IMG/VR virus record: IMGVR_UViG_3300013121_000020
Location: 64,001 to 128,000 of that record
From: a virus
Taxonomy: Duplodnaviria > Caudoviricetes
Strand: one strand, 5' to 3'
Length of the DNA stretch: 64,000 nucleotides
Under the pieces are notes generated by a model. That model saw nothing but the letters and a program-made list of their open reading frames with translations. It did not search any database and had not been told where the DNA came from. Shown here piece after piece: positions 1 through 64,000 of the stretch (position 1 is the first letter of the stretch; each line of letters starts with the position of its first letter). The position numbers and the translations under genes were made by a program.

Positions 1-14
1 TTCTTAGAATCTTA

Positions 15-1004
15 ATGAATAAATTATTAAAATTAAAAATTAAAAAATTTGATATAGATGACCATAATGCACATGAGTTTGTATACAGTGCAATAAATAG
101 ATTAGAGAGTGAAGGATGGATTATAAAAACTCCTGATGATTATATAATTGCAATTGGTAACTCACTTCATAAGAATGACCCATTTGCGGCTCCAACGCTT
201 GCTTCTAAATATTATGAAAAACGTGGTATTATGCCTGATGATATTCCAGGGGCTGATTATTATGATTTACATGCGTTGTCATCGAAATTGGGGCAACCAA
301 GTGTTGGGCTGCGAGATAAGTTGGGGAAACAATTATCTAAACCATTTTCAGCATACAGTTGGAAGAAAAAACGGTCTGAACATAAAAATGAAGCTGGTAC
401 AACATTAAGTAAAGCAGTTATTTACCACCAACGTCATTTTAATGGAAAACGATGGCCAGAATTAGAGGCGGCGTTTTTACAACGTGCGAACACTTATTCA
501 TCACCAGCTGGTGATTATACTCGTCCTAGAATGTCGTTGTTTACTTATATGAACAATTTGCGAGAAGAATGGCCTGAGGGAGAGAAATTAGCGGAATCGC
601 TTGTTAGTTTTATTGAACGAAATTATGGTAAGAATCATAAATATTATAAGAGATATATTAATTATGGTAACGATAGTTTTATTGAATTTATGAAACGTAG
701 ACCTAATTTGGCAACACGACTTATTAGACCATTAATAAAACATATTGCAGAAACATGTGCAGCAATGGTGGCTAATTATAATTCACTTTTTGAGAGCGAT
801 GGCGGATTTAACAATGTAGATAGAACTGTTAAATTAGTGGTTGATCGTATAGTAACTAATAAAGATGTTGATGCTTTGAATCAGATGCATGGTATGTTGT
901 TTGGTAGAATGGATACTATAATAAAATTAGTAACATCTTTAAAAGATTATTTTGATTTTGATTTATTTGAAACCACAATACAAAATGTTCTTCGGAATCG
1001 CTAA
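15..1004 (+). CDS. hypothetical phage protein with two WPExE motifs
   Basis: 329-aa ORF; RWPELE and EWPEGE motifs; no recognisable catalytic domain. Confidence 0.6.
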   Translation: MNKLLKLKIKKFDIDDHNAHEFVYSAINRLESEGWIIKTPDDYIIAIGNSLHKNDPFAAPTLASKYYEKRGIMPDDIPGADYYDLHALSSKLGQPSVGLRDKLGKQLSKPFSAYSWKKKRSEHKNEAGTTLSKAVIYHQRHFNGKRWPELEAAFLQRANTYSSPAGDYTRPRMSLFTYMNNLREEWPEGEKLAESLVSFIERNYGKNHKYYKRYINYGNDSFIEFMKRRPNLATRLIRPLIKHIAETCAAMVANYNSLFESDGGFNNVDRTVKLVVDRIVTNKDVDALNQMHGMLFGRMDTIIKLVTSLKDYFDFDLFETTIQNVLRNR

Positions 1005-1008
1005 ATAA

Positions 1009-1497
1009 TTATGATGCCCAATTTGGTAATGGTGGAAGGACTCCACCTTCTGCCGGGAAAGAACCTTCTGGTGTGTATGGGTTGACTGGTGGTGCGTCTG
1101 TCAATTGAAAATCTGGATGTGGGCAATAACCCATGCTATTGGTGTGACATTTATCATACGACTCTTCGACTGGCAATTCAGTAGAAGCCAATTCTTTTAA
1201 CATTTTAAAATAATCTGGATGTGTTCCTTGCGGGCATTCTGGTTTTAATGGTGGTAACACAAACCATTTCTGACGATATCCGCCGCGATTGAAATTAGCT
1301 CCGAATTTTATAAATGAGCCTGGAATCGCCGCTAACGCTACTTCTACATCAACTAAAGCACTACCACAGCCATTTCGTGCCATATATGATGATAACACTC
1401 TTGATGAAATAGATGATGTTGGTTCACAGCCTGGCACAAGAATTTTGTTGCCTGGCATGATTTCTAATTGCAATGCGATAGTGTGTGTCCATCCCAT
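1009..1497 (-). CDS. hypothetical protein
   Basis: 162-aa ORF packed directly behind 1500..1940 on the same strand. Confidence 0.6.
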   Translation of the reverse strand: MGWTHTIALQLEIMPGNKILVPGCEPTSSISSRVLSSYMARNGCGSALVDVEVALAAIPGSFIKFGANFNRGGYRQKWFVLPPLKPECPQGTHPDYFKMLKELASTELPVEESYDKCHTNSMGYCPHPDFQLTDAPPVNPYTPEGSFPAEGGVLPPLPNWAS

Positions 1498-1499
1498 AT

Positions 1500-1940
1500 T
1501 TAATTTTTGAATTGTAATTGTTCTTGTATAAAATTAATACATACATTCATAAAATGTGGGTTTGCCATGTCTATATTTATTGTGTTGAAGTGATCGGTCG
1601 AGTTTGTTGAAATCTCTTGCGTTATTGATGTTAAGAATAGTGCGCTTAAGATATTACTGTCGATGTCAAAATCAAGCGATATTGAATGTAATATAATGTT
1701 ATGCGCCAGTGGTTTGGTTTCTTCAAATGAGTGTGGTTTTGTGGCGGTAACACACTCACGCCCTAAAAGTTGATTGCTGTCATAAATCATGAATCCAGCG
1801 TGCGGGCCAGTTATTGTTTCTTTATGCAATAGGGTCTTATATTTATAATCAAGTGTTTTAGTTATTTCTTGCAATAGATCGTTTGCTACTTTAAGTGCTA
1901 TTGCTATTTCTAAATCGCGTGCTGATTTTAATTTGTTCAT
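1500..1940 (-). CDS. hypothetical protein
   Basis: 146-aa ORF, divergent from the neck gene. Confidence 0.55.
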   Translation of the reverse strand: MNKLKSARDLEIAIALKVANDLLQEITKTLDYKYKTLLHKETITGPHAGFMIYDSNQLLGRECVTATKPHSFEETKPLAHNIILHSISLDFDIDSNILSALFLTSITQEISTNSTDHFNTINIDMANPHFMNVCINFIQEQLQFKN

Positions 1941-1979
1941 AGTGGTTTATGTTAAAAATACATTAAATATCTTTAAATT

Positions 1980-2627
1980 GTGATAATTATGATTCATAAA
2001 TTTGGTTATGATTCTGATGCGGTTCCAGAGGGTGATAAATTTGATTTATCACACCCAGACTTTCGTTCTGATGTTGAGCAACGTCACACACCTCTTGCAT
2101 TACACGATTCAAATAGTAATGATCTAAAACTTGCACGCGCTAAAGCTAATGAAATTATTAATGTATCTGGTGCTGAAGTTAAGGTTTATATTAGAACTGA
2201 GAATGCCGATTATGATCAAGTATGGGATGCTGATCCAGATCCGACATATTGGAACAATTTTACAATTAAAGCGTTTTTTAAACCACAACCATTGGAAACA
2301 GAATTGAAAAAGTGGGGGGTAGATGTAGCAAACAAAACAGAAGTTGTGTTTAGTCATCAAAATCTCTTCCAACTTCTTGGAGAGAGAATGTTACGCGCTG
2401 GAGATGTTATCCAATTACCATATAATGCAGCAACTAATGCTGTTGCACCTAAAAATTATAGAGTTATTAATAGTACTCCAAGCGGTAATTTTCGTTATAA
2501 TTGGTTATATTTTACATGTCAGGTTGAGGTCTTGACTGCTGATATTACAGTTCGTCCTCCAGATGATTCACCAATAGCTGTTGATGAACAAATTGGTAAT
2601 GGGGGTGTATATCGTGAAAGTCTCTGA
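1980..2627 (+). CDS. neck/head-closure protein, T4 gp14-like
   Basis: VKVYIR..DQVWDAD..F.IKAFF..ELKKWG..EVVFS..GDVIQLP pattern; sits upstream of the tail terminator and sheath. Confidence 0.7.
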   Translation: MIIMIHKFGYDSDAVPEGDKFDLSHPDFRSDVEQRHTPLALHDSNSNDLKLARAKANEIINVSGAEVKVYIRTENADYDQVWDADPDPTYWNNFTIKAFFKPQPLETELKKWGVDVANKTEVVFSHQNLFQLLGERMLRAGDVIQLPYNAATNAVAPKNYRVINSTPSGNFRYNWLYFTCQVEVLTADITVRPPDDSPIAVDEQIGNGGVYRESL

Positions 2628-2898
2628 GCAATTGAAACCAATTAGACTTGGTGCAAATATTGCAACACACTCTTTTTTGTCTAGAATAGCGTCAGCGTTG
2701 CAAAAGAAACTAGCTGAAGAAGCTGGCATTGAGGTTGTGTTTATTGGTAAGTCAACGAGCAAGAATGAAATATCAGCAACTTTAACTGGTCAAGTTATTG
2801 ATCTTGATGAACAAAAAATTGACGATGTTAAAAAGAGAGTAGAAGCGATTATGACAAATTTAAAGAATCCAACTAATTTTGTTGAGTTACTTGAGTAG
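2614..2898 (+). CDS. hypothetical virion-cluster protein
   Basis: GTG at 2614 behind GGGGGT, in frame with the 2581 ORF. Confidence 0.55.
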   Translation: MKVSEQLKPIRLGANIATHSFLSRIASALQKKLAEEAGIEVVFIGKSTSKNEISATLTGQVIDLDEQKIDDVKKRVEAIMTNLKNPTNFVELLE

Positions 2899-2912
2899 TT
2901 TGGAGATGAACT

Positions 2913-3776
2913 GTGCCGATTCATGATTTTAATGCTGATATTAAATTACCCAATTCTCAAAGTCTGCCGCATGGGGCGGCAGAACTTCCTGCTGCACGTC
3001 AATTAAGTCACGCAGAAGGTGGTCGTATTAAGTTTGATGGATCTGACTCCATGTCATATCCATATCAACTTGAAGAATTTTTACAACCGGGTTTTCGTGC
3101 GCTTGATGATGCTATGAGGCAGTATTGGTCTGGTATCCGTGTTCCTACTAAAGATTCATATCGTTTTATGAGAGTAAAGGTGGCTGGTGGTGATAAAAGT
3201 CTGTTGTTGTGGGCTGATGATTTGAAGGAAGGTCGTGCAAGATTACCACTTGCAGCGTTGTCACGTGAGTCTCATGAATTTAATCCAGAGAAATTTTCAC
3301 CTGCTTATCACGCTATGACTGCGCGATATATCACAACTCGCGGCAACTTAGCTGCTAAGGTTTATCGTCCTGTTCCATTTTTGGTTGAATACAATTTAAC
3401 TATTTGGGCAGAACATAAGCGTGATGCTGAGTATATCCTATATCAAATTTTAACAAGATATAATCCACTTGCTGAATTTAGGATGTTTGATGGGAAACTT
3501 GAAGGCAATGTTCAATTACATTACGGTGGGTCACATGATGCTAGTGATAAAGAAGCTGGATATGATCAACACGCAAATGTACGATATGAGATTTCTACAA
3601 CAGCGGAAGCATGGCTACCTTTACCAGAAAAGATTGTACCAACTGTGATTGGCCGTATGACGGTACTTAAAGAAAGAGTTGGCGAGATCGCTACCGATCT
3701 ATTTTTAGCTTCTCGTGGATCTGGTAGATTTTCTGAGCCTATTCAAGACATAAATAAAGCTGAAAATGAAATATAA
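2913..3776 (+). CDS. tail terminator / sheath stabiliser, T4 gp15-like
   Basis: RLPLAALSR and RPVPFLVEYNLTIW..QILTRYNP motifs typical of gp15-like proteins; gene order. Confidence 0.75.
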   Translation: MPIHDFNADIKLPNSQSLPHGAAELPAARQLSHAEGGRIKFDGSDSMSYPYQLEEFLQPGFRALDDAMRQYWSGIRVPTKDSYRFMRVKVAGGDKSLLLWADDLKEGRARLPLAALSRESHEFNPEKFSPAYHAMTARYITTRGNLAAKVYRPVPFLVEYNLTIWAEHKRDAEYILYQILTRYNPLAEFRMFDGKLEGNVQLHYGGSHDASDKEAGYDQHANVRYEISTTAEAWLPLPEKIVPTVIGRMTVLKERVGEIATDLFLASRGSGRFSEPIQDINKAENEI

Positions 3777-4018
3777 TGGAGTTAATGATGGCTAGTAAGA
3801 AGTCTGTGGTTGTTCGGATTTATAATCGATCGAAACAAATGATACCATTGCAATTACGAACTCCTGGTAGCGATTTCTTTACCAATGAACAACAAGTTAG
3901 AATCGATCCTGGTAAAGATGTGGTTTTGCCAAAGTCACATTTGCGCATGGAACAAGTTGAAAATTTGCAAAAACGGCGGATGATTCAAGTTATTTATGAC
4001 AGTGAAGAAGAGTCATAA
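3776..4018 (+). CDS. small hypothetical protein in the tail cluster
   Basis: 80 aa, translationally coupled (TAATG) to the gp15-like gene. Confidence 0.6.
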   Translation: MELMMASKKSVVVRIYNRSKQMIPLQLRTPGSDFFTNEQQVRIDPGKDVVLPKSHLRMEQVENLQKRRMIQVIYDSEEES

Positions 4019-5514
4019 ATTAATTTGATGTTCCCAGCATCCCAGAAACGTCGATATCCATTAGCAAACATGTTAGCTGATTCTGACATTGTTTGATCGA
4101 AATTTATCAATAATTTTTTCAACTTATGTTTTTGACATTGTAATCTAGATATAATTTTACCATTTAAATGGTAAAAATATCCTGGTGGTGTAGTATGTGA
4201 TTTTACAAATCCCATTTGTTGATATACATTACCAGTTGAATAACGTAAATCGGCGAATGTTATGACTGTTTGTGGTTTAATTGCACAAATTGCGGTTTTT
4301 AACAATCTTGCTGCACCCCCTCTAATAACATAACCAATTTTGGTTGCTAATCTCATAATTTCTATACTATTATTGCTGTGGCGATTAAATGACATGGCTA
4401 CTACTGGTTCATTGTTATCAACAAGGCACCAACACCATTTTGAGTTTCGGTGTCCGGCTAGGTGGTTTGCGTTGAAAAAAGCTTCTGCTTCTTTATCACG
4501 CATTTGAGCAACACCTAATTTTCTAGCATGTAATTTTTTAGACAAACCAAGTCGATTGGTTATCATTGATATGACAATATCTTGTTTTAATCGCCATTCA
4601 AAATCACAAAATTGCAATAATCTAATTCCTGCTTGCCGTGCTTTGATGAACTTTTCTTGATGGCGATACTTTTCTAATTTAGTTTCTGAACGATTGTATG
4701 AGTGCCAATATATTCCATGATATTCAATTCCTAATTTATGATTTGGTAAATAAATATCTATCTCAAATGGTGTAATGATTGATCTATCATTTAGAATTGG
4801 TGTGTTATTACAAATACCACTAACCAATTCGTAAATTTCACGTTGTCCAGCAGAAGTCGATGATGGTGCACAATGTGGACATCGACTACCACGCAAATGA
4901 GTTATCGGTAACTGAGTGAATGTTGCAGTGCAATTATTACATGTAATTTCGATTGGTTTCGTTGTGGTTGTATATTGCGATGCTGAATAATCAAATTTTC
5001 CGTCATGAATTTGACTAGCTTTTGATATGAAGTCTGATGTGCGTTGTTGCTGGTTGTTTATCCGTTGGCTTTCCCAATAATTTTTAGACCAATCTGAAAT
5101 TTTTTGTCGATATTCATCCGTATGCCTGTGTATTAAATGCTTTGTGCGTATCGTTGGATCAGTCCATGATTTCTTTACGGCTGTTGATATTTTGTGTGAA
5201 ATTGTTTTGTTGTGTACTGCATTGAAATAGTTTGGATCTAAATGTAATGCTGCAAATTTTTGTTTATATTCTTTTGTTTTATATAATGGATTAGATCCGG
5301 CAATAGCGTCGATTGCCGGTTTTCGACATTTATAGCACGACCATGGGTCAGTAGTGTTTTTTCTAAATTTCCAATAATTATTTAAACTTATTGATACTAT
5401 TTGTTTACAAGTGTGGCAACACACTAGTAAGGTGATGTTTGTTGTCTTAGCAAATATAGATGGGTAGTGAATCACTTGAGGGTCGGCAGCAATAGTCGCT
5501 TTGCGGGTGGGCAT
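3994..5514 (-). CDS. homing-endonuclease-like protein: Zn-ribbon/helical N-terminus, PD-(D/E)xK (Vsr/DUF559-like) nuclease, C-terminal Mom-like GNAT domain
   Basis: FEIDIYLP..LGIEYHGIYWHS nuclease motif; IEIMRLAT..GGAARLL..ITFADLRYSTGNVY GNAT-like motif; CxxC pairs. Start placed at ATG 5514 (ORF track 5586 overlaps the sheath start). Confidence 0.7.
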   Translation of the reverse strand: MPTRKATIAADPQVIHYPSIFAKTTNITLLVCCHTCKQIVSISLNNYWKFRKNTTDPWSCYKCRKPAIDAIAGSNPLYKTKEYKQKFAALHLDPNYFNAVHNKTISHKISTAVKKSWTDPTIRTKHLIHRHTDEYRQKISDWSKNYWESQRINNQQQRTSDFISKASQIHDGKFDYSASQYTTTTKPIEITCNNCTATFTQLPITHLRGSRCPHCAPSSTSAGQREIYELVSGICNNTPILNDRSIITPFEIDIYLPNHKLGIEYHGIYWHSYNRSETKLEKYRHQEKFIKARQAGIRLLQFCDFEWRLKQDIVISMITNRLGLSKKLHARKLGVAQMRDKEAEAFFNANHLAGHRNSKWCWCLVDNNEPVVAMSFNRHSNNSIEIMRLATKIGYVIRGGAARLLKTAICAIKPQTVITFADLRYSTGNVYQQMGFVKSHTTPPGYFYHLNGKIISRLQCQKHKLKKLLINFDQTMSESANMFANGYRRFWDAGNIKLIYDSSSLS

Positions 5515-5544
5515 GACTACTTTATTGCTCCAAGCAAAAGTATA
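5450..5544 (+). promoter_or_regulatory. two putative late-promoter motifs upstream of the sheath gene (GCAAATATA 5450-5458, GCAAAAGTA 5534-5542)
   Basis: the same motif recurs before many structural genes. Confidence 0.5.
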
Positions 5545-5567
5545 GTAACTTACGAGGATAAATACAT

Positions 5568-8414
5568 ATGGCAGTTTATCTTTCACCCGGTGTATTCCCG
5601 CGTGAGATCGATCTCAGCGTACTGCCGACAGCAGTTGGTCCATTGCGTCCCGCCTTTATCGGGACGGCTAAGAAGGGACCACTAAACCAAGCTGTGCTTG
5701 TGACAACATCACAACAGGCAATCGACACATTTGGTGAACCATTTCCATCATCCCATCTCATGTACGCTGTGTTAGCATACCTTGAAGAAGGTAATCAATG
5801 CTACGTTATGCGGGTTGGGGTTGAATGCGAAACTGGCCAACCAGAAGAACTATCATCAATCTGTATAGACACAAGTGGTGGGCGAGGTTCTGGTTGGGGC
5901 AGGATTCCCCTCTTTACTGGGATCGATTTTGGTCGTCTCAATTTTAGAGAAATCACGACTGAAAGCCCAGTCAGTTTCCATGCGGCAAGCGTCAGTGATA
6001 TTACATATAACGATGTGGATGTTTCAACAACGCAAGGGGCAACTACCGCAACATTGAGTGTTACTGGGACTTATAGTGGAGATATTGAAGATTCGTTTGT
6101 GATGGTGATTACTGGTCCGCCAACTGTGTCGGCGGCTGATAAGATTGAAGGCGCAACATTCCAAATTATTCGCAATTCTGATGGTGAAATTGTTGCTAGT
6201 GGGAATTTGAATGACCCAGATTATAACGGCACATCGCAATTGATCGTTCTTGATAATGGTCTTAGTGTGCAAGTTATAGTCACCGCTGGTGTTTTGGATG
6301 AGAATGATACATTCACATTCAAAGTTCACCCAGATAATAGAGTGTTTTCGATTTCGGTTGAAGGTGGTGTGGCTAACTCATATACGATGCCAACTGCCAC
6401 TTACACAACCGCAGCAGCATTTAAAACCGCATTTAACGCATTATTAAGTAGTGAAGATTACCTCATGATCGAGTATACTCTCGATGATGGGGTGACTGTG
6501 ATTCCACAGGTGCGAACAACAGTCGCTGGTGAACGAATTCAATTGATGACAACGTCTGCGTTTGCGATTGAAGTTGGTTCGCAGCGATATGCGTGGGATA
6601 TCCCACGTTCATATCTGCTTGGGGTTGATGCTGGCCCATATGACATTTCGACTCAAAATAACAGACTAAAAGTGAATGTTATTGGAGACGAAACGACAAA
6701 AACTGTTGAGTTTAATGTTCCGGTCGGTGTTGGTCAAACCGCAACAAACATTGCTCAATCGATTGATGTGGCTGGTGTTGTGGACGGTGAGGTTTTGTGG
6801 GATTCGTTTGCATTAACTGTCCCAGGTGGATCGCAGCATGTAGTGATGGTAACAGTTATTGACCATCAATTTGACACTTTACAATTGATGGCCAATTACT
6901 CCAATTTGAAGACGTTACGTTTTGCTGAAGAATTAAACATTCCGTTCCCTTATAAGCGTTCGTATCGTGGGTTTAGTGATAATCGATTGACTTTACCTTC
7001 ATCTGGTGCGGTCACAGCTAGCACTCCACTTTCGTGTGAAGTTGATCCGCTAAGTAGTGATTGTGCATCGGATACTGCATACTTCCAAAACATTGTTGGT
7101 TGGCTGGTAGCACCAAGCCCTGGGACTTGGATTGATGGATATTCAGCTACTTTGGAAGTGTTCACTGAATCGAGTGCTCCGAGTGGTGTGTATAAGATTA
7201 CTATAAAGGATGCTAATAGGGCGGTTGTTGAAGTAATTGAAAACATTACTTTCGATAAACGAGACGATCGATACATTGCCAATGTTATCAATCCTGGAAC
7301 GAAATATGGTGGCACAAGTGGCAATGTTTTTGTGAACTGGGAAGAACGACCAGCATATCTCGACAATGATGTTAATTTAACATCATTTGCTGTGCGATAT
7401 CCATCTCAGTTTTCGGAGAAACAATATGAAGGACAAGCTGATGGTATTCCAACTGATCCAGCTTATTCTTCAGAATTAGATTCTGTGGTGATTGGTAATC
7501 CAGCAACCTCAAGCGGTTTATACGCATTCCAGAACCCTGAATCTATTGATATTAATATTTTGTGTACTCCAGGTTTTTCTACTGGAGCAGTTATTGGCAC
7601 AGCTTTGCAAATGTGTGAAAGCCGTGGAGATGTTCTTTATATTGTTGATCCTCCGTTTGGTTTAAGACCACAACAAGTAGTTGATTGGCACAATGGTATG
7701 CTGTTGTCCGATCTTAAATCGGCAATTAATTCAAGTTATGGATCATTGTATTGGGGATGGTTAAGAACTTTCGACCAATTTTCGAATAGTGAAATTTGGG
7801 TTCCACCATCTGGGCATGTTGCAGCAGTATTCAGTAGAACTGCTCGCGACACAGAACAATGGTTTGCACCTGCTGGTTTGCGACGTGGAAGACTGTTAAC
7901 TGCCTTGGATGTTGAATATAGCCCAACACAAGGTGAACGTGATCTGTTGTATGGATCTGGAAATTCTGTGAATCCAATTGTAAAGTTCCCGCAAGACGGG
8001 ATTACAGTGTGGGGTCAACGAACGCTCCAGAGAACACAATCAGCACTTGATAGAGTTAGTGTTCGAATGTTGTTGATACATTTGAAGAAGAATTTGATTC
8101 AATTGTTACGAAACTTCATTTTCGAACCAAACGATAGAATCTTGTGGAAACAAGTGCTGGCATCTGTCAATCCGTTCTTGTCTGATATACAGGCTCGTCG
8201 TGGCTTGCAAGCGTTTAATGTGATATGTGACGAGTCTAATAACACTCGTGAACGGATTGATCGCAACGAATTGTGGATATCAGTGTTCTTTAAACCAACG
8301 AAGACAGTTGAATTCGTTGTGTTGAATTTGGTGGCATTAAGAACTGGAGCCAGCTTTGCTGCTGAAGAAGTGTTGGCTGCTGGTGGTGTTGTGCCACTAG
8401 CAACTGCTACATAA
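5568..8414 (+). CDS. contractile tail sheath protein, T4 gp18-like, with large inserted domains
   Basis: MAVYLSPGVFPREID N-terminus; WFAPAG.RRG, NPIVKFP..GITVWGQRTL, FEPND, FKPTKTVEF motifs. Confidence 0.95.
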   Translation: MAVYLSPGVFPREIDLSVLPTAVGPLRPAFIGTAKKGPLNQAVLVTTSQQAIDTFGEPFPSSHLMYAVLAYLEEGNQCYVMRVGVECETGQPEELSSICIDTSGGRGSGWGRIPLFTGIDFGRLNFREITTESPVSFHAASVSDITYNDVDVSTTQGATTATLSVTGTYSGDIEDSFVMVITGPPTVSAADKIEGATFQIIRNSDGEIVASGNLNDPDYNGTSQLIVLDNGLSVQVIVTAGVLDENDTFTFKVHPDNRVFSISVEGGVANSYTMPTATYTTAAAFKTAFNALLSSEDYLMIEYTLDDGVTVIPQVRTTVAGERIQLMTTSAFAIEVGSQRYAWDIPRSYLLGVDAGPYDISTQNNRLKVNVIGDETTKTVEFNVPVGVGQTATNIAQSIDVAGVVDGEVLWDSFALTVPGGSQHVVMVTVIDHQFDTLQLMANYSNLKTLRFAEELNIPFPYKRSYRGFSDNRLTLPSSGAVTASTPLSCEVDPLSSDCASDTAYFQNIVGWLVAPSPGTWIDGYSATLEVFTESSAPSGVYKITIKDANRAVVEVIENITFDKRDDRYIANVINPGTKYGGTSGNVFVNWEERPAYLDNDVNLTSFAVRYPSQFSEKQYEGQADGIPTDPAYSSELDSVVIGNPATSSGLYAFQNPESIDINILCTPGFSTGAVIGTALQMCESRGDVLYIVDPPFGLRPQQVVDWHNGMLLSDLKSAINSSYGSLYWGWLRTFDQFSNSEIWVPPSGHVAAVFSRTARDTEQWFAPAGLRRGRLLTALDVEYSPTQGERDLLYGSGNSVNPIVKFPQDGITVWGQRTLQRTQSALDRVSVRMLLIHLKKNLIQLLRNFIFEPNDRILWKQVLASVNPFLSDIQARRGLQAFNVICDESNNTRERIDRNELWISVFFKPTKTVEFVVLNLVALRTGASFAAEEVLAAGGVVPLATAT

Positions 8415-8423
8415 TTGTTATTA

Positions 8424-8449
8424 GTGTGGGGGACATATGTCCCCCACAC
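8424..8449. terminator. 26-bp perfect palindrome between convergent genes, probable bidirectional terminator
   Basis: GTGTGGGGGACAT/ATGTCCCCCACAC. Confidence 0.65.
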
Positions 8450-8451
8450 AT

Positions 8452-8877
8452 TTATCGTCGCATTAATTTAGAACCGGGCAATTCTAGAAAGCCAACTTCT
8501 GAAGAGAAATAGAAATTTTTACACCCGACTGCTGATAGCAATTCAAAACATGGTCTGCATGGTTTGCTTAGACGTAATTTACCAAGTTTGTTTAGTCTAA
8601 TGTTAATAATCTCAAAAAAGCCGTCTTCAAGAATTCCTCTTGCGCGTTTATATGCCCATATTTCAGCGTGAAATTTTGGGACAAATGTAATGTCATTTTT
8701 GCTGCTGTGATATCCATAATGTAATGGTGGTTCTAGACGTCCATTAGTTGCCCATTCTACAATTTGATTGTGTTGCACTATGAACGCATAGTGGATAAAT
8801 CCTTTGATACGTTCCGGGTGGTGTTTCAGTTTGGTTTGAGCGGTTTTAATAGCAGAATATAATAAATTCTTCTTCAT
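8452..8877 (-). CDS. zinc-dependent cytidine/dCMP deaminase-fold protein
   Basis: HAE and SKPCRPC zinc-binding motifs. Confidence 0.75.
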   Translation of the reverse strand: MKKNLLYSAIKTAQTKLKHHPERIKGFIHYAFIVQHNQIVEWATNGRLEPPLHYGYHSSKNDITFVPKFHAEIWAYKRARGILEDGFFEIINIRLNKLGKLRLSKPCRPCFELLSAVGCKNFYFSSEVGFLELPGSKLMRR

Positions 8878-8921
8878 AACACTATGTGGCAGTGTACTAA
8901 TGTTGATAAATATTGATGTGA

Positions 8922-10235
8922 TTAATGTGATGGTTCATATATAAAACACAATTTTGGGCCTCCCCATTTTTTGATATATCCAAATTTTTCAGCGAATTGG
9001 CTTTCTGTGAGTTTTAAATTTACAGCACGATTATAAAGTGTCTTTTTATGCATGACAAAGCCGTCTTTATCAACATACCAATAATCTGGATTTGTTTGAT
9101 GGTGGAGTTTGAAATTTGCTGCTTTATAAACAGCGCCAGTATGACCAACAGTTGTGTCAGCAAATGCTATAACTGCTTTATAGTTTTTAACAAGTTTTGC
9201 TAACCACCAACTAAGCAGATTGTGTTTGTGATAATTTGGATGTACACATAGTCGTGCTAATTCGACGGTGTTGGGTGGAAATTGGTGTGCCATGTTTTGT
9301 CGCGGGAGTGGACTAAATCGACTCACAGCGATTAATTTATTTTCTAGCCATAGTCCAAAATCAGTTCCTCCTCTAGAGCTTGTTAAATAATGATATTTAG
9401 ATAAAAATTTATTCGATTCTTCTCTGCTTAATTGATTACTATACAATTGAGATAATTTGAATTGTGTTGTTTCAATTGCGAGATTGAGTTTTAATTTAAG
9501 ACGATCTAACACACGATCTTTGGTTGCAAATTCATGTTCCCAAATATACATGATTTCATATTCTGGAAAATATCGTTGTATATATGTGAATTTTGAACGA
9601 TCATTACGAATAGCTTTTGGTAATGAATGCCAATAATCTCCTTGACATTCGATTAAGATTGATCGGGGTTTATGTGGAATTAAACAATCGAATGAATAAA
9701 ATCCGATAGTTGTGTTTGGACCTTCTTTGTGATGTTCTACTCCGAGATTTGTTAAATATTCATATAAAATTGTCTGTAGTGATGATGTTTTTTGTCTGCT
9801 TAAATTGTTTAATGCGGCGATTCGATATGAGTTGTCTAACCATCTTTGTCGTAGTCCGATTGATATTTTTTCTCGTGTTTCTGGAGTTGCAAGAGCTGTT
9901 TTTACATTATTTATTATTTTTGTTCTGTATTCTAGAATTGTCCATAATTTTAATGTTCTAATTGATTGTTGTTTTTTATATTCATCAGTTGTATTTGCCG
10001 CGATACTTGCTGCGGTGATTTTCGCTCTAAAATCTGATCGTTTCCATAAAGTTTTGCTTTGTTCGGAACGGCGTTCTGAAGAGCCACTATATTTTCCTGT
10101 CACACCAGCTAACTTTGCTGCACATTTTTGACATAAATATACGCCATTCTTCTTTATGTTGGCTTTGTAAGTGTCGCGGCGTACTAAACCAGACCACCCA
10201 CAGTTACAATTGGCGTGTTCACGTGGTCTAGCCAT
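8922..10235 (-). CDS. homing-endonuclease-like protein: Zn ribbon, helical repeats, Vsr/DUF559-like nuclease, Mom-like GNAT domain
   Basis: YSFDCLIP..LIECQGDYWHS; VELARLCVHP..VIAFADTTVGHTGAVYKAANF (Mom-like); ATG 10235 has a GGAG SD. Confidence 0.75.
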   Translation of the reverse strand: MARPREHANCNCGWSGLVRRDTYKANIKKNGVYLCQKCAAKLAGVTGKYSGSSERRSEQSKTLWKRSDFRAKITAASIAANTTDEYKKQQSIRTLKLWTILEYRTKIINNVKTALATPETREKISIGLRQRWLDNSYRIAALNNLSRQKTSSLQTILYEYLTNLGVEHHKEGPNTTIGFYSFDCLIPHKPRSILIECQGDYWHSLPKAIRNDRSKFTYIQRYFPEYEIMYIWEHEFATKDRVLDRLKLKLNLAIETTQFKLSQLYSNQLSREESNKFLSKYHYLTSSRGGTDFGLWLENKLIAVSRFSPLPRQNMAHQFPPNTVELARLCVHPNYHKHNLLSWWLAKLVKNYKAVIAFADTTVGHTGAVYKAANFKLHHQTNPDYWYVDKDGFVMHKKTLYNRAVNLKLTESQFAEKFGYIKKWGGPKLCFIYEPSH

Positions 10236-10246
10236 ACGATTCTCCA

Positions 10247-10286
10247 GCAAAACTATATTGAATAGCATGTTGCTATCTAAAAATAC
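10247..10286 (+). promoter_or_regulatory. putative late-promoter motifs upstream of the tail tube gene (GCAAAACTA 10247-10255, CTAAAAATA 10277-10285)
   Basis: recurring motif. Confidence 0.5.
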
Positions 10287-10304
10287 ATTTGCCGAGGGTT
10301 TCAA

Positions 10305-10886
10305 ATGCCCGGCTTTAATATTGCACCATATGGTGGTGGTTACTCAGTACAAGGGCCTTCTAACGTCCTTGAAACTCGGCGCAAGCACCGTTGGGTGTTT
10401 GAGACGATTGGCAGAGGTACTGGTAGCTTTTCTCAGACAGAATTACTAGTGTTGCAGTCTGCATCTCGTCCGAGTTTTAAATTCGAAGAACCTGAGATGC
10501 ATCACAATCAAGAAGTATCCCGTTTTGCTGGTAAGCAAGATTGGGAACCGATTACTATGACGTGGTATGATGTTCAACAAGATCCTGACGTTTCGCGTGG
10601 GATCTATATGTGGATTGAGACTGTTGTTAACATGTTCTCATTACAGGTTGCTCATCCTAGATTATATAAAAAGACTGCTGTTCTTTTGATGATTGATGGT
10701 GTTGGTCAAACTACTGAACGATGGACGATGCTTGGGACATGGCCATCAACTTGCAATTGGCAAGAATTAGATTACACTTCCACTGATATTCAAACATTGG
10801 AAGCGACAATGAGATATGATCGTGCGGTGCGTGATTGCGTTGCTCCGATTTCTCCGCAACCAATTTCGCCAAACTGCCCAGTTTGA
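10305..10886 (+). CDS. tail tube protein, T4 gp19-like
   Basis: FAGKQDWEPITMTWYD, W.MLGTWPS, ELDY..T.RYD tube motifs; follows the sheath. Confidence 0.85.
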   Translation: MPGFNIAPYGGGYSVQGPSNVLETRRKHRWVFETIGRGTGSFSQTELLVLQSASRPSFKFEEPEMHHNQEVSRFAGKQDWEPITMTWYDVQQDPDVSRGIYMWIETVVNMFSLQVAHPRLYKKTAVLLMIDGVGQTTERWTMLGTWPSTCNWQELDYTSTDIQTLEATMRYDRAVRDCVAPISPQPISPNCPV

Positions 10887-10894
10887 TAATTAGT

Positions 10895-10931
10895 AGAAGG
10901 CAATGGGGTACTATAACACCCATTGCCTTCT
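10895..10931 (+). terminator. 13-bp inverted repeat, probable terminator after tube gene 1
   Basis: AGAAGGCAATGGG..CCCATTGCCTTCT followed by T-rich sequence. Confidence 0.65.
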
Positions 10932-10986
10932 TGCTTATTTGCAAATATAAGCAGTGTTTGCAATTCGCTTGATTGTGGGAGGCGCA

Positions 10987-11577
10987 ATGCCTGGTTTTAG
11001 AATACCAGTCCCAAATTATTGTGGAGTTACTGATTTTGGCGATGGGCCAAGCAATACTGTTGAAACAGCACGTAGACATCGTTATTCTCTAGAGGTCTTA
11101 GAGCCGCTTGGTGATAAATACACAGGATTGTTATTATTTGGATATAAATGTACAAGACCGACAATTGAATTTGATGAGATGGCGATTCATAATGGTCAAG
11201 ATGAAATTTTTCGTCCTGGTAAACAACATTGGAAACCAGTTGATTTCAGTTTTTATGAAAAGCTTGATGGCGACAATGTTTTATCTAATCAAGCGGCTGA
11301 ATTAATTTATGGGTGGTGGGGCTTCACTATGGTTAATGTGTGGAGTTCATTACATCAAGAACCAGCAAAATATTTAAAAAATATTCAACTTGATTTGTTA
11401 GATGGTTCTGGAAAAACAGTATGGGTATATGAGTTGTTAGATTCTTGGCCATCACGTATATCACCAAGTCAACTAGATTATACTGATACTGCGATTGCTG
11501 ATATTACTGTTACTATTAGATATTCTAAAGCACGAGAAGGTCAATTTCCTTTTGGCATAGACACCTCGGCTCTTTGA
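10987..11577 (+). CDS. tail tube paralog 2 (gp19/gp54-like)
   Basis: PGKQHWKPVDFSFYE, DSWPS..LDY motifs; GGGAGG SD; GCAAATATA at 10941. Confidence 0.75.
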   Translation: MPGFRIPVPNYCGVTDFGDGPSNTVETARRHRYSLEVLEPLGDKYTGLLLFGYKCTRPTIEFDEMAIHNGQDEIFRPGKQHWKPVDFSFYEKLDGDNVLSNQAAELIYGWWGFTMVNVWSSLHQEPAKYLKNIQLDLLDGSGKTVWVYELLDSWPSRISPSQLDYTDTAIADITVTIRYSKAREGQFPFGIDTSAL

Positions 11578-11591
11578 ATTTGGAGGGTGGT

Positions 11592-12122
11592 ATGCCTGGA
11601 TTTATGATAGATAGGTTTGGCGGAGAGAGAATTCATACTCAACCATTGGGTGGTAAACGACAATATTATTATAATTATTTTTGGGAAATTGAAGACTTAT
11701 TTGAAACGAAATTATTTAGCACTACTGATGCACTTATTTCGTTGAAAGATGTCACATTACCAACATTTACTGTTAGTAAAGAAACATATGTTGGTAGCAC
11801 TTTAGAGTACAAGTTTGCTAAAAATGTGACATGGGAAGATATTAAGGTGAGTTGGTATGATTCAGAGGGTCTTTTACCGTTTGTGAAAGGTTGGAGAGAA
11901 TCGGTATGGACACCAAACACTGGTTTACAAATGTCAAATGAATATAAGAAAATTTCAATAATACATCATTTTTTACCAACTGGAAAAAGAAATAATAAAT
12001 GGCGTCTTATTAATAGTTGGCCATCTCAGATTAGAAATGGTGAATTGACATATACAAGCAGTGAGATAAAATTGGTTGAAGTTACCATAACCTATGATTG
12101 GGCTGAAGAAACGCCCGGTTAG
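11592..12122 (+). CDS. tail tube paralog 3 (gp19/gp54-like)
   Basis: FAKNVTWEDIKVSWYD, NSWPS..ELTY..VTITYDWA; GGAGG SD. Confidence 0.75.
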   Translation: MPGFMIDRFGGERIHTQPLGGKRQYYYNYFWEIEDLFETKLFSTTDALISLKDVTLPTFTVSKETYVGSTLEYKFAKNVTWEDIKVSWYDSEGLLPFVKGWRESVWTPNTGLQMSNEYKKISIIHHFLPTGKRNNKWRLINSWPSQIRNGELTYTSSEIKLVEVTITYDWAEETPG

Positions 12123-12155
12123 TATATAGTAAGAAGCAAAATACACATCATTATT

Positions 12156-13196
12156 ATGGTGATTAATATGGAAGAAGAACTAAACATTAATGCTCCTAGT
12201 GATCCAATTTCTAAGAAACAAGCTCAAGATCAGCAGTCAGAAGAAGATCATGCCAATCGTATGGATGGTAAGGTTGGCGATTTGAGTGATGTCGCTGCTC
12301 CTGGGCAAACTAATGAAGAATTTATTCATAGGTTGCTGCAGGTTCCCAGTGACCGATTGATTCCATGGGAAGAATGCTGGTTGCCAAGTAAGGGTATTTA
12401 TTATGGATGGCCAGATGGGTTAGTTAAAGTTAAGGCTATGGGGCAAGTTGCGGAAAAGATTTTATCAACGCAGAGACTAGCCCAAACTGGACAATCTATT
12501 GATTATTTATTTAGGGAATGTTGTCAGTTTCCGAATGGATTCGATCCAGTTGATTTGTTGCTTGGCGATAGAATATTTATGTTATATTTTATCCGTGGTA
12601 TTACTCACGGTAATATGTATGAGTTTGTGATTACATGTCCAAATGTAAACTGTGAAGCTGTTAGTACGCATACTTATGATCTTAATGATCTTGCTCAAAC
12701 GATTAATTGGGCGAAGCCAGAACTTGGTCGGGAACCATTTCAAGTGGACTTGCCATATATTTCAGCAGCTACTAAACGTCGTGTGTGGGTTGGAGTTCGA
12801 TTTTTGCGTGCTTCTGATGCGAGTGATATTCTTGCAAAGCGTAAGACACGGAAGAAGATGTTTGCAAAACCAGGTGGTGTTCGCACAAGAAGTAGGTCTG
12901 GACAGCAGTCAGTTGATCCGCGACAGCAGGCTGAGCAAAATCAGATGTTGGATGATACCATTTCTCACAATATGGAGAAGATTATTGTTAATGTTTTAGG
13001 CATTAACGATTTGTTCACTGTTCGTGATTTTATTTCTAAAATGCATGCTCAAGATACAGCTGCGGTCAGAGAATGGCTGCGGGAGAATACTCCGGGTATC
13101 GACAACACTGTAACTGTTACCTGCCCAGAGTGCAGTAACGAGTTTACAGTTGAGTTGCCGATCACGGACTCATTTTTTCGCCCGTCAAAGTCCTGA
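12156..13196 (+). CDS. baseplate hub assembly / tail assembly chaperone, gp26-like
   Basis: LPSKG..Y, LLLGDRIF..RGIT.G..Y, CP..C motifs, TPGID..CPEC, C-terminal FFRP. Confidence 0.75.
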   Translation: MVINMEEELNINAPSDPISKKQAQDQQSEEDHANRMDGKVGDLSDVAAPGQTNEEFIHRLLQVPSDRLIPWEECWLPSKGIYYGWPDGLVKVKAMGQVAEKILSTQRLAQTGQSIDYLFRECCQFPNGFDPVDLLLGDRIFMLYFIRGITHGNMYEFVITCPNVNCEAVSTHTYDLNDLAQTINWAKPELGREPFQVDLPYISAATKRRVWVGVRFLRASDASDILAKRKTRKKMFAKPGGVRTRSRSGQQSVDPRQQAEQNQMLDDTISHNMEKIIVNVLGINDLFTVRDFISKMHAQDTAAVREWLRENTPGIDNTVTVTCPECSNEFTVELPITDSFFRPSKS

Positions 13197-13224
13197 TGAA
13201 TATGAACGTGCGTGGAATCAGATT

Positions 13225-13431
13225 ATGGAACAACAGTTCCAATTGAAGTTCCATGGACATTATGATTTATTTGAACAATCGACAATGACGGCTGAAGAGC
13301 GCACATGGATTCTTAAACGTCTCGAAAAGGAATTTAAAGATAGAGCAGAACGTGAGAAGGCACAAATGGGTTCTGTGCGTCGTCCATCTATGCCATCAGT
13401 AAGGAAACCAAGTATTTCACGTAAGCGATGA
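13225..13431 (+). CDS. small hub assembly catalyst, gp51-like (possibly reached by frameshift from the gp26-like gene)
   Basis: FQLKFHGHYDLFEQSTMTAEER.W pattern; frame open from 13150, overlapping the upstream gene. Confidence 0.6.
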   Translation: MEQQFQLKFHGHYDLFEQSTMTAEERTWILKRLEKEFKDRAEREKAQMGSVRRPSMPSVRKPSISRKR

Positions 13432-13496
13432 CAAATAAATTTTAGTTATTCTAATACATATAGGAGGCAAAAGTAATATAAGATGTGAGGTACATA

Positions 13497-14387
13497 ATGA
13501 GTTGCCCTCAACTACTTAATTCACACCCGCGAATATCCGCGAGACGTGGTGCGGTTGTGGATCTCAATGTTGATTTTTTCAAGAATGGTATTTTGACTGA
13601 TCCATATGCAATTCGACATGTTGAAATTTATAAAACACAAGTTCTTCCACACAATTTAGTTACAACAATTCCGATTGCAGAATTAGAAGATTCTTTATAT
13701 CCGGCACCATTATGCAGAGACTATCAAGATAGCACTGGTGCAGAAACAACATCCGGTGATGCTGATGCTACTTTAGTAGCGGGTCGATTTCATCTTCCAT
13801 ATTTCGTGCCACTAGACTTTATAGTGCCAGATGTTTATTTTGATGTGTGGTATTATTTTGCAGAAAATCCGTGTGATGATGATTTAAGCGGAACTGGAAC
13901 CGATTTTACATCTGGTCCTGGCACAGCTTGTAATTTAAATAATCCTGAATTTGATACTGTATTATTGAAATCATGTAATAGATTTTGGATTTATCCAGAA
14001 GAGTGGTTTGTTAGCGATCGGTTACAGACTTTACGATTTGGATTTGAACCATTAGACCAACGTTTTCAATCGCCTGAAAAGCGGCCTTTGGAAGTTGGGT
14101 TGATGCCTCTTCCATTGTATGATTTCAATTATAATTTGGTTACTCCAATAATTCCATTTTTGCAACCAACTATTACTATTAGAACACAACGATGTGAACT
14201 ATTAGTTGATAATGAACCTTGTAGAATTGGTATAAGACAAGGGTCGTATCGAACCAATCCATGGGTCATTCAATATGACCTTGACACAAATAAATTCTTA
14301 AAGGGGACATATCAATATCAAATCACGTTGACATTACCAGATAGTTCGACAAGAGTTAGTAGACCATTTATCTTAGTGATAGCATAG
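13497..14387 (+). CDS. hypothetical, probably beta-rich virion protein
   Basis: GAGG SD; GCAAAAGTA motif at 13467; located in the tail cluster. Confidence 0.6.
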   Translation: MSCPQLLNSHPRISARRGAVVDLNVDFFKNGILTDPYAIRHVEIYKTQVLPHNLVTTIPIAELEDSLYPAPLCRDYQDSTGAETTSGDADATLVAGRFHLPYFVPLDFIVPDVYFDVWYYFAENPCDDDLSGTGTDFTSGPGTACNLNNPEFDTVLLKSCNRFWIYPEEWFVSDRLQTLRFGFEPLDQRFQSPEKRPLEVGLMPLPLYDFNYNLVTPIIPFLQPTITIRTQRCELLVDNEPCRIGIRQGSYRTNPWVIQYDLDTNKFLKGTYQYQITLTLPDSSTRVSRPFILVIA

Positions 14388-14400
14388 GAGAATCAATGTT

Positions 14401-14883
14401 ATGGGGAATGCGATTCTTGAGGGTTCGCCATCCATTGTTCGATTACGAGAATTGTCAAATTCTCTTAACTTAGAGGAAAGGAATCTTTATAATTTCTTTA
14501 ATCAGTCATCGGATCTACTAGCTATCATTAGTGCTGATGGAATGTTTGTGAAAGCTAATGAATCGTGGCATAAATTTCTTGGATGGGAAATGCATGAACT
14601 CATGCAGAAACCGTGGTTGCATCTAATACACCCTGCAGATATAACCAAAGTCCGAGATGTGGTCGGGCATCTTGTTGCTCACGATGTTGATCGTTTTCAT
14701 TGTCGTGTGCAATGTAGTGATAATAGACATGTTGTAGTGGAGTTCTCAGCTACTAAGTGGAATAATGGGCACTCTAATCTCATAGGTAGAATAGTGCCAG
14801 ATGCGTGCTTTGAATGTCCTAATACTAGTTCTCGCATAAATTGGAGACCCCATGCCTGCAGCACCGCCAAACAAGGGGGGTAA
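14401..14883 (+). CDS. stand-alone PAS-domain protein
   Basis: FFNQSSDLLAIISADGMFVKANESW..LGW..EL..KPWLHLIHPAD is a classic PAS/PAS_3 pattern; AGGAG SD. Confidence 0.8.
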   Translation: MGNAILEGSPSIVRLRELSNSLNLEERNLYNFFNQSSDLLAIISADGMFVKANESWHKFLGWEMHELMQKPWLHLIHPADITKVRDVVGHLVAHDVDRFHCRVQCSDNRHVVVEFSATKWNNGHSNLIGRIVPDACFECPNTSSRINWRPHACSTAKQGG

Positions 14884-15285
14884 CGGGGATGGATCGAATG
14901 GGTGGGCTGAATATCGACGATTGGTGTTAGCAGAGATCGAAAGAATAAGCCTAAGATAGAAAGCCAGCACACAGCAATACAACTAGCACTCACCCAAGCG
15001 ATTTCTGATGCCCGTGCTCATCTACTAGATAAGATTCGTGAAACAGCTACTGAAATAAAGGAGAATAACGATGAAAAACTCGCAATTGTTGAAAAGGATA
15101 TTGAAACTAAAATTCGAGAATTAGATACGCGATATCAATCTGAAATGAAATTGATTCGAAATGAAATTGATAAACAAGGTAGAGATATCTCTGTTTTGAA
15201 GGCCAAAGCGGCGCTTCTTGGTGCCGTTGCTGGGTTTGTAGTTGCCGTTGTTGGAGTAATAGCAAGCATTTTCTTCAATAAGTGA
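14852..15285 (+). pseudogene. coiled-coil protein with C-terminal transmembrane helix (holin/XhlA-like), split by a -1 frameshift near 14950
   Basis: GGAG then ATG 14852 gives MPAAPPNKGGNGDGSNGWAEYRRLVLAEIERISLR* (stop 14957-14959); the -1 frame continues KIESQH..LKAKAALLGAVAGFVVAVVGVIASIFFNK* to 15285; absent from the ORF track. Confidence 0.6.
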
Positions 15286-15301
15286 TAGGTATTGAGTCAT
15301 T

Positions 15302-16432
15302 ATGGCTCATGATCTAAATGCTTATCGACTGAAATTAGACGGCGGCGCAAAACGAATCCCAGCATCTAAAATTGCGGCGTGGATCGAGAAGCATTTTGAT
15401 TTTAAAACTAGAAAGGATGGTGACGAATATTGCATATGTAATCCGTTCAATGGCGACACCGGATTTCATATGAATATAAATCCTGAAAAAATGGTCGTGC
15501 ATTGTTGGACTGGAGACGAGTGGGCGGGACCTGTTAATCCGAATACAGGTAAAAGAAATTGCTCGTTTATTCAATTGGTGAAGCTTTACAAAAAGTGTTC
15601 ATATCAAGAAGCCGTCAAAGACGTTCTCGATACCACAGAAGACATTAGAGCGTTTTTAAGGCCAGAAGCCCGCCATAGCACCGCAAAACCAACTCGAAAA
15701 ATAGCGGTGGCCCTTCCTGAGGGCACGGAACGATTGACTTATGATATCGATAAACAAAAACGTATATTAATCAATTGGCTCATATCTCGCGGTTATACTA
15801 TACAAGATATTGATAAGAATGATATTTATAGTCTTGGTATAGACGTTTATTGGCCATATTATGAATTTGATGAATTAGTATATTGGCAAAGTCGAAGTCG
15901 TTTTAATAAAATTTACAGATTTCCAGATACGACAATATATGATAGAAAAGGTGCGATAGTTGGTGAAACAGAAGGTAGCAAAGGTGATTTTCTATATGGA
16001 TTTGATGAATGTGATTCTGCTAATTATTTGATCTTAACTGAGTCGATTTTTGGTCAATATACGTTAGGCCAACAAGCATTAGCATCCGGTGGTGCATTAA
16101 TAACTCCGTCGCAAATTGGCAAGATTAAAATTTTGGGTCCTAGAAAAGGAATAATATTATCGCCAGATAATGATAAAGCTGGAATTCAAAGTATTATATC
16201 GAATAAAACTCTTTTAAAATCTGTTGGTTATCCAATCTTTTATAGTGTACCACCAAGAATTGAATATGTCGAAGATGGAAAACGCCATTATACAAAAGAT
16301 TGGAATGAGTTTATTACAAAATTGAAGATAAGTAAAGAGGAGATTAGAGAGATTCATGATCGCGGCATTAAACGTTTAACACATGCGTCACTTTCTCATT
16401 TGTACTCGTTTATGCCGCGTCATAAAAATTAA
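15302..16432 (+). CDS. DNA primase (Zn-binding domain plus TOPRIM), gp61/DnaG-like
   Basis: CNPF..VHCW Zn finger; YWQSR; LILTESIF; SPDNDKAG; KDWNE. Confidence 0.85.
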   Translation: MAHDLNAYRLKLDGGAKRIPASKIAAWIEKHFDFKTRKDGDEYCICNPFNGDTGFHMNINPEKMVVHCWTGDEWAGPVNPNTGKRNCSFIQLVKLYKKCSYQEAVKDVLDTTEDIRAFLRPEARHSTAKPTRKIAVALPEGTERLTYDIDKQKRILINWLISRGYTIQDIDKNDIYSLGIDVYWPYYEFDELVYWQSRSRFNKIYRFPDTTIYDRKGAIVGETEGSKGDFLYGFDECDSANYLILTESIFGQYTLGQQALASGGALITPSQIGKIKILGPRKGIILSPDNDKAGIQSIISNKTLLKSVGYPIFYSVPPRIEYVEDGKRHYTKDWNEFITKLKISKEEIREIHDRGIKRLTHASLSHLYSFMPRHKN

Positions 16433-16977
16433 GCAGTTAATGATCGTCCAATTGCTTCTTCTACTTTTTGAACCATTTCATATATCGGGTTGGCTTTAGT
16501 TATTGTTTGATTTGTGCCAAGGTCAATAGATGTGTCGGCAGTGAATAATATATGAAAAGAATTTCGACCACCATATGATTTTCTTGTTTCTACTATGACT
16601 GTGATGCCCGGATTGCAATTTGGATCTTGTAATCTAAGTTCATCACATGTTTTATATTGTGGTGGTGATAGATTTAAAATGTCGACCCATTCGAAATTTT
16701 TACATTTGTTGCTGGTTCCAACAATAGCTGCTTCGATGCATAGTTTATCAAATATTGTTTTTGTTGTTTTATGATAACCTTTTCTTTGTTTTTCAATCAC
16801 TTTGGTTTCTATGAAATTCAGTAGAAGCCAATCATTGTTAAATTGTTTAATTTGTGATTGGCCTTGTGTGCCTAATCTTCCCCAACGAATGGTGGCTGTC
16901 AATGTTTGTTTGTCTATATTGACAATCCAAAATTTGTTGTGGTTTTTGCCAGTGTTGATGTAGATTGTTTCTTGCAT
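16429..16977 (-). CDS. WGR-domain protein
   Basis: HNKFW..IRWGRLGTQGQ..K..KGY. Confidence 0.85.
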   Translation of the reverse strand: MQETIYINTGKNHNKFWIVNIDKQTLTATIRWGRLGTQGQSQIKQFNNDWLLLNFIETKVIEKQRKGYHKTTKTIFDKLCIEAAIVGTSNKCKNFEWVDILNLSPPQYKTCDELRLQDPNCNPGITVIVETRKSYGGRNSFHILFTADTSIDLGTNQTITKANPIYEMVQKVEEAIGRSLTA

Positions 16978-16995
16978 ATCTTATCAAATACGTAG

Positions 16996-17271
16996 TCATT
17001 GTTTTACCTGATATCGATTTATAATTATTGCATTTTTGGTATAGATTTCACGAAAACCAGATTTAAATGAAATTGGACAATGACTTCGAAACCATTCGAT
17101 TTTTCTATCAAGTGATAATCGCGATAACTCATGCGATCTTTGTATTATTTTCTCACGTTCAGAATTTCCTATCATGTCAGATATGATGCCACAATATTTA
17201 TTGTTTCGTTCTCCTAATAGTAATAGCAATATATATTTTTGATTTTTGTAATTTAAATAGATTAGATCCAT
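16996..17271 (-). CDS. hypothetical protein
   Basis: 91-aa ORF with AAGGA SD, co-oriented with the WGR gene. Confidence 0.55.
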   Translation of the reverse strand: MDLIYLNYKNQKYILLLLLGERNNKYCGIISDMIGNSEREKIIQRSHELSRLSLDRKIEWFRSHCPISFKSGFREIYTKNAIIINRYQVKQ

Positions 17272-17316
17272 TTTTAGTCCTTAAATAAATAAAAATCAAA
17301 GATGGTGTGGTGATAT

Positions 17317-18612
17317 ATGAAACAACCGCAAGCAAAAGAACGTCCAAGGATCAAGCTCACATTCCAATTTCGAGGATTGGCTGGGATTGATTATGGGCAT
17401 CTTTTTAAAAGTTTTGAATTTCAAGGTATGGTAAATGGTGGTTATATAATTCGCGCTCAATTATATGATGCTAATTATGGTTTATTGAATCGTCTTATGG
17501 AAGAAGGATATCTTAAAGAAACAAGAGAAAATCCAGTAGCAGTACGTTTTCAAATTCTAGCTGGGGTTAATGGAGTCTATCCTGAATCAGCTACGAAACC
17601 ACAGACTGCTATTGTGCTTGGTATAGATGTTGTTGGTGGTCCAGCTGATATTGGAGTTATTGAATTTATGGCAATAGATCCACCATCGTGGTATCTAAAT
17701 ATGGGAGACGCATCTGGTGGTGTATTCAAAGGGCGTGTTGATCAAGTTATTAAACAAGTTATACAGAAATATGCTCCTCAAGTCACTGCTGAAGTTGGTC
17801 GGACCGTTGATTCTGAACAAAATAAATTTTGGATGATGCGACAAGATCCAAAAACATTCTTAGCATCATTGATGGATTGGTCGTCGTCTGTTACTCAACG
17901 GAAGACTAATTGGCTGGTTGAAGTGGATGGTTATAATATATCAATAAAAGAACAGGCGGCATTAGTATCAAAACAGCGTGGATTTTATCGTTATATTTCT
18001 GGAAATAATCAAAGCACTATTGAACGATTAGCGTTAAAAGCCGACAATGCATTGAGTGTTGTGCAAACTAAATTGATTACTGCTGGTCTTTCATCGATTT
18101 CTGGACAATATCTTGATAAAATAACAGATGAGAAAGAAAAGAAAGTTGTTGTGAAAGATAGTAATACAAGTAATAAACAAATCGCAAAGACAAACGATGA
18201 TCAATCATTTTCAAAACCGCCAGACGCTGGTCCAATAAGGGCTGGATGGACTGAAGTAACAGCAATTCCAGAAGTTTATTCAGCTGGTGAGCTTGGTCTA
18301 CGATATGATGAATATATTGACGGTAGGCCACGTGCTTTGTGGTTGAATATGGTGAATTCACTGTTGCGTGCTAAATTTAGCGTTCTTGGACATGGTGAAT
18401 GGTCTGAGTGTCGTGGTTTAGGTATAGATACTGTTTTTATAAAGTGGACTTCTTCAAAAAATATTGGTGGTGATCAATTTTGGTGGACAACCGGTGCGTG
18501 GTTAGTGTATGGATTTAACCATGTAGTTAGTAGTGATGAGTGGACTACTGATTTATATTGTGCTAGATTTGATCACAATGCTGATGCTAGACGTATTGGT
18601 GCGTCTGAATAA
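17317..18612 (+). CDS. probable baseplate hub protein (gp27 / late control D-like)
   Basis: 431 aa; C-terminal FSVLGHG..TGAWLVYGFNHVV..WTTDL is typical of hub proteins; near the tape measure gene. Confidence 0.6.
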   Translation: MKQPQAKERPRIKLTFQFRGLAGIDYGHLFKSFEFQGMVNGGYIIRAQLYDANYGLLNRLMEEGYLKETRENPVAVRFQILAGVNGVYPESATKPQTAIVLGIDVVGGPADIGVIEFMAIDPPSWYLNMGDASGGVFKGRVDQVIKQVIQKYAPQVTAEVGRTVDSEQNKFWMMRQDPKTFLASLMDWSSSVTQRKTNWLVEVDGYNISIKEQAALVSKQRGFYRYISGNNQSTIERLALKADNALSVVQTKLITAGLSSISGQYLDKITDEKEKKVVVKDSNTSNKQIAKTNDDQSFSKPPDAGPIRAGWTEVTAIPEVYSAGELGLRYDEYIDGRPRALWLNMVNSLLRAKFSVLGHGEWSECRGLGIDTVFIKWTSSKNIGGDQFWWTTGAWLVYGFNHVVSSDEWTTDLYCARFDHNADARRIGASE

Positions 18613-18693
18613 TTATTTTTGTGTATTGTATTAGCATCAATACTGTGCCACACTTAAGTAGGTACAGATGATATAACACTACAAAGGAGCATT

Positions 18694-19041
18694 GTGATGA
18701 CTACGCAACAAGATGATGATTTTATTCAATACTACAATGACGATATAAATGAGTGGATTTTATCAGAAAAAGATGAACAAATTGTAAAATCTATTGAAAG
18801 CATGGGATGGAACCAGCTATTGGCTGCTAGAAATCATATCAATAACACGCTGATTGAAGACCCAGCTTTTCAATACAGTAGAGAGAAAACGATTGCGTGT
18901 AAGTGCATTATCCATCGTGCAGAATTTTTGAAACAACGTGGGCTTGATTCAAATCAAAAAATTGGATTTTTTGATTTAGTGTATGAAGGTATGGTGGGTT
19001 ATATAATTGGCAATGAATTTTGCCGAAGAATTGGATTGTAA
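18694..19041 (+). CDS. hypothetical protein
   Basis: AAGGAG SD; 115 aa. Confidence 0.6.
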   Translation: MMTTQQDDDFIQYYNDDINEWILSEKDEQIVKSIESMGWNQLLAARNHINNTLIEDPAFQYSREKTIACKCIIHRAEFLKQRGLDSNQKIGFFDLVYEGMVGYIIGNEFCRRIGL

Positions 19042-19043
19042 CA

Positions 19044-22000
19044 ATGGCTAAAAGCGTTGATCCTAATGTGTATGCTCTTAGCATCCAATTGTCATTGGAG
19101 TCTGGGGATGCGTTCAAGACCTTAGACTCATTTGGCGAGAAAATCAGCAATATTGAGCAACAACTAGCATCGTCTGCTAAAGCGTCACTTCAATCTATTA
19201 AAGATGTGGCGGTTGCTGCTACACAAGCCGTAGTTGATTTATCAACCGCATTTAAGGGTGTTGATGCTAGCACTCTCAGAATGCAGACGACAGTTGTGGA
19301 TACTGGTAAGGAACTAACTGATCAATTTGATAATGGTGAAGACAGGCTTGAAACTGCAGTTGATGAATTTAAACAACTTACTAAAACTCATGATCTTCAT
19401 AAGGATACTGGGAAAGAACTTGGAAAGCATTTAATAGTTGGTGATAAATTCTTAAAAGGATTGGAAGCTATTAATAAGGCGATTGAAGTAAAGAATAAAG
19501 GCCATGAAGAACAAAATCGCTTATTAAAAACAGATGATAAATTAATCAATCAAATGAATTCGTCTTTAGGAGAGACAAATAATAGTGGCAAACGCATTGA
19601 TAGAGAATTTAGAAAAGTTGTGTCTACTGCTTCTGCTATTTGGGGATATATCAAGAGAATTGATGCTGATACGGAAAAATTTGTTACTACAAACTATCGA
19701 GCATACGGATCACAGCAACAACTTGTCCAAAGTTCACGCAATCTTGCTATGACCAATGGTGTTTTCTATGAAAACGCTATTGAAGCATATCAAGTCCTTG
19801 GTAACTTGAAAGTTCCAAGGGAAGAAATGGACAAATATGCTAAAACTATAGCAATTGCCAATCGAACGACTGGTGTTGGTATACCACAAATTGGTGCTTA
19901 TGTTAATAATTTACGACTGGCTGGAATTAATGCAGCACAAGCCGAAAGAAATGTTGCATATATTACTGAATCAATGCGCAAATTTGGATTAAACACACGC
20001 GATGTGAACGCATTGATGAGCCAGAGTGCAGCAAGCACGAAAGTTGCTGCTAGAATTTTCGGTGAAGGTGCTGATGGGATTGGTAAATGGGAACAATCTC
20101 GTGTTACGATGGCGGCGTTTGCACGCCAAGCTGGTCATGGTGCTGAAGAACTTGCGTCATTTGAACAATGGATTTTGAGTGATGTTTCGGCAATGTCTCG
20201 TTTTAAAGATATGACGAACACCACAGAAAAGGGGGTTGATGGTTATCGTCTTGCTATGTTACGAGCGGGTATAGAAACAGAACGGCAAATGGCTGCTCTT
20301 CAAGCTGCAAATGATGGCTCCGCAGAAGCTGCGGCACAATTGATCGTTGAAGAAGAAGTTTTAATCGACGTATATTATGGTAAAAGTAGAGCAGCGTATG
20401 AAGCTGCACGTGCGATGGGACGCGCAGCGAAAACAGCGGGAGTGACTGGTGAGAGTGTTGCAGATCTTGATAAGATTGCTGGAGTTGCAGCTAATACTTT
20501 AGAAAATCAACTTGGTGAAGCTGGTTATACGCTTACTGCTGAATTGAAAACCTTAGGCAGCACATTGTGGTCGGTGACTGGTTCAGTTCTTCAATTTGCC
20601 GCTGACGCTATTGCACCATTTGTGCATGCGTTAAATTGGGTTATACGTCATGTTTCTATGTTTATAGATAAATGGGTAGAATTTAGAACTAGATTGGAAA
20701 ACACAATTCCTGGTTTTAAATATGTTACGAAAATTGCCAGATTTCTTGTCGGTATTGTAATAGCTCTTGTTGTTGGCGTAGCATTGTTGTCGGGTGGGAT
20801 CACGGCTTTTTCAACAGCATTTTCATCTGCTAGTGGTATTATTTCTGGTTCAGCTAAATTTATTGCATCGATTGGTCAAACATTAGTATCGTTAGCAACT
20901 GCGATTGGTGAAGTAATATTTGTTATTTTAAATAGTATTGGTAGAGGGTTGGCGGCACTTGGTAATCAAATTAAACCAGTTATCGTACCATTGCTTGGTT
21001 TGGCTTTGGCGTTGCTTATAATTTCAGTTGCTGCCTATGTGTTTGCCGCTGCTGTTGTTCTTATCGCTAATGCTGGATCTTCTGCAATTCCTGTGATGTT
21101 TGCGTTGGTGATTGCTGTAATCGTTTTATTGACAGCACTTGTGATTTTGGCACAATTCTTAAAAGATCCAACTACAACTGCTGGATTGTTGGTTATTGCT
21201 GTTGTGCTTTTAGCGGTTGGAGTTGCTGCAGTGTTGGTTGGTTTCGGATTAAAACTTGCTGCTCAAGGGATTGAAATTCTATCGCAATCATTGAGCTTTA
21301 AGTTGATTTTGATGATTTTCTTACTGGGCGTTGCGTTGATTAGTCTTGGTGGTATGGGTTTATTAGCAGCACCTGGGATTGTGCTTATTTCAATTGCTAT
21401 GATGGCACTAGCTTTAGCTGTTTATATTCTTGGTAGTAGTTTTAATGATATTCTTGCGGCGTTTACCAAATTTATTGGGATTGCTGGTGATGATTTAGTT
21501 ACTACTAGCATATCATTTTTAGTTGCTGGTGTAGCCTTTTTCAGTGCTGCTATGTTGATGGCTGCTGCTGCTGTTGGGTTTATGGTCGCAGCACCATTGT
21601 TGGTTATTGCTTCGTTTATGGTTTCTAATGCTGCAGTGCTAATGATCCCAGCCGCTGGTATGTTATTAATTGTTGGGGCAACATTGTTGATTGCGTCGTT
21701 GATGATTCTTAATGCATCAATTGTTTTAGCTGTTGCTACTGCTATTTTGATGGCTAGTACACTTTTACTGGCTGTAGCGGCACTTGGTCTCATGTCCGCT
21801 GCATCTTTGTTGATTGTTGGTGGATTGTTGCTGGTGATTGCTAGCGCATTTCTTGCAGTTGGTGCTACTCTTATGATTGTGGGTGCATTGTTAATTATTG
21901 AATCTTCTATGGTTTTGATGGTTGCTGGTGGTTTTCTGCTTGGTGCTAGTCTTGTGATGTCGTTGGGTTTGATGTTGATAAGTGGTTTGGCGAAAGACAT

Positions 22001-22892
22001 TTTTGATGTTGGAATTAGAATTGGTATTGGTGGCAGTATGTTGTATATGGGTGCGACGAAAATTCTCGCTGCTGCTGATCTTCTTGGGTCTAGTGCGTTA
22101 GTTATAAAGATGGTGTCGGCCGATTTGAGTGCTGCTGGTAAGTGGTTAATTCCGGCGTCTCTGGCAATTTATCTTGGTATGAAATTGTTGGAATGGGCGA
22201 TTAGTAGTTTTTCAAAGACGGTTGTTGATATTAATAGTATTGCGATTGCGATTACACTGTTGACTAACGCATTTCAATCTCTTAACAATATTCCAGTTGG
22301 CATGTTACGTGACTTGGCAGCTAATTCGCTGGCAGCTATTCCGAATCTTGATTTACTTGGCGATCAACTTGCTGTTGCTGCCCAGAAATTAGACTCTGGT
22401 GTTACTCAGTTTGAGGGACCTGCAAATCGTCTTATTAGTATTTTGGGTGGATTGAGCGGTGCTATTGCGGAGTTTGGTGCTGGTCTTAAGCTTGGTGATG
22501 ATATTGGACAATTGGCTGAAAAATTGGATAAATATGCTACATTGCTTGAGAATACATCAACACGAATAGAGACAGCAGTAAAATCTAAGGCTGTGCCAGC
22601 CATGAGGGCTGCTGAGGAGGCTGGTGTTGAGGAAGCGATTAGATCAGAAGCGATTTCTACTATTAATGTTACATATGATGATGATACAGCAACTAGTGAA
22701 AATGATAATCAATTGATGGAAATATATAATAAACAGATTGTTTTGCTTGAATCATTAGATGAACGGTTTGCGACGATGCAGACTGGCCGTGATAATGTCA
22801 ATGAAATTTTAACATTGTTGCAAGTTCATTTACCAAGAATGGCGAAAAATGATCAAGGTTTAAGTAGCGATTTTAACTCGTGGCAGAAATAA
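19044..22892 (+). CDS. tape measure protein
   Basis: about 1280 aa, helical Ala/Gly-rich with a long hydrophobic repeat region; precedes baseplate genes. Confidence 0.8.
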   Translation: MAKSVDPNVYALSIQLSLESGDAFKTLDSFGEKISNIEQQLASSAKASLQSIKDVAVAATQAVVDLSTAFKGVDASTLRMQTTVVDTGKELTDQFDNGEDRLETAVDEFKQLTKTHDLHKDTGKELGKHLIVGDKFLKGLEAINKAIEVKNKGHEEQNRLLKTDDKLINQMNSSLGETNNSGKRIDREFRKVVSTASAIWGYIKRIDADTEKFVTTNYRAYGSQQQLVQSSRNLAMTNGVFYENAIEAYQVLGNLKVPREEMDKYAKTIAIANRTTGVGIPQIGAYVNNLRLAGINAAQAERNVAYITESMRKFGLNTRDVNALMSQSAASTKVAARIFGEGADGIGKWEQSRVTMAAFARQAGHGAEELASFEQWILSDVSAMSRFKDMTNTTEKGVDGYRLAMLRAGIETERQMAALQAANDGSAEAAAQLIVEEEVLIDVYYGKSRAAYEAARAMGRAAKTAGVTGESVADLDKIAGVAANTLENQLGEAGYTLTAELKTLGSTLWSVTGSVLQFAADAIAPFVHALNWVIRHVSMFIDKWVEFRTRLENTIPGFKYVTKIARFLVGIVIALVVGVALLSGGITAFSTAFSSASGIISGSAKFIASIGQTLVSLATAIGEVIFVILNSIGRGLAALGNQIKPVIVPLLGLALALLIISVAAYVFAAAVVLIANAGSSAIPVMFALVIAVIVLLTALVILAQFLKDPTTTAGLLVIAVVLLAVGVAAVLVGFGLKLAAQGIEILSQSLSFKLILMIFLLGVALISLGGMGLLAAPGIVLISIAMMALALAVYILGSSFNDILAAFTKFIGIAGDDLVTTSISFLVAGVAFFSAAMLMAAAAVGFMVAAPLLVIASFMVSNAAVLMIPAAGMLLIVGATLLIASLMILNASIVLAVATAILMASTLLLAVAALGLMSAASLLIVGGLLLVIASAFLAVGATLMIVGALLIIESSMVLMVAGGFLLGASLVMSLGLMLISGLAKDIFDVGIRIGIGGSMLYMGATKILAAADLLGSSALVIKMVSADLSAAGKWLIPASLAIYLGMKLLEWAISSFSKTVVDINSIAIAITLLTNAFQSLNNIPVGMLRDLAANSLAAIPNLDLLGDQLAVAAQKLDSGVTQFEGPANRLISILGGLSGAIAEFGAGLKLGDDIGQLAEKLDKYATLLENTSTRIETAVKSKAVPAMRAAEEAGVEEAIRSEAISTINVTYDDDTATSENDNQLMEIYNKQIVLLESLDERFATMQTGRDNVNEILTLLQVHLPRMAKNDQGLSSDFNSWQK

Positions 22893-22893
22893 C

Positions 22894-23445
22894 ATGATGA
22901 CATATCTTCCGATTGATGAAGAGCTTTGTAAAGCAGTGTCATTTCGTATGCCTGGACAGGAGTTGTCAATTGAATTCCAGTTTCCGCCAAAGATTTTAAG
23001 TGATAGTCGAAAGGGTAATTGGGAAGAGAAAGATAATGTCGGTTCTGAGCCAATAGCTATATACAAAACAAGTGGTGCTCGTGAGATTTCTTTAAATTTT
23101 GTTTATATTGTGGATGGTGGTAAATGGACTACTAAAAAAATTTCAGAACAGATTCGAAATCTTAGAGGTTATTTTACTAGATATATATCGGTAGGTCAAG
23201 GACGTGGTCTTGTTGTTATGTTTAAAATGTGGCGGCATGGTGGTGCTAATGAAATGTCTTGTCGCATTCGTGGTGTTGATGTGAAGCATTCAGATTCGAT
23301 TGTTGTTCCAGATGGTGTGGTGAGCGATGCATATGCTTTGCGTTCTGATGTAACGATAGATTTAAGAATTTGGAGTAAAGGTGGTATTCAAAAGATACAA
23401 GATGTTCCTGGTTTAAGAACAGCGCAACCACCAGATTGGTATTAG
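22894..23445 (+). CDS. baseplate tube-initiator / CIS tube-like protein
   Basis: FQFPPKI.SDSRKGNW..GSEPIAIY..SGAREISLNF; immediately after the tape measure gene. Confidence 0.6.
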   Translation: MMTYLPIDEELCKAVSFRMPGQELSIEFQFPPKILSDSRKGNWEEKDNVGSEPIAIYKTSGAREISLNFVYIVDGGKWTTKKISEQIRNLRGYFTRYISVGQGRGLVVMFKMWRHGGANEMSCRIRGVDVKHSDSIVVPDGVVSDAYALRSDVTIDLRIWSKGGIQKIQDVPGLRTAQPPDWY

Positions 23446-23453
23446 GAGAAGTT

Positions 23454-23765
23454 ATGGTGATTGATGATTTTTCAAGGTTCAAAAACACTGAATCGATTAT
23501 TGTTGATGGTAAAGAAACTTTTGGTAGATGGAAACAGTTTTCTTTTTTAACAGAACGACCATCTGACGAACTTATTGGTGTGTTTCAAGTTACATCAGCT
23601 ACTGAAGGTAGGCCGGATTTAATTTCATTAGCGGTTTATGGTACTGTTTATTTAGATTGGGTGATTATTGCTTTTAATAAGGTATATGAAACATTGAATT
23701 GGCCACGAGCCGGTGATGCCATTGAATATCCTTTTGATACTGTAGTGTTTCCAGAATTGTTGTAA
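23454..23765 (+). CDS. baseplate wedge protein, gp53/LysM-like
   Basis: EGRPDLIS..VYG..LDWVIIAFN motif. Confidence 0.8.
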   Translation: MVIDDFSRFKNTESIIVDGKETFGRWKQFSFLTERPSDELIGVFQVTSATEGRPDLISLAVYGTVYLDWVIIAFNKVYETLNWPRAGDAIEYPFDTVVFPELL

Positions 23766-23833
23766 CAATTTTAGTTTGTACATTTCTATGCTGTGAAATT
23801 TATATATAGAGAGCACAAATAGGGAGCCACTAT

Positions 23834-26008
23834 ATGGCAGATAATTTACATGTTGTGTGGAATAAATTTTTTCAACATCGTACTCGAACGCTTTGGGAAC
23901 GATTTCCTGGTTTTTATCGTGCTTTGGTAGTTGAAACAAATGATCCGTTATGTATGATGCGTGTGCGTTTTAAATGTCCAGACATGCATGATTTTTCATT
24001 GTCACCAGAAGATTGTCCGTGGGCTGTTCCTATGAATGATCTTGGTGGAGCGAAAGCTGGGCGATTTAGTCATCCATGCATCGGCGATTGGGTATGGATC
24101 ACATTTGAACGCCAACATCCATATGGCCCGATTTGGACCGGATTTGCACAACCAACACGTAGAAAATTTTATACCTATCCACAAATATTTCAAATTACAC
24201 CATTAAGTGTCAATGAAGAGGGTAAACCAGATAGTAGACCAAATGATTATGACAATCAATATCTGCCACTTGATGGTCGTCCTATGGCACATGGATGGCA
24301 AGATAGATATGGAAATTTAGATATTCACTCATCGGTTGGATTTTTTCCAACAACTCATCAAAATCCGCCCCCACCACCAGATTATGACGCATTAGCATCA
24401 AGTCAATTTAAGAATCAGCAAAACGCCCCCCAACTGAATTTGCCAGATAAAAAGTATATGGCGAGGGTGACAAAATATGGCTGCATGTTTATAATGTCTG
24501 ATCAAGGATATTATTGGAAGAAAGATGACTCAAGTAATGTTGGGGAATTTAAAGGTGATTTTAAATCTGATGAACAATATGAAATTAATCGATGGAAAAA
24601 TCTTCAACGATTATTAAATGAAGATTCTCCAACTAACGACTCTAGACGTGCGATGTTGCTTACGCGATATGGTTCAAGATTTGAGATGCGTGATACTGGG
24701 TGGGCACAGCGTGGACCGCGTGCATCACAGTCTCGTGATGGTGAATTTGGTCCAAGTAGAACATTATCGGTAGAAAATAAAAATGATTTTCGGTGGATTA
24801 AATTGCGTACAAAAGGCGGTATGTTATTTCAGATGTATGATAAAGGATTTGACCCAAACGAAGACGAATTTATAAAAAGAAAATTAGTTGATGAGCAGGG
24901 TCCTAATTCTGAAAAAGAAGATGAATATTGGGGTGGTAAAGATGGCCGGTGGATACGAATGGTTACAAGATATGGATTTAAATTTGTATTAGATGATCGT
25001 GGTAGTCATGATAAGCAAGCTAATGTTCGTGAAACACCTCGTGGTAATGGTATATTATTAAAAGGGCGACGTTCTCCTGGTGCGAAAAATGTTGAATCAT
25101 CTGGTAATCCGCGTGGGTTTTTCTTTGAAATTAATGAAAATGATGCTGCCAATCATACGATGTGGGGGTCTCCTAATGGAATGGTGGTGGAAATGAATGA
25201 TAGATATCAATATATGATGCTTGCTGCGACAATGGGACGTGAATGGTCTGCTGAGTGGCAAGGATTAAAAGAAAATGAATTTATTCGTAAACCAACTATG
25301 TTAAATGATCCAGAAAACAGTGCATATCATTTAAAACTTGATCACGATAATGAATATCTTCGATTGAAAACGCGGGGTGGACGCGGCAATCAGCCAATTA
25401 ATCCAGCTAATGGAAGTGCTGTACGAGAAGAAGATGATGAAATTCAACAAGGATTAGAATCTCGCGATGGACGTGGTGGACAAGGACCGTGGACTGAACT
25501 TGTTGATTGTCAACATCGCGGTTTTTGGTTTAGTAAACGCCAAAATTTAGGTATATGGCGTGCAAAAAAAGATGTGAAAATGTATCAGTGGATGGATGAT
25601 CAAGAAAAAAAGATTGTAATTTATAATAATGAAGACAATGGTTCTATTGAGATATACGCATCTGGTCATATTAATTTTATAGGTGAGAAAGGAATTGCGT
25701 TTAAAACTGATAATAATATTGATTTTAAAGCTGGAAAATCGATTAGATTTCAAGCTGATGACACTCGTGTCACTATAGCTAAAACTCTACAAACTAATAA
25801 AGATATTAGTGCGAAGAAAATTTATGCATTTTTCCCTGGTGTTAGACCTGGAAGTGGTGCGGGTAAAGAGAATCCTGGAGGTGTTAGAGCCAAAAACATT
25901 GAGCAACCAGAATTACCTGAAATTTTGGAACCAAACGATCGTGGGAAAACCTATAATGAACCATTTGAAGAATGTCCACGAGAAGAAGTTGAACATTTAG
26001 ATAAATAA
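23834..26008 (+). CDS. baseplate central spike, gp5/VgrG-like (OB-fold N-terminus)
   Basis: YRALVVETNDP..RVRFKCP..PWAVP..PCIGDWVWITFE..PIWTG; beta-repeat C-terminus. Confidence 0.85.
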   Translation: MADNLHVVWNKFFQHRTRTLWERFPGFYRALVVETNDPLCMMRVRFKCPDMHDFSLSPEDCPWAVPMNDLGGAKAGRFSHPCIGDWVWITFERQHPYGPIWTGFAQPTRRKFYTYPQIFQITPLSVNEEGKPDSRPNDYDNQYLPLDGRPMAHGWQDRYGNLDIHSSVGFFPTTHQNPPPPPDYDALASSQFKNQQNAPQLNLPDKKYMARVTKYGCMFIMSDQGYYWKKDDSSNVGEFKGDFKSDEQYEINRWKNLQRLLNEDSPTNDSRRAMLLTRYGSRFEMRDTGWAQRGPRASQSRDGEFGPSRTLSVENKNDFRWIKLRTKGGMLFQMYDKGFDPNEDEFIKRKLVDEQGPNSEKEDEYWGGKDGRWIRMVTRYGFKFVLDDRGSHDKQANVRETPRGNGILLKGRRSPGAKNVESSGNPRGFFFEINENDAANHTMWGSPNGMVVEMNDRYQYMMLAATMGREWSAEWQGLKENEFIRKPTMLNDPENSAYHLKLDHDNEYLRLKTRGGRGNQPINPANGSAVREEDDEIQQGLESRDGRGGQGPWTELVDCQHRGFWFSKRQNLGIWRAKKDVKMYQWMDDQEKKIVIYNNEDNGSIEIYASGHINFIGEKGIAFKTDNNIDFKAGKSIRFQADDTRVTIAKTLQTNKDISAKKIYAFFPGVRPGSGAGKENPGGVRAKNIEQPELPEILEPNDRGKTYNEPFEECPREEVEHLDK

Positions 26009-26019
26009 CGAGAATAATT

Positions 26020-26748
26020 ATTATTATTAAATTTCCAACTGGATTATATTCATCAATTCTCCCAATAACTCCGGAGGATAAAGGCAATATTACATTTACT
26101 ATAAGTAATAATTTGCCACCACGAACGAATCTAATTTTTCCTAAAGTTCCTATTGGAATTGTTTCACAACGACGTGAGTCCACAGAAAAACCAATCACAT
26201 CTAGGCGTTCTAATTTTGGTGAATTAATATTCAGTGTTTCAAATTCTAAAAGAAGTGTGCTTGGTAACAACGCACGTCAATACGAATTGGGACAAGTGCT
26301 ATCATTTGGAGATAGTCAAACAGTAGACGTTAATCCAATGCTTGTTGGGGCAACGACTGAACTTCGCCATGATACTAACATATTCGACAATGCTTCTATG
26401 GGATTGTCAGATACTGATGTTACAATTATTTCATCTGCATCATTGCAAACGCAAGATATATTGACTAATAAATTGAATTTAATCAAAAAACAACGTGCAG
26501 ATGCTGAATTATCAATAACTATTCAGCAAAAGATTATAAATGAAACTGAGAAAACATTGTCAGCATTGAATGTAGTGCAAAATCAATTTCCAAGCGATGA
26601 TGTTGCATCATTGATTGAGCGGTTACAACAGCGACGTGATGATGCCATATCAAATCGTGATGCTGCTATTGTGTCCGCAAACGATTTAGCTGCACAGGCA
26701 GATGTTGTGCTTGAGCAACTTCGAACTGTAGCAACAGTAGTGAAATAA
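26020..26748 (+). CDS. hypothetical baseplate-cluster protein with C-terminal coiled coil; start uncertain (ATT near 26020 or TTG 26113)
   Basis: frame open from 26005; stop coupled to gp25 start (TAATG). Confidence 0.55.
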   Translation: MIIKFPTGLYSSILPITPEDKGNITFTISNNLPPRTNLIFPKVPIGIVSQRRESTEKPITSRRSNFGELIFSVSNSKRSVLGNNARQYELGQVLSFGDSQTVDVNPMLVGATTELRHDTNIFDNASMGLSDTDVTIISSASLQTQDILTNKLNLIKKQRADAELSITIQQKIINETEKTLSALNVVQNQFPSDDVASLIERLQQRRDDAISNRDAAIVSANDLAAQADVVLEQLRTVATVVK

Positions 26749-27140
26749 TGGCAAAATCTAAAGCTGTGTTATATGGTTGGAATCCACCATTTATTGGTGG
26801 TCCACAAAATATATTATCTAGACAAGAAGATGAGAAACTTGTTAAAAATGATTTGTTACAACTTTTGATGACTGTGCCCGGTGAAAGAGTAATGCGACCA
26901 GAATTTGGTGTTCCGCTGCGTTCATTTGTGTTTGAACAACTTGTTGACTCAGATATTTCAGCGTTGGAAACAACAATTCACGATTCGATTGTTGAACAAG
27001 ATCAAAGAGTTATTGTTGATCAAGTCAATGTCCAACGAGACGATGAACGAAATGGTATAAACATAAAAATAATTGTCAGGCTAAAGAAAAATCCGGCTCG
27101 TGAATTAACAATCGAACAATTTTTAGCAGCGAGGTCCTGA
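26748..27140 (+). CDS. baseplate wedge protein, gp25-like
   Basis: LLMTVPGERVMRPEFG..FVFE. Confidence 0.92.
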   Translation: MAKSKAVLYGWNPPFIGGPQNILSRQEDEKLVKNDLLQLLMTVPGERVMRPEFGVPLRSFVFEQLVDSDISALETTIHDSIVEQDQRVIVDQVNVQRDDERNGINIKIIVRLKKNPARELTIEQFLAARS

Positions 27141-28750
27141 TGGCAGAGGAAACATTATTTGAATTACCAAACGCTCCAGATGAATTTGGAGTGGTTCTAC
27201 CTGCACCAAGTTTAAGAAGGCTTGATTTTAGTGGATTGGATTATACGACAGCACGTCGCGCAATTGTTGAGTATATTAAAACTTATTTTCCAGATGATTT
27301 TAACGATTTTATTGCCAGTAATGGTATTATGATGATTATGGAGATTATAGCAGCTACTACTGGAAAATTATCACTGCGTGGCGATATTTTAGCAAATGAG
27401 TCAACACTTCCAACATGTCAAACTGAAGAAGCTGCGATTAATCATCTTGCATTAATTAATCAACGTATTAAACGCCAAACTCCAGCGGTTGTTGATATTG
27501 AAATTAGTGTTGATCAACCAGTTTTTACTGATGTTGAAATTGAAGCTGGAACACTATTTTCAATTGCTGGTATTGATGGTTCGCAAGTTACATATGAAAT
27601 TTATCGTGCTCCTGGGGATTGGACTGGTAAAATTGTAATTCCAGCTGGTAAACGAGGTGTAATTGCTTATGGGTTGGAAGGGAAATTTGTTGCACCTGTG
27701 GTTATTACTAGTGCTGGTGGTGCGAATCAACGATACACAGTTCAAGATGTGAATATTCTTGAATCGCCTTTGTTTGTATCGATTACATTTGGCGATTCAG
27801 TTGAAGATTGGAGAGTTATTACTGAACCGATTGAACGTTATAGTGCTACTGATAGAGTTGTGGAAGTAAATTTTGTTGAGGATAAAGCTATTTTTAGATT
27901 TGGTGATGATGTGACTGGTCAGGCACCATTGTCCGGTTCACAAATTTCTATTCGATATCGTGTTGGTGGTGGAATTCGTGGTAGAATTGGTGTTGGGCAA
28001 ATTGACGCATCACGTCAAATTACACCATTACCACCAGCGAATGCGGCAGTGTCTGTGCGATTTCGGAATATTTCACCATCGTCTGGAGGTGTTGATCGTG
28101 AATCGTTGGAACAAGCGAAGCGTCGTGCGCCTCGCGATTTTGCATTGCAACGATCGATAGTGACTGCCGATGATTATGCACAAGCTGCGACTGCATTTTC
28201 ACATCCGGTGTTTGGGTCAATTGTTAAAGCGGTTGCGACAATTCGCACAGCTTTGAATGCTAATCGTGTTGAAATATACGCCTTAGCAGAAGGACCTGAT
28301 AGCCGTCCAGTTGCTCCAAATGTTGGTTTAAAAACTGGGTTGGCTACTTATTTTTCAGATTTAAATGTGCTTACAGATAGTGTCGTCGTGCTTGATGGTA
28401 TCATCAAACCTGTTGATATCGAAATGACAGTAATTGTTAGTCGCAACGCTGATGCTTCTGTAGTTAAAGAACGTGTAGAATCTATCATTGGACAGTTTTT
28501 CAATTTAAATAAATGGGAAATGGGTCATGCGTTTTATGTTTCAAATTTCATTGAGACAATAAAGACTATTGATGGTATATCATATATTGACTTATTGTCA
28601 CCATCAAATAATATTTTGCCGACTGGAAAAGAAGCTGATTCATCTGTTGATGGGGTTGGATTTAATGAACTGATAGTAGAAGGAAGCAGAAAGGTTAGTT
28701 ATTATTATGAGCGAAACCCTCCGCCAAGCGGTATTAGAAGTTCAAAATGA
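27140..28750 (+). CDS. baseplate wedge protein, gp6/J-like
   Basis: DFSGLDY, FRFGDD..G..P, YRVGGG.RG, GG.DRES..K.RAP..Q..IVTADDY. Confidence 0.9.
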   Translation: MAEETLFELPNAPDEFGVVLPAPSLRRLDFSGLDYTTARRAIVEYIKTYFPDDFNDFIASNGIMMIMEIIAATTGKLSLRGDILANESTLPTCQTEEAAINHLALINQRIKRQTPAVVDIEISVDQPVFTDVEIEAGTLFSIAGIDGSQVTYEIYRAPGDWTGKIVIPAGKRGVIAYGLEGKFVAPVVITSAGGANQRYTVQDVNILESPLFVSITFGDSVEDWRVITEPIERYSATDRVVEVNFVEDKAIFRFGDDVTGQAPLSGSQISIRYRVGGGIRGRIGVGQIDASRQITPLPPANAAVSVRFRNISPSSGGVDRESLEQAKRRAPRDFALQRSIVTADDYAQAATAFSHPVFGSIVKAVATIRTALNANRVEIYALAEGPDSRPVAPNVGLKTGLATYFSDLNVLTDSVVVLDGIIKPVDIEMTVIVSRNADASVVKERVESIIGQFFNLNKWEMGHAFYVSNFIETIKTIDGISYIDLLSPSNNILPTGKEADSSVDGVGFNELIVEGSRKVSYYYERNPPPSGIRSSK

Positions 28751-29129
28751 ATTGGCACAACCACTTTGGGAATCAAAATGTTGGGGTAAGGTGTGGCACC
28801 GATTTAATGATACATTATTGAATGAAAGTTTATTGCAAGTTAATAAGGGGTTTCGATGTTCAATTCATTATCATCAATATAGATTTAATTGTTTTATAAA
28901 TATAAGTGCAGTATTACAAATTGACACATTTGAAATGATAGATGCTACACCAATAATACAGTCAAGTAAAATTCTTAATGCTGGTGAAAGTTTAGTTATA
29001 AAACCAAAAGTTTGGCATTGTTTTCGTGTATTAGAATCTGGCACAGTAGCAGAATTATATTGGGCATCTGTTGGTCCGTGTCGCATTGATGATATTGTTA
29101 GATATGATATTGGTGGTTTGGATTGTTAG
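28707..29129 (+). CDS. cupin-fold protein (sugar isomerase-like)
   Basis: KCWGK, RCSIHYH, L.AGES..I.P.VWHCF, DDIVR. Confidence 0.7.
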   Translation: MSETLRQAVLEVQNELAQPLWESKCWGKVWHRFNDTLLNESLLQVNKGFRCSIHYHQYRFNCFINISAVLQIDTFEMIDATPIIQSSKILNAGESLVIKPKVWHCFRVLESGTVAELYWASVGPCRIDDIVRYDIGGLDC

Positions 29130-29145
29130 CATGTATTTGGATCAT

Positions 29146-29766
29146 ATGAGCACAAAAATTTATTTTGCGTGGCGTTGTAAGGATAATTGTTTTGATAGGT
29201 TTCTTCAATCTATTAGAGAGCATTGTTTTGCTATTGCTCGTAAAAAACTTAATCAATTATCAAATCATGTAAGTCAACAAGTTGTTGTAGATGAATATGT
29301 AAAAGATAAGAAATGTACTCTTAATGGTTTTATCAGAACGCATGGCCGTAGAATTCGTTTATATCATGCAATATATGATGTAACGTTGGAGAGTTATTCA
29401 TCGCGACGTAGTGATTTTTGTATAGATCTTGCATTGAATGTTTTTTATTATAATAAATATTTTTATGTTGTTCCGGTTGGTGAATCGTATATGTTTGCTG
29501 GGTTGAAGTTGGTTGATGGTGTTGAGAACTATGAATATTATAATAACACTGATAAACCACGTAATATTTCAACTAGACAATGGGCAAAGCGTGCGTCAAT
29601 ATGGGATGAATTAATTCGCAATTGGGATGCGTTTCGTATGGTGCATACGATCATTGAATGTAAAACTGGTATTGGTGTATATGAGATAACTGAAGGTTTG
29701 GTGCGAGATGCACATCGTTGGGCAGTATATTTAGGATGCAAGGATGCTGTTTTTAACAAGTCTTGA
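29146..29766 (+). CDS. hypothetical protein
   Basis: MSTKIY start, YEYYNNTDKP motif; start could also be 29131. Confidence 0.6.
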   Translation: MSTKIYFAWRCKDNCFDRFLQSIREHCFAIARKKLNQLSNHVSQQVVVDEYVKDKKCTLNGFIRTHGRRIRLYHAIYDVTLESYSSRRSDFCIDLALNVFYYNKYFYVVPVGESYMFAGLKLVDGVENYEYYNNTDKPRNISTRQWAKRASIWDELIRNWDAFRMVHTIIECKTGIGVYEITEGLVRDAHRWAVYLGCKDAVFNKS

Positions 29767-29768
29767 TA

Positions 29769-30092
29769 TCACACTTCAAGTTCTGCACCGAGTTTTTCTT
29801 TTAGGCTTCGTAAGAGCCTTGTGAGCATGACCGCCACGTCATATTCGTGACCGCGCATGAACACGAGCGGGCCGTTTCCTTGCGGGTGGATCGCTATAGC
29901 TACAGCCGTGTTTATGCCTTGGGTTTCACATGCCTCGCCGAATCCATTCATAGTGACAGCGAACTGCTTGTCAAAAATGTCTGGGTGATGGTCGTTAGCT
30001 GTTGTTTGTGCACTTTCATTGGGTTTCGCCGAATCTTCTGTGAGAGTGCGTTCAGCTTTGGTCTTGATCGGGGGTGTGGTGTTGTTAGCCAC
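29769..30092 (-). CDS. hypothetical protein
   Basis: GTG 30092 with AAGGAG SD; locally higher GC. Confidence 0.6.
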   Translation of the reverse strand: MANNTTPPIKTKAERTLTEDSAKPNESAQTTANDHHPDIFDKQFAVTMNGFGEACETQGINTAVAIAIHPQGNGPLVFMRGHEYDVAVMLTRLLRSLKEKLGAELEV

Positions 30093-30117
30093 TGTTGCTC
30101 CTTGTATTGATAACCAC

Positions 30118-30792
30118 ATGCTGGAACGTTCACGTCTTGACGATGGCCAGATTAAAGCAGTCTGGTTGTGGTGCTCTGAGGCTTATTTACGCCATGGGCG
30201 GAAGTTAAATTTTCCCAAAGGAACTGACCCATCTAAAACATATCAATGGCGTTATGTTGTGGCGATTGCTAAGAAGTTTGATGAGTGGGGTTTTGATGAG
30301 CAAACAGCACAACGATTTTTAGATATTGCTGTGCGTTATGCAAAACAATCTAAAACCATGCAGAAAGGTCTGGCAATATTTTTTCAGAGCAATATTCTTA
30401 ATATTTGTTATGAAAAATTGCAGGCTGAACTGAATGACAATTCGCAAACTCTTAGCATGCTTCGACATATCCGTGGTTGGTTATGGCGTAAAACTGGTTC
30501 AAATCCATTGTTGGAAACGTTGTTAAAACGTGAAGTTGATGATGGATTTTGTAATTTGTCGATGTGGTATCACGCATCCAGAATTTCTCCATTATTTTTG
30601 GCGTTGTCAAGAGCGTGTGCACAAAGTTTGGCTAGATTGAATGTTGATTATCCAACAGAACGCGAACTACTCCCACCACAAACTACATTATACCTCATAC
30701 GAGATGAATTCCTACGCGGCGACGTGAATAATCTCGTGCAAGCTCGCGAAATCTTCGCGAATGATTGGAGAGAACCTTGTCTACTACCATGA
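30118..30792 (+). CDS. hypothetical protein in the replication cluster
   Basis: ATG 30118; stop overlaps the RNR start (ATGA). Confidence 0.6.
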   Translation: MLERSRLDDGQIKAVWLWCSEAYLRHGRKLNFPKGTDPSKTYQWRYVVAIAKKFDEWGFDEQTAQRFLDIAVRYAKQSKTMQKGLAIFFQSNILNICYEKLQAELNDNSQTLSMLRHIRGWLWRKTGSNPLLETLLKREVDDGFCNLSMWYHASRISPLFLALSRACAQSLARLNVDYPTERELLPPQTTLYLIRDEFLRGDVNNLVQAREIFANDWREPCLLP

Positions 30793-33062
30793 TCAAACCA
30801 ACAATCGAGCAAACTGTGACTAAGAATAAGAGAATTAAACCAAGTCTCTATACTGTTCCAGACGGTATGCCTTTATCGGTTTTTAATGATCGGTATGCGA
30901 GAAATGATAATAACGGCAAATTGCAAGGGTTTGCTGATAGAATGCGTGAGATGGTGATTGGAAATACGTCATTAGATAAGCGAATTTCACGCGCTGAAAT
31001 TGATGAGCTTACTGATTATGCTCTTGCTGGTATTGTGCCAATGTCTGGTCGACATATCCAACATGGCGATAAAGATCAACCATCAAAGAATATTGAAGTC
31101 TTCACAAATTGTGCAACTTCAGCGTTTTCATTTGTTAATTTTTATTTGCTGTTGAATGGAAGCGGAGTTGGTCGTGATTATTCATCAGAAAGTTGCCGTG
31201 TTGATTGGGAATATATGCCAAATGTTCGGCTTGTGTTGAATGGTGGTCCAGATGACGATGGTGATGTGACGAAAGGCGCACATCCAGATTTTAAAACAGC
31301 TTTTAACGAGTTTACTGCCGGATTTGATAGTTTAAAAGAAGCGAATCATAAATATGATTCTGAATCAGAAGATGTTCGGTGGATCTCTGTTAGAGACAGC
31401 AGAGAAGGTTGGGCAGAAGTAATCGCGACATTGGAAACAGCAGCATTTCATAAAAATCACCGCGAATCGTTGTTCATTTTTGATTTTTCTAACGTGCGTG
31501 GTCGTGGATCGCCAATTAAAGGAATGCAAGATCGTCCCGCACAAGGGCCAATTCCTTTGATGCGTGCCGTTTTGAAGATGACATCAATTAAAGGCACAAA
31601 AATGAAGCCATGGAAACAGGCTTTATTTATTGACCATTTCTTAGCGACAATTGTTGCGGTTGGTGATATTCGTCGTGCTGCGCGTATGGCTACTAAGAAT
31701 TGGCGTGATCGTGATATTATTGAATTTATTGATATTAAACGTGGTGGGTTTTTGTGGTCAGCGAATAATTCAATACTTGTTGATGATGAATTTTGGAAAC
31801 AAGCATCAGATCCGAAGCCAAGTCATGGAAGAAGGGTGTTTGAGGCAGCGGTTGGGGCCGCTTATTATGATAAGACTGGCGAACCAGGATTTATAAATAC
31901 ACATAAGTTGAATTCTAATTGTGATGGAATGGATAATATAACATCAGATAATTATTTTAATAAGTCGTATGATTTACGATTGCATCCGAAAACTTATGAA
32001 ATGATTGATAGGACATTGAATGTTCTTAAGAAGTCAGCACAACGATTTATAACAAATCCTTGCGGTGAAATTGTATTGGCGAAATATGGTGGTTATTGTG
32101 TGATCGGCGATGTTGTTTTGAGTAGGTCACCATCTTTGGATGCATCACGACGTGCGGTTGCATTAACAACTCGTGCGTTGATACGAACAAATTTGATGAA
32201 TGCGTTATATCAATCAGAAGTTGATAGAACTAATCGAATTGGGGTTGGCATCACCGGAATTTTTGAGTATGCGTGGAAACATTTCAAATTGTCATTTCAA
32301 GATTTGATTAGTGTTTATGATCACATAGTGCATGGAGATATGCTTGACAATAGTCCTGCTATGGATTTTTGGACACATATTGATGATCTTCGCAATGTCG
32401 TGCATAATGAGGCTAAAAGTTATTCAACACAATTGGGTCGCCAGATTCCACACACCATGACAACTATTAAACCTTCTGGAACCATTAGTAAAGTGATGGC
32501 GTGCACAGAAGGTGCTCATTTACCACCATATTTGTATTATATTAGGTGGGTAATTTGTCAGAAGAATAGTACAAAGCATGCTGATTATGTAAATCGTGGA
32601 TATCCAGTTAAAGACGTATCACATCAATATCATGGATGTGTGGTGGTTGGGTTTCCAACAAAACATCCGATATGTGATATAGTTCCAGAAGATAAATTAG
32701 TAACAGCCAGTGATGTTTCAATAGAAGATCAGTTTAAGTGGGTGTTCTTGATCGAAAAGTTTTGGTTTGGTAATGATGGCGTCAACAATCAAGTGTCGTA
32801 TACTATGAAATACGATCAAGAGATGACATCTCTTGATCGATACAGTGCACTTATTTTGGAATGGCAACAAAAAGTGAGATGTTGTTCGGTAATGCCATTC
32901 ACTGATAAGTCGGCATATGCTTACCTTCCGGAAGAAAAGATTGATCGAGAAACATATGAAATTTTATGCAGTAAATTGGTGAGAGCGAAAGAGGAAGATT
33001 ATGATGAATCATCATTGTTGTGCGAAAATGGTGCATGTCCGACTGAACAAAAAATAAGATGA
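30789..33062 (+). CDS. nrdJ: class II (B12-dependent) ribonucleotide reductase
   Basis: FTNC, LLLNGSGVG, DSREGW, RRAARM, TNPCGEI, TTIKPSGT, C-terminal CENGACP; no beta subunit adjacent. Confidence 0.85.
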   Translation: MIKPTIEQTVTKNKRIKPSLYTVPDGMPLSVFNDRYARNDNNGKLQGFADRMREMVIGNTSLDKRISRAEIDELTDYALAGIVPMSGRHIQHGDKDQPSKNIEVFTNCATSAFSFVNFYLLLNGSGVGRDYSSESCRVDWEYMPNVRLVLNGGPDDDGDVTKGAHPDFKTAFNEFTAGFDSLKEANHKYDSESEDVRWISVRDSREGWAEVIATLETAAFHKNHRESLFIFDFSNVRGRGSPIKGMQDRPAQGPIPLMRAVLKMTSIKGTKMKPWKQALFIDHFLATIVAVGDIRRAARMATKNWRDRDIIEFIDIKRGGFLWSANNSILVDDEFWKQASDPKPSHGRRVFEAAVGAAYYDKTGEPGFINTHKLNSNCDGMDNITSDNYFNKSYDLRLHPKTYEMIDRTLNVLKKSAQRFITNPCGEIVLAKYGGYCVIGDVVLSRSPSLDASRRAVALTTRALIRTNLMNALYQSEVDRTNRIGVGITGIFEYAWKHFKLSFQDLISVYDHIVHGDMLDNSPAMDFWTHIDDLRNVVHNEAKSYSTQLGRQIPHTMTTIKPSGTISKVMACTEGAHLPPYLYYIRWVICQKNSTKHADYVNRGYPVKDVSHQYHGCVVVGFPTKHPICDIVPEDKLVTASDVSIEDQFKWVFLIEKFWFGNDGVNNQVSYTMKYDQEMTSLDRYSALILEWQQKVRCCSVMPFTDKSAYAYLPEEKIDRETYEILCSKLVRAKEEDYDESSLLCENGACPTEQKIR

Positions 33063-33065
33063 TTT

Positions 33066-33107
33066 TTATTGCCCTCAATAATGTATTTATATTATTGAGG
33101 GCAATAA
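33066..33107 (+). promoter_or_regulatory. 17-bp perfect hairpin covering the helicase SD, with GTATT in the loop
   Basis: TTATTGCCCTCAATAAT-GTATTTAT-ATTATTGAGGGCAATAA, ending just before ATG 33109. Confidence 0.7.
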
Positions 33108-33108
33108 C

Positions 33109-34716
33109 ATGCGCGCAATAGTTGCTGACAACCAATGGATATATTTTGATAATATCACAGACGCTGAAGAAGATGTACTTTGGCGTGAATTTAGTGTTGT
33201 TCGGCCTGGAATGTATGTTGACCCAAATCAACGAGGTAATTGGGATGGAATTTATAGAAAATATAATCGTAATAAGAAAAGAATAGCTAGACCATTATTA
33301 TCTATGTTACGTGGAATATGTAAGAAAAACAATCTTCCGTTATCGATTATAGACCAAAGGGACCCATGGTCATACACTATAATTCCAGTTGCTGAAATAT
33401 GTGATAATTTTTTACCGGGTATTGTTTTAGAGAATTATCAAATTGAGTGTATTCGTAAAGCAACTCAAACAGAATGTGGTATTATAGATATTCCAACTGG
33501 TGGTGGAAAAGGTGAATTAATAGCTGGCATTTGTAAAGCGATAGAATGCCCTACATTAATTTTAGCAGATCAGAGAGTGGTAATCGATCAACTTAAAACA
33601 CGTCTTGAACTTCGTGATGTTACAGATGAAGTTGGACTTTTTTATGCTGGTAAACGGCCGAATAATCAACTTATTATTGTTGGTTCTATTCAATCATTGA
33701 CACCACCTAGTAAGCCACCAGATGTGCCGTCTCAAAAGCCAACAGAAAGTGAGAAAGAATTTAATATAAGGATTGGGCGGTGGGATAAATTATTTAAAGC
33801 TTATAAAACTCGCAAGGCGAACGCAAAATATTTGCAACAATATGTTAAAAATGTTGAAATGTTGATTGTTGATGAGTGTGATAAAGCGGTTTCAGAGCCG
33901 TGGAAATATTTATTTCGACATTATTTTAATGGTCGTCGTCGATATGGACTATCTGGCACCCCATTTGATGTGGCAAAACCTGTTGAAGCTATGGTAATGC
34001 AAGAACATTTGGGTAGTGTTATATTTAAAGAAACACGCGAACATTTAGCAAAATTGGGTAGAATTATTACATGTGAATATTATATGTTGGCATGTGGGTT
34101 AGATGGTAGCATTAATGAGGCATCTACATATGATATAGCATATAATGAACATATAACAGAAAGTGTGAAATTTCATCAGATGATTGCTAAACTTTGTAAG
34201 AAAAGTAAAAAAGAAGATGGTGATGGAACGTTAATTTTAGTTGATCGAGAAGCTCTTGGTTGGAAATTAGAAGAAGCAATTCGTGCGTGTGGGTTAACTG
34301 CGAATTTTATTTTTGGTAAGACTCCTCAACGTAAACGCGATACGACATTGCGTGCGTTTGAACGCCGTGAGATTGACGTTTTAATTGGTGGTAAGATTAT
34401 AAATCGTGGTTTGGATTTGAAAGGAGGATGTGAAACGTTAATAATAGCTACAGGTGGTAAATTACAGTCTGATTTTATTCAAAAAATTGGTCGTGCGTTG
34501 CGTCATAATCGTCATGGTAAGAGTAAGATTTTTGATTTTTTCTTTCGATGTAATAGATATCTTTATGACCATTCAAAGGCAAGACTTAAAACAATGGTCG
34601 GTGTTGGATATCCAACTCATGTTGTTTTTCCTGGTGGAAGTATAAATGGTTCTGAACTTATAAAAAGTCGATTTCAAATCAAGAAGAAATTACTTATTTC
34701 GTCATCAAATTCTTAA
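33109..34716 (+). CDS. uvsW: SF2 DNA helicase, UvsW-like
   Basis: PTGGGKG (Walker A), VDECD, GLSGTP, GLDL, QKIGRALR. Confidence 0.85.
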   Translation: MRAIVADNQWIYFDNITDAEEDVLWREFSVVRPGMYVDPNQRGNWDGIYRKYNRNKKRIARPLLSMLRGICKKNNLPLSIIDQRDPWSYTIIPVAEICDNFLPGIVLENYQIECIRKATQTECGIIDIPTGGGKGELIAGICKAIECPTLILADQRVVIDQLKTRLELRDVTDEVGLFYAGKRPNNQLIIVGSIQSLTPPSKPPDVPSQKPTESEKEFNIRIGRWDKLFKAYKTRKANAKYLQQYVKNVEMLIVDECDKAVSEPWKYLFRHYFNGRRRYGLSGTPFDVAKPVEAMVMQEHLGSVIFKETREHLAKLGRIITCEYYMLACGLDGSINEASTYDIAYNEHITESVKFHQMIAKLCKKSKKEDGDGTLILVDREALGWKLEEAIRACGLTANFIFGKTPQRKRDTTLRAFERREIDVLIGGKIINRGLDLKGGCETLIIATGGKLQSDFIQKIGRALRHNRHGKSKIFDFFFRCNRYLYDHSKARLKTMVGVGYPTHVVFPGGSINGSELIKSRFQIKKKLLISSSNS

Positions 34717-34799
34717 AATGTTTGTTTAATCGATAACTTGGTTGTTTGTCGTTGTCTTACATATCGCTAAGTACGAAAAGATAGCGATGTGGAGGATAT

Positions 34800-35750
34800 A
34801 TGACAGAAGAATCAAAAGTATTAATTGAATCTACTCCAGATGTAGAATCAATTGTGCCTATGAAGAAATTGTATTTTATTAATGAAGAAGTTGAATGGAG
34901 GTTAACACAATATATTTGGACTGGATGTACAAAAGTTGAACTTCGTGACCAAATTATGAGTCACGCTACAGAATTAATTCGTCAGATTATTAGAAAACAA
35001 GGTTTGCATACAATATATCCAGGACAAGAAGATTCAGCGTTTGGTGATCTTCTCCAAACAGCGTGGGTGCAAATAGAAAGAACACTCTATAAATATCGCG
35101 CACGACCACATTGTCGCATATGCTTCAATGTTGATCGCCCATCAGATTCTTGTCTATATGGACCGCAAGATAGAGAATATGGTATAAAGACATTGTCAGA
35201 TGTTATTGCAATGTATAAAAATCGTAAATGTCCGCATTGTGGCACTGTTTTGTATGCATCGCCGATGATTGAGCCAAGACAAGGATGTTATGGTGGTTCT
35301 ACAACCATTCTATATCGTGGCATGTCAAAAGTGTTTAATATGTGGAGCCAAATTGCTCGCACTGTCATTTTAGCATTCATAAAAAAAGAAGGTCGTGATC
35401 GTAAGAATTCTTCATCTTATAGTAATCATCTTGGTACAAAAGGCCGTCCAATTAGTGGAATTTTAATAAGATTTTTAGATGAATTAAAGGAACTGTGGCG
35501 ATATCATGATGATCATTTAAAAATAATTGATGCAATAGCATGGTTATTTCAATATGATGAACGACCACATGATGGTATTATTGGTAAATTAGTAAGTAAG
35601 ACTGGGTTATCTCGTGCAGTTGTGACAAATTTTATTCAATTAACAAAATTGCGTAGTATTGAATTATCAGATTCAAATATTAATCGTGGGTCTGATGAAA
35701 TAAAAATAGACCGCCGTAAGGCGACTGCTGATTTTGAAGATGATAATTAA
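34800..35750 (+). CDS. phage sigma factor, gp55-like late sigma, with a Cys-rich insertion
   Basis: LYFINEEVE N-terminus, DLLQTAW, KVFNMWSQIARTVILAFIKKE (region 2-like); located upstream of the terminases. Confidence 0.55.
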   Translation: MTEESKVLIESTPDVESIVPMKKLYFINEEVEWRLTQYIWTGCTKVELRDQIMSHATELIRQIIRKQGLHTIYPGQEDSAFGDLLQTAWVQIERTLYKYRARPHCRICFNVDRPSDSCLYGPQDREYGIKTLSDVIAMYKNRKCPHCGTVLYASPMIEPRQGCYGGSTTILYRGMSKVFNMWSQIARTVILAFIKKEGRDRKNSSSYSNHLGTKGRPISGILIRFLDELKELWRYHDDHLKIIDAIAWLFQYDERPHDGIIGKLVSKTGLSRAVVTNFIQLTKLRSIELSDSNINRGSDEIKIDRRKATADFEDDN

Positions 35751-35764
35751 ACAAACTTTATAAT

Positions 35765-36271
35765 ATGATTACATCAAAACAACAAGAATTTGACACTGCG
35801 CTGCATTCAATCTTAAATAAGATTGATGCTGGGATTGTCACTTGTGAAGATTTTAATGGTTTAATTAATAAAACCATAATCGGTGAAACTTCACCAGAAG
35901 CAGTGCGCGATAGAGTACGTCGTCGTACTATTCGCAATGCTACTGATTCGCATATTGACTCTGAAACTGGGCATCAATCACTCACTCTTCCGTCGTTTGC
36001 GGATCGTGTGCAGCCAAAACGCAAACCACGTCATCAACAAAACCATGGGCGTGCGCGTATAGCACACGCACACAGCATACGCACACAGCAATCTAAAATT
36101 AATGATGCTGTTGAATTTATACGTAAATATCAAGGATCGTTGGTTACTGAAGAAATGTTAGAAGGAGTTGATAAAGGATTGTTGCGTAAATTGGTTGTGC
36201 GATTAATGTCACATCCACATACCAATCGTGACTGGTTATATGAATTATCTCGTAAATTGGATAAATCATGA
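35765..36271 (+). CDS. hypothetical protein in the head cluster
   Basis: 168 aa, coupled to the next gene. Confidence 0.6.
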   Translation: MITSKQQEFDTALHSILNKIDAGIVTCEDFNGLINKTIIGETSPEAVRDRVRRRTIRNATDSHIDSETGHQSLTLPSFADRVQPKRKPRHQQNHGRARIAHAHSIRTQQSKINDAVEFIRKYQGSLVTEEMLEGVDKGLLRKLVVRLMSHPHTNRDWLYELSRKLDKS

Positions 36272-36861
36272 ATGAAACAGACGATCCATTTCTAAACGAA
36301 ATGGATGATGAAATGCGTGATTTGCTTGAAAAATTAGATGAAAATACCGATGATCAATCACCACCATTTCAACTTGAAACTGAAGTTTCGCAGCTTCCAT
36401 CAGTAGATGAATTAAAACCATCAGATGTTAGGAAGATTAGTTATCAACCTCCACCAGAACCTGTGGTAGTGGAGGTTGAACCGCCAATTGTTGATATGCG
36501 AAAGCAGTTTGAGCAATTAGAAGAAATCACCAATGAGATATTACAAGGAGCAAGATCGGATAGACAAGAAACTCAAGACGCTATTGTATTATTACGAGGT
36601 CAAATTGACCTATCTATTAAAAATGGTGGTAATCCAGCACGTATGTATGTTGATAATCTGGTAAAAGCATTAGAAGTTAAAGCCCAAATCAATATTACAG
36701 CAGTTAAAGCGATAGAAGCAAAAGCCAAGATGCTTGCTGCTACTAAGGCTGGCACCGTAATTAATAATCAGATAACAAACGCAAATGCAAATATTGCAAA
36801 TTCTGACAAACATTTAATAGATATATTAGCAGAGCCATTGCGATCTGAGGATGAATATTAA
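36268..36861 (+). CDS. probable terminase small subunit
   Basis: helical core and TVINNQITN tail; directly upstream of the large terminase. Confidence 0.6.
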   Translation: MNETDDPFLNEMDDEMRDLLEKLDENTDDQSPPFQLETEVSQLPSVDELKPSDVRKISYQPPPEPVVVEVEPPIVDMRKQFEQLEEITNEILQGARSDRQETQDAIVLLRGQIDLSIKNGGNPARMYVDNLVKALEVKAQINITAVKAIEAKAKMLAATKAGTVINNQITNANANIANSDKHLIDILAEPLRSEDEY

Positions 36862-36863
36862 TA

Positions 36864-38864
36864 ATGATATTGCCTCAGCAAAAGCAGATTATTAAGCGTT
36901 GCCAACAGTCTGTAAGTTGGTTTCTGCGTAATTTTGGCAAATTAAAGCATCCGTCTGCTGGTATATTGCAATTCTACCCATTTTCATATCAAAGAAATGC
37001 GATACGTGCTTTTCGTAAGAATAGATTTAATATTTTTAGAAAATGTCGTCAAGCTGGTATTTCGAAGATTGCTGGCGCATTCGCGTTGTGGTTTGGGATG
37101 TTTTATTCGCATAAAACAATTTTAATTGTGTCGCGTACTGATAGTACGGCTATGGAATTTTTACGTGATCAGATTTTGTTTTTATATGATAATTTACCAG
37201 AATGGATAAAGGAGATTTGGAAACCAGTTAAAAGAAATGACCATGAATTGTATTTTCCAAATGGCTCAAAGATTAAAAGTCTTACCAGCCATCCAGATGT
37301 TCTTAGATCAAATGCGTCATCGTTGAATATTATTGATGAGGCTGCATTTATTCCAAACATGGATGCGATGTGGGCTGGTGGATGGCCAACATTGCAACAT
37401 GGTGGTAATGTTATAGTTATTTCAACATGTAATGGTATTGGCGATTGGTATTGGGCAACAACCACAGACGCTGAAGCTGGCGTAAACCAATTCAATCCTG
37501 TCACTGTTAACTGGTGGGATATGGATTGGGTAATTGAATATGTTGATGCGTTGTCACAGGAGCATCGAAGAATTGCGCCGCGTGATGGAATAGTTCCATG
37601 TGACAATTCAGTTATTACTCATGAAAAATTTGGAGAAGTTAAATTAGACCCGGTTCGATATGGTCCATATTGGTCGCCGTGGCTTGAGGATCAATATCGC
37701 GCCTTGCAAGCTAAAAATGAAGCGTGGAAATTTGAACAAGAAATTCTTGCATCATTTATTGGTTCAGGTAATACAGTTATAAGTAAAGAAGTGTTGGCAC
37801 ACGTCCAAACAACGGTATGTGAACCAGTTTATAAAGTGCGTGGAACTCAAACTTATGTTCACCCACAAACTGGTATGGCTGAAGAATTAAGTTTCGACTT
37901 TGATGATCCAAATGAAGGATTATGGGTGTGGTCGAAGCCGATTCTTGCAACTCCGATGAAGAAGATCGGCAATCAAGTTATTGAACATGGGCGACCAGCA
38001 CATTCTTATGTAATGGGTATTGATATATCAACAGGAAAGAGTAAAGATTATTCAGCCATTGAAGTATTCGATGTTGATACTTTGGAACAAGTCGCTGAAT
38101 TTATGGCGCGGTGTTTGCCGCGTGAACTTGTGCGATATGTTGATCGTATTGGACGTTGGTATAATTGCGCGTTGGCGGTTGTGGAGCGTAATAATGGTGG
38201 TGACATTTTAATTGATTCGTTACGTTATGATGTATTATATCCACGAATCTGGCGTAAAAAGGATATTAATGATAAGCCAAAACCGCAAAGTGGCCGATCA
38301 CGACAACGACCGTTGAAAGTATCACCGTATGGATTTGCAACAACAGTTGCATCAAAGCCATTGTTAAATAAATTATTGATGGATTATATTAGGGCTGTTG
38401 ATGGTGACGGATATAAAATTTTTAGTAAACGTTTATTAAAACAATTCTACACATATGTTCGAAAACGTGATAGATCAGGAAGGGACACCGCCAAAACAGA
38501 GGCCGAAGATGGAGCAGGAAACTATGACGATTTAGTCATGGCGTGTGGGTTGGGGCTTGTTGGGGCAGCAGATGCATTTACTATAGATTCTAGCAATTTA
38601 ATGCCGATGAATGGCGATGGGGATTTTAAATCTCAAAGTGGTCCTATTATTATGTCCGATGAATCTAGGGCCGCAATTCAGAGTGAATATGCAGCTCGTG
38701 GTGGGCCTAGCATTTTGATGCCGATGGCATTATCACCAGCAGATTTTCCAGAAGCATCGGCTCAACGTCAACTTGATGCATATACTATGCAACTTGGCGG
38801 TATTCCTATAAGCCAAGGTAAACCATTAGTATCACCACGAAAATACTTTTTTGAGAAAGATTAA
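36864..38864 (+). CDS. terL: terminase large subunit, gp17-like
   Basis: FYPFSYQ, KCRQAGIS, IIDEAAF, VISTCNG, FEQE, MGIDISTG..DYS, ERNN.G, YDDLVMA. Confidence 0.95.
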   Translation: MILPQQKQIIKRCQQSVSWFLRNFGKLKHPSAGILQFYPFSYQRNAIRAFRKNRFNIFRKCRQAGISKIAGAFALWFGMFYSHKTILIVSRTDSTAMEFLRDQILFLYDNLPEWIKEIWKPVKRNDHELYFPNGSKIKSLTSHPDVLRSNASSLNIIDEAAFIPNMDAMWAGGWPTLQHGGNVIVISTCNGIGDWYWATTTDAEAGVNQFNPVTVNWWDMDWVIEYVDALSQEHRRIAPRDGIVPCDNSVITHEKFGEVKLDPVRYGPYWSPWLEDQYRALQAKNEAWKFEQEILASFIGSGNTVISKEVLAHVQTTVCEPVYKVRGTQTYVHPQTGMAEELSFDFDDPNEGLWVWSKPILATPMKKIGNQVIEHGRPAHSYVMGIDISTGKSKDYSAIEVFDVDTLEQVAEFMARCLPRELVRYVDRIGRWYNCALAVVERNNGGDILIDSLRYDVLYPRIWRKKDINDKPKPQSGRSRQRPLKVSPYGFATTVASKPLLNKLLMDYIRAVDGDGYKIFSKRLLKQFYTYVRKRDRSGRDTAKTEAEDGAGNYDDLVMACGLGLVGAADAFTIDSSNLMPMNGDGDFKSQSGPIIMSDESRAAIQSEYAARGGPSILMPMALSPADFPEASAQRQLDAYTMQLGGIPISQGKPLVSPRKYFFEKD

Positions 38865-39346
38865 TTGCCATAATAATTAAGGAATGGAGAATCGATACTC
38901 CATTCACGTCCGTCTGTTTCAAATCCATATTTATTTTCTAAATATTTTGCAAGTTTTTTGTTTACAACCCATACTCTAATATATGAACCATCGACTTCGT
39001 GACGTAAACTTCGATAATGTTTTAATGCTGCTTCGATTAATTTAGGTCCAATTTTTGAACTCGTCATTCCAGTTGCTCGTGCGTTATGTGCAACAGCTAT
39101 GTCAAAATCGAAACGATATATATCTTTATCAAATTGAGTGCTATATTCATCATCTCGTGTGAATGACGACCATACTGCACCTACTGGTTGTTCGTTTGCA
39201 AATGCGACTAATGTCAATTCTTTTTCTCTGGATATGTATATGTCTGATTCTTTTGCGATTTTATAACATAATTCACCAATATTTGAATTATCATAATCAT
39301 CGTAATAAGAAATGGTTATTGATTCGGTGATTGTTGTTAGTTTCAT
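38861..39346 (-). CDS. GNAT-family acetyltransferase with a putative capsid-targeting leader
   Basis: VGAVW, FDFDIAV...R...IGPKLI, VVNKKLAKYLENKYGF; N-terminus MKLTTITE; GCAAAAATA on the minus strand at 39372-39380. Confidence 0.7.
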   Translation of the reverse strand: MKLTTITESITISYYDDYDNSNIGELCYKIAKESDIYISREKELTLVAFANEQPVGAVWSSFTRDDEYSTQFDKDIYRFDFDIAVAHNARATGMTSSKIGPKLIEAALKHYRSLRHEVDGSYIRVWVVNKKLAKYLENKYGFETDGREWSIDSPFLNYYGN

Positions 39347-39444
39347 GTTTGTAAATTTATAATATTTTAATTATTTTTGCGATTTAATATAATCGATCAT
39401 TGTGTCTTCAGTAAATATAAATGAACGCATATATGGAGCAATAG

Positions 39445-41346
39445 ATGCCTAGTAATTGGTTGCTATTTGATAGAATTCGTGCACTTACTCGTCAGCATCG
39501 AATCTATAGATTTGAGCGTGTTTTTCAAGATCAATCGCAGATTGATCGTATGTCTTCTGGCAGTGACTTTTTAGATTTTAATAATCAAGCCGCGATTCTT
39601 GACCAAACAAATCTTCAAATTAATAGATTGGAAAGATATAAAGATTATGAGCAGATGGATCAAACTGGTGAAATAAGTCTAGCTCTTGATTTATATGCTG
39701 ATGAAGCTAGCTTGGTCGATCCAGAGAGAAAACATACACTTATTATTCGTGCAAGAAATCGTCGCTTAAAAAGAGAACTTGAAGAATTATTCTTTAATAT
39801 ATTACAATGGGATACTTATTGCAGACCTGCTGTGAGATATCTATGTAAATATGGTGATATGCCATTTGAAGTTATTCTTGATGTTGATAGATCGAGTGTG
39901 GCATCTTTAAAATTCATGAATGTGTATAATTTTACGAGAATTGAGACTAGATATGGTGATTTAATAGGCTTCTTTCATATGGATACAATGTGGCCACGGC
40001 CACAATTTATGCATCCGTGGCAAGTAATACATTTGAGATTGACAAGTTTTGAAAATATATACCACCCATATGGTAAATCTATTATAGATGGTGGTCGTAA
40101 AGCATTTAAACAATTGCGTTTAATGGAAGATGCAGCATTAATTTATCGTATTACTCGTGCGCCTGAAAAACGTAAATTTACTATTCCTGTCGGAACAATT
40201 CCTCCCGCTGAAATTCCAGAATATATGCAAATGATTGCACGAAATTTTAAGCGTCAAAGATTTTATAATCCAACTACTGGATCATTTGATGAGAGATATT
40301 CGCCGTTAATTCAGGAAGATGATTTCTTTTTGCCACGTCGCCCTGATGGAACTGGCCCAGATGTTGATGTTTTACCGGGCGGTGAAAATGTTGATAAAAT
40401 TGCTGATATTGAATATTTCAAGAAGAAAATGGTATCACCCACAAAAATTCCGTTTGCGCGAGTTGGTATTGGTGAAGGATCTGGAGAGGCATCAGAGAAA
40501 TCATTATCACAATCGCATTCTGAATTTTCAAAAGCTGTGCAATGGGTGCAAAGAGAAGTTGCAACTGGTCTTAAGAAAGTTGCTATTATTCATTTAGCAT
40601 TGCGTGGATATTCTGTTGAAGACTTAAAAGGATTTGAAATAGCTTTAACAGCGACATCAGCGATGGAGGAGTTGTATCGTATAGAAACATGGCAAACAAG
40701 AGTTGGCGTAATGGCCGATTTGAAGGAATTAGGTTGGTTTCCAAAAGAATGGATCACCACCCATTTTACTGATTTATCACCAGATGAAATTGAAGAATTA
40801 AAAGATATGGAAATTGATGCTACTGATGATGGTACTAATGTGTCTGGTGGAGGTGGTGGTCTTGATATACCACCATCATCGGAAGGTGAAATGCCGACTC
40901 CTGATTTAGCTGCCGCAGCGGGTCAAGTTCCTCAAGAATCAGCATTACCCGGATATGATATAGAATCTGAGAAAAGACTGTTGCGCGAATTTAAGAATAG
41001 TAATAATAAAGCTGGTGTGAAAGATATATTGCAAAAATGGGCGGCAAGGCTTGGTAAGTCATTATTTGTTGAAGAGCGTGAATTTAGAAGTGGGTTTCAA
41101 CATATTTTAGAATCGAAAGAGCTTGATGGTTTGTCAAGGACTGTTCCACAAAAAACTGACGATATGATCTACGATCCACAGAATGATGAGGGACTTTTAG
41201 TCGAATGGTCTGTGAAGAAGGATATACGAGATGAAGTTATCAAGGAAGTATATGATGTTATTACTGCCGGTGCCGATAATCAAACGATAATTGAAGATGG
41301 TGACGTAACTGATGATGATTTGCGGGCTGTAGTTAGCGATTTGTGA
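39445..41346 (+). CDS. portal protein, gp20-like
   Basis: KQLRLMEDAALIYRITRAPEKR, EDDFFLPRR, LPGG, DIEYFKKK. Confidence 0.95.
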   Translation: MPSNWLLFDRIRALTRQHRIYRFERVFQDQSQIDRMSSGSDFLDFNNQAAILDQTNLQINRLERYKDYEQMDQTGEISLALDLYADEASLVDPERKHTLIIRARNRRLKRELEELFFNILQWDTYCRPAVRYLCKYGDMPFEVILDVDRSSVASLKFMNVYNFTRIETRYGDLIGFFHMDTMWPRPQFMHPWQVIHLRLTSFENIYHPYGKSIIDGGRKAFKQLRLMEDAALIYRITRAPEKRKFTIPVGTIPPAEIPEYMQMIARNFKRQRFYNPTTGSFDERYSPLIQEDDFFLPRRPDGTGPDVDVLPGGENVDKIADIEYFKKKMVSPTKIPFARVGIGEGSGEASEKSLSQSHSEFSKAVQWVQREVATGLKKVAIIHLALRGYSVEDLKGFEIALTATSAMEELYRIETWQTRVGVMADLKELGWFPKEWITTHFTDLSPDEIEELKDMEIDATDDGTNVSGGGGGLDIPPSSEGEMPTPDLAAAAGQVPQESALPGYDIESEKRLLREFKNSNNKAGVKDILQKWAARLGKSLFVEEREFRSGFQHILESKELDGLSRTVPQKTDDMIYDPQNDEGLLVEWSVKKDIRDEVIKEVYDVITAGADNQTIIEDGDVTDDDLRAVVSDL

Positions 41347-41417
41347 GATGGTTATGGTGTTAGCAAAACTACTAGTATAGACAGCAAAAATTTTCAATTG
41401 ATCAGGAGTTTATATCA

Positions 41418-44264
41418 ATGGCACAGAATCAGAATTCTGGAGTTGTCCAAACACTTAAAATGGACAGCCGCAAATTCTTGAGTGCCCTCAATGACAGTGC
41501 ACAAGCTAAAATCGCGTTCTTCGAAGAGCGGGTCAAACAAATGGGCCAGCAAATCGGTAAGAACTGGCGATTGACTGCTTTAAATGCACGCGACTTATTC
41601 ATTGAGGATGTTGACACTCATAATTACTTTATCGCAAATCACGCTCGTGATCATGGTAAAGTAACGATTACAAATGTTCGACCAATTAATATTGTTGAAG
41701 GTGAGAAAAAAGAACTTTTTGAAGATGCGGCTTTAAAATTGGTCACTGCGCTTGAATCGAACAATCAAAAAGACATGGCTGCTGCGTTTAATCGCTTGAA
41801 AGCACAGCGATTTTCTAGCCGCGCTGTGCCATATTCAGGTCTTGTTCGATGTCGAGATGGTGTCCGACGTCATATCACAATTGCTAGTGAATCCTCATTA
41901 AGTGAGGATACGCGAGAACGACTGATTGCTGCTATCGTGGAAGGATTGCGTGACCGTGTGATTGTAGAAAACAATCACGTAGTTGCTGGATATTTTGATC
42001 AAGAACGTATCTCGCTTCCAGTTACGAAATGGGGTGCTCGTAAACAAGTTGCGCGTAGAATGCGGGATGTTGCTTCTAATGCTTATTGGTCTGAAGGATT
42101 CCAGACACGCATTTATGGTCTTGCCAAATTAATTAGTGAAGGTAAGATTGAAGAAGCTGTCAGTGGTGTAACCACATTCTTGGATGATATGGAAGAGTTC
42201 ACCTTACTAACGCGAAATCAGACACAAACTCTGATTGAGAACGCTCTTGCCGCAAAAGCTGTTTTTAATCAGCAGTTATGTAATGATACCGCAACATTGT
42301 TTCATCGTACCAATTTAAAGGTTAACAAGTCGAAAATCGTTGAAGAATGGCGCAAAATTGCCAAAGTGTCAGAGCATTCTGTGCTTGCTGAGAATGTTCA
42401 CATTTTGGAACAATCAAAGAACTTCGAAGCGTCATATGATAAATTCTTAAAGATTATTTTCGAAACTATAAGCAATAGAGAAGTAGCGGCGGAAGCTCTC
42501 GCCACGACTCTTGATGTACTTCGGAATAAAACTCCGAAGATTAAAGAGTCGCATGAATTATCAAGTAAACTTAATGGACTTATTAGCCGTTTGAAGCAAC
42601 GCAATTTTGATGATGCAGCAATTTATGAAGCAGAAGATTTGATTGCTACAATTCAAGAAGAATTGTCTGCAACTGATACATTAAGCAACTTTGATCAAAT
42701 GCCAGGCGATAATGATATGATCGATACTGGCAGCACCAGCGGAACTGGAACACCAAGTGGTGCTCCAGTAATTAACATTAATTCTCCATTGATTCAAATT
42801 GGTGGTCAATCTAGCGGTGGACCGCCACAAGATTCTACACCACCACTTGCACCAGATGGGGCTGGTGATCCTGAGTTGGACGCGCTTCTTGGGGATGATG
42901 ACCAAGCACCAGCACCAGCGCCAACACCGCCTCCATCTCCGCAATCAAACACTCCTATGCCCGGACAGCAGGCTAATCCTTTAGCTGCTCAGAATATGCC
43001 AATGCAGAATCCTTTAATGCAGAGCATCGAACGTAATGGTAGATCAATTTCTGAATCGAATGATATGTATGCTCTCCGCGATGGTGAAATGGTTGTGGCA
43101 GAAGGATTGAAATTCACCGATTATGGTGCGCCAGTAATCACCGATGATGGCGATCTGGATAAGATTATCAGAATAATGTACCGTTTGGCTACTGAGCATA
43201 AATTGGTTGGTAAGGCGCTTCAAGAGAATTTGGAAAAGATGGCTAGCGCCTCTATTAAGGCAAGTGGTCTTCGTATCCCATCAGGTAAGTTTAATAATGC
43301 GATTGATCAAGTTGTCAATCGATTTACTGAAGAATGGGAAAAGCCTTGGTTAAAGAATGATGAAGAGGAATGTGAGGATGATGAGTGTGATGAAGGAGTT
43401 CAAGAGGATCAATATAAAACACCAGTTATAAAGCCGCGTGGATTAGGACGTTCTAGAATCAGCAAGAAAAATGTGTCTGAAAGCATTTCTTGGGGTCAGA
43501 CTCAAGATGATGCTATGCTTGGCGAATTTGCTGGTGTGAAATTCATTTTTGATCATGGTGGCGCTGATGATAATTTGAGACCGGTAATATTGAGCGAAGA
43601 TGCTTCAATAGAGATTCCAATTCCAGAGCATCTATATGATGATGCTTTTGCTGCTGCCAAGATGACGGTTGGTGACGGGTCTAAATTTATTAAATGGCTT
43701 TCGGAATCAATTGAACAGATACGACCAGTAACTGATATTGAAAATAAAATGTTAGATGAAGCTGTTGCCAGAATTACTGCTGGACCTGGTGGCACATTAT
43801 CTGTTGAAGTGAGTGATGATGTTGAAGTTAATGAAATAGATGATGTTGATACGACAAGTGATGAGCCAGAAATGGCACCTGTAGACACGACCAGTGTTGA
43901 TGTTGTCGGTGGTGATACGATGGATGCTGGGGTTGATGATGATACAATGCCAGATTTTGAAAGCGATGAAACAGCGAATCAATTCGGTGATGGAGCCGAT
44001 GAAGTTGATGGTAATGTTGAGGAAGCTGATGATGAAGTTGACGAAGAAGTTGACGAAGAAGAATCGATGCAATTTGAAGATAAAGATATTACCACTCCAC
44101 AAAGTAGTAAGTATACTACTCATGTACGTGATAACAAGCGCAAGATGCCTGAAGTGAAAATGCCAGGAAAAACGAGTGATCGTTTAGAATCGATTGGTCC
44201 AGATCTAAAAGTAGATGATGGGTCTGGTACGAAGCCACCAACGGCGAAAAAGAGTGATGATTGA
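41418..44264 (+). CDS. large acidic prohead core / head protein
   Basis: 948 aa between portal and protease; Pro-rich and Asp/Glu-rich low-complexity stretches; AGGAG SD; GCAAAACTA at 41363. Confidence 0.6.
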   Translation: MAQNQNSGVVQTLKMDSRKFLSALNDSAQAKIAFFEERVKQMGQQIGKNWRLTALNARDLFIEDVDTHNYFIANHARDHGKVTITNVRPINIVEGEKKELFEDAALKLVTALESNNQKDMAAAFNRLKAQRFSSRAVPYSGLVRCRDGVRRHITIASESSLSEDTRERLIAAIVEGLRDRVIVENNHVVAGYFDQERISLPVTKWGARKQVARRMRDVASNAYWSEGFQTRIYGLAKLISEGKIEEAVSGVTTFLDDMEEFTLLTRNQTQTLIENALAAKAVFNQQLCNDTATLFHRTNLKVNKSKIVEEWRKIAKVSEHSVLAENVHILEQSKNFEASYDKFLKIIFETISNREVAAEALATTLDVLRNKTPKIKESHELSSKLNGLISRLKQRNFDDAAIYEAEDLIATIQEELSATDTLSNFDQMPGDNDMIDTGSTSGTGTPSGAPVININSPLIQIGGQSSGGPPQDSTPPLAPDGAGDPELDALLGDDDQAPAPAPTPPPSPQSNTPMPGQQANPLAAQNMPMQNPLMQSIERNGRSISESNDMYALRDGEMVVAEGLKFTDYGAPVITDDGDLDKIIRIMYRLATEHKLVGKALQENLEKMASASIKASGLRIPSGKFNNAIDQVVNRFTEEWEKPWLKNDEEECEDDECDEGVQEDQYKTPVIKPRGLGRSRISKKNVSESISWGQTQDDAMLGEFAGVKFIFDHGGADDNLRPVILSEDASIEIPIPEHLYDDAFAAAKMTVGDGSKFIKWLSESIEQIRPVTDIENKMLDEAVARITAGPGGTLSVEVSDDVEVNEIDDVDTTSDEPEMAPVDTTSVDVVGGDTMDAGVDDDTMPDFESDETANQFGDGADEVDGNVEEADDEVDEEVDEEESMQFEDKDITTPQSSKYTTHVRDNKRKMPEVKMPGKTSDRLESIGPDLKVDDGSGTKPPTAKKSDD

Positions 44265-44291
44265 GGCTGTTAGAAAATATTATAGGAGCCA

Positions 44292-46214
44292 ATGATGTTA
44301 CCTAGTCGCCGTCGGTTGATTTCTGAAAGCAGAAAAAGCGATCATCGCATTGATCGTGCGATGATCGCTGAAACTGGTGTGATTCCAGCTGGCATGCAGT
44401 TTATACGCGATACGTTTCCATTTGATGTTGTTGATAAGAAAGATGTGATGGTAGAAGATGCGCATGGACGTGAGATGCCGATAATGAGAGTTACTGGGTT
44501 GATTCAGAATGGAGATGTTCAAAATGCTAATGGACGTTTCTATTCTACAAATGATGTACTAGCTCCAGCCGTGAAGTCTATTCAAGAGGATGTTAGTAAA
44601 CGCGCTGTGATGGGCGAGTTTGACCATCCGTGTAGATTAAATCCAGACTTTAAGGTTTTGACTCTCGATGGTTGGAAAAAATTCGTCGATATAAAAATAG
44701 GCGATTTAGTTTGGTCTAGAGTTAATGGAAATGCTGTTGCTTCGATGGTGACTGAAATTATAGATGAACCATATGATGGCCCAGCATATCGCATTTTTAA
44801 TAATAATATATGCGATGAATATACTCCTGGGCATAAATTAGTTTTACTTCCGCGTCAAGATCGTGGTATAAAAACGACTGAAGAATATGCCACAATAGAA
44901 TATATTTATCAAAATAGATCACAATTTAAAAAGTATTCGATTCCAAAAACAGCTAACTGGTCTGAAACGGAAATTTCTGATGTTGTCATTGGTGGTGTGA
45001 CAGTTGAAAAATCGATTGCGTTGAATAAACCGCATTTATGTAATGATTTGGTTATTGATCAGAAAAAATTCTGTATGTTTTTAGGTCTTTATTTGTCTGA
45101 AGGCAATATTCAAGGCAATAATGGGTTTATAATCAATCAAACGAATCGTGGTGGAAGAGAAATCATTGAAAATATTTTAAATGATTTACATCCAGAATTA
45201 AAATTTACTACAACCAAACGTGGATTCTATTGTAATGATGCTAGATTGTGTGCTTATTTAAAACCACTTGGAGATAAGTATACTAAATATATTCCTGCAT
45301 CTGTGAAATCATATAATCATCAAGCTTTAGAATGTTTGTTAAAAGGATTTATTCTTGGTGATGGCCGCTCATTGGTCGCTACACGCGGATCGCGTGCGGT
45401 CAGTAATAAACATTATGATCAATATGTAAATACTCTTGATGTTGGTGTTTATAGCCGTCAAGCGATGTTTACTGTTTCTGAACGATTAATTAATGATTTA
45501 CATGAATGTTTAATTAAGTGTGGTTGGTCTGGTCGAATTTCTAAAGTTATTGCTGATGGTGATTGTTTAATTGGCAATCGCGTTATTAAACAAGAAAATA
45601 AGCGTCCATTATATCAATTATATGTTTCAAGAACGAATTCAATTTATTTAGATCAAAGACATACACAAATTGAAAAAATTCATCATTCGGGTCGCATTTA
45701 TTGTTTGTCAGTAACTCATGGCAATTTTTATATGCAAGCTAACGGTTGCTCATATTGGACTGGTAATTGTGATGCGAAGATTCATTTAGACAGAGTTAGC
45801 CATTTGATGACTAAAGTGTGGATGGAGGGTAGAAAAGTTTATGGAGAAGCTGAGATTCTTCATAAACTGCCATGCGGTGCGGCATTGCGTGGATTGTTTG
45901 AACATAAAGTTCGAGTTGGGATATCATCACGCGGCGTTGGTGACATGGAGGTTGTTGAACATAATGGACAAGAAGTGTATAGAGTGATGCCCGGTTATTC
46001 GTTCGTGACATGGGACGCAGTTGCAGAACCATCTGTTGGCGGTGCAATTCTTAATATTCAAGAAGGATTGGTTAAACGTTTACGACCTATCAAAGAAAAG
46101 AAGCATTTATTTTCTGAGGACACTTATCAAGATTTATTAGTTAAAGAAATTAATGATTTCTTTGGTATCTCAAAAAAGAAGATTGTGCCAGTGAAATTAA
46201 TGAGACGTAAATGA
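44292..46214 (+). CDS. prohead protease, gp21-like, interrupted by an intein
   Basis: NANGRFY, GEFDHP, VSH, VGISSRGVG, WDAVAEPS. Confidence 0.93.
   Translation: MMLPSRRRLISESRKSDHRIDRAMIAETGVIPAGMQFIRDTFPFDVVDKKDVMVEDAHGREMPIMRVTGLIQNGDVQNANGRFYSTNDVLAPAVKSIQEDVSKRAVMGEFDHPCRLNPDFKVLTLDGWKKFVDIKIGDLVWSRVNGNAVASMVTEIIDEPYDGPAYRIFNNNICDEYTPGHKLVLLPRQDRGIKTTEEYATIEYIYQNRSQFKKYSIPKTANWSETEISDVVIGGVTVEKSIALNKPHLCNDLVIDQKKFCMFLGLYLSEGNIQGNNGFIINQTNRGGREIIENILNDLHPELKFTTTKRGFYCNDARLCAYLKPLGDKYTKYIPASVKSYNHQALECLLKGFILGDGRSLVATRGSRAVSNKHYDQYVNTLDVGVYSRQAMFTVSERLINDLHECLIKCGWSGRISKVIADGDCLIGNRVIKQENKRPLYQLYVSRTNSIYLDQRHTQIEKIHHSGRIYCLSVTHGNFYMQANGCSYWTGNCDAKIHLDRVSHLMTKVWMEGRKVYGEAEILHKLPCGAALRGLFEHKVRVGISSRGVGDMEVVEHNGQEVYRVMPGYSFVTWDAVAEPSVGGAILNIQEGLVKRLRPIKEKKHLFSEDTYQDLLVKEINDFFGISKKKIVPVKLMRRK
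44631..45767 (+). mobile_element. intein (379 aa) with LAGLIDADG homing endonuclease
   Basis: begins CRLNPDFKVLT.DGWK; block B YTPGHK; FLGLYLSEG and LLKGFILGDG; ends IYCLSVTHGNFY..WTGN followed by +1 Cys; removal restores HP/CDAKIHLDRVSH. Confidence 0.92.
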
Positions 46215-46215
46215 T

Positions 46216-46995
46216 ATGAGCGTGCAACCAGATTTAATCGATCAAGTTGCGATGTTATTAACTGAAGATCCTACCATAATTTTGGAATGGCGCGCTAAAC
46301 CATATATTAACCCAGATGTGTTCTATACTGAACCTGGTGCAGTACCATTCATATACACAACAGATGGCCAGATCTTTTATGGATTATCTGAATATGATAG
46401 TCATTGGGAAATACTTGAGAATAATCGGATTTTAATTAAAAGATATCGTTTAGAAAAATTGTTTGGTTTTGATTATGAACATGGACATGGATATCCTGAT
46501 TTTGAGGATATTAGTAGCAGCCCACGCAATATTATGATGGAAAGTGGTGATTTATTGGGACGTATCGGGTATCAAGACGATGATATGATAGTTTCATTTT
46601 GGAATATTGATAAAAATGATTATGAACGTTCGTTGGAATCGTGCCTTAAACGATTGATCACAGATAATAAAATTAATTCATCAGCATTTATATCAACTCC
46701 AGTACACAAAACAATTCCAATTTCTGCGATTGCGAATATTGAAGTTGATGAGATTGACCCAGAAATGCGAAAACAAGTTGAATTGTATCGCAAGCTTCAT
46801 TTGTTGCGTGGCGATGAGAAGAAAAATGCTATGCGTCAGCTTGGAGTTGGATGGACGCAACAAACGCAACATCCAATGCAAACAGCGATGCGGCAATCTG
46901 GGTCAATTGGTCCTGGTCAGAAATGGTGGGCTACAACATCGGAAGATGTTGTGTCACAGATAGCGGCGCTTCTTACTGATACTCTAAACTACTAA
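46216..46995 (+). CDS. hypothetical protein, paralog of 53884..54564, putative internal head protein
   Basis: shared DLLGR.G, SFWN, FISTP.H.TIP, LHL.R, PG.KWWA.TSE motifs. Confidence 0.7.
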   Translation: MSVQPDLIDQVAMLLTEDPTIILEWRAKPYINPDVFYTEPGAVPFIYTTDGQIFYGLSEYDSHWEILENNRILIKRYRLEKLFGFDYEHGHGYPDFEDISSSPRNIMMESGDLLGRIGYQDDDMIVSFWNIDKNDYERSLESCLKRLITDNKINSSAFISTPVHKTIPISAIANIEVDEIDPEMRKQVELYRKLHLLRGDEKKNAMRQLGVGWTQQTQHPMQTAMRQSGSIGPGQKWWATTSEDVVSQIAALLTDTLNY

Positions 46996-47043
46996 GTTCA
47001 AGCAAAAATAACTGCAACGAACTGCTATTGAGGGGTTGTTATC

Positions 47044-47760
47044 ATGCAAAAGATTCTTGATCTTCTTGTTAAGGCCGGTTGCAAATCAGAATTGGTTGAT
47101 GCAATCGGAGAAGCACTAGAAGAATATAAAACAACTGTTAATGAGCAGTTCGAGGCTGATTACACCGCTAAGGTGGAACAGGCCAAGAAAGTTTGTGTCG
47201 AAGAGACTGAGGCCCATAAACGGGAATTAGCTCGTCGCCTTCAAATTTTCTTGGAAACGAAGGATGCTGCAATCAATGCTCATCTTGCGCGTCAATCGGC
47301 TATTGGCGAATCCGAGGCATTGTCCAAGCTTCGTAATGTGAAATCCCTATTAGAGGGAGTTGAAGTGAATGGACAATCCAATAACGGACAAGTCACAGCC
47401 GCACTAGAAAATGCGAAGAGACAGATCAAGCAGCTGACTGAGGAACGTGATCGAGCAATAACGGTGGCCAATCGTCAAAACTCAATCGCTGAAAGCGTGT
47501 TGGGACGTAATCGACAATTGGTCAAAGAAAATGCTCGATTGAAAGCTTCTAGTGGTAAAACTGTTAGACAGGTAACAGAAGGACGCACTAGAATCGACGG
47601 CACACGACGCACTCAACAATCAACGACAACGAGGTCGACAATTGTTGAAAACCAAACTCGTCGTCCTCCAGTTGATGCACAACCAGCAAATGTAAAAACC
47701 AACACCCCAGGTTTTAGAGTTGCTGATATTGCAGAAATCATGGATGACGATCTAATCTAA
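47044..47760 (+). CDS. prohead scaffold protein, gp22-like
   Basis: coiled coil directly upstream of the major capsid gene; GAGGGG SD; GCAAAAATA at 47002. Confidence 0.75.
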   Translation: MQKILDLLVKAGCKSELVDAIGEALEEYKTTVNEQFEADYTAKVEQAKKVCVEETEAHKRELARRLQIFLETKDAAINAHLARQSAIGESEALSKLRNVKSLLEGVEVNGQSNNGQVTAALENAKRQIKQLTEERDRAITVANRQNSIAESVLGRNRQLVKENARLKASSGKTVRQVTEGRTRIDGTRRTQQSTTTRSTIVENQTRRPPVDAQPANVKTNTPGFRVADIAEIMDDDLI

Positions 47761-47789
47761 AAAACGTACTCAATAATATATTTGGAGAT

Positions 47790-49427
47790 ATGTTCATGCT
47801 GCCGACACGAACTCAGCGGTTAGTTGCCAAACCAACTAATGCGAGACAACAGCCACAACGTCGTCACCTAACCGAGGGAGTCAATTCCCGTCGGCCAATC
47901 ACTGAAGAAACTGACTTACACAAGGCGTCAGTTATTCATGAAGGTCGGAAGAATCAACTTGTGAAAAAGTGGACTCCGGTACTTAATAAATGCCGAGAAG
48001 TCGGTCCACAGAAATTCGGGTTGATGGCAAGCATTTTGGAAAACCAATTTAATGCTTGGGACCCAAAAAAGCGGTCGATGATCTTTGAAGATCAAACGAC
48101 CACCGCCAACATTGCAGACTTCACTCGTTTTGCATTGCCTCTTATCCGTAAGAGCTATCCAAAACTAATCGCTGATAGTCTCGTTGGTGTTCAACCAATG
48201 AGCCAACCAGCAAGCTTAATCTTTTATATTCGGTATAAGTATGCCCTCACTAAGGGTCAGACTGTTGCCGGGACGCAAATCATGCGTCAAAACACAGCCC
48301 AAAGCTTTGCACGTCAAAACGGTTGGGCATTAGATCCATATTACTCATCGCAAGAAGTGCGTGGTCAGGACGCCACGATTACTGGCAATTCGGTAGTCAC
48401 CGCAACTCTAGCCCACCGTCCAGTGCTTGCTGGTACAGTGGTTGTTGAAGTGTTTGAAAGTGCTAGTGCCGCCAGCCCAAATTGCGATGACGCTGTGCCA
48501 TGTCTTCGCGTGTCATTTGACGCTGACGGTAACCCAGACGTTGTGTTGGTTGGTGATTGTACCGAATTCACATCCAACCTAACAGTCGATGTTACGACGC
48601 CAAACGCGACCGTTTTTAGCCACTCCACTGGCGTTGTTCAAGTAACGCTTTCCGCTGGTGTGTTTCCAGTTGGTGCCGTAGCACGAGTCAACTACGAGTA
48701 CGATCTCGAAGCAAACCCGTTCCAACCAGAAGTTACGTTGTCGATTGACAGCGATTCAGTCGCTGCAATTACACGTAAATTGAAAACTTCGTGGAGCTTG
48801 GAAGCGGCTCAGGATCTCAAGGCTGTACACAACATCGATGCTGAGAGCACCCTGACTGATTTGATGGCTGATGAAATGGTCGCGGAAATTGACCGCGAAA
48901 TCATCAACGATCTTATCATCGCTGCTGCAATTCGTGCTGATCACAATTTCGCCACTGCTGCCGGGGCGAGCGTTAACTTCACAGACAGAAACATCGCTTT
49001 GATGTACAAGGTCCTTGAAGTTGCCAACATCATCCATAGAACCACACTTCGTGGTCCAGCTAACTGGATGGTAATGTCAGCTGATATTTCATCGAAGTTT
49101 GAGCAATTGAATGATTTCCGTGCCGGTGATGCGTTCACTCCAGAAGGTGTGGATATTGGCATCATGAACATCGGAACAATTCAGGGTAAGATGAAGATCT
49201 ACAAAGATCCACTCTTCCCAAATTGCAAGATTTTGATGGGCTTCAAGGGTAACAGCGTCCTCGACGCTGGCTACTTCTACGCTCCATACATTCCGTTGCT
49301 AAGTACCCCAACCGTTCTTGATCCAAACAGCTTCAGCCCGAACAAGGGCATCATGACGAGATATGGCAAGAAGCTAATCGAAGACGGTGGGTTGTACTAC
49401 GGCGTGGTTACCGTAAGTAACCTATAA
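47790..49427 (+). CDS. major capsid protein, gp23-like
   Basis: KW.PVL, LENQ, VGVQPM, TRKLK..WSLEAAQDL, EIDREII, YFYAPYIPL, GIMTRYG; C-ending codon bias of a highly expressed gene. Confidence 0.96.
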   Translation: MFMLPTRTQRLVAKPTNARQQPQRRHLTEGVNSRRPITEETDLHKASVIHEGRKNQLVKKWTPVLNKCREVGPQKFGLMASILENQFNAWDPKKRSMIFEDQTTTANIADFTRFALPLIRKSYPKLIADSLVGVQPMSQPASLIFYIRYKYALTKGQTVAGTQIMRQNTAQSFARQNGWALDPYYSSQEVRGQDATITGNSVVTATLAHRPVLAGTVVVEVFESASAASPNCDDAVPCLRVSFDADGNPDVVLVGDCTEFTSNLTVDVTTPNATVFSHSTGVVQVTLSAGVFPVGAVARVNYEYDLEANPFQPEVTLSIDSDSVAAITRKLKTSWSLEAAQDLKAVHNIDAESTLTDLMADEMVAEIDREIINDLIIAAAIRADHNFATAAGASVNFTDRNIALMYKVLEVANIIHRTTLRGPANWMVMSADISSKFEQLNDFRAGDAFTPEGVDIGIMNIGTIQGKMKIYKDPLFPNCKILMGFKGNSVLDAGYFYAPYIPLLSTPTVLDPNSFSPNKGIMTRYGKKLIEDGGLYYGVVTVSNL

Positions 49428-49446
49428 TAGTTTCTTGACATATCAT

Positions 49447-49484
49447 AAAGGCCCGCTAGTCCTTGTGGTTAGCGGGCCTTTTTT
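49447..49484 (+). terminator. rho-independent terminator after the major capsid gene
   Basis: AAAGGCCCGCTAGTC-CTTGT-GGTTAGCGGGCC-TTTTTT. Confidence 0.9.
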
Positions 49485-49505
49485 GTGTATTTAGTATGAC
49501 ACAAT

Positions 49506-51257
49506 ATGGAAAGGTTATGTATGGCGACTCCCATGCCAGTTCATCAACAATTTACTAATGAACAGAAAATAGACATTACTAATTTGTTTTATGTTGGTAA
49601 ATCACAAGAGGAAATTGCGAACTTATATTGTAAACCACGTCGTACTATCGGCAAATTATTAATTCATCTTGGCTTAAGAAGAACTGCAAGTGAAGTTGGT
49701 AAATTGTCTATTGAATCTCCATGGGAGCATTTAGTTGATCGTGTGCGGGAATTGCGTCCTACTCATTCATTACCTCAAATTGTCGCGTTGCTTGGGATTC
49801 CACAGAGTTCTTTGGCTAGATTATGTGAACGTCATAGCATACCAGTTCCTGACGATTATTCAGATTTACAGTCACAACGCATGAAGGCTGCTTGGACTGA
49901 TGAGCAGAAAGCAGAAGCTGCGAAAATCGCTTTATCTAGAGTTACTCCTGAATTGCGTGAGAAATTGGCTGAGGGGTCAAGAAAGTTATGGGATAATCAA
50001 GAATATCGCGCGAAACAAGTTACGTCTCAGAAGATTGTGTGGGCTGATGTTGAATTACGCCAAAGAATGTCAGCCGTTTTAACTGAATATTGGGATAGCG
50101 CAGAACGTCGTGAGGTTATGGCTGCTGTGCAGCAGTTGGTGTGGACGGACGATAAGAAAGCAGAAATGTCAGAGATTCAGAAGAAAATTTGGGCGGACCC
50201 AGAAAAACGGCGTAAGATTTCTGAGTTGATGCGTATAGTGTGGGCCAATCCAGTTTTACGTAACGTTAACTCAGAACGAGTAAAGAAAGTTTGGCAGGAT
50301 GATAATTTTAGAGCACGTATGGCAGTTGCTCGCTCAAGTCAGCCTAGAGTTTCTAGTTTGCAAGATATTCTATATGGAATACTTGATGATTTGAATATAG
50401 TTTATTATCGTGAATATGAAAATAGACCAGCTGATAATGAATGTGTTATAGGTCCATACAATTTTGATTGTGTAATTCCAAGATCTGGTCGGAAATCATT
50501 ATTAATAGAATGTCATGGTGATTATTGGCATTCACTTGACAAAGCAATTAGGGTTGATAAAGCTAAAGCAACTTATGTCGAACGTTATCATAGTCATGAA
50601 TATGAGTTGCATTATCTATGGGAACATGAATTCTCGTGTCAAGATAAAATAATTGAGACTATTAAATATTGGTTAGGTATTAATGAATTAGAAGTTTTAG
50701 ACTTTGATTTTACAAATTTAAAAATTAAACCAACACCAGCCATGCATTATCGTAATCTACTTTCAAAATATCATTATTTAGCTAATGCTGGTCGTGGTGG
50801 TGTTGCTTATGGTGCTTATCTTGATGATGTTTTGATTGCGGTTTGTGTTTTTTCGCCTTTGGTTAGGCAAAATATTGACACTCTTGAGTTTGGTCATAAG
50901 GAGTGTGTTGAGTTGAGCCGTTTGTGTATTCACCCTCGATATCAAAAGAAGAATTTAGCTTCTTGGTTTGTTAGTCGTTGTATGAAGCAGCTTGGTGATA
51001 AGATTAAAATGGTTATTTCTTATTGCGATACTACTTTTAATCATGATGGGGCTGTTTATAAATCGTTGAATTTTAAACAAGATAAAGTTGTCCGACCTGA
51101 TTATTGGTATGTTAATGAGAATGGTTGGGTGATGCATAAGAAGACGTTGTATGGGAAAGCTGTGAAAATGTCGATGATTGAGTCTGAATATGCTGAACGT
51201 TTTGGTTATAAGAAAGTATTTGGAACTGAGAAACTGCGATTTGTTTTTGAACGATAA
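49506..51257 (+). CDS. homing-endonuclease-like protein: HTH, Trp-containing helical repeats, Vsr/DUF559-like nuclease, Mom-like GNAT domain
   Basis: YNFDCVIP..LIECHGDYWHS; VELSRLCIHP..ISYCDTTFNHDGAVYKSLNF; C-terminal half closely paralogous to 8922..10235. Confidence 0.78.
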   Translation: MERLCMATPMPVHQQFTNEQKIDITNLFYVGKSQEEIANLYCKPRRTIGKLLIHLGLRRTASEVGKLSIESPWEHLVDRVRELRPTHSLPQIVALLGIPQSSLARLCERHSIPVPDDYSDLQSQRMKAAWTDEQKAEAAKIALSRVTPELREKLAEGSRKLWDNQEYRAKQVTSQKIVWADVELRQRMSAVLTEYWDSAERREVMAAVQQLVWTDDKKAEMSEIQKKIWADPEKRRKISELMRIVWANPVLRNVNSERVKKVWQDDNFRARMAVARSSQPRVSSLQDILYGILDDLNIVYYREYENRPADNECVIGPYNFDCVIPRSGRKSLLIECHGDYWHSLDKAIRVDKAKATYVERYHSHEYELHYLWEHEFSCQDKIIETIKYWLGINELEVLDFDFTNLKIKPTPAMHYRNLLSKYHYLANAGRGGVAYGAYLDDVLIAVCVFSPLVRQNIDTLEFGHKECVELSRLCIHPRYQKKNLASWFVSRCMKQLGDKIKMVISYCDTTFNHDGAVYKSLNFKQDKVVRPDYWYVNENGWVMHKKTLYGKAVKMSMIESEYAERFGYKKVFGTEKLRFVFER

Positions 51258-51293
51258 TAAAAGGTATGTATTGTATTTACATTGTATTGTTGA

Positions 51294-51872
51294 TTGACAC
51301 ATTGGTTTATGGACCAACAACTTTTGTACCCTATTAAAAATTGCGTCGATAGAAATAAGCATTTAGATATTATAAATGCAAAATCGCGTTTAGGGTCAAC
51401 TTTATCTGATGATGAATTTATACGTGCTTTTTATGATGTGTTTAGAGAACATTTTGTGGCAGTTGGTGGGTGTGGATTTAGAATTTTTGATAATACATGT
51501 AAGGGTCGATCACATCCATTTGCGATGATATGTCGAGAGATTGCTGAATCAATGAAGTCGCGGCTTGAATTTCATAGGATAGCAGTCACATTATTTGAAC
51601 GTGATCATGCTGCAGCTTCTTGGTGGCCAGATAGATGGGTTGGATTTGTGTTGGTCTATGATGATGTAACTATACGTATATTTTTAGAAGGTCAAGTTGT
51701 GACTGTCGATTATATATGGCCAGAAACGAAAAATGACGCTGAAGAATCATCTAGTCATTCTTCTAAATATTACTCATTTGATTTATGCAATCCAGAATCA
51801 TTGCAAAATCTATATGCGACGATTGATCGACGCATAGATGATATGTTTTATCAATGGCGTCCTAGTGATTAA
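51294..51872 (+). CDS. hypothetical protein
   Basis: 192-aa ORF, ends in FDLCNPESL like several small ORFs here (DMANP, DMKDPNSL). Confidence 0.55.
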   Translation: MTHWFMDQQLLYPIKNCVDRNKHLDIINAKSRLGSTLSDDEFIRAFYDVFREHFVAVGGCGFRIFDNTCKGRSHPFAMICREIAESMKSRLEFHRIAVTLFERDHAAASWWPDRWVGFVLVYDDVTIRIFLEGQVVTVDYIWPETKNDAEESSSHSSKYYSFDLCNPESLQNLYATIDRRIDDMFYQWRPSD

Positions 51873-51886
51873 AATGGAGTATAAAT

Positions 51887-53086
51887 ATGCGAAATGTTGA
51901 TGGTATTCGAATTTGGGGTGATCCAGTTGATGAGGGTGCGTTATCACAAATTAAGAATTGTGCTAAGACAGCGGCTGTGTGTGCACTTATGGCTGATCAC
52001 CATAAAGGTTATGCTGTACCGATTGGTGGTGTTGTTGCTTATGAGGATGCGATAAGTCCATCTGGTGTTGGATATGACATTGCATGCGGAAATAAGGCAG
52101 TCCTTACTGATGTACCGGCGTCAGAAGTGCGGAAGAATATAAAGACTATTATGGATGATGTGTGGTCTAACCTATCGTTCGGGATCGGGCGTAAAAATTC
52201 TATAACTGTTGACCATGATTTATTTTATGATGAGACATGGAAACTTGATGCTGTAAAAGATTTAAAAGATCTTGCACGTTCGCAGCTTGGTACGATTGGT
52301 TCTGGCAATCATTATGTTGATATATTTGCAGATGAACAAGATAGAGTGTGGATTGGATGCCATTTTGGGTCGCGTGGACTTGGTCATAAAACCGCTACTT
52401 ATTTTCTTAAGGCTGGTGGTGCAAAAGATGGTATGGATGTCGATCCGCTTGTTTTAAATGTTAATTCACCACTTGGATCTGAATATATTGCATGCATGCA
52501 TCTAGCTGGTAGATATGCATATGCTGGGCGTGATTGGGTGTGTGATGAAGTTGCACGCATACTTGGGGCAAGGGTTGTTGGTGAAGTTCATAATCACCAC
52601 AATTTTGCGTGGAAAGAATGTCATAATCAACAAAATTTGTGGGTTGTGCGTAAAGGTGCAACTCCATCTGGTCCAGGTGTAAAAGGATTTGTTGGTGGGT
52701 CGATGGGTGATATTTCTGTGATTTTAGAGGGTATTGAATCTGACGAAAATCGTTTTGGACTTTATTCTACTGTACATGGTGCTGGTCGTGTTATGGGTCG
52801 TATGGAGGCGATAGGAAAATCAAAGTGGGTTAAAGATGAAATATCTGGTGAAAAGAAACTTGTGCAAGTTCGCCATGGAAAGGTGAGTCGTCAGATGTTA
52901 TGTGATTGGATTAAGCCAATGGGTGTTGAGCTTCGTGGTGCTGGTGTTGATGAAAGTCCACATTGTTATAAACGGCTTCCAGATGTGTTGCGGCACCATG
53001 GTGGTTCTGTAAAAATTTTACATACTTTGACACCTCTCGGAGTGGCTATGGCTGGTTCTGATGAGGTTGATCCTTACAAGGATTAA
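51887..53086 (+). CDS. rtcB: RtcB RNA ligase
   Basis: MADHHKGYAVPIGGV, VGYDIACG, GTIGSGNHY, NHHNFA, VRKGAT, HGAGR, DESPHCYK. Confidence 0.95.
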   Translation: MRNVDGIRIWGDPVDEGALSQIKNCAKTAAVCALMADHHKGYAVPIGGVVAYEDAISPSGVGYDIACGNKAVLTDVPASEVRKNIKTIMDDVWSNLSFGIGRKNSITVDHDLFYDETWKLDAVKDLKDLARSQLGTIGSGNHYVDIFADEQDRVWIGCHFGSRGLGHKTATYFLKAGGAKDGMDVDPLVLNVNSPLGSEYIACMHLAGRYAYAGRDWVCDEVARILGARVVGEVHNHHNFAWKECHNQQNLWVVRKGATPSGPGVKGFVGGSMGDISVILEGIESDENRFGLYSTVHGAGRVMGRMEAIGKSKWVKDEISGEKKLVQVRHGKVSRQMLCDWIKPMGVELRGAGVDESPHCYKRLPDVLRHHGGSVKILHTLTPLGVAMAGSDEVDPYKD

Positions 53087-53087
53087 T

Positions 53088-53351
53088 ATGATGAATTTTT
53101 GGCCGTTGTATTTTGATAAGCCACTTATTTATATTGGCGATGCATATGATCGAGTTAATGTTGTACCAGTGACAGAAATTGGTAATATTAACCATCTAAA
53201 AATTGATCGTCGCACTATGCAACAATTTTTTAGATGGCCGGATGGCATAGAGCGTGCTGTTCCTAGTCATTGTGTTGTTATTGACACACAAGAAGTACGA
53301 ATTGAAAAGGGGTTAGATTGTGGGTTACACGTTAATGATCGGCAATGCTAA
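53088..53351 (+). CDS. hypothetical protein
   Basis: AAGGA SD, ATG just after the rtcB stop. Confidence 0.45.
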   Translation: MMNFWPLYFDKPLIYIGDAYDRVNVVPVTEIGNINHLKIDRRTMQQFFRWPDGIERAVPSHCVVIDTQEVRIEKGLDCGLHVNDRQC

Positions 53352-53874
53352 AATACAATATAATCGTGATGGTGTTCGAATTGTTTGTGATGTAACAACT
53401 CGCGATGATGCGCCAGCATTTGGTGAATCAACTGATAATATGTCACAACGATGGCCGTCATATTCATCGTGGGACAATTTTACCAGGGCCTTGAAATTAG
53501 AAGATGTGATGTATCCTAAACGTGGTAATGGTGGTGTTAGTGGTTTTAGTCGTGATGGAGTATGGTTTGGACCTTTAATACCTAGTCATCCTGGCGTAGC
53601 GCCAATAACTGAAGCCCATGTTGAGATTATTGAAGAGAAGTTGGCCGAATATAAAGCAGAACATCCAACACATGTTGCAAAATTTCCATTATCTAAATCT
53701 GGAACTAAGTCAATTGACGCTTGTGGCGAAGATGTCGCTCGTGAATATGAAGGGTTAGTTCATGATGGTAATTTGTGTCGTGCCGAATGGCTTCTATATT
53801 GGTGTAAGTGGGCGATTAAAAATTGTTCAATGCCAGTTTTTGTTAATTTGACGCATCAAATTTACCTTAATTAG
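53320..53874 (+). CDS. hypothetical protein
   Basis: 184 aa; GTG start with GGGG SD. Confidence 0.6.
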   Translation: MGYTLMIGNAKIQYNRDGVRIVCDVTTRDDAPAFGESTDNMSQRWPSYSSWDNFTRALKLEDVMYPKRGNGGVSGFSRDGVWFGPLIPSHPGVAPITEAHVEIIEEKLAEYKAEHPTHVAKFPLSKSGTKSIDACGEDVAREYEGLVHDGNLCRAEWLLYWCKWAIKNCSMPVFVNLTHQIYLN

Positions 53875-53883
53875 AGAGATCAA

Positions 53884-54564
53884 ATGATGCGATTACGAAC
53901 AATATCTGAAGAACTCAATTGGATAGATCCTGATAAGTTATATATGAAGAATGGTGCTGTTACATTTATATTTACAGAATATAATGAATTGATGATTGGG
54001 CATAGTAATAATGTTAGTCATGGCGATATTATTAGGGCTAATTTACAAGATTTTCATGATCGTTATGAAAAAGTGTTAATTCCATACGAAAGTGGTATGG
54101 GATATATGATTGGTGACTATCGTGCGGTTGCTGAACAATTCGATCTTTTAGGTCGAGTTGGTAAAAAACGTAATGGTACGATAATTAGTTTTTGGAACCA
54201 CAGTCAAAAGATTTATGATAAATTATTATATAATTGTATAGATGCATTAAAGCAACGTTTATCAATGAAAGAGCCAATTTTCATTTCAACACCGATTCAC
54301 GGCACAATTCCAATCGATCAAATTGATACAAAAGTTGATAATGATAAAGCACGCCATTTAGCAGATTTACATAGGCAACTACATTTGATGCGTCCTGAAC
54401 TTAAGAATCGTGCAAGACAAGAACTAGGTCTTCTCCAAACGTCTAAGAAAAACGATTGGCAAGATGCCATAGAGAAAACTGGTGCTATTAAACCAGGGCA
54501 TAAATGGTGGGCGATGACTTCAGAGAGTGTTGACATATTCGATAATTTGTCGAGTGGTCATTAA
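53884..54564 (+). CDS. hypothetical protein, paralog of 46216..46995, putative internal head protein
   Basis: MRLRTISEE leader; shared motifs with 46216..46995. Confidence 0.7.
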   Translation: MMRLRTISEELNWIDPDKLYMKNGAVTFIFTEYNELMIGHSNNVSHGDIIRANLQDFHDRYEKVLIPYESGMGYMIGDYRAVAEQFDLLGRVGKKRNGTIISFWNHSQKIYDKLLYNCIDALKQRLSMKEPIFISTPIHGTIPIDQIDTKVDNDKARHLADLHRQLHLMRPELKNRARQELGLLQTSKKNDWQDAIEKTGAIKPGHKWWAMTSESVDIFDNLSSGH

Positions 54565-54774
54565 TTTGTCAAATTCATCATCTGATATTTGAATTCTTCG
54601 TTGTAAATGATCTGTTAATTTGTCTTCTAAATCTATCATTATATCGACTATATCTAAAGAATCAAATCCATATTCATTTCTGATATCTGCATCGATATCG
54701 ACATTGATATTTTGAGTGTCATTACATTCATTTGCTTTGTTTGCGATGCTTTTAATGACTATTTCAGAAATCAT
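54520..54774 (-). CDS. acpP: acyl carrier protein
   Basis: GFDSLDIVDIMIDLED phosphopantetheine site; I.DDEFDKL.T..QII.YV. Confidence 0.8.
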   Translation of the reverse strand: MISEIVIKSIANKANECNDTQNINVDIDADIRNEYGFDSLDIVDIMIDLEDKLTDHLQRRIQISDDEFDKLMTTRQIIEYVNTL

Positions 54775-55091
54775 TGTGCTATTCCTTTATTGTCTAATCT
54801 ATGATACAAAGTTGTCATATATTTTACAGCGTCACTGCTGCTTAGCGCATATATATAATGATCGTCCATAATCACATCATCGTCTGTGACTTTTCCACGA
54901 TATCCTGTATCGAACCAATTGATTGATAATTTGTTGTCTCTCCAGCCAATTTCAATCCAACCAAAGACTGTTTTCACTAGAAACCATTTATTCCATTTGC
55001 CATTTTCGAAATAACCTTCATGTATCTCTTTGATATGTTCTACTTTGAATCCAGAGAATTCGAAAATTGTCTTAGCTTGTTTTATGTTCAT
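54771..55091 (-). CDS. hypothetical protein
   Basis: WFLVKT.FGWIEIGWR motif; coupled to neighbours. Confidence 0.6.
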   Translation of the reverse strand: MNIKQAKTIFEFSGFKVEHIKEIHEGYFENGKWNKWFLVKTVFGWIEIGWRDNKLSINWFDTGYRGKVTDDDVIMDDHYIYALSSSDAVKYMTTLYHRLDNKGIAQ

Positions 55092-55653
55092 GTGTTACCA
55101 TTTTAATATATGCTTTTGATGGTGTTGTATCAACTATTATACCATGTTCAATCAACATTAGTTGGATGTACCAATTTGGCACTTTACCAGTGCGCCATTT
55201 AGCGAATCTTGATTTATATCTGACGTAATATAGATGATAAGCTACTACTGGATCTTGATGATAACAATCATCTGCAACGGCTTGGCGAAATGGTGTTAGC
55301 CCACCAATATTGAGTGGTGGTTGATTTGTTGCTAACCAATTCATTAATGGTTGACAATTGTGTATTTTGCCATAACGATCATTATATTCATCACAAAGTG
55401 CTAGCCCATGTTTAGCTGTCCATTCATAATTGCTAGTTGTTTCACGTACCCACAATGAAACGTGATTGTTTTTATGTGTTTTAGCATTCCATAATTCTAC
55501 TTGTGCTCCATTGATATTGGCGTATAAACGATTGTTGGTGATGTGTGCTAAACTCATCATCTGTACTGCTTCAAGAATGATTTTATTGACATGTTTGTCA
55601 CAATTCATTTTAGCAGAAATTAATGGGTCACGATCAAGCACAAACAGATTCAT
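55072..55653 (-). CDS. pyrimidine-dimer DNA glycosylase / endonuclease V-like protein
   Basis: MNLFVLD.DP..CDKHV.K.ILEAVQM, H.NNH..LW.R, LC.EY..RYGKIH, TPFRQA. Confidence 0.75.
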   Translation of the reverse strand: MNLFVLDRDPLISAKMNCDKHVNKIILEAVQMMSLAHITNNRLYANINGAQVELWNAKTHKNNHVSLWVRETTSNYEWTAKHGLALCDEYNDRYGKIHNCQPLMNWLATNQPPLNIGGLTPFRQAVADDCYHQDPVVAYHLYYVRYKSRFAKWRTGKVPNWYIQLMLIEHGIIVDTTPSKAYIKMVTHEHKTS

Positions 55654-55729
55654 GTAACCTCCGTTTCTTTAATACGTTTCTGTGGCAAGACAACTATCGG
55701 TTGTAAATGGTTCGTATAAAACATAAAAT

Positions 55730-56104
55730 ATGGTCAATTATCGTCCTAGTGTTTGTTATCAAACTGATGCATCTCATGTGCATTATAATATAATAATGCA
55801 AGTTGAGAAACCATTATCTGATATTCAACGTTTGCGAGAGATTGCACGAAGAGTTGGTGGAGCAACTGCTGGGCAAGTAATAGAAATTCTTTATGATAAG
55901 ATTGCAATTGGGGTTGATCTTACGCGATATGAGATAGTTAGAATTCAAAAAGAATCTTTACCAACACATCAAGTTTGCCACAAAGGTGAAGATGAGTCAC
56001 CATCTATAGATTGGAATGGGTGGTTATTTATCGCTGGTTCTGTCGGTATTGATGATAAGCCACCAGCCAATGTTAGAGTTGCTTATATTGATCACCATGC
56101 CTGA
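55730..56104 (+). CDS. hypothetical protein
   Basis: ORF present; true start may be ATG 55796. Confidence 0.5.
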   Translation: MVNYRPSVCYQTDASHVHYNIIMQVEKPLSDIQRLREIARRVGGATAGQVIEILYDKIAIGVDLTRYEIVRIQKESLPTHQVCHKGEDESPSIDWNGWLFIAGSVGIDDKPPANVRVAYIDHHA

Positions 56105-56429
56105 TATATTATCTGTATTAGCGGATTGGTTTTTATCAGAAAATGGCGATTATTATATTGGCCCATGTATTAATGAACGCGTCGTCTTTAAACACAAACA
56201 TAATCATAATTTGTGGATATCATTTGAATGGTGGTGTGGTAGGATTGTGTTAAATGGGATAATTAGTTCTTGTAATAAAGGTCAATTATTTAGCAGCAGT
56301 TGTTGGGGTGGATCATATGTTATTAGTGATCAAAAATCGTTTGATAAATTTTGCTCTACAACTACATGGTTAGTTAATGAGCAAATAAAATTGAAGGATA
56401 AAAAGTTTTACTGTGGCCGTTTAGTTTAA
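56097..56429 (+). CDS. hypothetical protein
   Basis: ATG overlaps the previous stop. Confidence 0.45.
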   Translation: MPDILSVLADWFLSENGDYYIGPCINERVVFKHKHNHNLWISFEWWCGRIVLNGIISSCNKGQLFSSSCWGGSYVISDQKSFDKFCSTTTWLVNEQIKLKDKKFYCGRLV

Positions 56430-56584
56430 GCATAGGTTAAAAACGGCCAAACAACCTATGTAACCGTTTTCACATCATTCATCTCTTTGAAACGGTCCAA
56501 AAAGTTCGATGAATGTGGTCTCTATATTAGGTGATCCGATCTCTTGTGCTGTTCCGAGACCAAAAACAGCCGATAATCGGTCAC
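56414..56584 (-). ncRNA. candidate structured RNA of three tandem pseudoknots
   Basis: three interleaved stem pairs found by eye; G-U extensions exist only on the minus strand; GTATT motif 9 nt upstream of the first stem. Confidence 0.6.
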
Positions 56585-56588
56585 ATTC

Positions 56589-56942
56589 TTATAAATACAT
56601 AAGTGCGCGTGCCATGATTCGCATACGTCTACGTTCTAACTTCTGTTCTGATGTTGGCGTTGGACGTTTGTGTTTTTTGTTTGTTTTCACTGTTCCGTCT
56701 TTATACAATTTATACCAAAGTTGATTAGATTTAAAATATGCCATAACTGTTCCACAATGTATCCAACGAAAAGTTGGCGTATCCATCATTTCAATTATTT
56801 TAATATATTCTCTATGTTTTTGTGCAGCACCTATATGACCGTTTTCTTCTAAACAATCAGAAAAGCGCGCTCTAGTAACCAAATTGAGCGGATCATTTTG
56901 CAGTTGTTCCATCGCGCCTTTGTAGATTGCCATAATGGTCAT
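56589..56942 (-). CDS. protein with N-terminal TIGR02996-like domain
   Basis: LQNDPLNLVTRARFSDCLEENG resembles the P.D...RLVYADWLEE.G consensus. Confidence 0.55.
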   Translation of the reverse strand: MTIMAIYKGAMEQLQNDPLNLVTRARFSDCLEENGHIGAAQKHREYIKIIEMMDTPTFRWIHCGTVMAYFKSNQLWYKLYKDGTVKTNKKHKRPTPTSEQKLERRRMRIMARALMYL

Positions 56943-56961
56943 TGATGATATCGTCAGTTGA

Positions 56962-57246
56962 TTAGGTTGGTTTCCGTCCTACCACACTGCGGCAGGTTCG
57001 AACAGCGGGTAAACTATGCTTTCGAGATTCGATTGTGTGAAAAATAACAGTCCCCGAATCCAGCGAACGTGTGGTTACTTTTTGTGCGTTCATATCTTTT
57101 TCAGCCAGATCATGACGACCATTCGCAACTAGTTCGGCTTTTGCAGTGGTTATCGCTTTCGTCTTCGAAGTCGCCACCACGATGATCATGGCTCTTCGAT
57201 CATCGCTGAGAGCATCCGAAACCGAACAAACGTAGTAATGATCCAT
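56962..57246 (-). CDS. hypothetical protein
   Basis: ATG 57246 with GGAG SD; higher GC. Confidence 0.6.
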   Translation of the reverse strand: MDHYYVCSVSDALSDDRRAMIIVVATSKTKAITTAKAELVANGRHDLAEKDMNAQKVTTRSLDSGTVIFHTIESRKHSLPAVRTCRSVVGRKPT

Positions 57247-57358
57247 AGTGATTCTCCAGTTGGTGGTGGTCCGTACTACCACACTGTGATAGGCTCAAAC
57301 AGTTGGTAAATCTAGGAGTGCTGATCCGGTTCCAGTTTAAACCTTCTTAAGTGTGGTT

Positions 57359-57589
57359 TTAATGTTGTTTGCGGTGGCATTTAGAAGATGGTTCGTATGG
57401 CTTTTCATTTGGCGGCAAAATAACTGTTTCACGTTCTGGGGTTTCGTTTAGAATCATATGTTCAAATAATTCTATCTTTTCACGAGTATTAGTAGCCTCT
57501 ATTCTCCAAAAATTTTCAATACGGGACCAAAGTGTCCAGCGATGACTATCTGGAAGAAATGAGTTTGGAATGTGATTAGATTGGTTCAT
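57359..57589 (-). CDS. hypothetical protein
   Basis: AAGGA SD; 76 aa. Confidence 0.5.
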   Translation of the reverse strand: MNQSNHIPNSFLPDSHRWTLWSRIENFWRIEATNTREKIELFEHMILNETPERETVILPPNEKPYEPSSKCHRKQH

Positions 57590-57643
57590 GCGATTTGTCC
57601 TTTGACTGCAAATATATGACAGATTTCAAAATATGGTGCGTTA

Positions 57644-58015
57644 ATGAACAAAATAAATACTATTGCAAAATTGATTACCGAAGATCCTGATGTCTCAGCA
57701 GATCGTGACACAATACTTTTAGAATGGGGTAATACACCTCAATTTGAAAACCCATTAGAACAGAAATTTGTCAATTTACTTGACGCTCCTGATATTGAGA
57801 AACTTGCAAAATTTTTCCCTCGCGATCAGGCGATACGACGAGCTATGGATGATTTGATGATGGAATTTGAAGCATTTAAAAGACATACTAAAATGCGTGA
57901 AGCTGATGCGGTAAAAGCATTTGAATATTATAAGAAAAACAAGAGTCTACCACAACATATGGTACGTGATTCTGCTGAGCTTGATCGTATTGGTGGACGT
58001 GATTTTAGACCATAA
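57644..58015 (+). CDS. hypothetical protein with IAKLITEDP leader, putative internal head protein
   Basis: leader shared with 46216; GCAAATATA at 57608. Confidence 0.65.
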   Translation: MNKINTIAKLITEDPDVSADRDTILLEWGNTPQFENPLEQKFVNLLDAPDIEKLAKFFPRDQAIRRAMDDLMMEFEAFKRHTKMREADAVKAFEYYKKNKSLPQHMVRDSAELDRIGGRDFRP

Positions 58016-58028
58016 TAAAGGATGTGCA

Positions 58029-58361
58029 ATGTTAAAAAGTAAAGCTGAAGCGATTGCGTTGACTGTTCTTAGAAAAGGCAATCATGCAACTGATCCAACG
58101 GTGATTATATCAGCAATTTCTGAAATTATACTTGCGATAGTACAATTATATAAAAATTGTAATAAAACTCCAGAACAAGCTGTGCAAGATATGCAGTCAA
58201 TTTCAGCCGGTGGGCTTCTTGGATTTTTCCAAAGACGACGACTTTGGAAAATAATTGGAAAACATAAAAATATTCCGCAACATGAAGTTTATGATGCAAT
58301 GTTAAATGCTGGAAAATCAATTAACATATCTGAGGTTTCTGAAATATATAGCGAAGCTTGA
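58029..58361 (+). CDS. hypothetical protein with one hydrophobic segment
   Basis: AAGGA SD; DPTVIISAISEIILAIVQLY. Confidence 0.6.
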   Translation: MLKSKAEAIALTVLRKGNHATDPTVIISAISEIILAIVQLYKNCNKTPEQAVQDMQSISAGGLLGFFQRRRLWKIIGKHKNIPQHEVYDAMLNAGKSINISEVSEIYSEA

Positions 58362-58439
58362 TATCTGTCTCTTGTATTATAAAATGTAGATGGTCATTGG
58401 TTTATGACCATAGTTTGTACGCACTGTTTCAGGAGGCAG

Positions 58440-58748
58440 ATGATGCGTTGTGCTCTTTATGGTGTGATGGCGATTGTCGTGATGGCAGTATGTGTTGGAC
58501 AAAGTCAAGCACGGTGGCTGAGAAACAGACTACAACGACCAGCACCAGTGGTAAAGTGTCAGTGTGTTGTTCAATGTAAGACTGTTCAACCAGTTGCTCC
58601 AGTTGCTCCAGTTGTTCCACCAAAGACGGTTCCGGTTGTGCCAACAAAACCAGTTCCGGTTGTGCCAACAAAACCAGTTTTTGTTCCAATTCCATCAATT
58701 TCATTTGTTCCGAATGAATGTTCTGAATGTCAAAAAGTTAATCGATAA
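58440..58748 (+). CDS. secreted Pro/Val-rich small protein
   Basis: AGGAGG SD; signal peptide ending SQA; PVVPTK repeats; CQC and CSEC motifs. Confidence 0.65.
   Translation: MMRCALYGVMAIVVMAVCVGQSQARWLRNRLQRPAPVVKCQCVVQCKTVQPVAPVAPVVPPKTVPVVPTKPVPVVPTKPVFVPIPSISFVPNECSECQKVNR
58590..58679 (+). repeat. in-frame coding tandem repeats (9-nt and 24-nt units)
   Basis: CCAGTTGCT repeats; GTTCCGGTTGTGCCAACAAAACCA twice. Confidence 0.85.
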
Positions 58749-58757
58749 GACTGCCTG

Positions 58758-58813
58758 GAAATACGTTGGTGGATGCATGATAATTAATTATCATGCATCC
58801 ACCAACGTATTTC
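58758..58813. repeat. 56-bp perfect palindrome
   Basis: GAAATACGTTGGTGGATGCATGATAATT/AATTATCATGCATCCACCAACGTATTTC. Confidence 0.95.
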
Positions 58814-58820
58814 TGAACAT

Positions 58821-59144
58821 ATGACAAACGCACAATTAATTGAACTTATTGCATCGGAATGTGGTTTTATTGTAGATGAAACCAGTTTTGATGATGCTAG
58901 TACCACCAATCAACGTCATATTATTAGACGATTGAGTTCTAATCCAGCATATAGAACTGAATATACTACTATGCTTATAATTGGTGATATTATAAAAGTA
59001 GTTATTGATGAGACGAATATGAATTTTGATATGAAAGATCCTAATTCATTAGACTCATTAAAGGAAAAATTGTGTCGTGGTAAATTATTTCAGTCTTTTG
59101 CGTCACTGGATATACCAGTTGGGCGTCATTTATGTGTGAAATGA
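58821..59144 (+). CDS. hypothetical protein
   Basis: 107 aa; no SD; GTATT 9 nt upstream. Confidence 0.55.
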   Translation: MTNAQLIELIASECGFIVDETSFDDASTTNQRHIIRRLSSNPAYRTEYTTMLIIGDIIKVVIDETNMNFDMKDPNSLDSLKEKLCRGKLFQSFASLDIPVGRHLCVK

Positions 59145-59151
59145 GGCAAAT

Positions 59152-59472
59152 TTGTTGATGAAAAAACAGCGATTAGAAGAGTGTCTGGTATATATTGTAA
59201 CATATATTGTGGTTGGCCCAAATAAAGTTCATATAACCACAAAGAGAAATGTATGTGTGATTGCTTTGGATGTGGCTGATCTGGTAGATCAAATTAAAAA
59301 GATATGCGGAACGGAAATTGCTGGTATTGATAGCAATGGCATCAATTTTTTCGGAGTTGCAGAAGATGTTGAAATTATTTCAGCACAATTAATTGGAAAT
59401 TTACATGGTATAACAGATAATGCATTTAAAATTGTAATGGCATGTGATAAACAAGAACGTGATAATATATAG
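59152..59472 (+). CDS. hypothetical protein
   Basis: GAGG SD; 106 aa. Confidence 0.55.
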   Translation: MLMKKQRLEECLVYIVTYIVVGPNKVHITTKRNVCVIALDVADLVDQIKKICGTEIAGIDSNGINFFGVAEDVEIISAQLIGNLHGITDNAFKIVMACDKQERDNI

Positions 59473-59536
59473 TTTATGAAACTGGTGTGTGTCGGTATAT
59501 AGGAAGTGTAAAGGATTTACTTTAACACTAGGAGAT

Positions 59537-60772
59537 ATGACGATGATTAGATCGTTCATGGTGCTAATGGCTATTGGGTGTGGGACTTTGTCTGCTAGTG
59601 AACCATCACTGATGGATCGTTCTCAAAATGAAGCGTATAGGAAAGCACTTCCTTCAACTAAAGATGAACGATTGCTCAGTATTATATCAGATAAACATTT
59701 AATGTTTTATACTGATAATGAAATTCCAAAAGCTCATCAAGATTGGGAAGGCTCTTTACAGGGCATTCTCGACTCACGAGGGAATGTCTCAGCAAATCGA
59801 ACTGAACCATTTGGCAATGGAAATAAGGAATTTCCATGGGGTGCTCCAGCTGGCACTCATCTAAGTAATGGTGTAACTTCAATTAGATTTCTGTTACTTC
59901 CGCGTGATGAACATGGGTCAATTTATCCTGTAGTTTATTATCAAATTCCTAAAATATCATACGGGAAGCGAACATTGCCGGATGGTACAAATATATCAGC
60001 AGATGAGCGATTTTATCGCGAAGGATGGGCATGGACATTTCCCAAGGGAACAATCGTTGGTGAAGTGTTAATGATTAGTGATAGTCGAGGAAATCGTCAC
60101 GTGTTTGAAATTAGAACACGTTCTAGAAGCATTGATAGATGGGCTGTGAATGTCTATCGTCCGTTTCCAACAGCTAATGATTTGTTAATTGCTGTAAAGA
60201 AACTTGATAATTGGGAAAAGAATGCGAAGTTGCGTAATCTTGTAACACATCTTGAAGGATCGTTATCGTCAGATCATTACACACTTGCGGATACACAACC
60301 AGACAAGTCTGTGTTTAAGCAAATTCGCCAGCAAGATTTCTTACCAGCTATTGATGAAGACGTTGCTATCACTCTTTTACATAAAACCCCGTTTTCATCA
60401 TCGCTCGATGTGGTTTGGCGTGGCGATGGCGAATATGCTCCGCATGCTCCGACTACGGAAGCTGATTTCCATATTGTTCCGAAACGCTATGCAGCGGGGT
60501 TTATCAATGTGACGACAAATTCATGCATGCAATGTCACAAGGAAACAAATCAGCATGTTCATGAATTTGATATACGACGAGATTGGTATGGGCGAATTCG
60601 AGGTTCTGATGGGATTTTCTCGTTTCACCCATTTGATCATGGATGCATCACACAATCTGGTGGTCAACCAGTCAGTTTTAATAAGAAAATGATTGATGCT
60701 GGGATTATCGCACCATTCGATCCCAGCAAGCATTCCAATGCTGTTTATCAACGCATTGTTAATGTGCGGTGA
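59537..60772 (+). CDS. secreted protein with a single CxxCH heme-c motif
   Basis: AGGAG SD; signal peptide ending LSA; CMQCH at 60524-60538; FPKGTIVGE. Confidence 0.65.
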   Translation: MTMIRSFMVLMAIGCGTLSASEPSLMDRSQNEAYRKALPSTKDERLLSIISDKHLMFYTDNEIPKAHQDWEGSLQGILDSRGNVSANRTEPFGNGNKEFPWGAPAGTHLSNGVTSIRFLLLPRDEHGSIYPVVYYQIPKISYGKRTLPDGTNISADERFYREGWAWTFPKGTIVGEVLMISDSRGNRHVFEIRTRSRSIDRWAVNVYRPFPTANDLLIAVKKLDNWEKNAKLRNLVTHLEGSLSSDHYTLADTQPDKSVFKQIRQQDFLPAIDEDVAITLLHKTPFSSSLDVVWRGDGEYAPHAPTTEADFHIVPKRYAAGFINVTTNSCMQCHKETNQHVHEFDIRRDWYGRIRGSDGIFSFHPFDHGCITQSGGQPVSFNKKMIDAGIIAPFDPSKHSNAVYQRIVNVR

Positions 60773-60777
60773 TCGTA

Positions 60778-61656
60778 CTACCCGGAGGCAGCTGCTAAAA
60801 CATCTGCCTCCGGTATCGCACTATGTGTTATGTTTTGCGGTAGGATGTGACACAATGCCACTGTAAATCCCGACGCTCTGACATGCCCACCACCATTAAA
60901 CTTTCTAGCAATTTTAGACACATCAGGCCCACCATCTTTACTACGAATTGAGTAAATTCGTTTGTCGATGGAATCAGTCCACACTATTGCAAAATAAGGA
61001 TTGTGGATTGTTAAAATTTTGTCCATTATATCAGACCAAATACTATATACACTACATGGGCAACCAAGTCCTTTTTCACCATCTAGTTCAATTACTTGCA
61101 AATGCTTTAAGTGATGATCGATGATTTGATTATTAACGCGAATTGCGGCAATTCCTTCTGCTACTAATTCTTGTGGGTCGCGGCGTGAGATTTCATCCCA
61201 AACTTGAAAATCCAATGGATAACTTCGCAATGCTGCATTTATTTCATTGCTGTGTGGTAATGCTTTTAACCATAAATCGCGATCTTCTACATATTTTACT
61301 AACCAATGGATGAGATATCCATGTGGGGCTAAGCCTTGTTGATATAAATAGTCCCAAAACAAACGTGCGCCAGAACGTTTCATATCAAACACGCAAAAAT
61401 CTAATCCTGCCAAATTTTCTTGGGCGGATGCATGATGATCAAGAACAATTAGCGATTTTGCTTTTTTCTTAATATCTAACAATATTTCTCTTGGGTATGA
61501 GAAATCGACAATAATAACATCATCTGTTTCATTAATTTCTGGACATTCTTGTCCGTGCTGTCGTGGTATGAATTGTGCATCTGGCCATACTAAATGCCCT
61601 AACCACGCAGCACAAAATCCATCGCTACAATTACCATGATAAATTATTTTGATCAT
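60778..61656 (-). CDS. DHH/DHHA1 phosphoesterase
   Basis: YHGNCSDG, IVDFS, LDHH, SGARL, EDRDLW, YSIRS, GGGH..ASG. Confidence 0.9.
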   Translation of the reverse strand: MIKIIYHGNCSDGFCAAWLGHLVWPDAQFIPRQHGQECPEINETDDVIIVDFSYPREILLDIKKKAKSLIVLDHHASAQENLAGLDFCVFDMKRSGARLFWDYLYQQGLAPHGYLIHWLVKYVEDRDLWLKALPHSNEINAALRSYPLDFQVWDEISRRDPQELVAEGIAAIRVNNQIIDHHLKHLQVIELDGEKGLGCPCSVYSIWSDIMDKILTIHNPYFAIVWTDSIDKRIYSIRSKDGGPDVSKIARKFNGGGHVRASGFTVALCHILPQNITHSAIPEADVLAAASG

Positions 61657-61720
61657 TTAATATGTCCCACGTTTTGTGTGATAGCAAAAATACTATGTAC
61701 ACCATAAGGAGGATGTTACA

Positions 61721-62056
61721 ATGCGTCTAGTTCTGTTAACTCTATTAGCGTTGGTTGGATTTGCGTGTACTGCAGATGCTCAAGTTATAGTTACTGGGCG
61801 TCGTAGTGTGGTCGTTAGCAATGGTGCAACTGTTGTGGGTGGTCGTGCTGCTGTTGTAGTGAGTGAGCCTCGTCATCGTGTGGTGGTAGCCCCTGTGGTG
61901 GTGCCAGCACAAACTGTTGTTGTGCGTTCTGTGGTCGTGCCAGCACAAACTGTTGTTGTGCGTTCTGTGGTCGTGCCACAATATTTTGTGGAACCTAGTG
62001 TTGCTGTTGAAGCTGGATGTGTACGATCTGTTCGGCGGTTTGTTGTTGTTGACTGA
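61721..62056 (+). CDS. secreted Val-rich small protein
   Basis: AGGAGG SD; signal peptide ending ADA; VVVPAQTVVVRS repeats; GCAAAAATA at 61684. Confidence 0.7.
   Translation: MRLVLLTLLALVGFACTADAQVIVTGRRSVVVSNGATVVGGRAAVVVSEPRHRVVVAPVVVPAQTVVVRSVVVPAQTVVVRSVVVPQYFVEPSVAVEAGCVRSVRRFVVVD
61901..61978 (+). repeat. 36-nt coding tandem repeat, two copies plus a partial copy
   Basis: GTGCCAGCACAAACTGTTGTTGTGCGTTCTGTGGTC twice with no spacer. Confidence 0.9.
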
Positions 62057-62062
62057 ACTATC

Positions 62063-62099
62063 TATTGTCCTCTTAGATATAATGTCTAGGAGGACAATA
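62063..62099 (+). terminator. long hairpin between convergent genes
   Basis: TATTGTCCTCTTAGATAT/ATGTCTAGGAGGACAATA with two G-U pairs on the plus strand, T-rich downstream. Confidence 0.7.
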
Positions 62100-62469
62100 A
62101 ATTTTTTATTAGTTCACAATAAATTGTTGGATCATCATTTTCATTTATTGAAATAGTATTATAAGTTTGCGGAAATTCAATTCTTGGAAAGAAATCTGCT
62201 AAAATAATTAAATCTGGTTTTGATTTTAATAATGAATTGTTTATTATTCTGTGGTTCCATGTTGACCATGTATCAAATCGTTCACAAAATGGTATTGACA
62301 CACATATCAGCTTCCACTTTTGTACTATAGAAATTCCTGGTGGATGTCGTTGGTCAGAAACTGTGTGTGTTATTTTAGCAATATTGTGATTTATTCCGTC
62401 GTAGCAGGATTGTGCAATACTATCGATGACTTTACCTGTACCAGAAAAGAAAATGAGTAAATTTTTCAT
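62086..62469 (-). CDS. degenerate or truncated formyltransferase (PurN-like N-terminal half)
   Basis: NLLIFFSGTG and KPDLIILADF resemble PurN; the catalytic NxHP motif is absent. Confidence 0.45.
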   Translation of the reverse strand: MKNLLIFFSGTGKVIDSIAQSCYDGINHNIAKITHTVSDQRHPPGISIVQKWKLICVSIPFCERFDTWSTWNHRIINNSLLKSKPDLIILADFFPRIEFPQTYNTISINENDDPTIYCELIKNLLSS

Positions 62470-62524
62470 GTTTTCATCGTATATATTGTGTTTTTGTTAT
62501 GGTTACTTACATTAAGACATTGAA

Positions 62525-63232
62525 ATGAGCACTCCAACAATAGCTATTTGCACATTGTTTCGTGATTCATTAAATGATGTATATCGTTCATTTAATGAAC
62601 GTCGCAAACTTGATTATGATAAAAATAAAATATTACACATTTGTATTGAAGGTGATAGTGTTGATGGAACATATGAGGCATTAGCTTCTCTGAAAAATTT
62701 CCGAATAATATTAGAGAAGATAGATACTGGCAAACCAAAATTTGATAGTGTTGCTGATCAAAATAGATTGGATATTTTGGCTAATTTATGGAATCGTTCA
62801 TTTGAAATTGCTATTGATATGTGTGCTGATTATGTATTTGTGTTAGATTCAGATATAACCATTCAGCCGACAATTTTACAACAATTATTAAAGCATAAAG
62901 TCGATGTTATAGCTCCAATGATGTTTTTTGAGAAAAGCGTATTCTTTAGAGACACATGGGCATATCGTGGCATTGACAATGTACAATTTACAAATAGGCC
63001 ACCATATCATTTAACTTATACTAGAACTAAGATTGTACGTATGATGAGTGTTGGGATGCCGTTGATGGACAAACGTGTTTTAATTGCCGGATCACGATGT
63101 GATATGAATGAAGTTGTTGGATTATGTCAGTCTATCAGAAATAATGGGTTTGATATTTTTGTAGATCCGCTTGCTATAACTTATCATCCACGAAATGGAA
63201 TAGAAGTCCCAAAGGCGTATGAACACAGATGA
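62525..63232 (+). CDS. GT-A fold glycosyltransferase (GT2/Anp1-like)
   Basis: EGDSVDGT, LANLWN, YVFVLDSD (DxD), DVIAP. Confidence 0.8.
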   Translation: MSTPTIAICTLFRDSLNDVYRSFNERRKLDYDKNKILHICIEGDSVDGTYEALASLKNFRIILEKIDTGKPKFDSVADQNRLDILANLWNRSFEIAIDMCADYVFVLDSDITIQPTILQQLLKHKVDVIAPMMFFEKSVFFRDTWAYRGIDNVQFTNRPPYHLTYTRTKIVRMMSVGMPLMDKRVLIAGSRCDMNEVVGLCQSIRNNGFDIFVDPLAITYHPRNGIEVPKAYEHR

Positions 63233-63627
63233 TTCAACAAATTGATTATCAATGTCGAACTATAGCATACATCATATCTGGTAATCTTCCATTACCAGAT
63301 AAAACAACTTTTATAACTCCTGATGAATGTGGTCAGCAAGTTGGCTATATAGTTTGTAAAGAAAATCAAATAATCAATCGACATTTTCATAATGCGATTA
63401 CTAGAGAAGTAGTTGGAACAACAGAAGTATTGTATATTCTTAGCGGAAGGTGCTTTGTTGACTTTTATGACGACACACAAAACCACATAGCAACCCATGA
63501 ATTGAAAAAAGGCGATTTATTAATAATTGTTGCTGGTGGCCATGGTTTTCGCATGATTGAAAATACCGTGATGTTAGAAATAAAACAAGGTCCATATTGT
63601 GGCTTGCACGAAAGAGAAAGATTTTAA
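63229..63627 (+). CDS. cupin-fold protein of sugar-pathway type
   Basis: HFHN..TTEVLYILSG..GD....GGHGF..EIKQGPY. Confidence 0.75.
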   Translation: MIQQIDYQCRTIAYIISGNLPLPDKTTFITPDECGQQVGYIVCKENQIINRHFHNAITREVVGTTEVLYILSGRCFVDFYDDTQNHIATHELKKGDLLIIVAGGHGFRMIENTVMLEIKQGPYCGLHERERF

Positions 63628-63645
63628 TCGTTTTTGGAGATTATC

Positions 63646-64000
63646 ATGCATACAGTATTCGGTCCAGACTATGCACATTTATATGATTATTTGTATAGTA
63701 AACATGATTTCGCCGTAGATGCTAAAATCATAGAAAATACTATCTTACGTCATATTCACAATGACAATCGCAAATATTCGATTCTTGATATTGGTTGTGG
63801 CACTGGTAGTCACACCGCTATTCTTAAAAATGATTATAATGTTGTTGGTGTCGATAGATCAGCAGAAATGCTGGTAATTGCACGCCAAAAATCGCCTGAT
63901 GTTGTGTTTCATCAAGCTGATATGGCAACTTTTGATCTTAATAGAAAATTTGATGTTGCATTGATGATGTCGGCTGTGCTTGGTTATCAATATACGAATG
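63646..64000 (+). CDS. class I SAM-dependent methyltransferase (partial, runs off the window)
   Basis: GGAG SD; YAHLYD, ILDIGCGTGSH, VVGVDRSAEML, ADM..FDL.RKFDV. Confidence 0.88.
   Translation, partial: MHTVFGPDYAHLYDYLYSKHDFAVDAKIIENTILRHIHNDNRKYSILDIGCGTGSHTAILKNDYNVVGVDRSAEMLVIARQKSPDVVFHQADMATFDLNRKFDVALMMSAVLGYQYTN

Follow-up and report, generated by a model that had tools for sequence, protein, structure and literature searches.

The homing endonuclease Hef was reportedly described in 2005 by Sandegren et al., in whose experiments it is said to have cut in vitro both its own DNA and DNA without the gene. Cutting of both alleles would argue against an immunity based on sequence, and is silent on modified DNA. 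Hef of the T4-related phage U5 cuts nrdB (Edgell et al. 2010, PMC2988022), and Hef-type cleavage is known for U5 Hef only. The Hef-type enzymes have been assigned to the Vsr-like EDxHD family (Taylor et al. 2011, PMC3239194), and phage LIMEstone1 carries four Hef-like genes (PMC3296691). The Hef-like genes of Campylobacter, Acinetobacter, Dickeya (LIMEstone), Pseudomonas (PA5oct) and Bacillus (AR9/PBS1) phages have the same arrangement of head, Vsr-like nuclease and GNAT tail as the three genes of an uncultured phage described here (genes 1, 2 and 3), and likewise they are free-standing between conserved genes and occur in many copies per genome. The present genes differ from these cultured-phage members in their heads, with identities of 22-40 %, and the gene 1 and gene 2 copies run antisense to the virion operon, unlike the known members. 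I-Bth0305I (3R3P) shares with them the nuclease fold, the catalytic positions and an N-terminal DNA-binding head; unlike the present genes it is intron-encoded and ends with the nuclease, having no GNAT tail.

The second relative is Mom of phage Mu, which moves glycine from Gly-tRNA(Gly) onto the N6 of adenine in double-stranded DNA (2026 paper, PMC13219725). In Mu Mom, R111 and S124 are essential (S124A is a dead variant), R151A has no detectable activity, the variants D149A, H58A, Y59A and Y159A are strongly impaired, and a helical insertion at about residues 175-209 is needed for activity; in the model the target adenine is flipped out and the DNA is bound via this insertion (PMC13219725). 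Mu Mom is a stand-alone, Com-regulated dimer that acts genome-wide, whereas the domain considered here is fused to a predicted site-specific nuclease. Mom domains of jumbo phages fused to REase-fold nucleases have already been described, with the proposal that the nuclease is directed at other DNA and that momylation shields the phage itself (Iyer et al. 2021, PMC7824862).

The gene type, the fusion of Mom to a nuclease and the cut-and-protect idea are therefore not new. Type IIG/IIL enzymes (MmeI-like) also carry nuclease and modifier on one chain, with a DNA-reading part that serves both; their modifier is a SAM methyltransferase, their sites are short and their role is cellular defence. The one-chain logic of the present genes is alike, but their modifier-like domain is a GNAT (no methyltransferase families were found in the three genes) and they behave as mobile elements.

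Genomic Context and Family Membership

The window, the stretch of 64,000 nucleotides that was analysed, covers bases 64001-128000 of a 354,091-bp uncultured phage record (98 % complete, 38.7 % G+C). A megablast search of 25 kb against cultured phages gave no match. The three open reading frames lie where the original prediction, made from the sequence alone, had placed them (Table 1), and the starts at 5514 and 10235 hold, since homologues use the same Met. Gene 1 is antisense, with an 80-aa gene on one side and the tail sheath gene on the other; gene 2, also antisense, is flanked by the tail sheath and tail tube genes, and gene 3 is located directly 3' of the major capsid gene.

Table 1. Features of the window and the basis of their assignment (window coordinates)
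Feature	Coordinates	Strand	Assignment or basis
Gene 1, 506 aa	3994..5514	-	Hef-type homing endonuclease (predicted), subfamily A; PHROG 3339, E 5e-91
Gene 1 GNAT, aa 326-506	3997..4539	-	VIA Z 14.2 to GNATs
Gene 1 Vsr-like nuclease, aa 222-322	4549..4851	-	Aligns with gene 2 nuclease domain
Tail sheath gene, 948 aa	5568-8414		Virion gene
Stem-loop, 11 bp (8 G-C)	8424..8449	.	Terminator-like scan; consensus match only
Deaminase-fold gene, 141 aa (H-A-E ... P-C-x-x-C)	8452..8877	-	ORF and structural match
Gene 2, 437 aa	8922..10235	-	Hef-type homing endonuclease (predicted), subfamily B; Pfam Mom, PHROG 3339/559/1384
Gene 2 Mom-like GNAT, aa 258-437	8925..9464	-	Two-helix insertion before last strands
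Gene 2 Vsr-like (EDxHD) nuclease, aa 150-252	9480..9788	-	Structure and profile vs 3R3P
Gene 2 head, aa 1-144	9804..10235	-	Cys4 zinc ribbon, then Trp-periodic helical repeats
Tube paralogues, n=3	first at 10305		Virion genes
Capsid gene (major capsid)	47790-49427		Virion gene
Gene 3, 583 aa	49506..51257	+	Hef-type homing endonuclease (predicted), subfamily B; Pfam Mom, PHROG 1384/559/3339
Gene 3 Vsr-like nuclease, aa 282-391	50349..50678	+	Gene 2-family domain HMM, 116 bits
Gene 3 Mom-like GNAT, aa 399-583	50700..51254	+	Gene 2-family domain HMM, 234 bits

All three genes match PHROG 3339/559 ("homing endonuclease") over nuclease and tail, and the tblastn matches in Campylobacter, Bacillus AR9/PBS1, Yersinia, Acinetobacter, Pseudomonas and T4-like phages are annotated as "Hef-like homing endonuclease"; one Acinetobacter phage match carries the annotation "nuclease/acetyltransferase". 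It is very probable that the three are Hef-type homing endonuclease genes. Judged by sequence matches this family is very large: against a library of 50 %-identity representatives, gene 3 retrieves 2890 proteins at E<=1e-3, 364 of them below 1e-30. The annotation itself, three further Hef-like homing endonuclease genes, is routine, and the main question is the role of a Mom-type enzyme on thousands of selfish nucleases.

Genes 2 and 3 had been described as paralogous in the C-terminal half only. The likeness in fact extends over about 90 % of gene 2, residues 41-434 aligning with residues 187-582 of gene 3 at 40.6 % identity.

DNA-Binding Heads and Nuclease Domains

The AlphaFold model of gene 2 (52 homologues, pLDDT 88) opens with a zinc ribbon, followed by helical repeats (53-144), and continues into an alpha/beta domain (150-252) and the GNAT domain (258-437). 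Its head is made up of strands at 5-19 and helices at 53-144, and the zinc ribbon residues C12, C35 and C38 are nearly invariant among homologues. The helical repeats (S-x-E-T-R-x-K-I-S) look NUMOD3-like by eye; a Pfam search of the gene 2 head returned no NUMOD3 match. The head of gene 3 gives weak HTH matches (HTH_38, E 0.08) and contains about eight Trp-periodic repeats, and the heads of relatives belong to PF14311, PF05265 and HTH families. The variable DNA-binding heads of the original prediction are thus recovered as zinc ribbons and helical repeats in the models of genes 1 and 2, while the HTH of gene 3 is weakly scored.

The Vsr-like nuclease, which had been proposed from a motif, is supported by fold. 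Residues 150-252 of gene 2 superpose on the catalytic domain of I-Bth0305I (3R3P) with a VIA Z of 12.4 and an rmsd of 3.3 over 94/98 aligned residues, and the gene 2 family profile finds 3R3P among PDB sequences at E 5e-3, with H203 aligned to the catalytic H213 of I-Bth0305I. The family profile is required for this match, as phmmer with the single gene 2 sequence finds nothing among PDB sequences. Genes 2 and 3 also match Pfam REase_MTES_1575 below the cut-off. The literal D-x-E motif that had been reported is absent; the actual motif reads E-x2-G-x-YWH, and the catalytic Asp precedes it by about 10-13 residues. In gene 2 no variation occurs at D183, E196, D212 or K215, and 51/52 homologues have H203; in gene 1 residues E251, D253, E264, H271 and K288 are invariant across 52 homologues. 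The catalytic residues of the nuclease are kept in all three window genes and in 8/9 copies of the genome.

The C-Terminal Mom-Like Domain

The C-terminal GNAT domains are borne out, as Mom-like by Pfam in genes 2 and 3 and by fold in gene 2. Against a gathering cut-off of 27.1 bits, Pfam Mom (PF25680) scores 64.4 bits for gene 2 (E 1e-17) and 63.2 bits for gene 3 (E 3e-17). Comparison of the gene 2 model with solved structures, one of the checks proposed with the original prediction, places Mu Mom (8BV8) as the nearest relative of the tail: it is the best Foldseek match of residues 258-437 (E 4.5e-9) and also the top match in VIA, which is independent of Foldseek (Z 13.8, 149 aligned). The gene 2 family profile finds Mu Mom among PDB sequences at 1.5e-7, and hhalign of the family to Mu Mom gives a probability of 94.8 %. 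A homodimer prediction for residues 150-437 of gene 2 scored 0.00 and weighs neither way.

The model of gene 1 (pLDDT 92.6) also ends in a GNAT fold (VIA Z 14.2), for which Mom ranks 21st (Z 12.0), with 147 aligned residues, the longest alignment. Gene 1 has no Pfam Mom match and aligns only weakly when compared directly with Mu Mom (probability 11 %). However, the gene 1 and gene 2 families align from the zinc ribbon to the C-terminus at an hhalign probability of 99.8 % (E 2e-27), so the divergent version seen earlier in gene 1 is truly homologous to the gene 2 tail, and it is through this homology only that the gene 1 tail can be linked to Mom.

The helices that Mom places before its last strands occur in the models at 397-417 in gene 2 and at 457-484 in gene 1, at the place of the insertion that Mom requires for activity, which speaks for an enzymatic role. 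This evidence also bears on whether the GNAT might leave DNA alone and act instead on aminoacyl-tRNA, a protein or a similar substrate, as GNAT toxins and Fem-type transferases do, and so couple the nuclease to host physiology. GNATs that use or attack aminoacyl-tRNA exist (PMC13219725), and the Gly-Gly loop of the gene 1 subfamily at the positions of N121-S124 resembles the cofactor loop of GNATs in general. Among solved structures, however, gene 2 comes closest to the DNA-modifying Mom and not to a toxin, the Mom-specific helical insertion is present, and the domain always occurs with DNA-binding heads and nucleases; we regard a non-DNA substrate as very improbable.

Active-Site Residues of the Mom-Like Domain

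The active-site positions were mapped by hhalign to Mu Mom together with column counts in 52 homologues at about 45 % identity. In the subfamily of genes 2 and 3 (subfamily B) the equivalents of H58, Y59, R111, N121, D149 and Y159 are invariant (52 homologues; H282, Y283, R328, N339, D360 and Y370 in gene 2), and that of S124 nearly so (50/52; S342). R151 is replaced by Thr in 52/52 (T362 in gene 2), R154 by an invariant His, and the dimer contact W48 of Mom is not conserved. Gene 3 follows the pattern of gene 2, including the Thr. Counted over seven active-site residues of Mom, genes 2 and 3 retain six, R151 being the exception. In the gene 1 subfamily (A), every homologue keeps H58, R111, R151 and Y159, and 49/52 keep D149; Leu or Ile replaces Y59, and a Gly inside the Gly-Gly loop takes the place of N121. 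The S124 position holds Ser in 40/52 and Ala in 3/52, among them gene 1 itself (Ala402), which keeps the equivalents of H58, R111, D149, R151 and Y159. The full momylation set of R111, S124, D149 and R151 is incomplete in genes 1, 2 and 3.

The alignment columns thus indicate strong selection on the tail at catalytic-type positions, with the complete Mom set in neither subfamily. Two of the substitutions count against marking: subfamily B has Thr throughout where Mu Mom depends on its essential R151, and gene 1 has at the S124 position the Ala of the dead Mom variant S124A. Together with the loss of W48 they would suit homing endonucleases in which the Mom-like domain no longer modifies DNA and instead clamps it, adds specificity by base flipping or regulates the nuclease. 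Such a binding-only descendant is conceivable, as Mom itself is modelled to flip adenine and to bind DNA via its insertion. On the other hand, six polar Mom active-site positions are invariant across subfamilies and four nuclease scaffolds, which is unexpected for a mere clamp, and the 124 position is Ser or Thr in most members. We consider a non-modifying domain somewhat unlikely, and take the Mom-like GNAT to be a conserved and probably catalytic module. That the tail modifies DNA, with adenine as the target, in order to protect its own genome is a serious possibility, short of probable.

Copy Number and Mobility

The original prediction counted three copies, and the whole 354-kb genome actually holds nine Mom-bearing nuclease genes, of which five belong to the gene 2/3 type, three to the gene 1 type and one to neither. 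The head of this ninth copy (genome 141846-143444) matches PHROG endonuclease VII/HNH families and not the Vsr-like domain. Like the three window genes, the six further copies elsewhere in the phage have conserved virion genes on either side. PF25680 matches in the genome (n=6) all fall in open frames of 431-585 aa, each with a nuclease region, and no stand-alone Mom gene was found in the genome.

The loci of genes 1 and 2 were compared in 80 relatives fetched through the sheath gene, in which the usual order is a 287-aa gene, an 80-aa gene, sheath and tube, separated by short gaps. The gene 1 site, at the junction of the 80-aa gene and the sheath gene, is empty in 63/68 relatives, and the gene 2 site, at the sheath/tube junction, in 45/66. 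The other 21 sheath/tube junctions contain inserts of 0.35-7.7 kb, with intact Hef-like genes in 5/66, and some loci that lack a tube gene have a Hef-like gene immediately behind the sheath gene. The relative closest in sheath identity (L001) has three intact Hef-like genes at its sheath/tube junction; at the gene 1 site, on the same strand, all that is left of a gene 1 orthologue in L001 is a stretch of about 60 N-terminal codons, spread over two frames by a frameshift. In another relative (L051) a C-terminal fragment remains. The site downstream of the capsid gene, where gene 3 lies, holds a Hef-like gene or a fragment in about 8/77 relatives fetched through the capsid gene. Contigs from four sludge runs yielded scattered pieces of 150-300 nt, mostly identical to the window, none of which spans an empty site.

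The three genes are mobile and not core genes: among relatives they are sporadic, so that fixation in all relatives, which had been named as grounds for rejecting the idea, is contradicted. Intact genes, decayed genes and empty sites are what is expected from the life cycle of a homing endonuclease gene, and the view of selfish nucleases with exchangeable DNA-binding heads is supported.

These data also bear on two other roles. The genes might form a one-chain restriction-modification weapon against the host or unrelated superinfecting phages, the Mom part protecting the phage genome widely, as was predicted for the Mom-REase fusions of jumbo phages (Iyer et al. 2021, PMC7824862), and many sites would be within reach of nine copies whose heads differ. 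But the NUMOD-like repeats, the zinc ribbons and the kinship to I-Bth0305I and Hef indicate long, rare sites, and gain and loss at single intergenic sites beside conserved genes, with remnants, is the pattern of homing and not that of a defence gene; this role appears improbable. Alternatively, as the original prediction also allowed, the Mom-like domains might be a dispersed anti-restriction system that modifies adenines genome-wide in the way of Mu Mom, the nucleases being accessory. The homology to Mom is real and the copies are many, yet none stands alone, each copy being joined to a site-specific head and to an intact nuclease site, and close relatives, most of them without genes at these loci, show that the genes are not needed for viability, which leaves this alternative poorly supported and the least probable of those considered.

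Proposed Mechanism

The analysis shows the domain identities, the family membership, the conserved residues and the sporadic distribution with remnants; cleavage, homing, any modification of DNA and its protective role are inferred. The variable head (zinc ribbons, HTH and NUMOD3-like helical repeats) would read a long DNA site, and the Vsr-like EDxHD nuclease would cut the gene-less allele of a co-infecting relative, after which recombinational repair would copy the gene into the cut allele. The shared head would hold the Mom-like GNAT on the same site, where an adenine would be acylated, probably aminoacylated, and the resident allele would be spared by this mark, as with single-chain restriction-modification enzymes. 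In a mixed infection both genomes meet the same enzyme, so protection would need hemi-modified daughter DNA to be refractory. This blend of homing endonuclease and self-marking claims is the best explanation overall, and we hold it, on balance, to be probable. If the domain does mark its target, the mark would account for the escape of the carrier genome from a free-standing homing endonuclease, and a site-directed DNA aminoacyl-transferase would join the toolbox.

The Mom-Like Module on Other Nuclease Scaffolds

The same module occurs on other nucleases. An open frame at L126:7804-9228 combines a LAGLIDADG domain (PF14528, 32 bits, above the cut-off; PHROG 4645, E 9e-47) with a Mom domain (E 1e-24), and this LAGLIDADG-Mom build is found at full length in at least 16 protein clusters of 49-91 % identity. 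In L125:7742-9553 and its relatives, an HTH, NUMOD3 motifs and a weakly scored REase-like region are fused to Mom. The active-site pattern of Mom is kept on the LAGLIDADG, the HTH-plus-REase-like and the endonuclease VII/HNH-type scaffolds. In a tree of 77 Mom modules, those of the LAGLIDADG type form one clade (97/91) and those of the HTH type another (98/91); together (100/99) they fall beside or within the Vsr-type B modules, and the module of the endonuclease VII type, whose branch is long, joins the A type.

Cultured phage records cover neither the LAGLIDADG-Mom nor the HTH/REase-like-Mom fusion, and none of the papers searched pairs LAGLIDADG with Mom and GNAT. The Mom-like module on LAGLIDADG and on endonuclease VII/HNH-type scaffolds is new here. 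Its repeated recruitment by unrelated homing nucleases argues for a general usefulness to such elements, with which self-marking agrees better than a structural role specific to one scaffold.

A tRNA-Gly(UCC)-like gene abuts a Mom-bearing nuclease gene in two lineages, and in only these two among 223 Mom-bearing ORFs in 318 loci. This adjacency, also new here, is suggestive because Mom uses Gly-tRNA(Gly); it is rare and remains a lead. The tRNA-Gly-like RNA is encoded at genome 144918-144987. A search for further tRNA-Gly-like copies with the exact pattern found none, and a degenerate pattern led back to the L012 lineage alone. BLAST of the gene against five related phage records, four of them complete, returned one weak partial match (E 0.03), and a tRNA survey of the four complete relatives no tRNA-Gly-like gene.

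A wider reading can be drawn from these fusions, in which the Mom-like GNAT would be a general self-marking module on at least three unrelated nuclease folds (Vsr-like, LAGLIDADG and endonuclease VII/HNH-type), aminoacylating an adenine of its own target, so that unmarked alleles would be cut and the genome carrying the gene would not, and fed in some phages by an adjacent, non-decoding tRNA-Gly-like RNA. We think it unlikely in this full form. If true, these would be the first homing endonucleases with a built-in, tRNA-fed DNA modification. The natural variants of interest are the Thr for R151 in one subfamily, the Ala for S124 in gene 1 and the other nuclease folds.

Neighbouring Features

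A scan of the region for promoter-like sequences found nothing above chance. The 141-aa gene with a deaminase fold lies 44 nt downstream of gene 2, within one inserted segment, as a neighbour whose membership of the element is not implied. It matches viral clusters carrying PF00383 with an atlas score of 0.98 and a TM of 0.87, is missing from the sheath loci of 80/80 relatives, and has neither a relative in viral contigs by pattern search nor an NCBIfam match. The terminator-like stem-loop sits at the left edge of the inserted segment, with the sheath stop codon directly before it.

The sheath/tube junction and its cargo

The gap between the tail sheath and tube genes, where gene 2 (a Hef-type homing endonuclease gene with a Mom-like tail) resides, is a hot spot for insertions: of 66 relatives, 21 have an insert here, and these inserts differ in content. 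In the nearest relative, L001, the insert spans 7.7 kb (L001:10841-18513) and includes three intact Hef-like genes, one of them the positional orthologue of gene 2. The inserted segment of the phage itself also encodes a 141-aa deaminase-fold protein, which belongs to viral clusters partly annotated with PF00383 or MafB19-deam (Atlas 0.98, TM 0.87) and is probably co-transcribed with gene 2. This gene was found at the sheath loci of none of the 80 relatives searched. The predicted hairpin beside it could serve as a bidirectional transcription terminator.

Location of features at the junction, Mom-like fusions and tRNA genes (L-numbers are the loci compared; L159 is a stretch of the phage's own genome outside the window)
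Feature	Position	Strand	Remarks
141-aa deaminase-fold protein	window 8452-8877	-	motif H-A-E ... P-C-x-x-C
11-bp G+C-rich hairpin	window 8424-8449		between converging tail sheath and 141-aa genes
Intact Hef-like gene	L001:11072-12544	+	
Intact Hef-like gene	L001:15310-16773	-	
Intact Hef-like gene	L001:17081-18448	-	gene 2 orthologue by position
LAGLIDADG nuclease + Mom-like domain	L126:7804-9228		at least 16 full-length clusters
HTH/NUMOD3 head + weak REase-like region + Mom-like domain	L125:7742-9553		
Endonuclease VII/HNH-type head + Mom-like domain	own genome 141846-143444 = L159:847-2445		two S-x-D-R...G-Y...N modules in head
tRNA-like gene	own genome 144918-144987 = L159:3919-3988	+	outside window; 45.6 bits against Rfam tRNA
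tRNA-Gly(UCC)	L012:7375-7445		second lineage (L012, L014, L016, L353)

Mom-like domains on other nuclease scaffolds

Mom-like domains are also fused to LAGLIDADG, HTH/NUMOD3 and endonuclease VII/HNH-type heads, and the Mom active-site pattern is retained in all three fusions alike. None of these types was found in cultured phage records, nor mentioned in the literature searched. Separately, three proteins of 560-690 aa (P0445, P0450 and P0457) contain both LAGLIDADG (PF14528) and a C-5 cytosine methyltransferase domain (PF00145); they may represent fusions of a nuclease to a modifier, or else inteins within methyltransferase genes.

tRNA-Gly-like neighbours

Gly-tRNA(Gly) is the donor for Mu Mom (PMC13219725). 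Only 2 nt separate the end of the phage's tRNA-like gene from the stop codon of a Hef-like paralogue (144990-146237, minus strand). The tRNA-like gene presents UCC in an anticodon loop short by one base. Its acceptor end combines G1-C72, C2-G71 and G3-C70 with discriminator U, the bacterial tRNA-Gly identity set. The tRNA-Gly(UCC) of the second lineage lies within the sheath/tube insert, 25 bp past a Hef-like gene, and its anticodon loop is able to pair down to 3 nt. Because a tRNA adjoins a Mom-bearing gene in only these two lineages (among 223 Mom-bearing ORFs), and tRNA genes are frequent neighbours of homing genes, the association is a lead only.

Possible occurrence in sludge

Short contigs (150-300 nt, depth 2-4) matching window positions 2900-11600, the majority of them identical to it, turn up in four metagenome runs of sludge or activated sludge, which belong to four different studies. 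These matches suggest that this phage, or one very closely related to it, inhabits wastewater sludge at low abundance.

What the first reader, a model, noticed from the sequence alone, without database searches (positions are those of the whole stretch)
56414..56598. Unannotated ~170-nt RNA made of three back-to-back pseudoknots, with its own promoter-like motif
Seen (plus-strand coordinates; the RNA is on the minus strand). PK-A: outer stem 56576-84/56531-40, inner stem 56565-70/56548-53, loop 56556-62 pairs with 56516-22. PK-B: stem 56508-15/56476-83, extended by UUUUUG/CAAAGA, loop 56490-96 pairs with 56463-69. PK-C: stem 56453-60/56431-38, loop 56441-49 pairs with 56414-22. The units abut almost without spacers, and every extra wobble pair is G-U only on the minus strand. 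The GTATT motif (56594-98) lies 9 nt before the first paired G, the same spacing seen before SD-less genes. Known: three consecutive pseudoknots with bulged first stems is the pk2-pk3-pk4 layout of tmRNA, and tandem pseudoknots are also the active form of type III antitoxin RNAs. I see no tRNA-like arms or tag frame here, and the units are not sequence repeats. Inference: a stand-alone phage ncRNA, perhaps a tmRNA-derived decoy (S1, SmpB or ribosome), an antitoxin mimic, or a nuclease-resistant RNA.
Basis: partly seen in the sequence, partly recalled or inferred. Interest (0 to 1): 0.88.

Follow-up and report, generated by a model that had tools for sequence, protein, structure and literature searches.

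The report
Conserved triple-pseudoknot tail of phage mRNA
The flagged stretch is a real folded RNA of about 175 bases, built from three knotted units, that sits directly behind a small phage gene and recurs behind that gene's only three known relatives with different letters but the same fold; its job is unknown and it matches no catalogued RNA family.

Summary
The arrangement is far from chance:
- 0 of 5000 shuffles give three separate crossing-stem units.
- It is the only such cluster in the 354-kb jumbo-phage genome and in 1.12 Mb of related phage DNA.

The element has no DNA homologue in the phage GenBank set or in 26 related jumbo phages. The gene just upstream on the minus strand (56589-56942, 117 aa, divergent TIGR02996-domain protein) has three remote relatives among 1.8 billion representatives. 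Each relative is followed on its own strand by a 170-280-nt gene-free gap.

A covariance model built from this element alone hits those gaps. Stems a and b and the loop-to-tail pseudoknot of unit A recur in the relatives with different sequences, and all three units recur in L102, followed there by a canonical terminator.

So this is a new, small RNA family carried as the 3' tail of one gene family's mRNA. There is no support for a promoter of its own, for tmRNA ancestry or for a ToxI-like antitoxin. Function is inferred only; my best guess is a specific partner or regulatory RNA for the basic-tailed protein. This scan had not reported the element before on other DNA.

The parts
56589..56942 (-). 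Upstream gene (117 aa). It has a divergent TIGR02996-type helical N-terminus, a small beta unit and a Lys/Arg-rich C-terminal helix. Its stop codon TAA is at 56591-56589.
   Evidence: ORF list and translation. Three remote homologues found, aligned. Two of the four family members hit TIGR02996 at E 9e-12. AF2 model pLDDT 73.
56516..56588 (-). Unit A, the conserved core: a three-stem pseudoknot.
- Outer stem a: 56584-76/56540-31, with bulged A56535.
- Internal loop: UAUCG (56575-71) opposite ACAAGAG (56547-41).
- Stem b: 56570-65/56553-48.
- Apical loop 56562-56 pairs with tail 56522-16 (helix c).
   Evidence: Pairs verified. The same layout, with different helix sequences and the conserved UCG / AC(A/U)(A)GAG loop letters, is seen in L102, L104 and L105. 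Loop-tail match P is 0.009-0.013 in each homologue.
56463..56515 (-). Unit B: bulged hairpin d (56515-08/56483-76) plus e (56503-498/56489-84). Its loop 56496-90 pairs with tail 56469-63 (helix f), after a 6-nt linker.
   Evidence: The equivalent unit in L102 has a hairpin at 2659-69/2685-95 and a loop-tail helix at 2677-83/2702-08, also with a 6-nt linker and unrelated sequence.
56414..56460 (-). Unit C: a compact classical H-type pseudoknot. S1 is 56460-53/56438-31, S2 is 56449-41/56422-14, and the loops are 3, 2 and 8 nt. S2's 3' arm and loop 3 overlap the last codons and the stop codon of the converging + strand ORF.
   Evidence: It is the most compact 17-bp H-type unit in the genome. It is predicted more stable than any nested fold of the segment, -17.1 against -12.0 kcal/mol under a pKiss-like rule. 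The equivalent in L102 is 2714-22/2735-43 crossed by 2727-33/2753-59, with loops of 4, 1 and 9 nt.
56398..56402 (-). U5 run 11 nt after unit C; a possible but non-canonical 3' end signal.
   Evidence: Sequence. The terminator scan finds no canonical terminator in the gap. L102 has a canonical terminator after its unit C.
56016..56429 (+). Converging orphan ORF (137 aa; called as 110 aa in the public collection). Its last 16 nt lie inside unit C. It is not conserved next to the homologous elements.
   Evidence: A canonical TTTAC-N15-GCCACA promoter-like site lies just upstream at 55951-55982.

Best explanation
The element is a conserved, pseudoknot-rich RNA domain of about 175 nt. It is transcribed from the minus strand as the 3' untranslated tail of the mRNA for a small TIGR02996-domain protein with a basic tail (56589-56942).

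It consists of a core three-stem pseudoknot (unit A, with conserved internal-loop letters UCG / ACAAGAG) followed by two further hairpin-loop-to-tail pseudoknots (units B and C). Gene and RNA are inherited together as a two-part cassette, while the genes around them differ.

Shown here: the fold, the strand, the linkage to the gene, and the absence of any catalogued family.

Inferred: the RNA keeps a precise three-dimensional fold with conserved unpaired letters, and in its relatives it is followed by a separate terminator or terminator-like hairpin. It therefore most likely works as a specific recognition platform rather than a plain end-protecting hairpin. I think it binds the Lys/Arg-rich protein encoded just upstream, either to regulate that protein's own mRNA or to form a ribonucleoprotein.
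For: - Pairings verified.
- Non-randomness.
- Remote protein homologues P0005, P0006 and P0007 each have a 170-280-nt gap behind the gene on the same strand.
- The single-sequence model R1 hits those gaps: L102 E 0.0013 full length, L105 E 0.025, L104 unit A E 0.6.
- Model R2, built without L104, finds L104 at E 0.012.
- In the model-fitted alignment, 89/89 cells pair and 23/38 pairs carry changes on both sides. 0/500 shuffles match this, and slid controls pair at 28-45%.
- Pseudoknot helices at the homologous sites have unrelated sequences. The five site tests each give P of about 0.01, product 1.4e-10.
- Internal-loop letters and a 1-nt bulge in stem a are conserved.
- L102 has units A, B and C followed by a canonical stem-plus-U6 terminator.
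- Strand: the short loop sits in the L1 position only on the minus strand in all three units. The minus strand folds better and with higher pair probabilities. The homologues lie on the gene's strand.
- Neighbouring genes are not conserved.
- The basic C-terminal tail is conserved in 3 of the 4 proteins.
Against: - There are only four distinct sequences, and the formal pair count uses an alignment fitted to the model.
- There are no expression data, so co-transcription and the RNA's ends are inferred.
- In units A and B the full set of helices needs a kink at the internal loop or bulge to be sterically possible. Under a simple energy rule only unit C beats its nested alternatives, and two competing 7-bp helices exist.
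- Protein binding is pure inference. The L102 protein lacks the basic tail yet keeps the RNA.
- Units B and C are absent from L104 and L105.
- The window's copy has no canonical terminator.
Confidence: 0.5

Rival explanations
1. The element is a generic 3'-end element. The knotted array would stop or slow read-through between the two converging transcription units and block 3'-to-5' exonucleases, stabilising the upstream mRNA, with no specific partnership with the protein.
For: - It fills a 159-nt convergent gap that lacks the single long perfect hairpin seen at most other convergent gaps with room for one in this phage.
- It begins 4 nt after the stop codon.
- Gene and RNA could co-occur simply because they are linked by descent.
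Against: - In L102 a separate canonical terminator follows the array, and in L104 and L105 a terminator-like hairpin does, so end protection is already provided there.
- A stabiliser does not need a three-stem pseudoknot with conserved unpaired letters, kept while the proteins diverged to 26-41% identity.
- No U-tract follows any stem directly in the window.
Confidence: 0.22
2. The element is a stand-alone small RNA with its own promoter, acting in trans as a decoy for a host factor such as S1, SmpB or the ribosome, or as an antitoxin mimic.
For: - A compact, highly structured RNA of sRNA size.
- The conserved AAGA motif lies 3-7 nt before unit A in three of the four sequences.
- Many sRNAs derived from 3' UTRs are known (my knowledge).
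Against: - No canonical phage promoter (TT[TA]AC-N15/16-GCCACA) and no sigma-70-like site lies within about 130 nt upstream.
- GTATT is not conserved and has no genome-wide signal.
- In L102 the element starts inside the ORF.
- ARAGORN and Rfam find no tmRNA or ToxI features.
Confidence: 0.15
3. The element acts at the DNA level (protein-binding inverted repeats, an origin, or a by-product of template-switch mutation), or the complementarity arose by chance.
For: - The long stems are perfect Watson-Crick pairs and so are equally present in DNA.
- The word CCGTTT/AAACGG occurs four times in alternating orientation within 85 nt.
- The region lies in a hypervariable island of orphan genes.
Against: - Five to nine different interleaved inverted repeats would need as many different binding proteins.
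- Helix sequences are replaced wholesale in the homologues while pairing, spacing and strand-specific loop geometry are kept. That is the signature of selection on a single-stranded fold.
- The chance estimates are below 1e-7.
Confidence: 0.05

Closest known systems
Upstream pseudoknot domain (UPD) of the tobacco mosaic virus 3' UTR
   Same: Three consecutive, abutting pseudoknots lie in a 3' untranslated region behind the last ORF. In TMV the domain binds a translation factor (eEF1A/GTP) and matters for replication and translation (PMC4683447).
   Different: - TMV is a plant RNA virus and this is a dsDNA jumbo phage.
- No tRNA-like structure follows here (ARAGORN).
- The TMV units are small two-stem knots, while units A and B here carry an extra enclosing stem.
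- There is no sequence relationship. The resemblance is of layout only and was not tested functionally.
tmRNA pseudoknots pk2-pk4
   Same: A run of pseudoknots in a small bacterial-type RNA. tmRNA is a tRNA-like and an mRNA-like domain joined by a variable number of pseudoknots (PMC1168896).
   Different: There is no tRNA-like domain, no tag reading frame and no Rfam or ARAGORN match. The element is attached to a protein-coding mRNA.
Type III toxin-antitoxin RNAs (ToxI, CptI, TenpI)
   Same: A phage- or mobile-element-borne cassette of one small protein gene and one pseudoknot-forming RNA inherited together (my knowledge of ToxIN).
   Different: - Those antitoxins are near-identical tandem direct repeats placed upstream of the toxin gene and cut by it.
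- Here the units are not sequence repeats and the RNA lies downstream.
- The protein hits no ToxN/AbiQ or defence model.
Flavivirus 3' UTR xrRNA and dumbbell elements
   Same: Tandem 3' UTR units in which a hairpin or junction loop pairs with sequence just downstream of the unit (my knowledge).
   Different: Those block a 5'-to-3' exonuclease through a ring fold around the 5' end. There is no Rfam match here, and such a fold cannot be tested with these tools.
H-type pseudoknot upstream of the coat-like gene of Neisseria filamentous prophages (seen in passing)
   Same: It has the same 9-bp second stem (UGGCCGUUU/AAACGGCCA), the same crossing layout with a different first stem, CA after the stem and a U-run nearby.
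   Different: It was found by a search that forced the shared stem, and the number of hits equals the chance expectation. It scores only E 0.05-0.45 with model R2 and sits in a different gene context. Homology is unproven.

Membership tests
tmRNA | tRNA-like domain (acceptor stem and T-arm) | tested here: not met
   ARAGORN finds no tRNA or tmRNA in the window. Rfam finds no match at the gathering score or at E<=10.
tmRNA | Internal tag-peptide reading frame ending in a stop | tested here: not met
   The gap holds only GTG/TTG-started frames of 10-23 codons without a ribosome-binding site, and ARAGORN reports no tag.
tmRNA | Several consecutive pseudoknots | tested here: met
   Three abutting units. 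This is a layout resemblance only.
Type III antitoxin RNA (ToxI-like) | Array of near-identical tandem direct repeats | tested here: not met
   Tandem Repeats Finder reports none. Unit-to-unit alignments are not significant, P 0.06-0.23.
Type III antitoxin RNA (ToxI-like) | ToxN/AbiQ-type endoribonuclease gene directly downstream on the same strand | tested here: not met
   No ORF of 30 aa or more follows on the minus strand. The flanking proteins have no Pfam, PADLOC or NCBIfam toxin hit.
Tobamovirus-type 3' UTR pseudoknot domain | Three consecutive pseudoknots in the 3' UTR behind the last ORF | tested here: met
   Unit A starts 4 nt after TAA and the units abut. This is an analogy of layout, not homology.
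Tobamovirus-type 3' UTR pseudoknot domain | Followed by an aminoacylatable tRNA-like structure; binds eEF1A | tested here: not met
   No tRNA-like structure is found. Factor binding is not testable with these tools.
Any Rfam 15 family | Covariance-model match at the gathering score | tested here: not met
   There are 0 matches in the window. Only chance-level hits appear at E<=10. None falls on the homologous elements, where the only match is a tRNA gene elsewhere in L104.
Intrinsic (rho-independent) terminator | G+C-rich stem directly followed by a U-tract | tested here: not met
   The scan finds no site in 56430-56588, and the U5 run lies 11 nt after unit C. In L102 a separate canonical terminator follows the array.
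TIGR02996-domain proteins (the linked gene) | NCBIfam TIGR02996 N-terminal domain | tested here: inconclusive
   The window's protein itself has no hit at E<=1. Two of its three homologues hit at up to E 9.4e-12, and the ADWLE-x-GH motif aligns as SDCLEENGH here.

The most novel reading that the evidence does not exclude
The gene and its knotted RNA tail form a new kind of two-part protein-RNA module of large phages. Two versions fit the evidence. In one, the RNA is the specific partner of the TIGR02996-domain protein: an antidote, a guide or a scaffold, comparable in logic to type III toxin-antitoxin pairs but unrelated in sequence, order and architecture. In the other, the array is a prokaryotic counterpart of the plant-virus pseudoknot stalk that recruits a translation factor to the mRNA's 3' end.
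Probability: 0.25. Interest if true: 0.8.

Novelty: new variant of a known kind. Interest (0 to 1): 0.62.

Why it matters
Tandem pseudoknot arrays are known from tmRNA and from plant RNA virus 3' UTRs. To my knowledge they are not known as the tail of a messenger RNA in a dsDNA phage.

In this case the fold survives complete turnover of the helix sequences and stays welded to one small, otherwise unexplained protein family. That family carries the TIGR02996 domain, whose function is unknown. If protein and RNA work together, the pair gives a first experimental handle on that domain and could reveal a new type of phage protein-RNA module.

The practical lesson for the scan is that an apparently orphan RNA became testable only by tracing remote homologues of the neighbouring protein and looking behind them.

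Tried and rejected
- **DNA similarity.** Megablast and blastn against GenBank phages found nothing.
- **Back-translated peptide scans.** Scans for both flanking ORFs in IMG/VR found nothing.
- **Word-indexed protein search.** Both flanking ORFs returned only themselves, so the flanking genes at first looked like orphans.
- **Related jumbo phages.** 77 related loci were found through the major capsid protein, but the 51-59 kb island of the window is not shared with them. BLAST and model searches of 26 related records gave only chance hits.
- **Exact-pattern scans.** A pattern for unit C found nothing in metagenomes.
- **Anchor-stem scans.** These returned about the chance number of hits: one Neisseria prophage family plus coding-region coincidences.
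- **Two-level 'fold, mask, refold' heuristic.** It failed to recover the crossing helices because the nested MFE uses up competing bases, so I replaced it with helix-based statistics.
- **Promoter ideas rejected.**
  - GTATT.
  - ATATAGAG.
  - A T4-type TATAAATA on the plus strand at 56590-97, which is not enriched in intergenic DNA.
  - The TTAAC-N18-GCCACA match inside unit C, whose spacing is at background level.
- **Recoding rejected.** There is no slippery heptamer. The 37 open codons after TAA are unremarkable, and the small ORFs lack ATG starts and ribosome-binding sites.
- **Tandem-duplication origin of the units.** Not supported.
- **MAFFT alignment of the four unit A sequences.** It was unusable, and model alignment A4 contained spurious rows.
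- **Protein fold searches.** They gave only a TPR-like N-terminal hairpin and no informative match.
- **Neighbouring genes of the four cassettes.** They are unrelated to each other.

Full report
**Setting**

The window is bases 64001-128000 of a 354-kb, 98%-complete IMG/VR phage record. Its capsid protein is T4-like, and its nearest GenBank relative is an uncultured 595-kb phage at 39% identity.

The flagged stretch fills a 159-nt gap between two converging ORFs. A minus-strand ORF runs 56589-56942 (117 aa, stop TAA at 56591-89). A plus-strand ORF runs 56016-56429, and its stop codon lies inside the last pseudoknot. No plausible small ORF lies in the gap.

Read on the minus strand, the order of arms is a b c b' a' c' | d e f e' d' f' | g h g' h'. 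That is three hairpins, each with an apical loop pairing to the sequence just 3' of it. The units abut within 0-2 nt.

- Nested folding alone is only mildly unusual: z = -2.7 on the minus strand and -2.4 on the plus strand.
- Statistics that allow crossing helices are extreme. 0 of 5000 dinucleotide shuffles give three disjoint H-type units, and only 3 give two.
- It is the only such cluster in the whole genome, with none in 1.12 Mb of DNA from related phages.
- A greedy helix sum that allows crossings gives z = -6.9.
- Given the hairpins, the loop-flank matches have probabilities of 0.007, 0.003 and 0.004.
- Unit C is the most compact 17-bp H-type knot in the genome. Under a pKiss-like energy rule (penalties from my memory of the defaults) it is 5 kcal/mol better than any nested fold of its segment.
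- For units A and B, the hairpin-only forms are the stable nested states. The loop-to-tail helices need a bend at the internal loop or bulge to be sterically possible (my geometric reasoning).

Wobble-only extensions number 6 on the minus strand against 3 on the plus strand. The GTATT 'promoter' has no statistical backing.

**First round of homology searches: nothing**

- Rfam (gathering score and E<=10) and ARAGORN are negative.
- DNA searches of GenBank phages found nothing.
- Both flanking ORFs returned only themselves in the word-indexed search of 5.8 billion proteins.
- 77 loci from related jumbo phages were retrieved through the capsid protein (70-90% identity), but the 51-59 kb part of the window is a hypervariable island not shared with them.
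- BLAST and a single-sequence covariance model (R1) found nothing in 26 related records or elsewhere in the phage's own genome.

**The turning point**

An exhaustive HMMER search with the 117-aa protein found three remote relatives among 1.84 billion representatives:
- P0005: 99 aa, E 1.6e-9.
- P0006: 131 aa, E 2.4e-5.
- P0007: 130 aa, E 2.8e-4.

A profile search adds no more. The four proteins share a TIGR02996-type N-terminus; two of them hit that model at up to E 9e-12. They also share a short beta unit, and three of the four share a Lys/Arg-rich C-terminal helix.

On their contigs (L102 = L103, L104, L105) each gene is followed on its own strand by a gene-free gap of 173, 276 and 195 nt. 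The genes before and after are unrelated between contigs.

Model R1, built from the window's element alone, hits exactly these gaps on the gene's strand:
- L102 2600-2764: E 0.0013, full length.
- L105 622-747: E 0.025.
- L104 3430-3489: E 0.6, unit A only.

A second model built from the window, L102 and L105 finds L104 at E 0.012.

**Comparative anatomy**

Unit A is present in all four sequences. Pairs are written 5' arm / 3' arm.

| Feature | Window | L102 | L104 | L105 |
|---|---|---|---|---|
| Stem b | GCUGUU/AACAGC | GCCGCG/CGCGGC | GUGUGGA/UCCACAC | GAUGCGU/ACGCAUC |
| Pseudoknot helix c | UGGUCUC/GAGACCA | GGCAUCA/UGAUGCC | GUCCCUG/CAGGGAC | UUCCCGC/GCGGGAA |
| Outer stem a | present, single bulged A in the 3' arm | none evident | present, single bulged A in the 3' arm | present |

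Stem b always starts right after a conserved UCG and ends right before a conserved AC(A/U)(A)GAG. Its closing pair is always G-C, and the other positions differ by double changes.

In the model-fitted three-sequence alignment, 89 of 89 cells pair and 23 of 38 pairs carry changes on both sides. 0 of 500 shuffles reach this, and slid controls pair at 28-45%. The caveats are that the alignment was fitted to the model and holds only three rows.

The pseudoknot helices are not part of either model, so they were tested separately. At five homologous sites in the relatives, the loop has a 7-bp Watson-Crick match to the adjacent flank. Each test has a chance probability of 0.008-0.013, and the product is 1.4e-10.

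L102 carries all three units with the same spacing logic as the window:
- B: hairpin 2659-69/2685-95, loop-tail helix 2677-83/2702-08, and a 6-nt linker as in the window.
- C: 2714-22/2735-43 crossed by 2727-33/2753-59, with loops of 4, 1 and 9 nt against 3, 2 and 8 nt in the window.
- After unit C comes a textbook terminator, 2770-77/2792-99 plus U6.

L104 and L105 keep unit A but have other hairpins after it, ending in terminator-like stems. In L102, unit A overlaps the last ~50 nt of the ORF, whose protein lacks the basic tail.

**Strand and transcript**

- The homologues lie on the strand of the gene, which corresponds to the minus strand in the window.
- In all three units the short connecting loop (1-3 nt) occupies the position that crosses the deep groove only when read on the minus strand. 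On the plus strand a 1-3-nt loop would have to span 7-9 bp of shallow groove. This relies on established pseudoknot stereochemistry from my own knowledge.
- The minus strand also folds better and with sharper pair probabilities.
- No promoter can be argued for directly upstream:
  - The phage's clear promoter-like motif, TT[TA]AC-N15/16-GCCACA, has 59 copies and sits 25-45 nt before start codons. It is absent there.
  - The sigma-70-type scan shows nothing near.
  - GTATT is not conserved before the homologous elements.
- A conserved AAGA lies 3-7 nt before unit A in three of the four sequences.

I therefore read the element as the 3' tail of the gene's mRNA. Later processing into a separate RNA cannot be excluded.

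**What it does**

This is not shown. A plain end-protecting or terminating role seems insufficient:
- The relatives already have a terminator or terminator-like hairpin after the array.
- This phage normally uses one long perfect hairpin at convergent gaps with room for one.
- Selection has kept a three-stem knot with fixed unpaired letters while every helix sequence turned over.

That pattern suggests recognition of a specific three-dimensional shape. The only constant neighbour is the protein gene, and the protein has an arginine/lysine-rich terminal helix. My preferred mechanism is therefore binding of the RNA by its own gene product, for autoregulation or as a ribonucleoprotein. I hold this at moderate confidence.

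The rivals are:
- a cis-acting stabiliser or read-through barrier;
- a trans-acting small RNA released from the tail;
- far behind, DNA-level explanations.

**Comparison with known systems**

It is not a tmRNA: no tRNA-like domain and no tag frame. It is not a ToxI-type antitoxin: no direct repeats, the RNA lies downstream rather than upstream, and there is no toxin-family protein. It matches no Rfam family.

In layout, the nearest thing I know is the three-pseudoknot stalk of the tobacco mosaic virus 3' UTR, which binds eEF1A (PMC4683447). No tRNA-like structure follows here, and there is no sequence relationship.

**Verdict**

With tools it becomes a small new family: four known members, always the tail of one gene family. 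Its core pseudoknot is supported by covariation, and in two members it carries a full triple-pseudoknot array. The promoter, the tmRNA ancestry and the antitoxin-mimic ideas are not supported. Function remains inferred.

Noticed in passing
G000 genome-wide; in the window at 55951-55982 (+) and 55712-55681 (-): A sharply defined bipartite promoter-like motif, TT[TA]AC-N15-GCCACA. It has 48 copies at spacing 15 and 11 at spacing 16, while other spacings are at background. It sits 25-45 nt before start codons and is concentrated in a G+C-richer block of small + strand genes at 220-277 kb of the record. A variant, TTTAC-N15-ATCACA, lies before the ORF at 56962-57282 (-).
   Followed up: partly
L089, L090, L094, L095, L097, L100, L101 (e.g. 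L090 5451-5488, minus strand): Neisseria filamentous-prophage contigs carry an H-type pseudoknot with the same 9-bp second stem as unit C but a different first stem (AUUCAGGG/CCCUGAAU). It lies between an 89-aa ORF and the 74-aa coat-like gene and is followed by a U-run. It matches no Rfam family. Its relation to the phage element is unproven.
   Followed up: partly
window 56016-56429 (+), and G000 about 238400-238600 (+): The converging ORF also carries a TIGR02996-like word (LADWFLSENGD). A textbook TIGR02996 N-terminus (LVLADWLEEQGDPRA) sits in a 280-codon frame elsewhere in the phage. The phage therefore encodes several proteins of this planctomycete-type domain.
   Followed up: partly
G000 72414-72452, 126056-126086, 179583-179632, 215982-216168, 309798-309962: Convergent gene gaps in this phage typically hold one long perfect hairpin of 11-22 bp, which looks like a bidirectional terminator. 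The gap studied here is an exception.
   Followed up: no
window 56477-56588 (-) and 56522-56584 (-): 37 sense codons stay open in frame after the TAA of the 117-aa ORF. A GTG at 56584 opens a 20-codon frame. Neither has a slippery site or a ribosome-binding site, so I judged both incidental.
   Followed up: yes
L104 2424-2497 (+): A tRNA gene (71 bits) lies among small co-directional genes on the contig that carries one of the homologous cassettes. This fits a large-phage origin for that contig.
   Followed up: no
G000 275262-275450 and 276239-276430: This G+C-rich region has GCC-repeat-rich coding sequence and G+C-rich hairpins followed by CACACTTCA. It differs in composition from the rest of the 38% G+C genome.
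   Followed up: no
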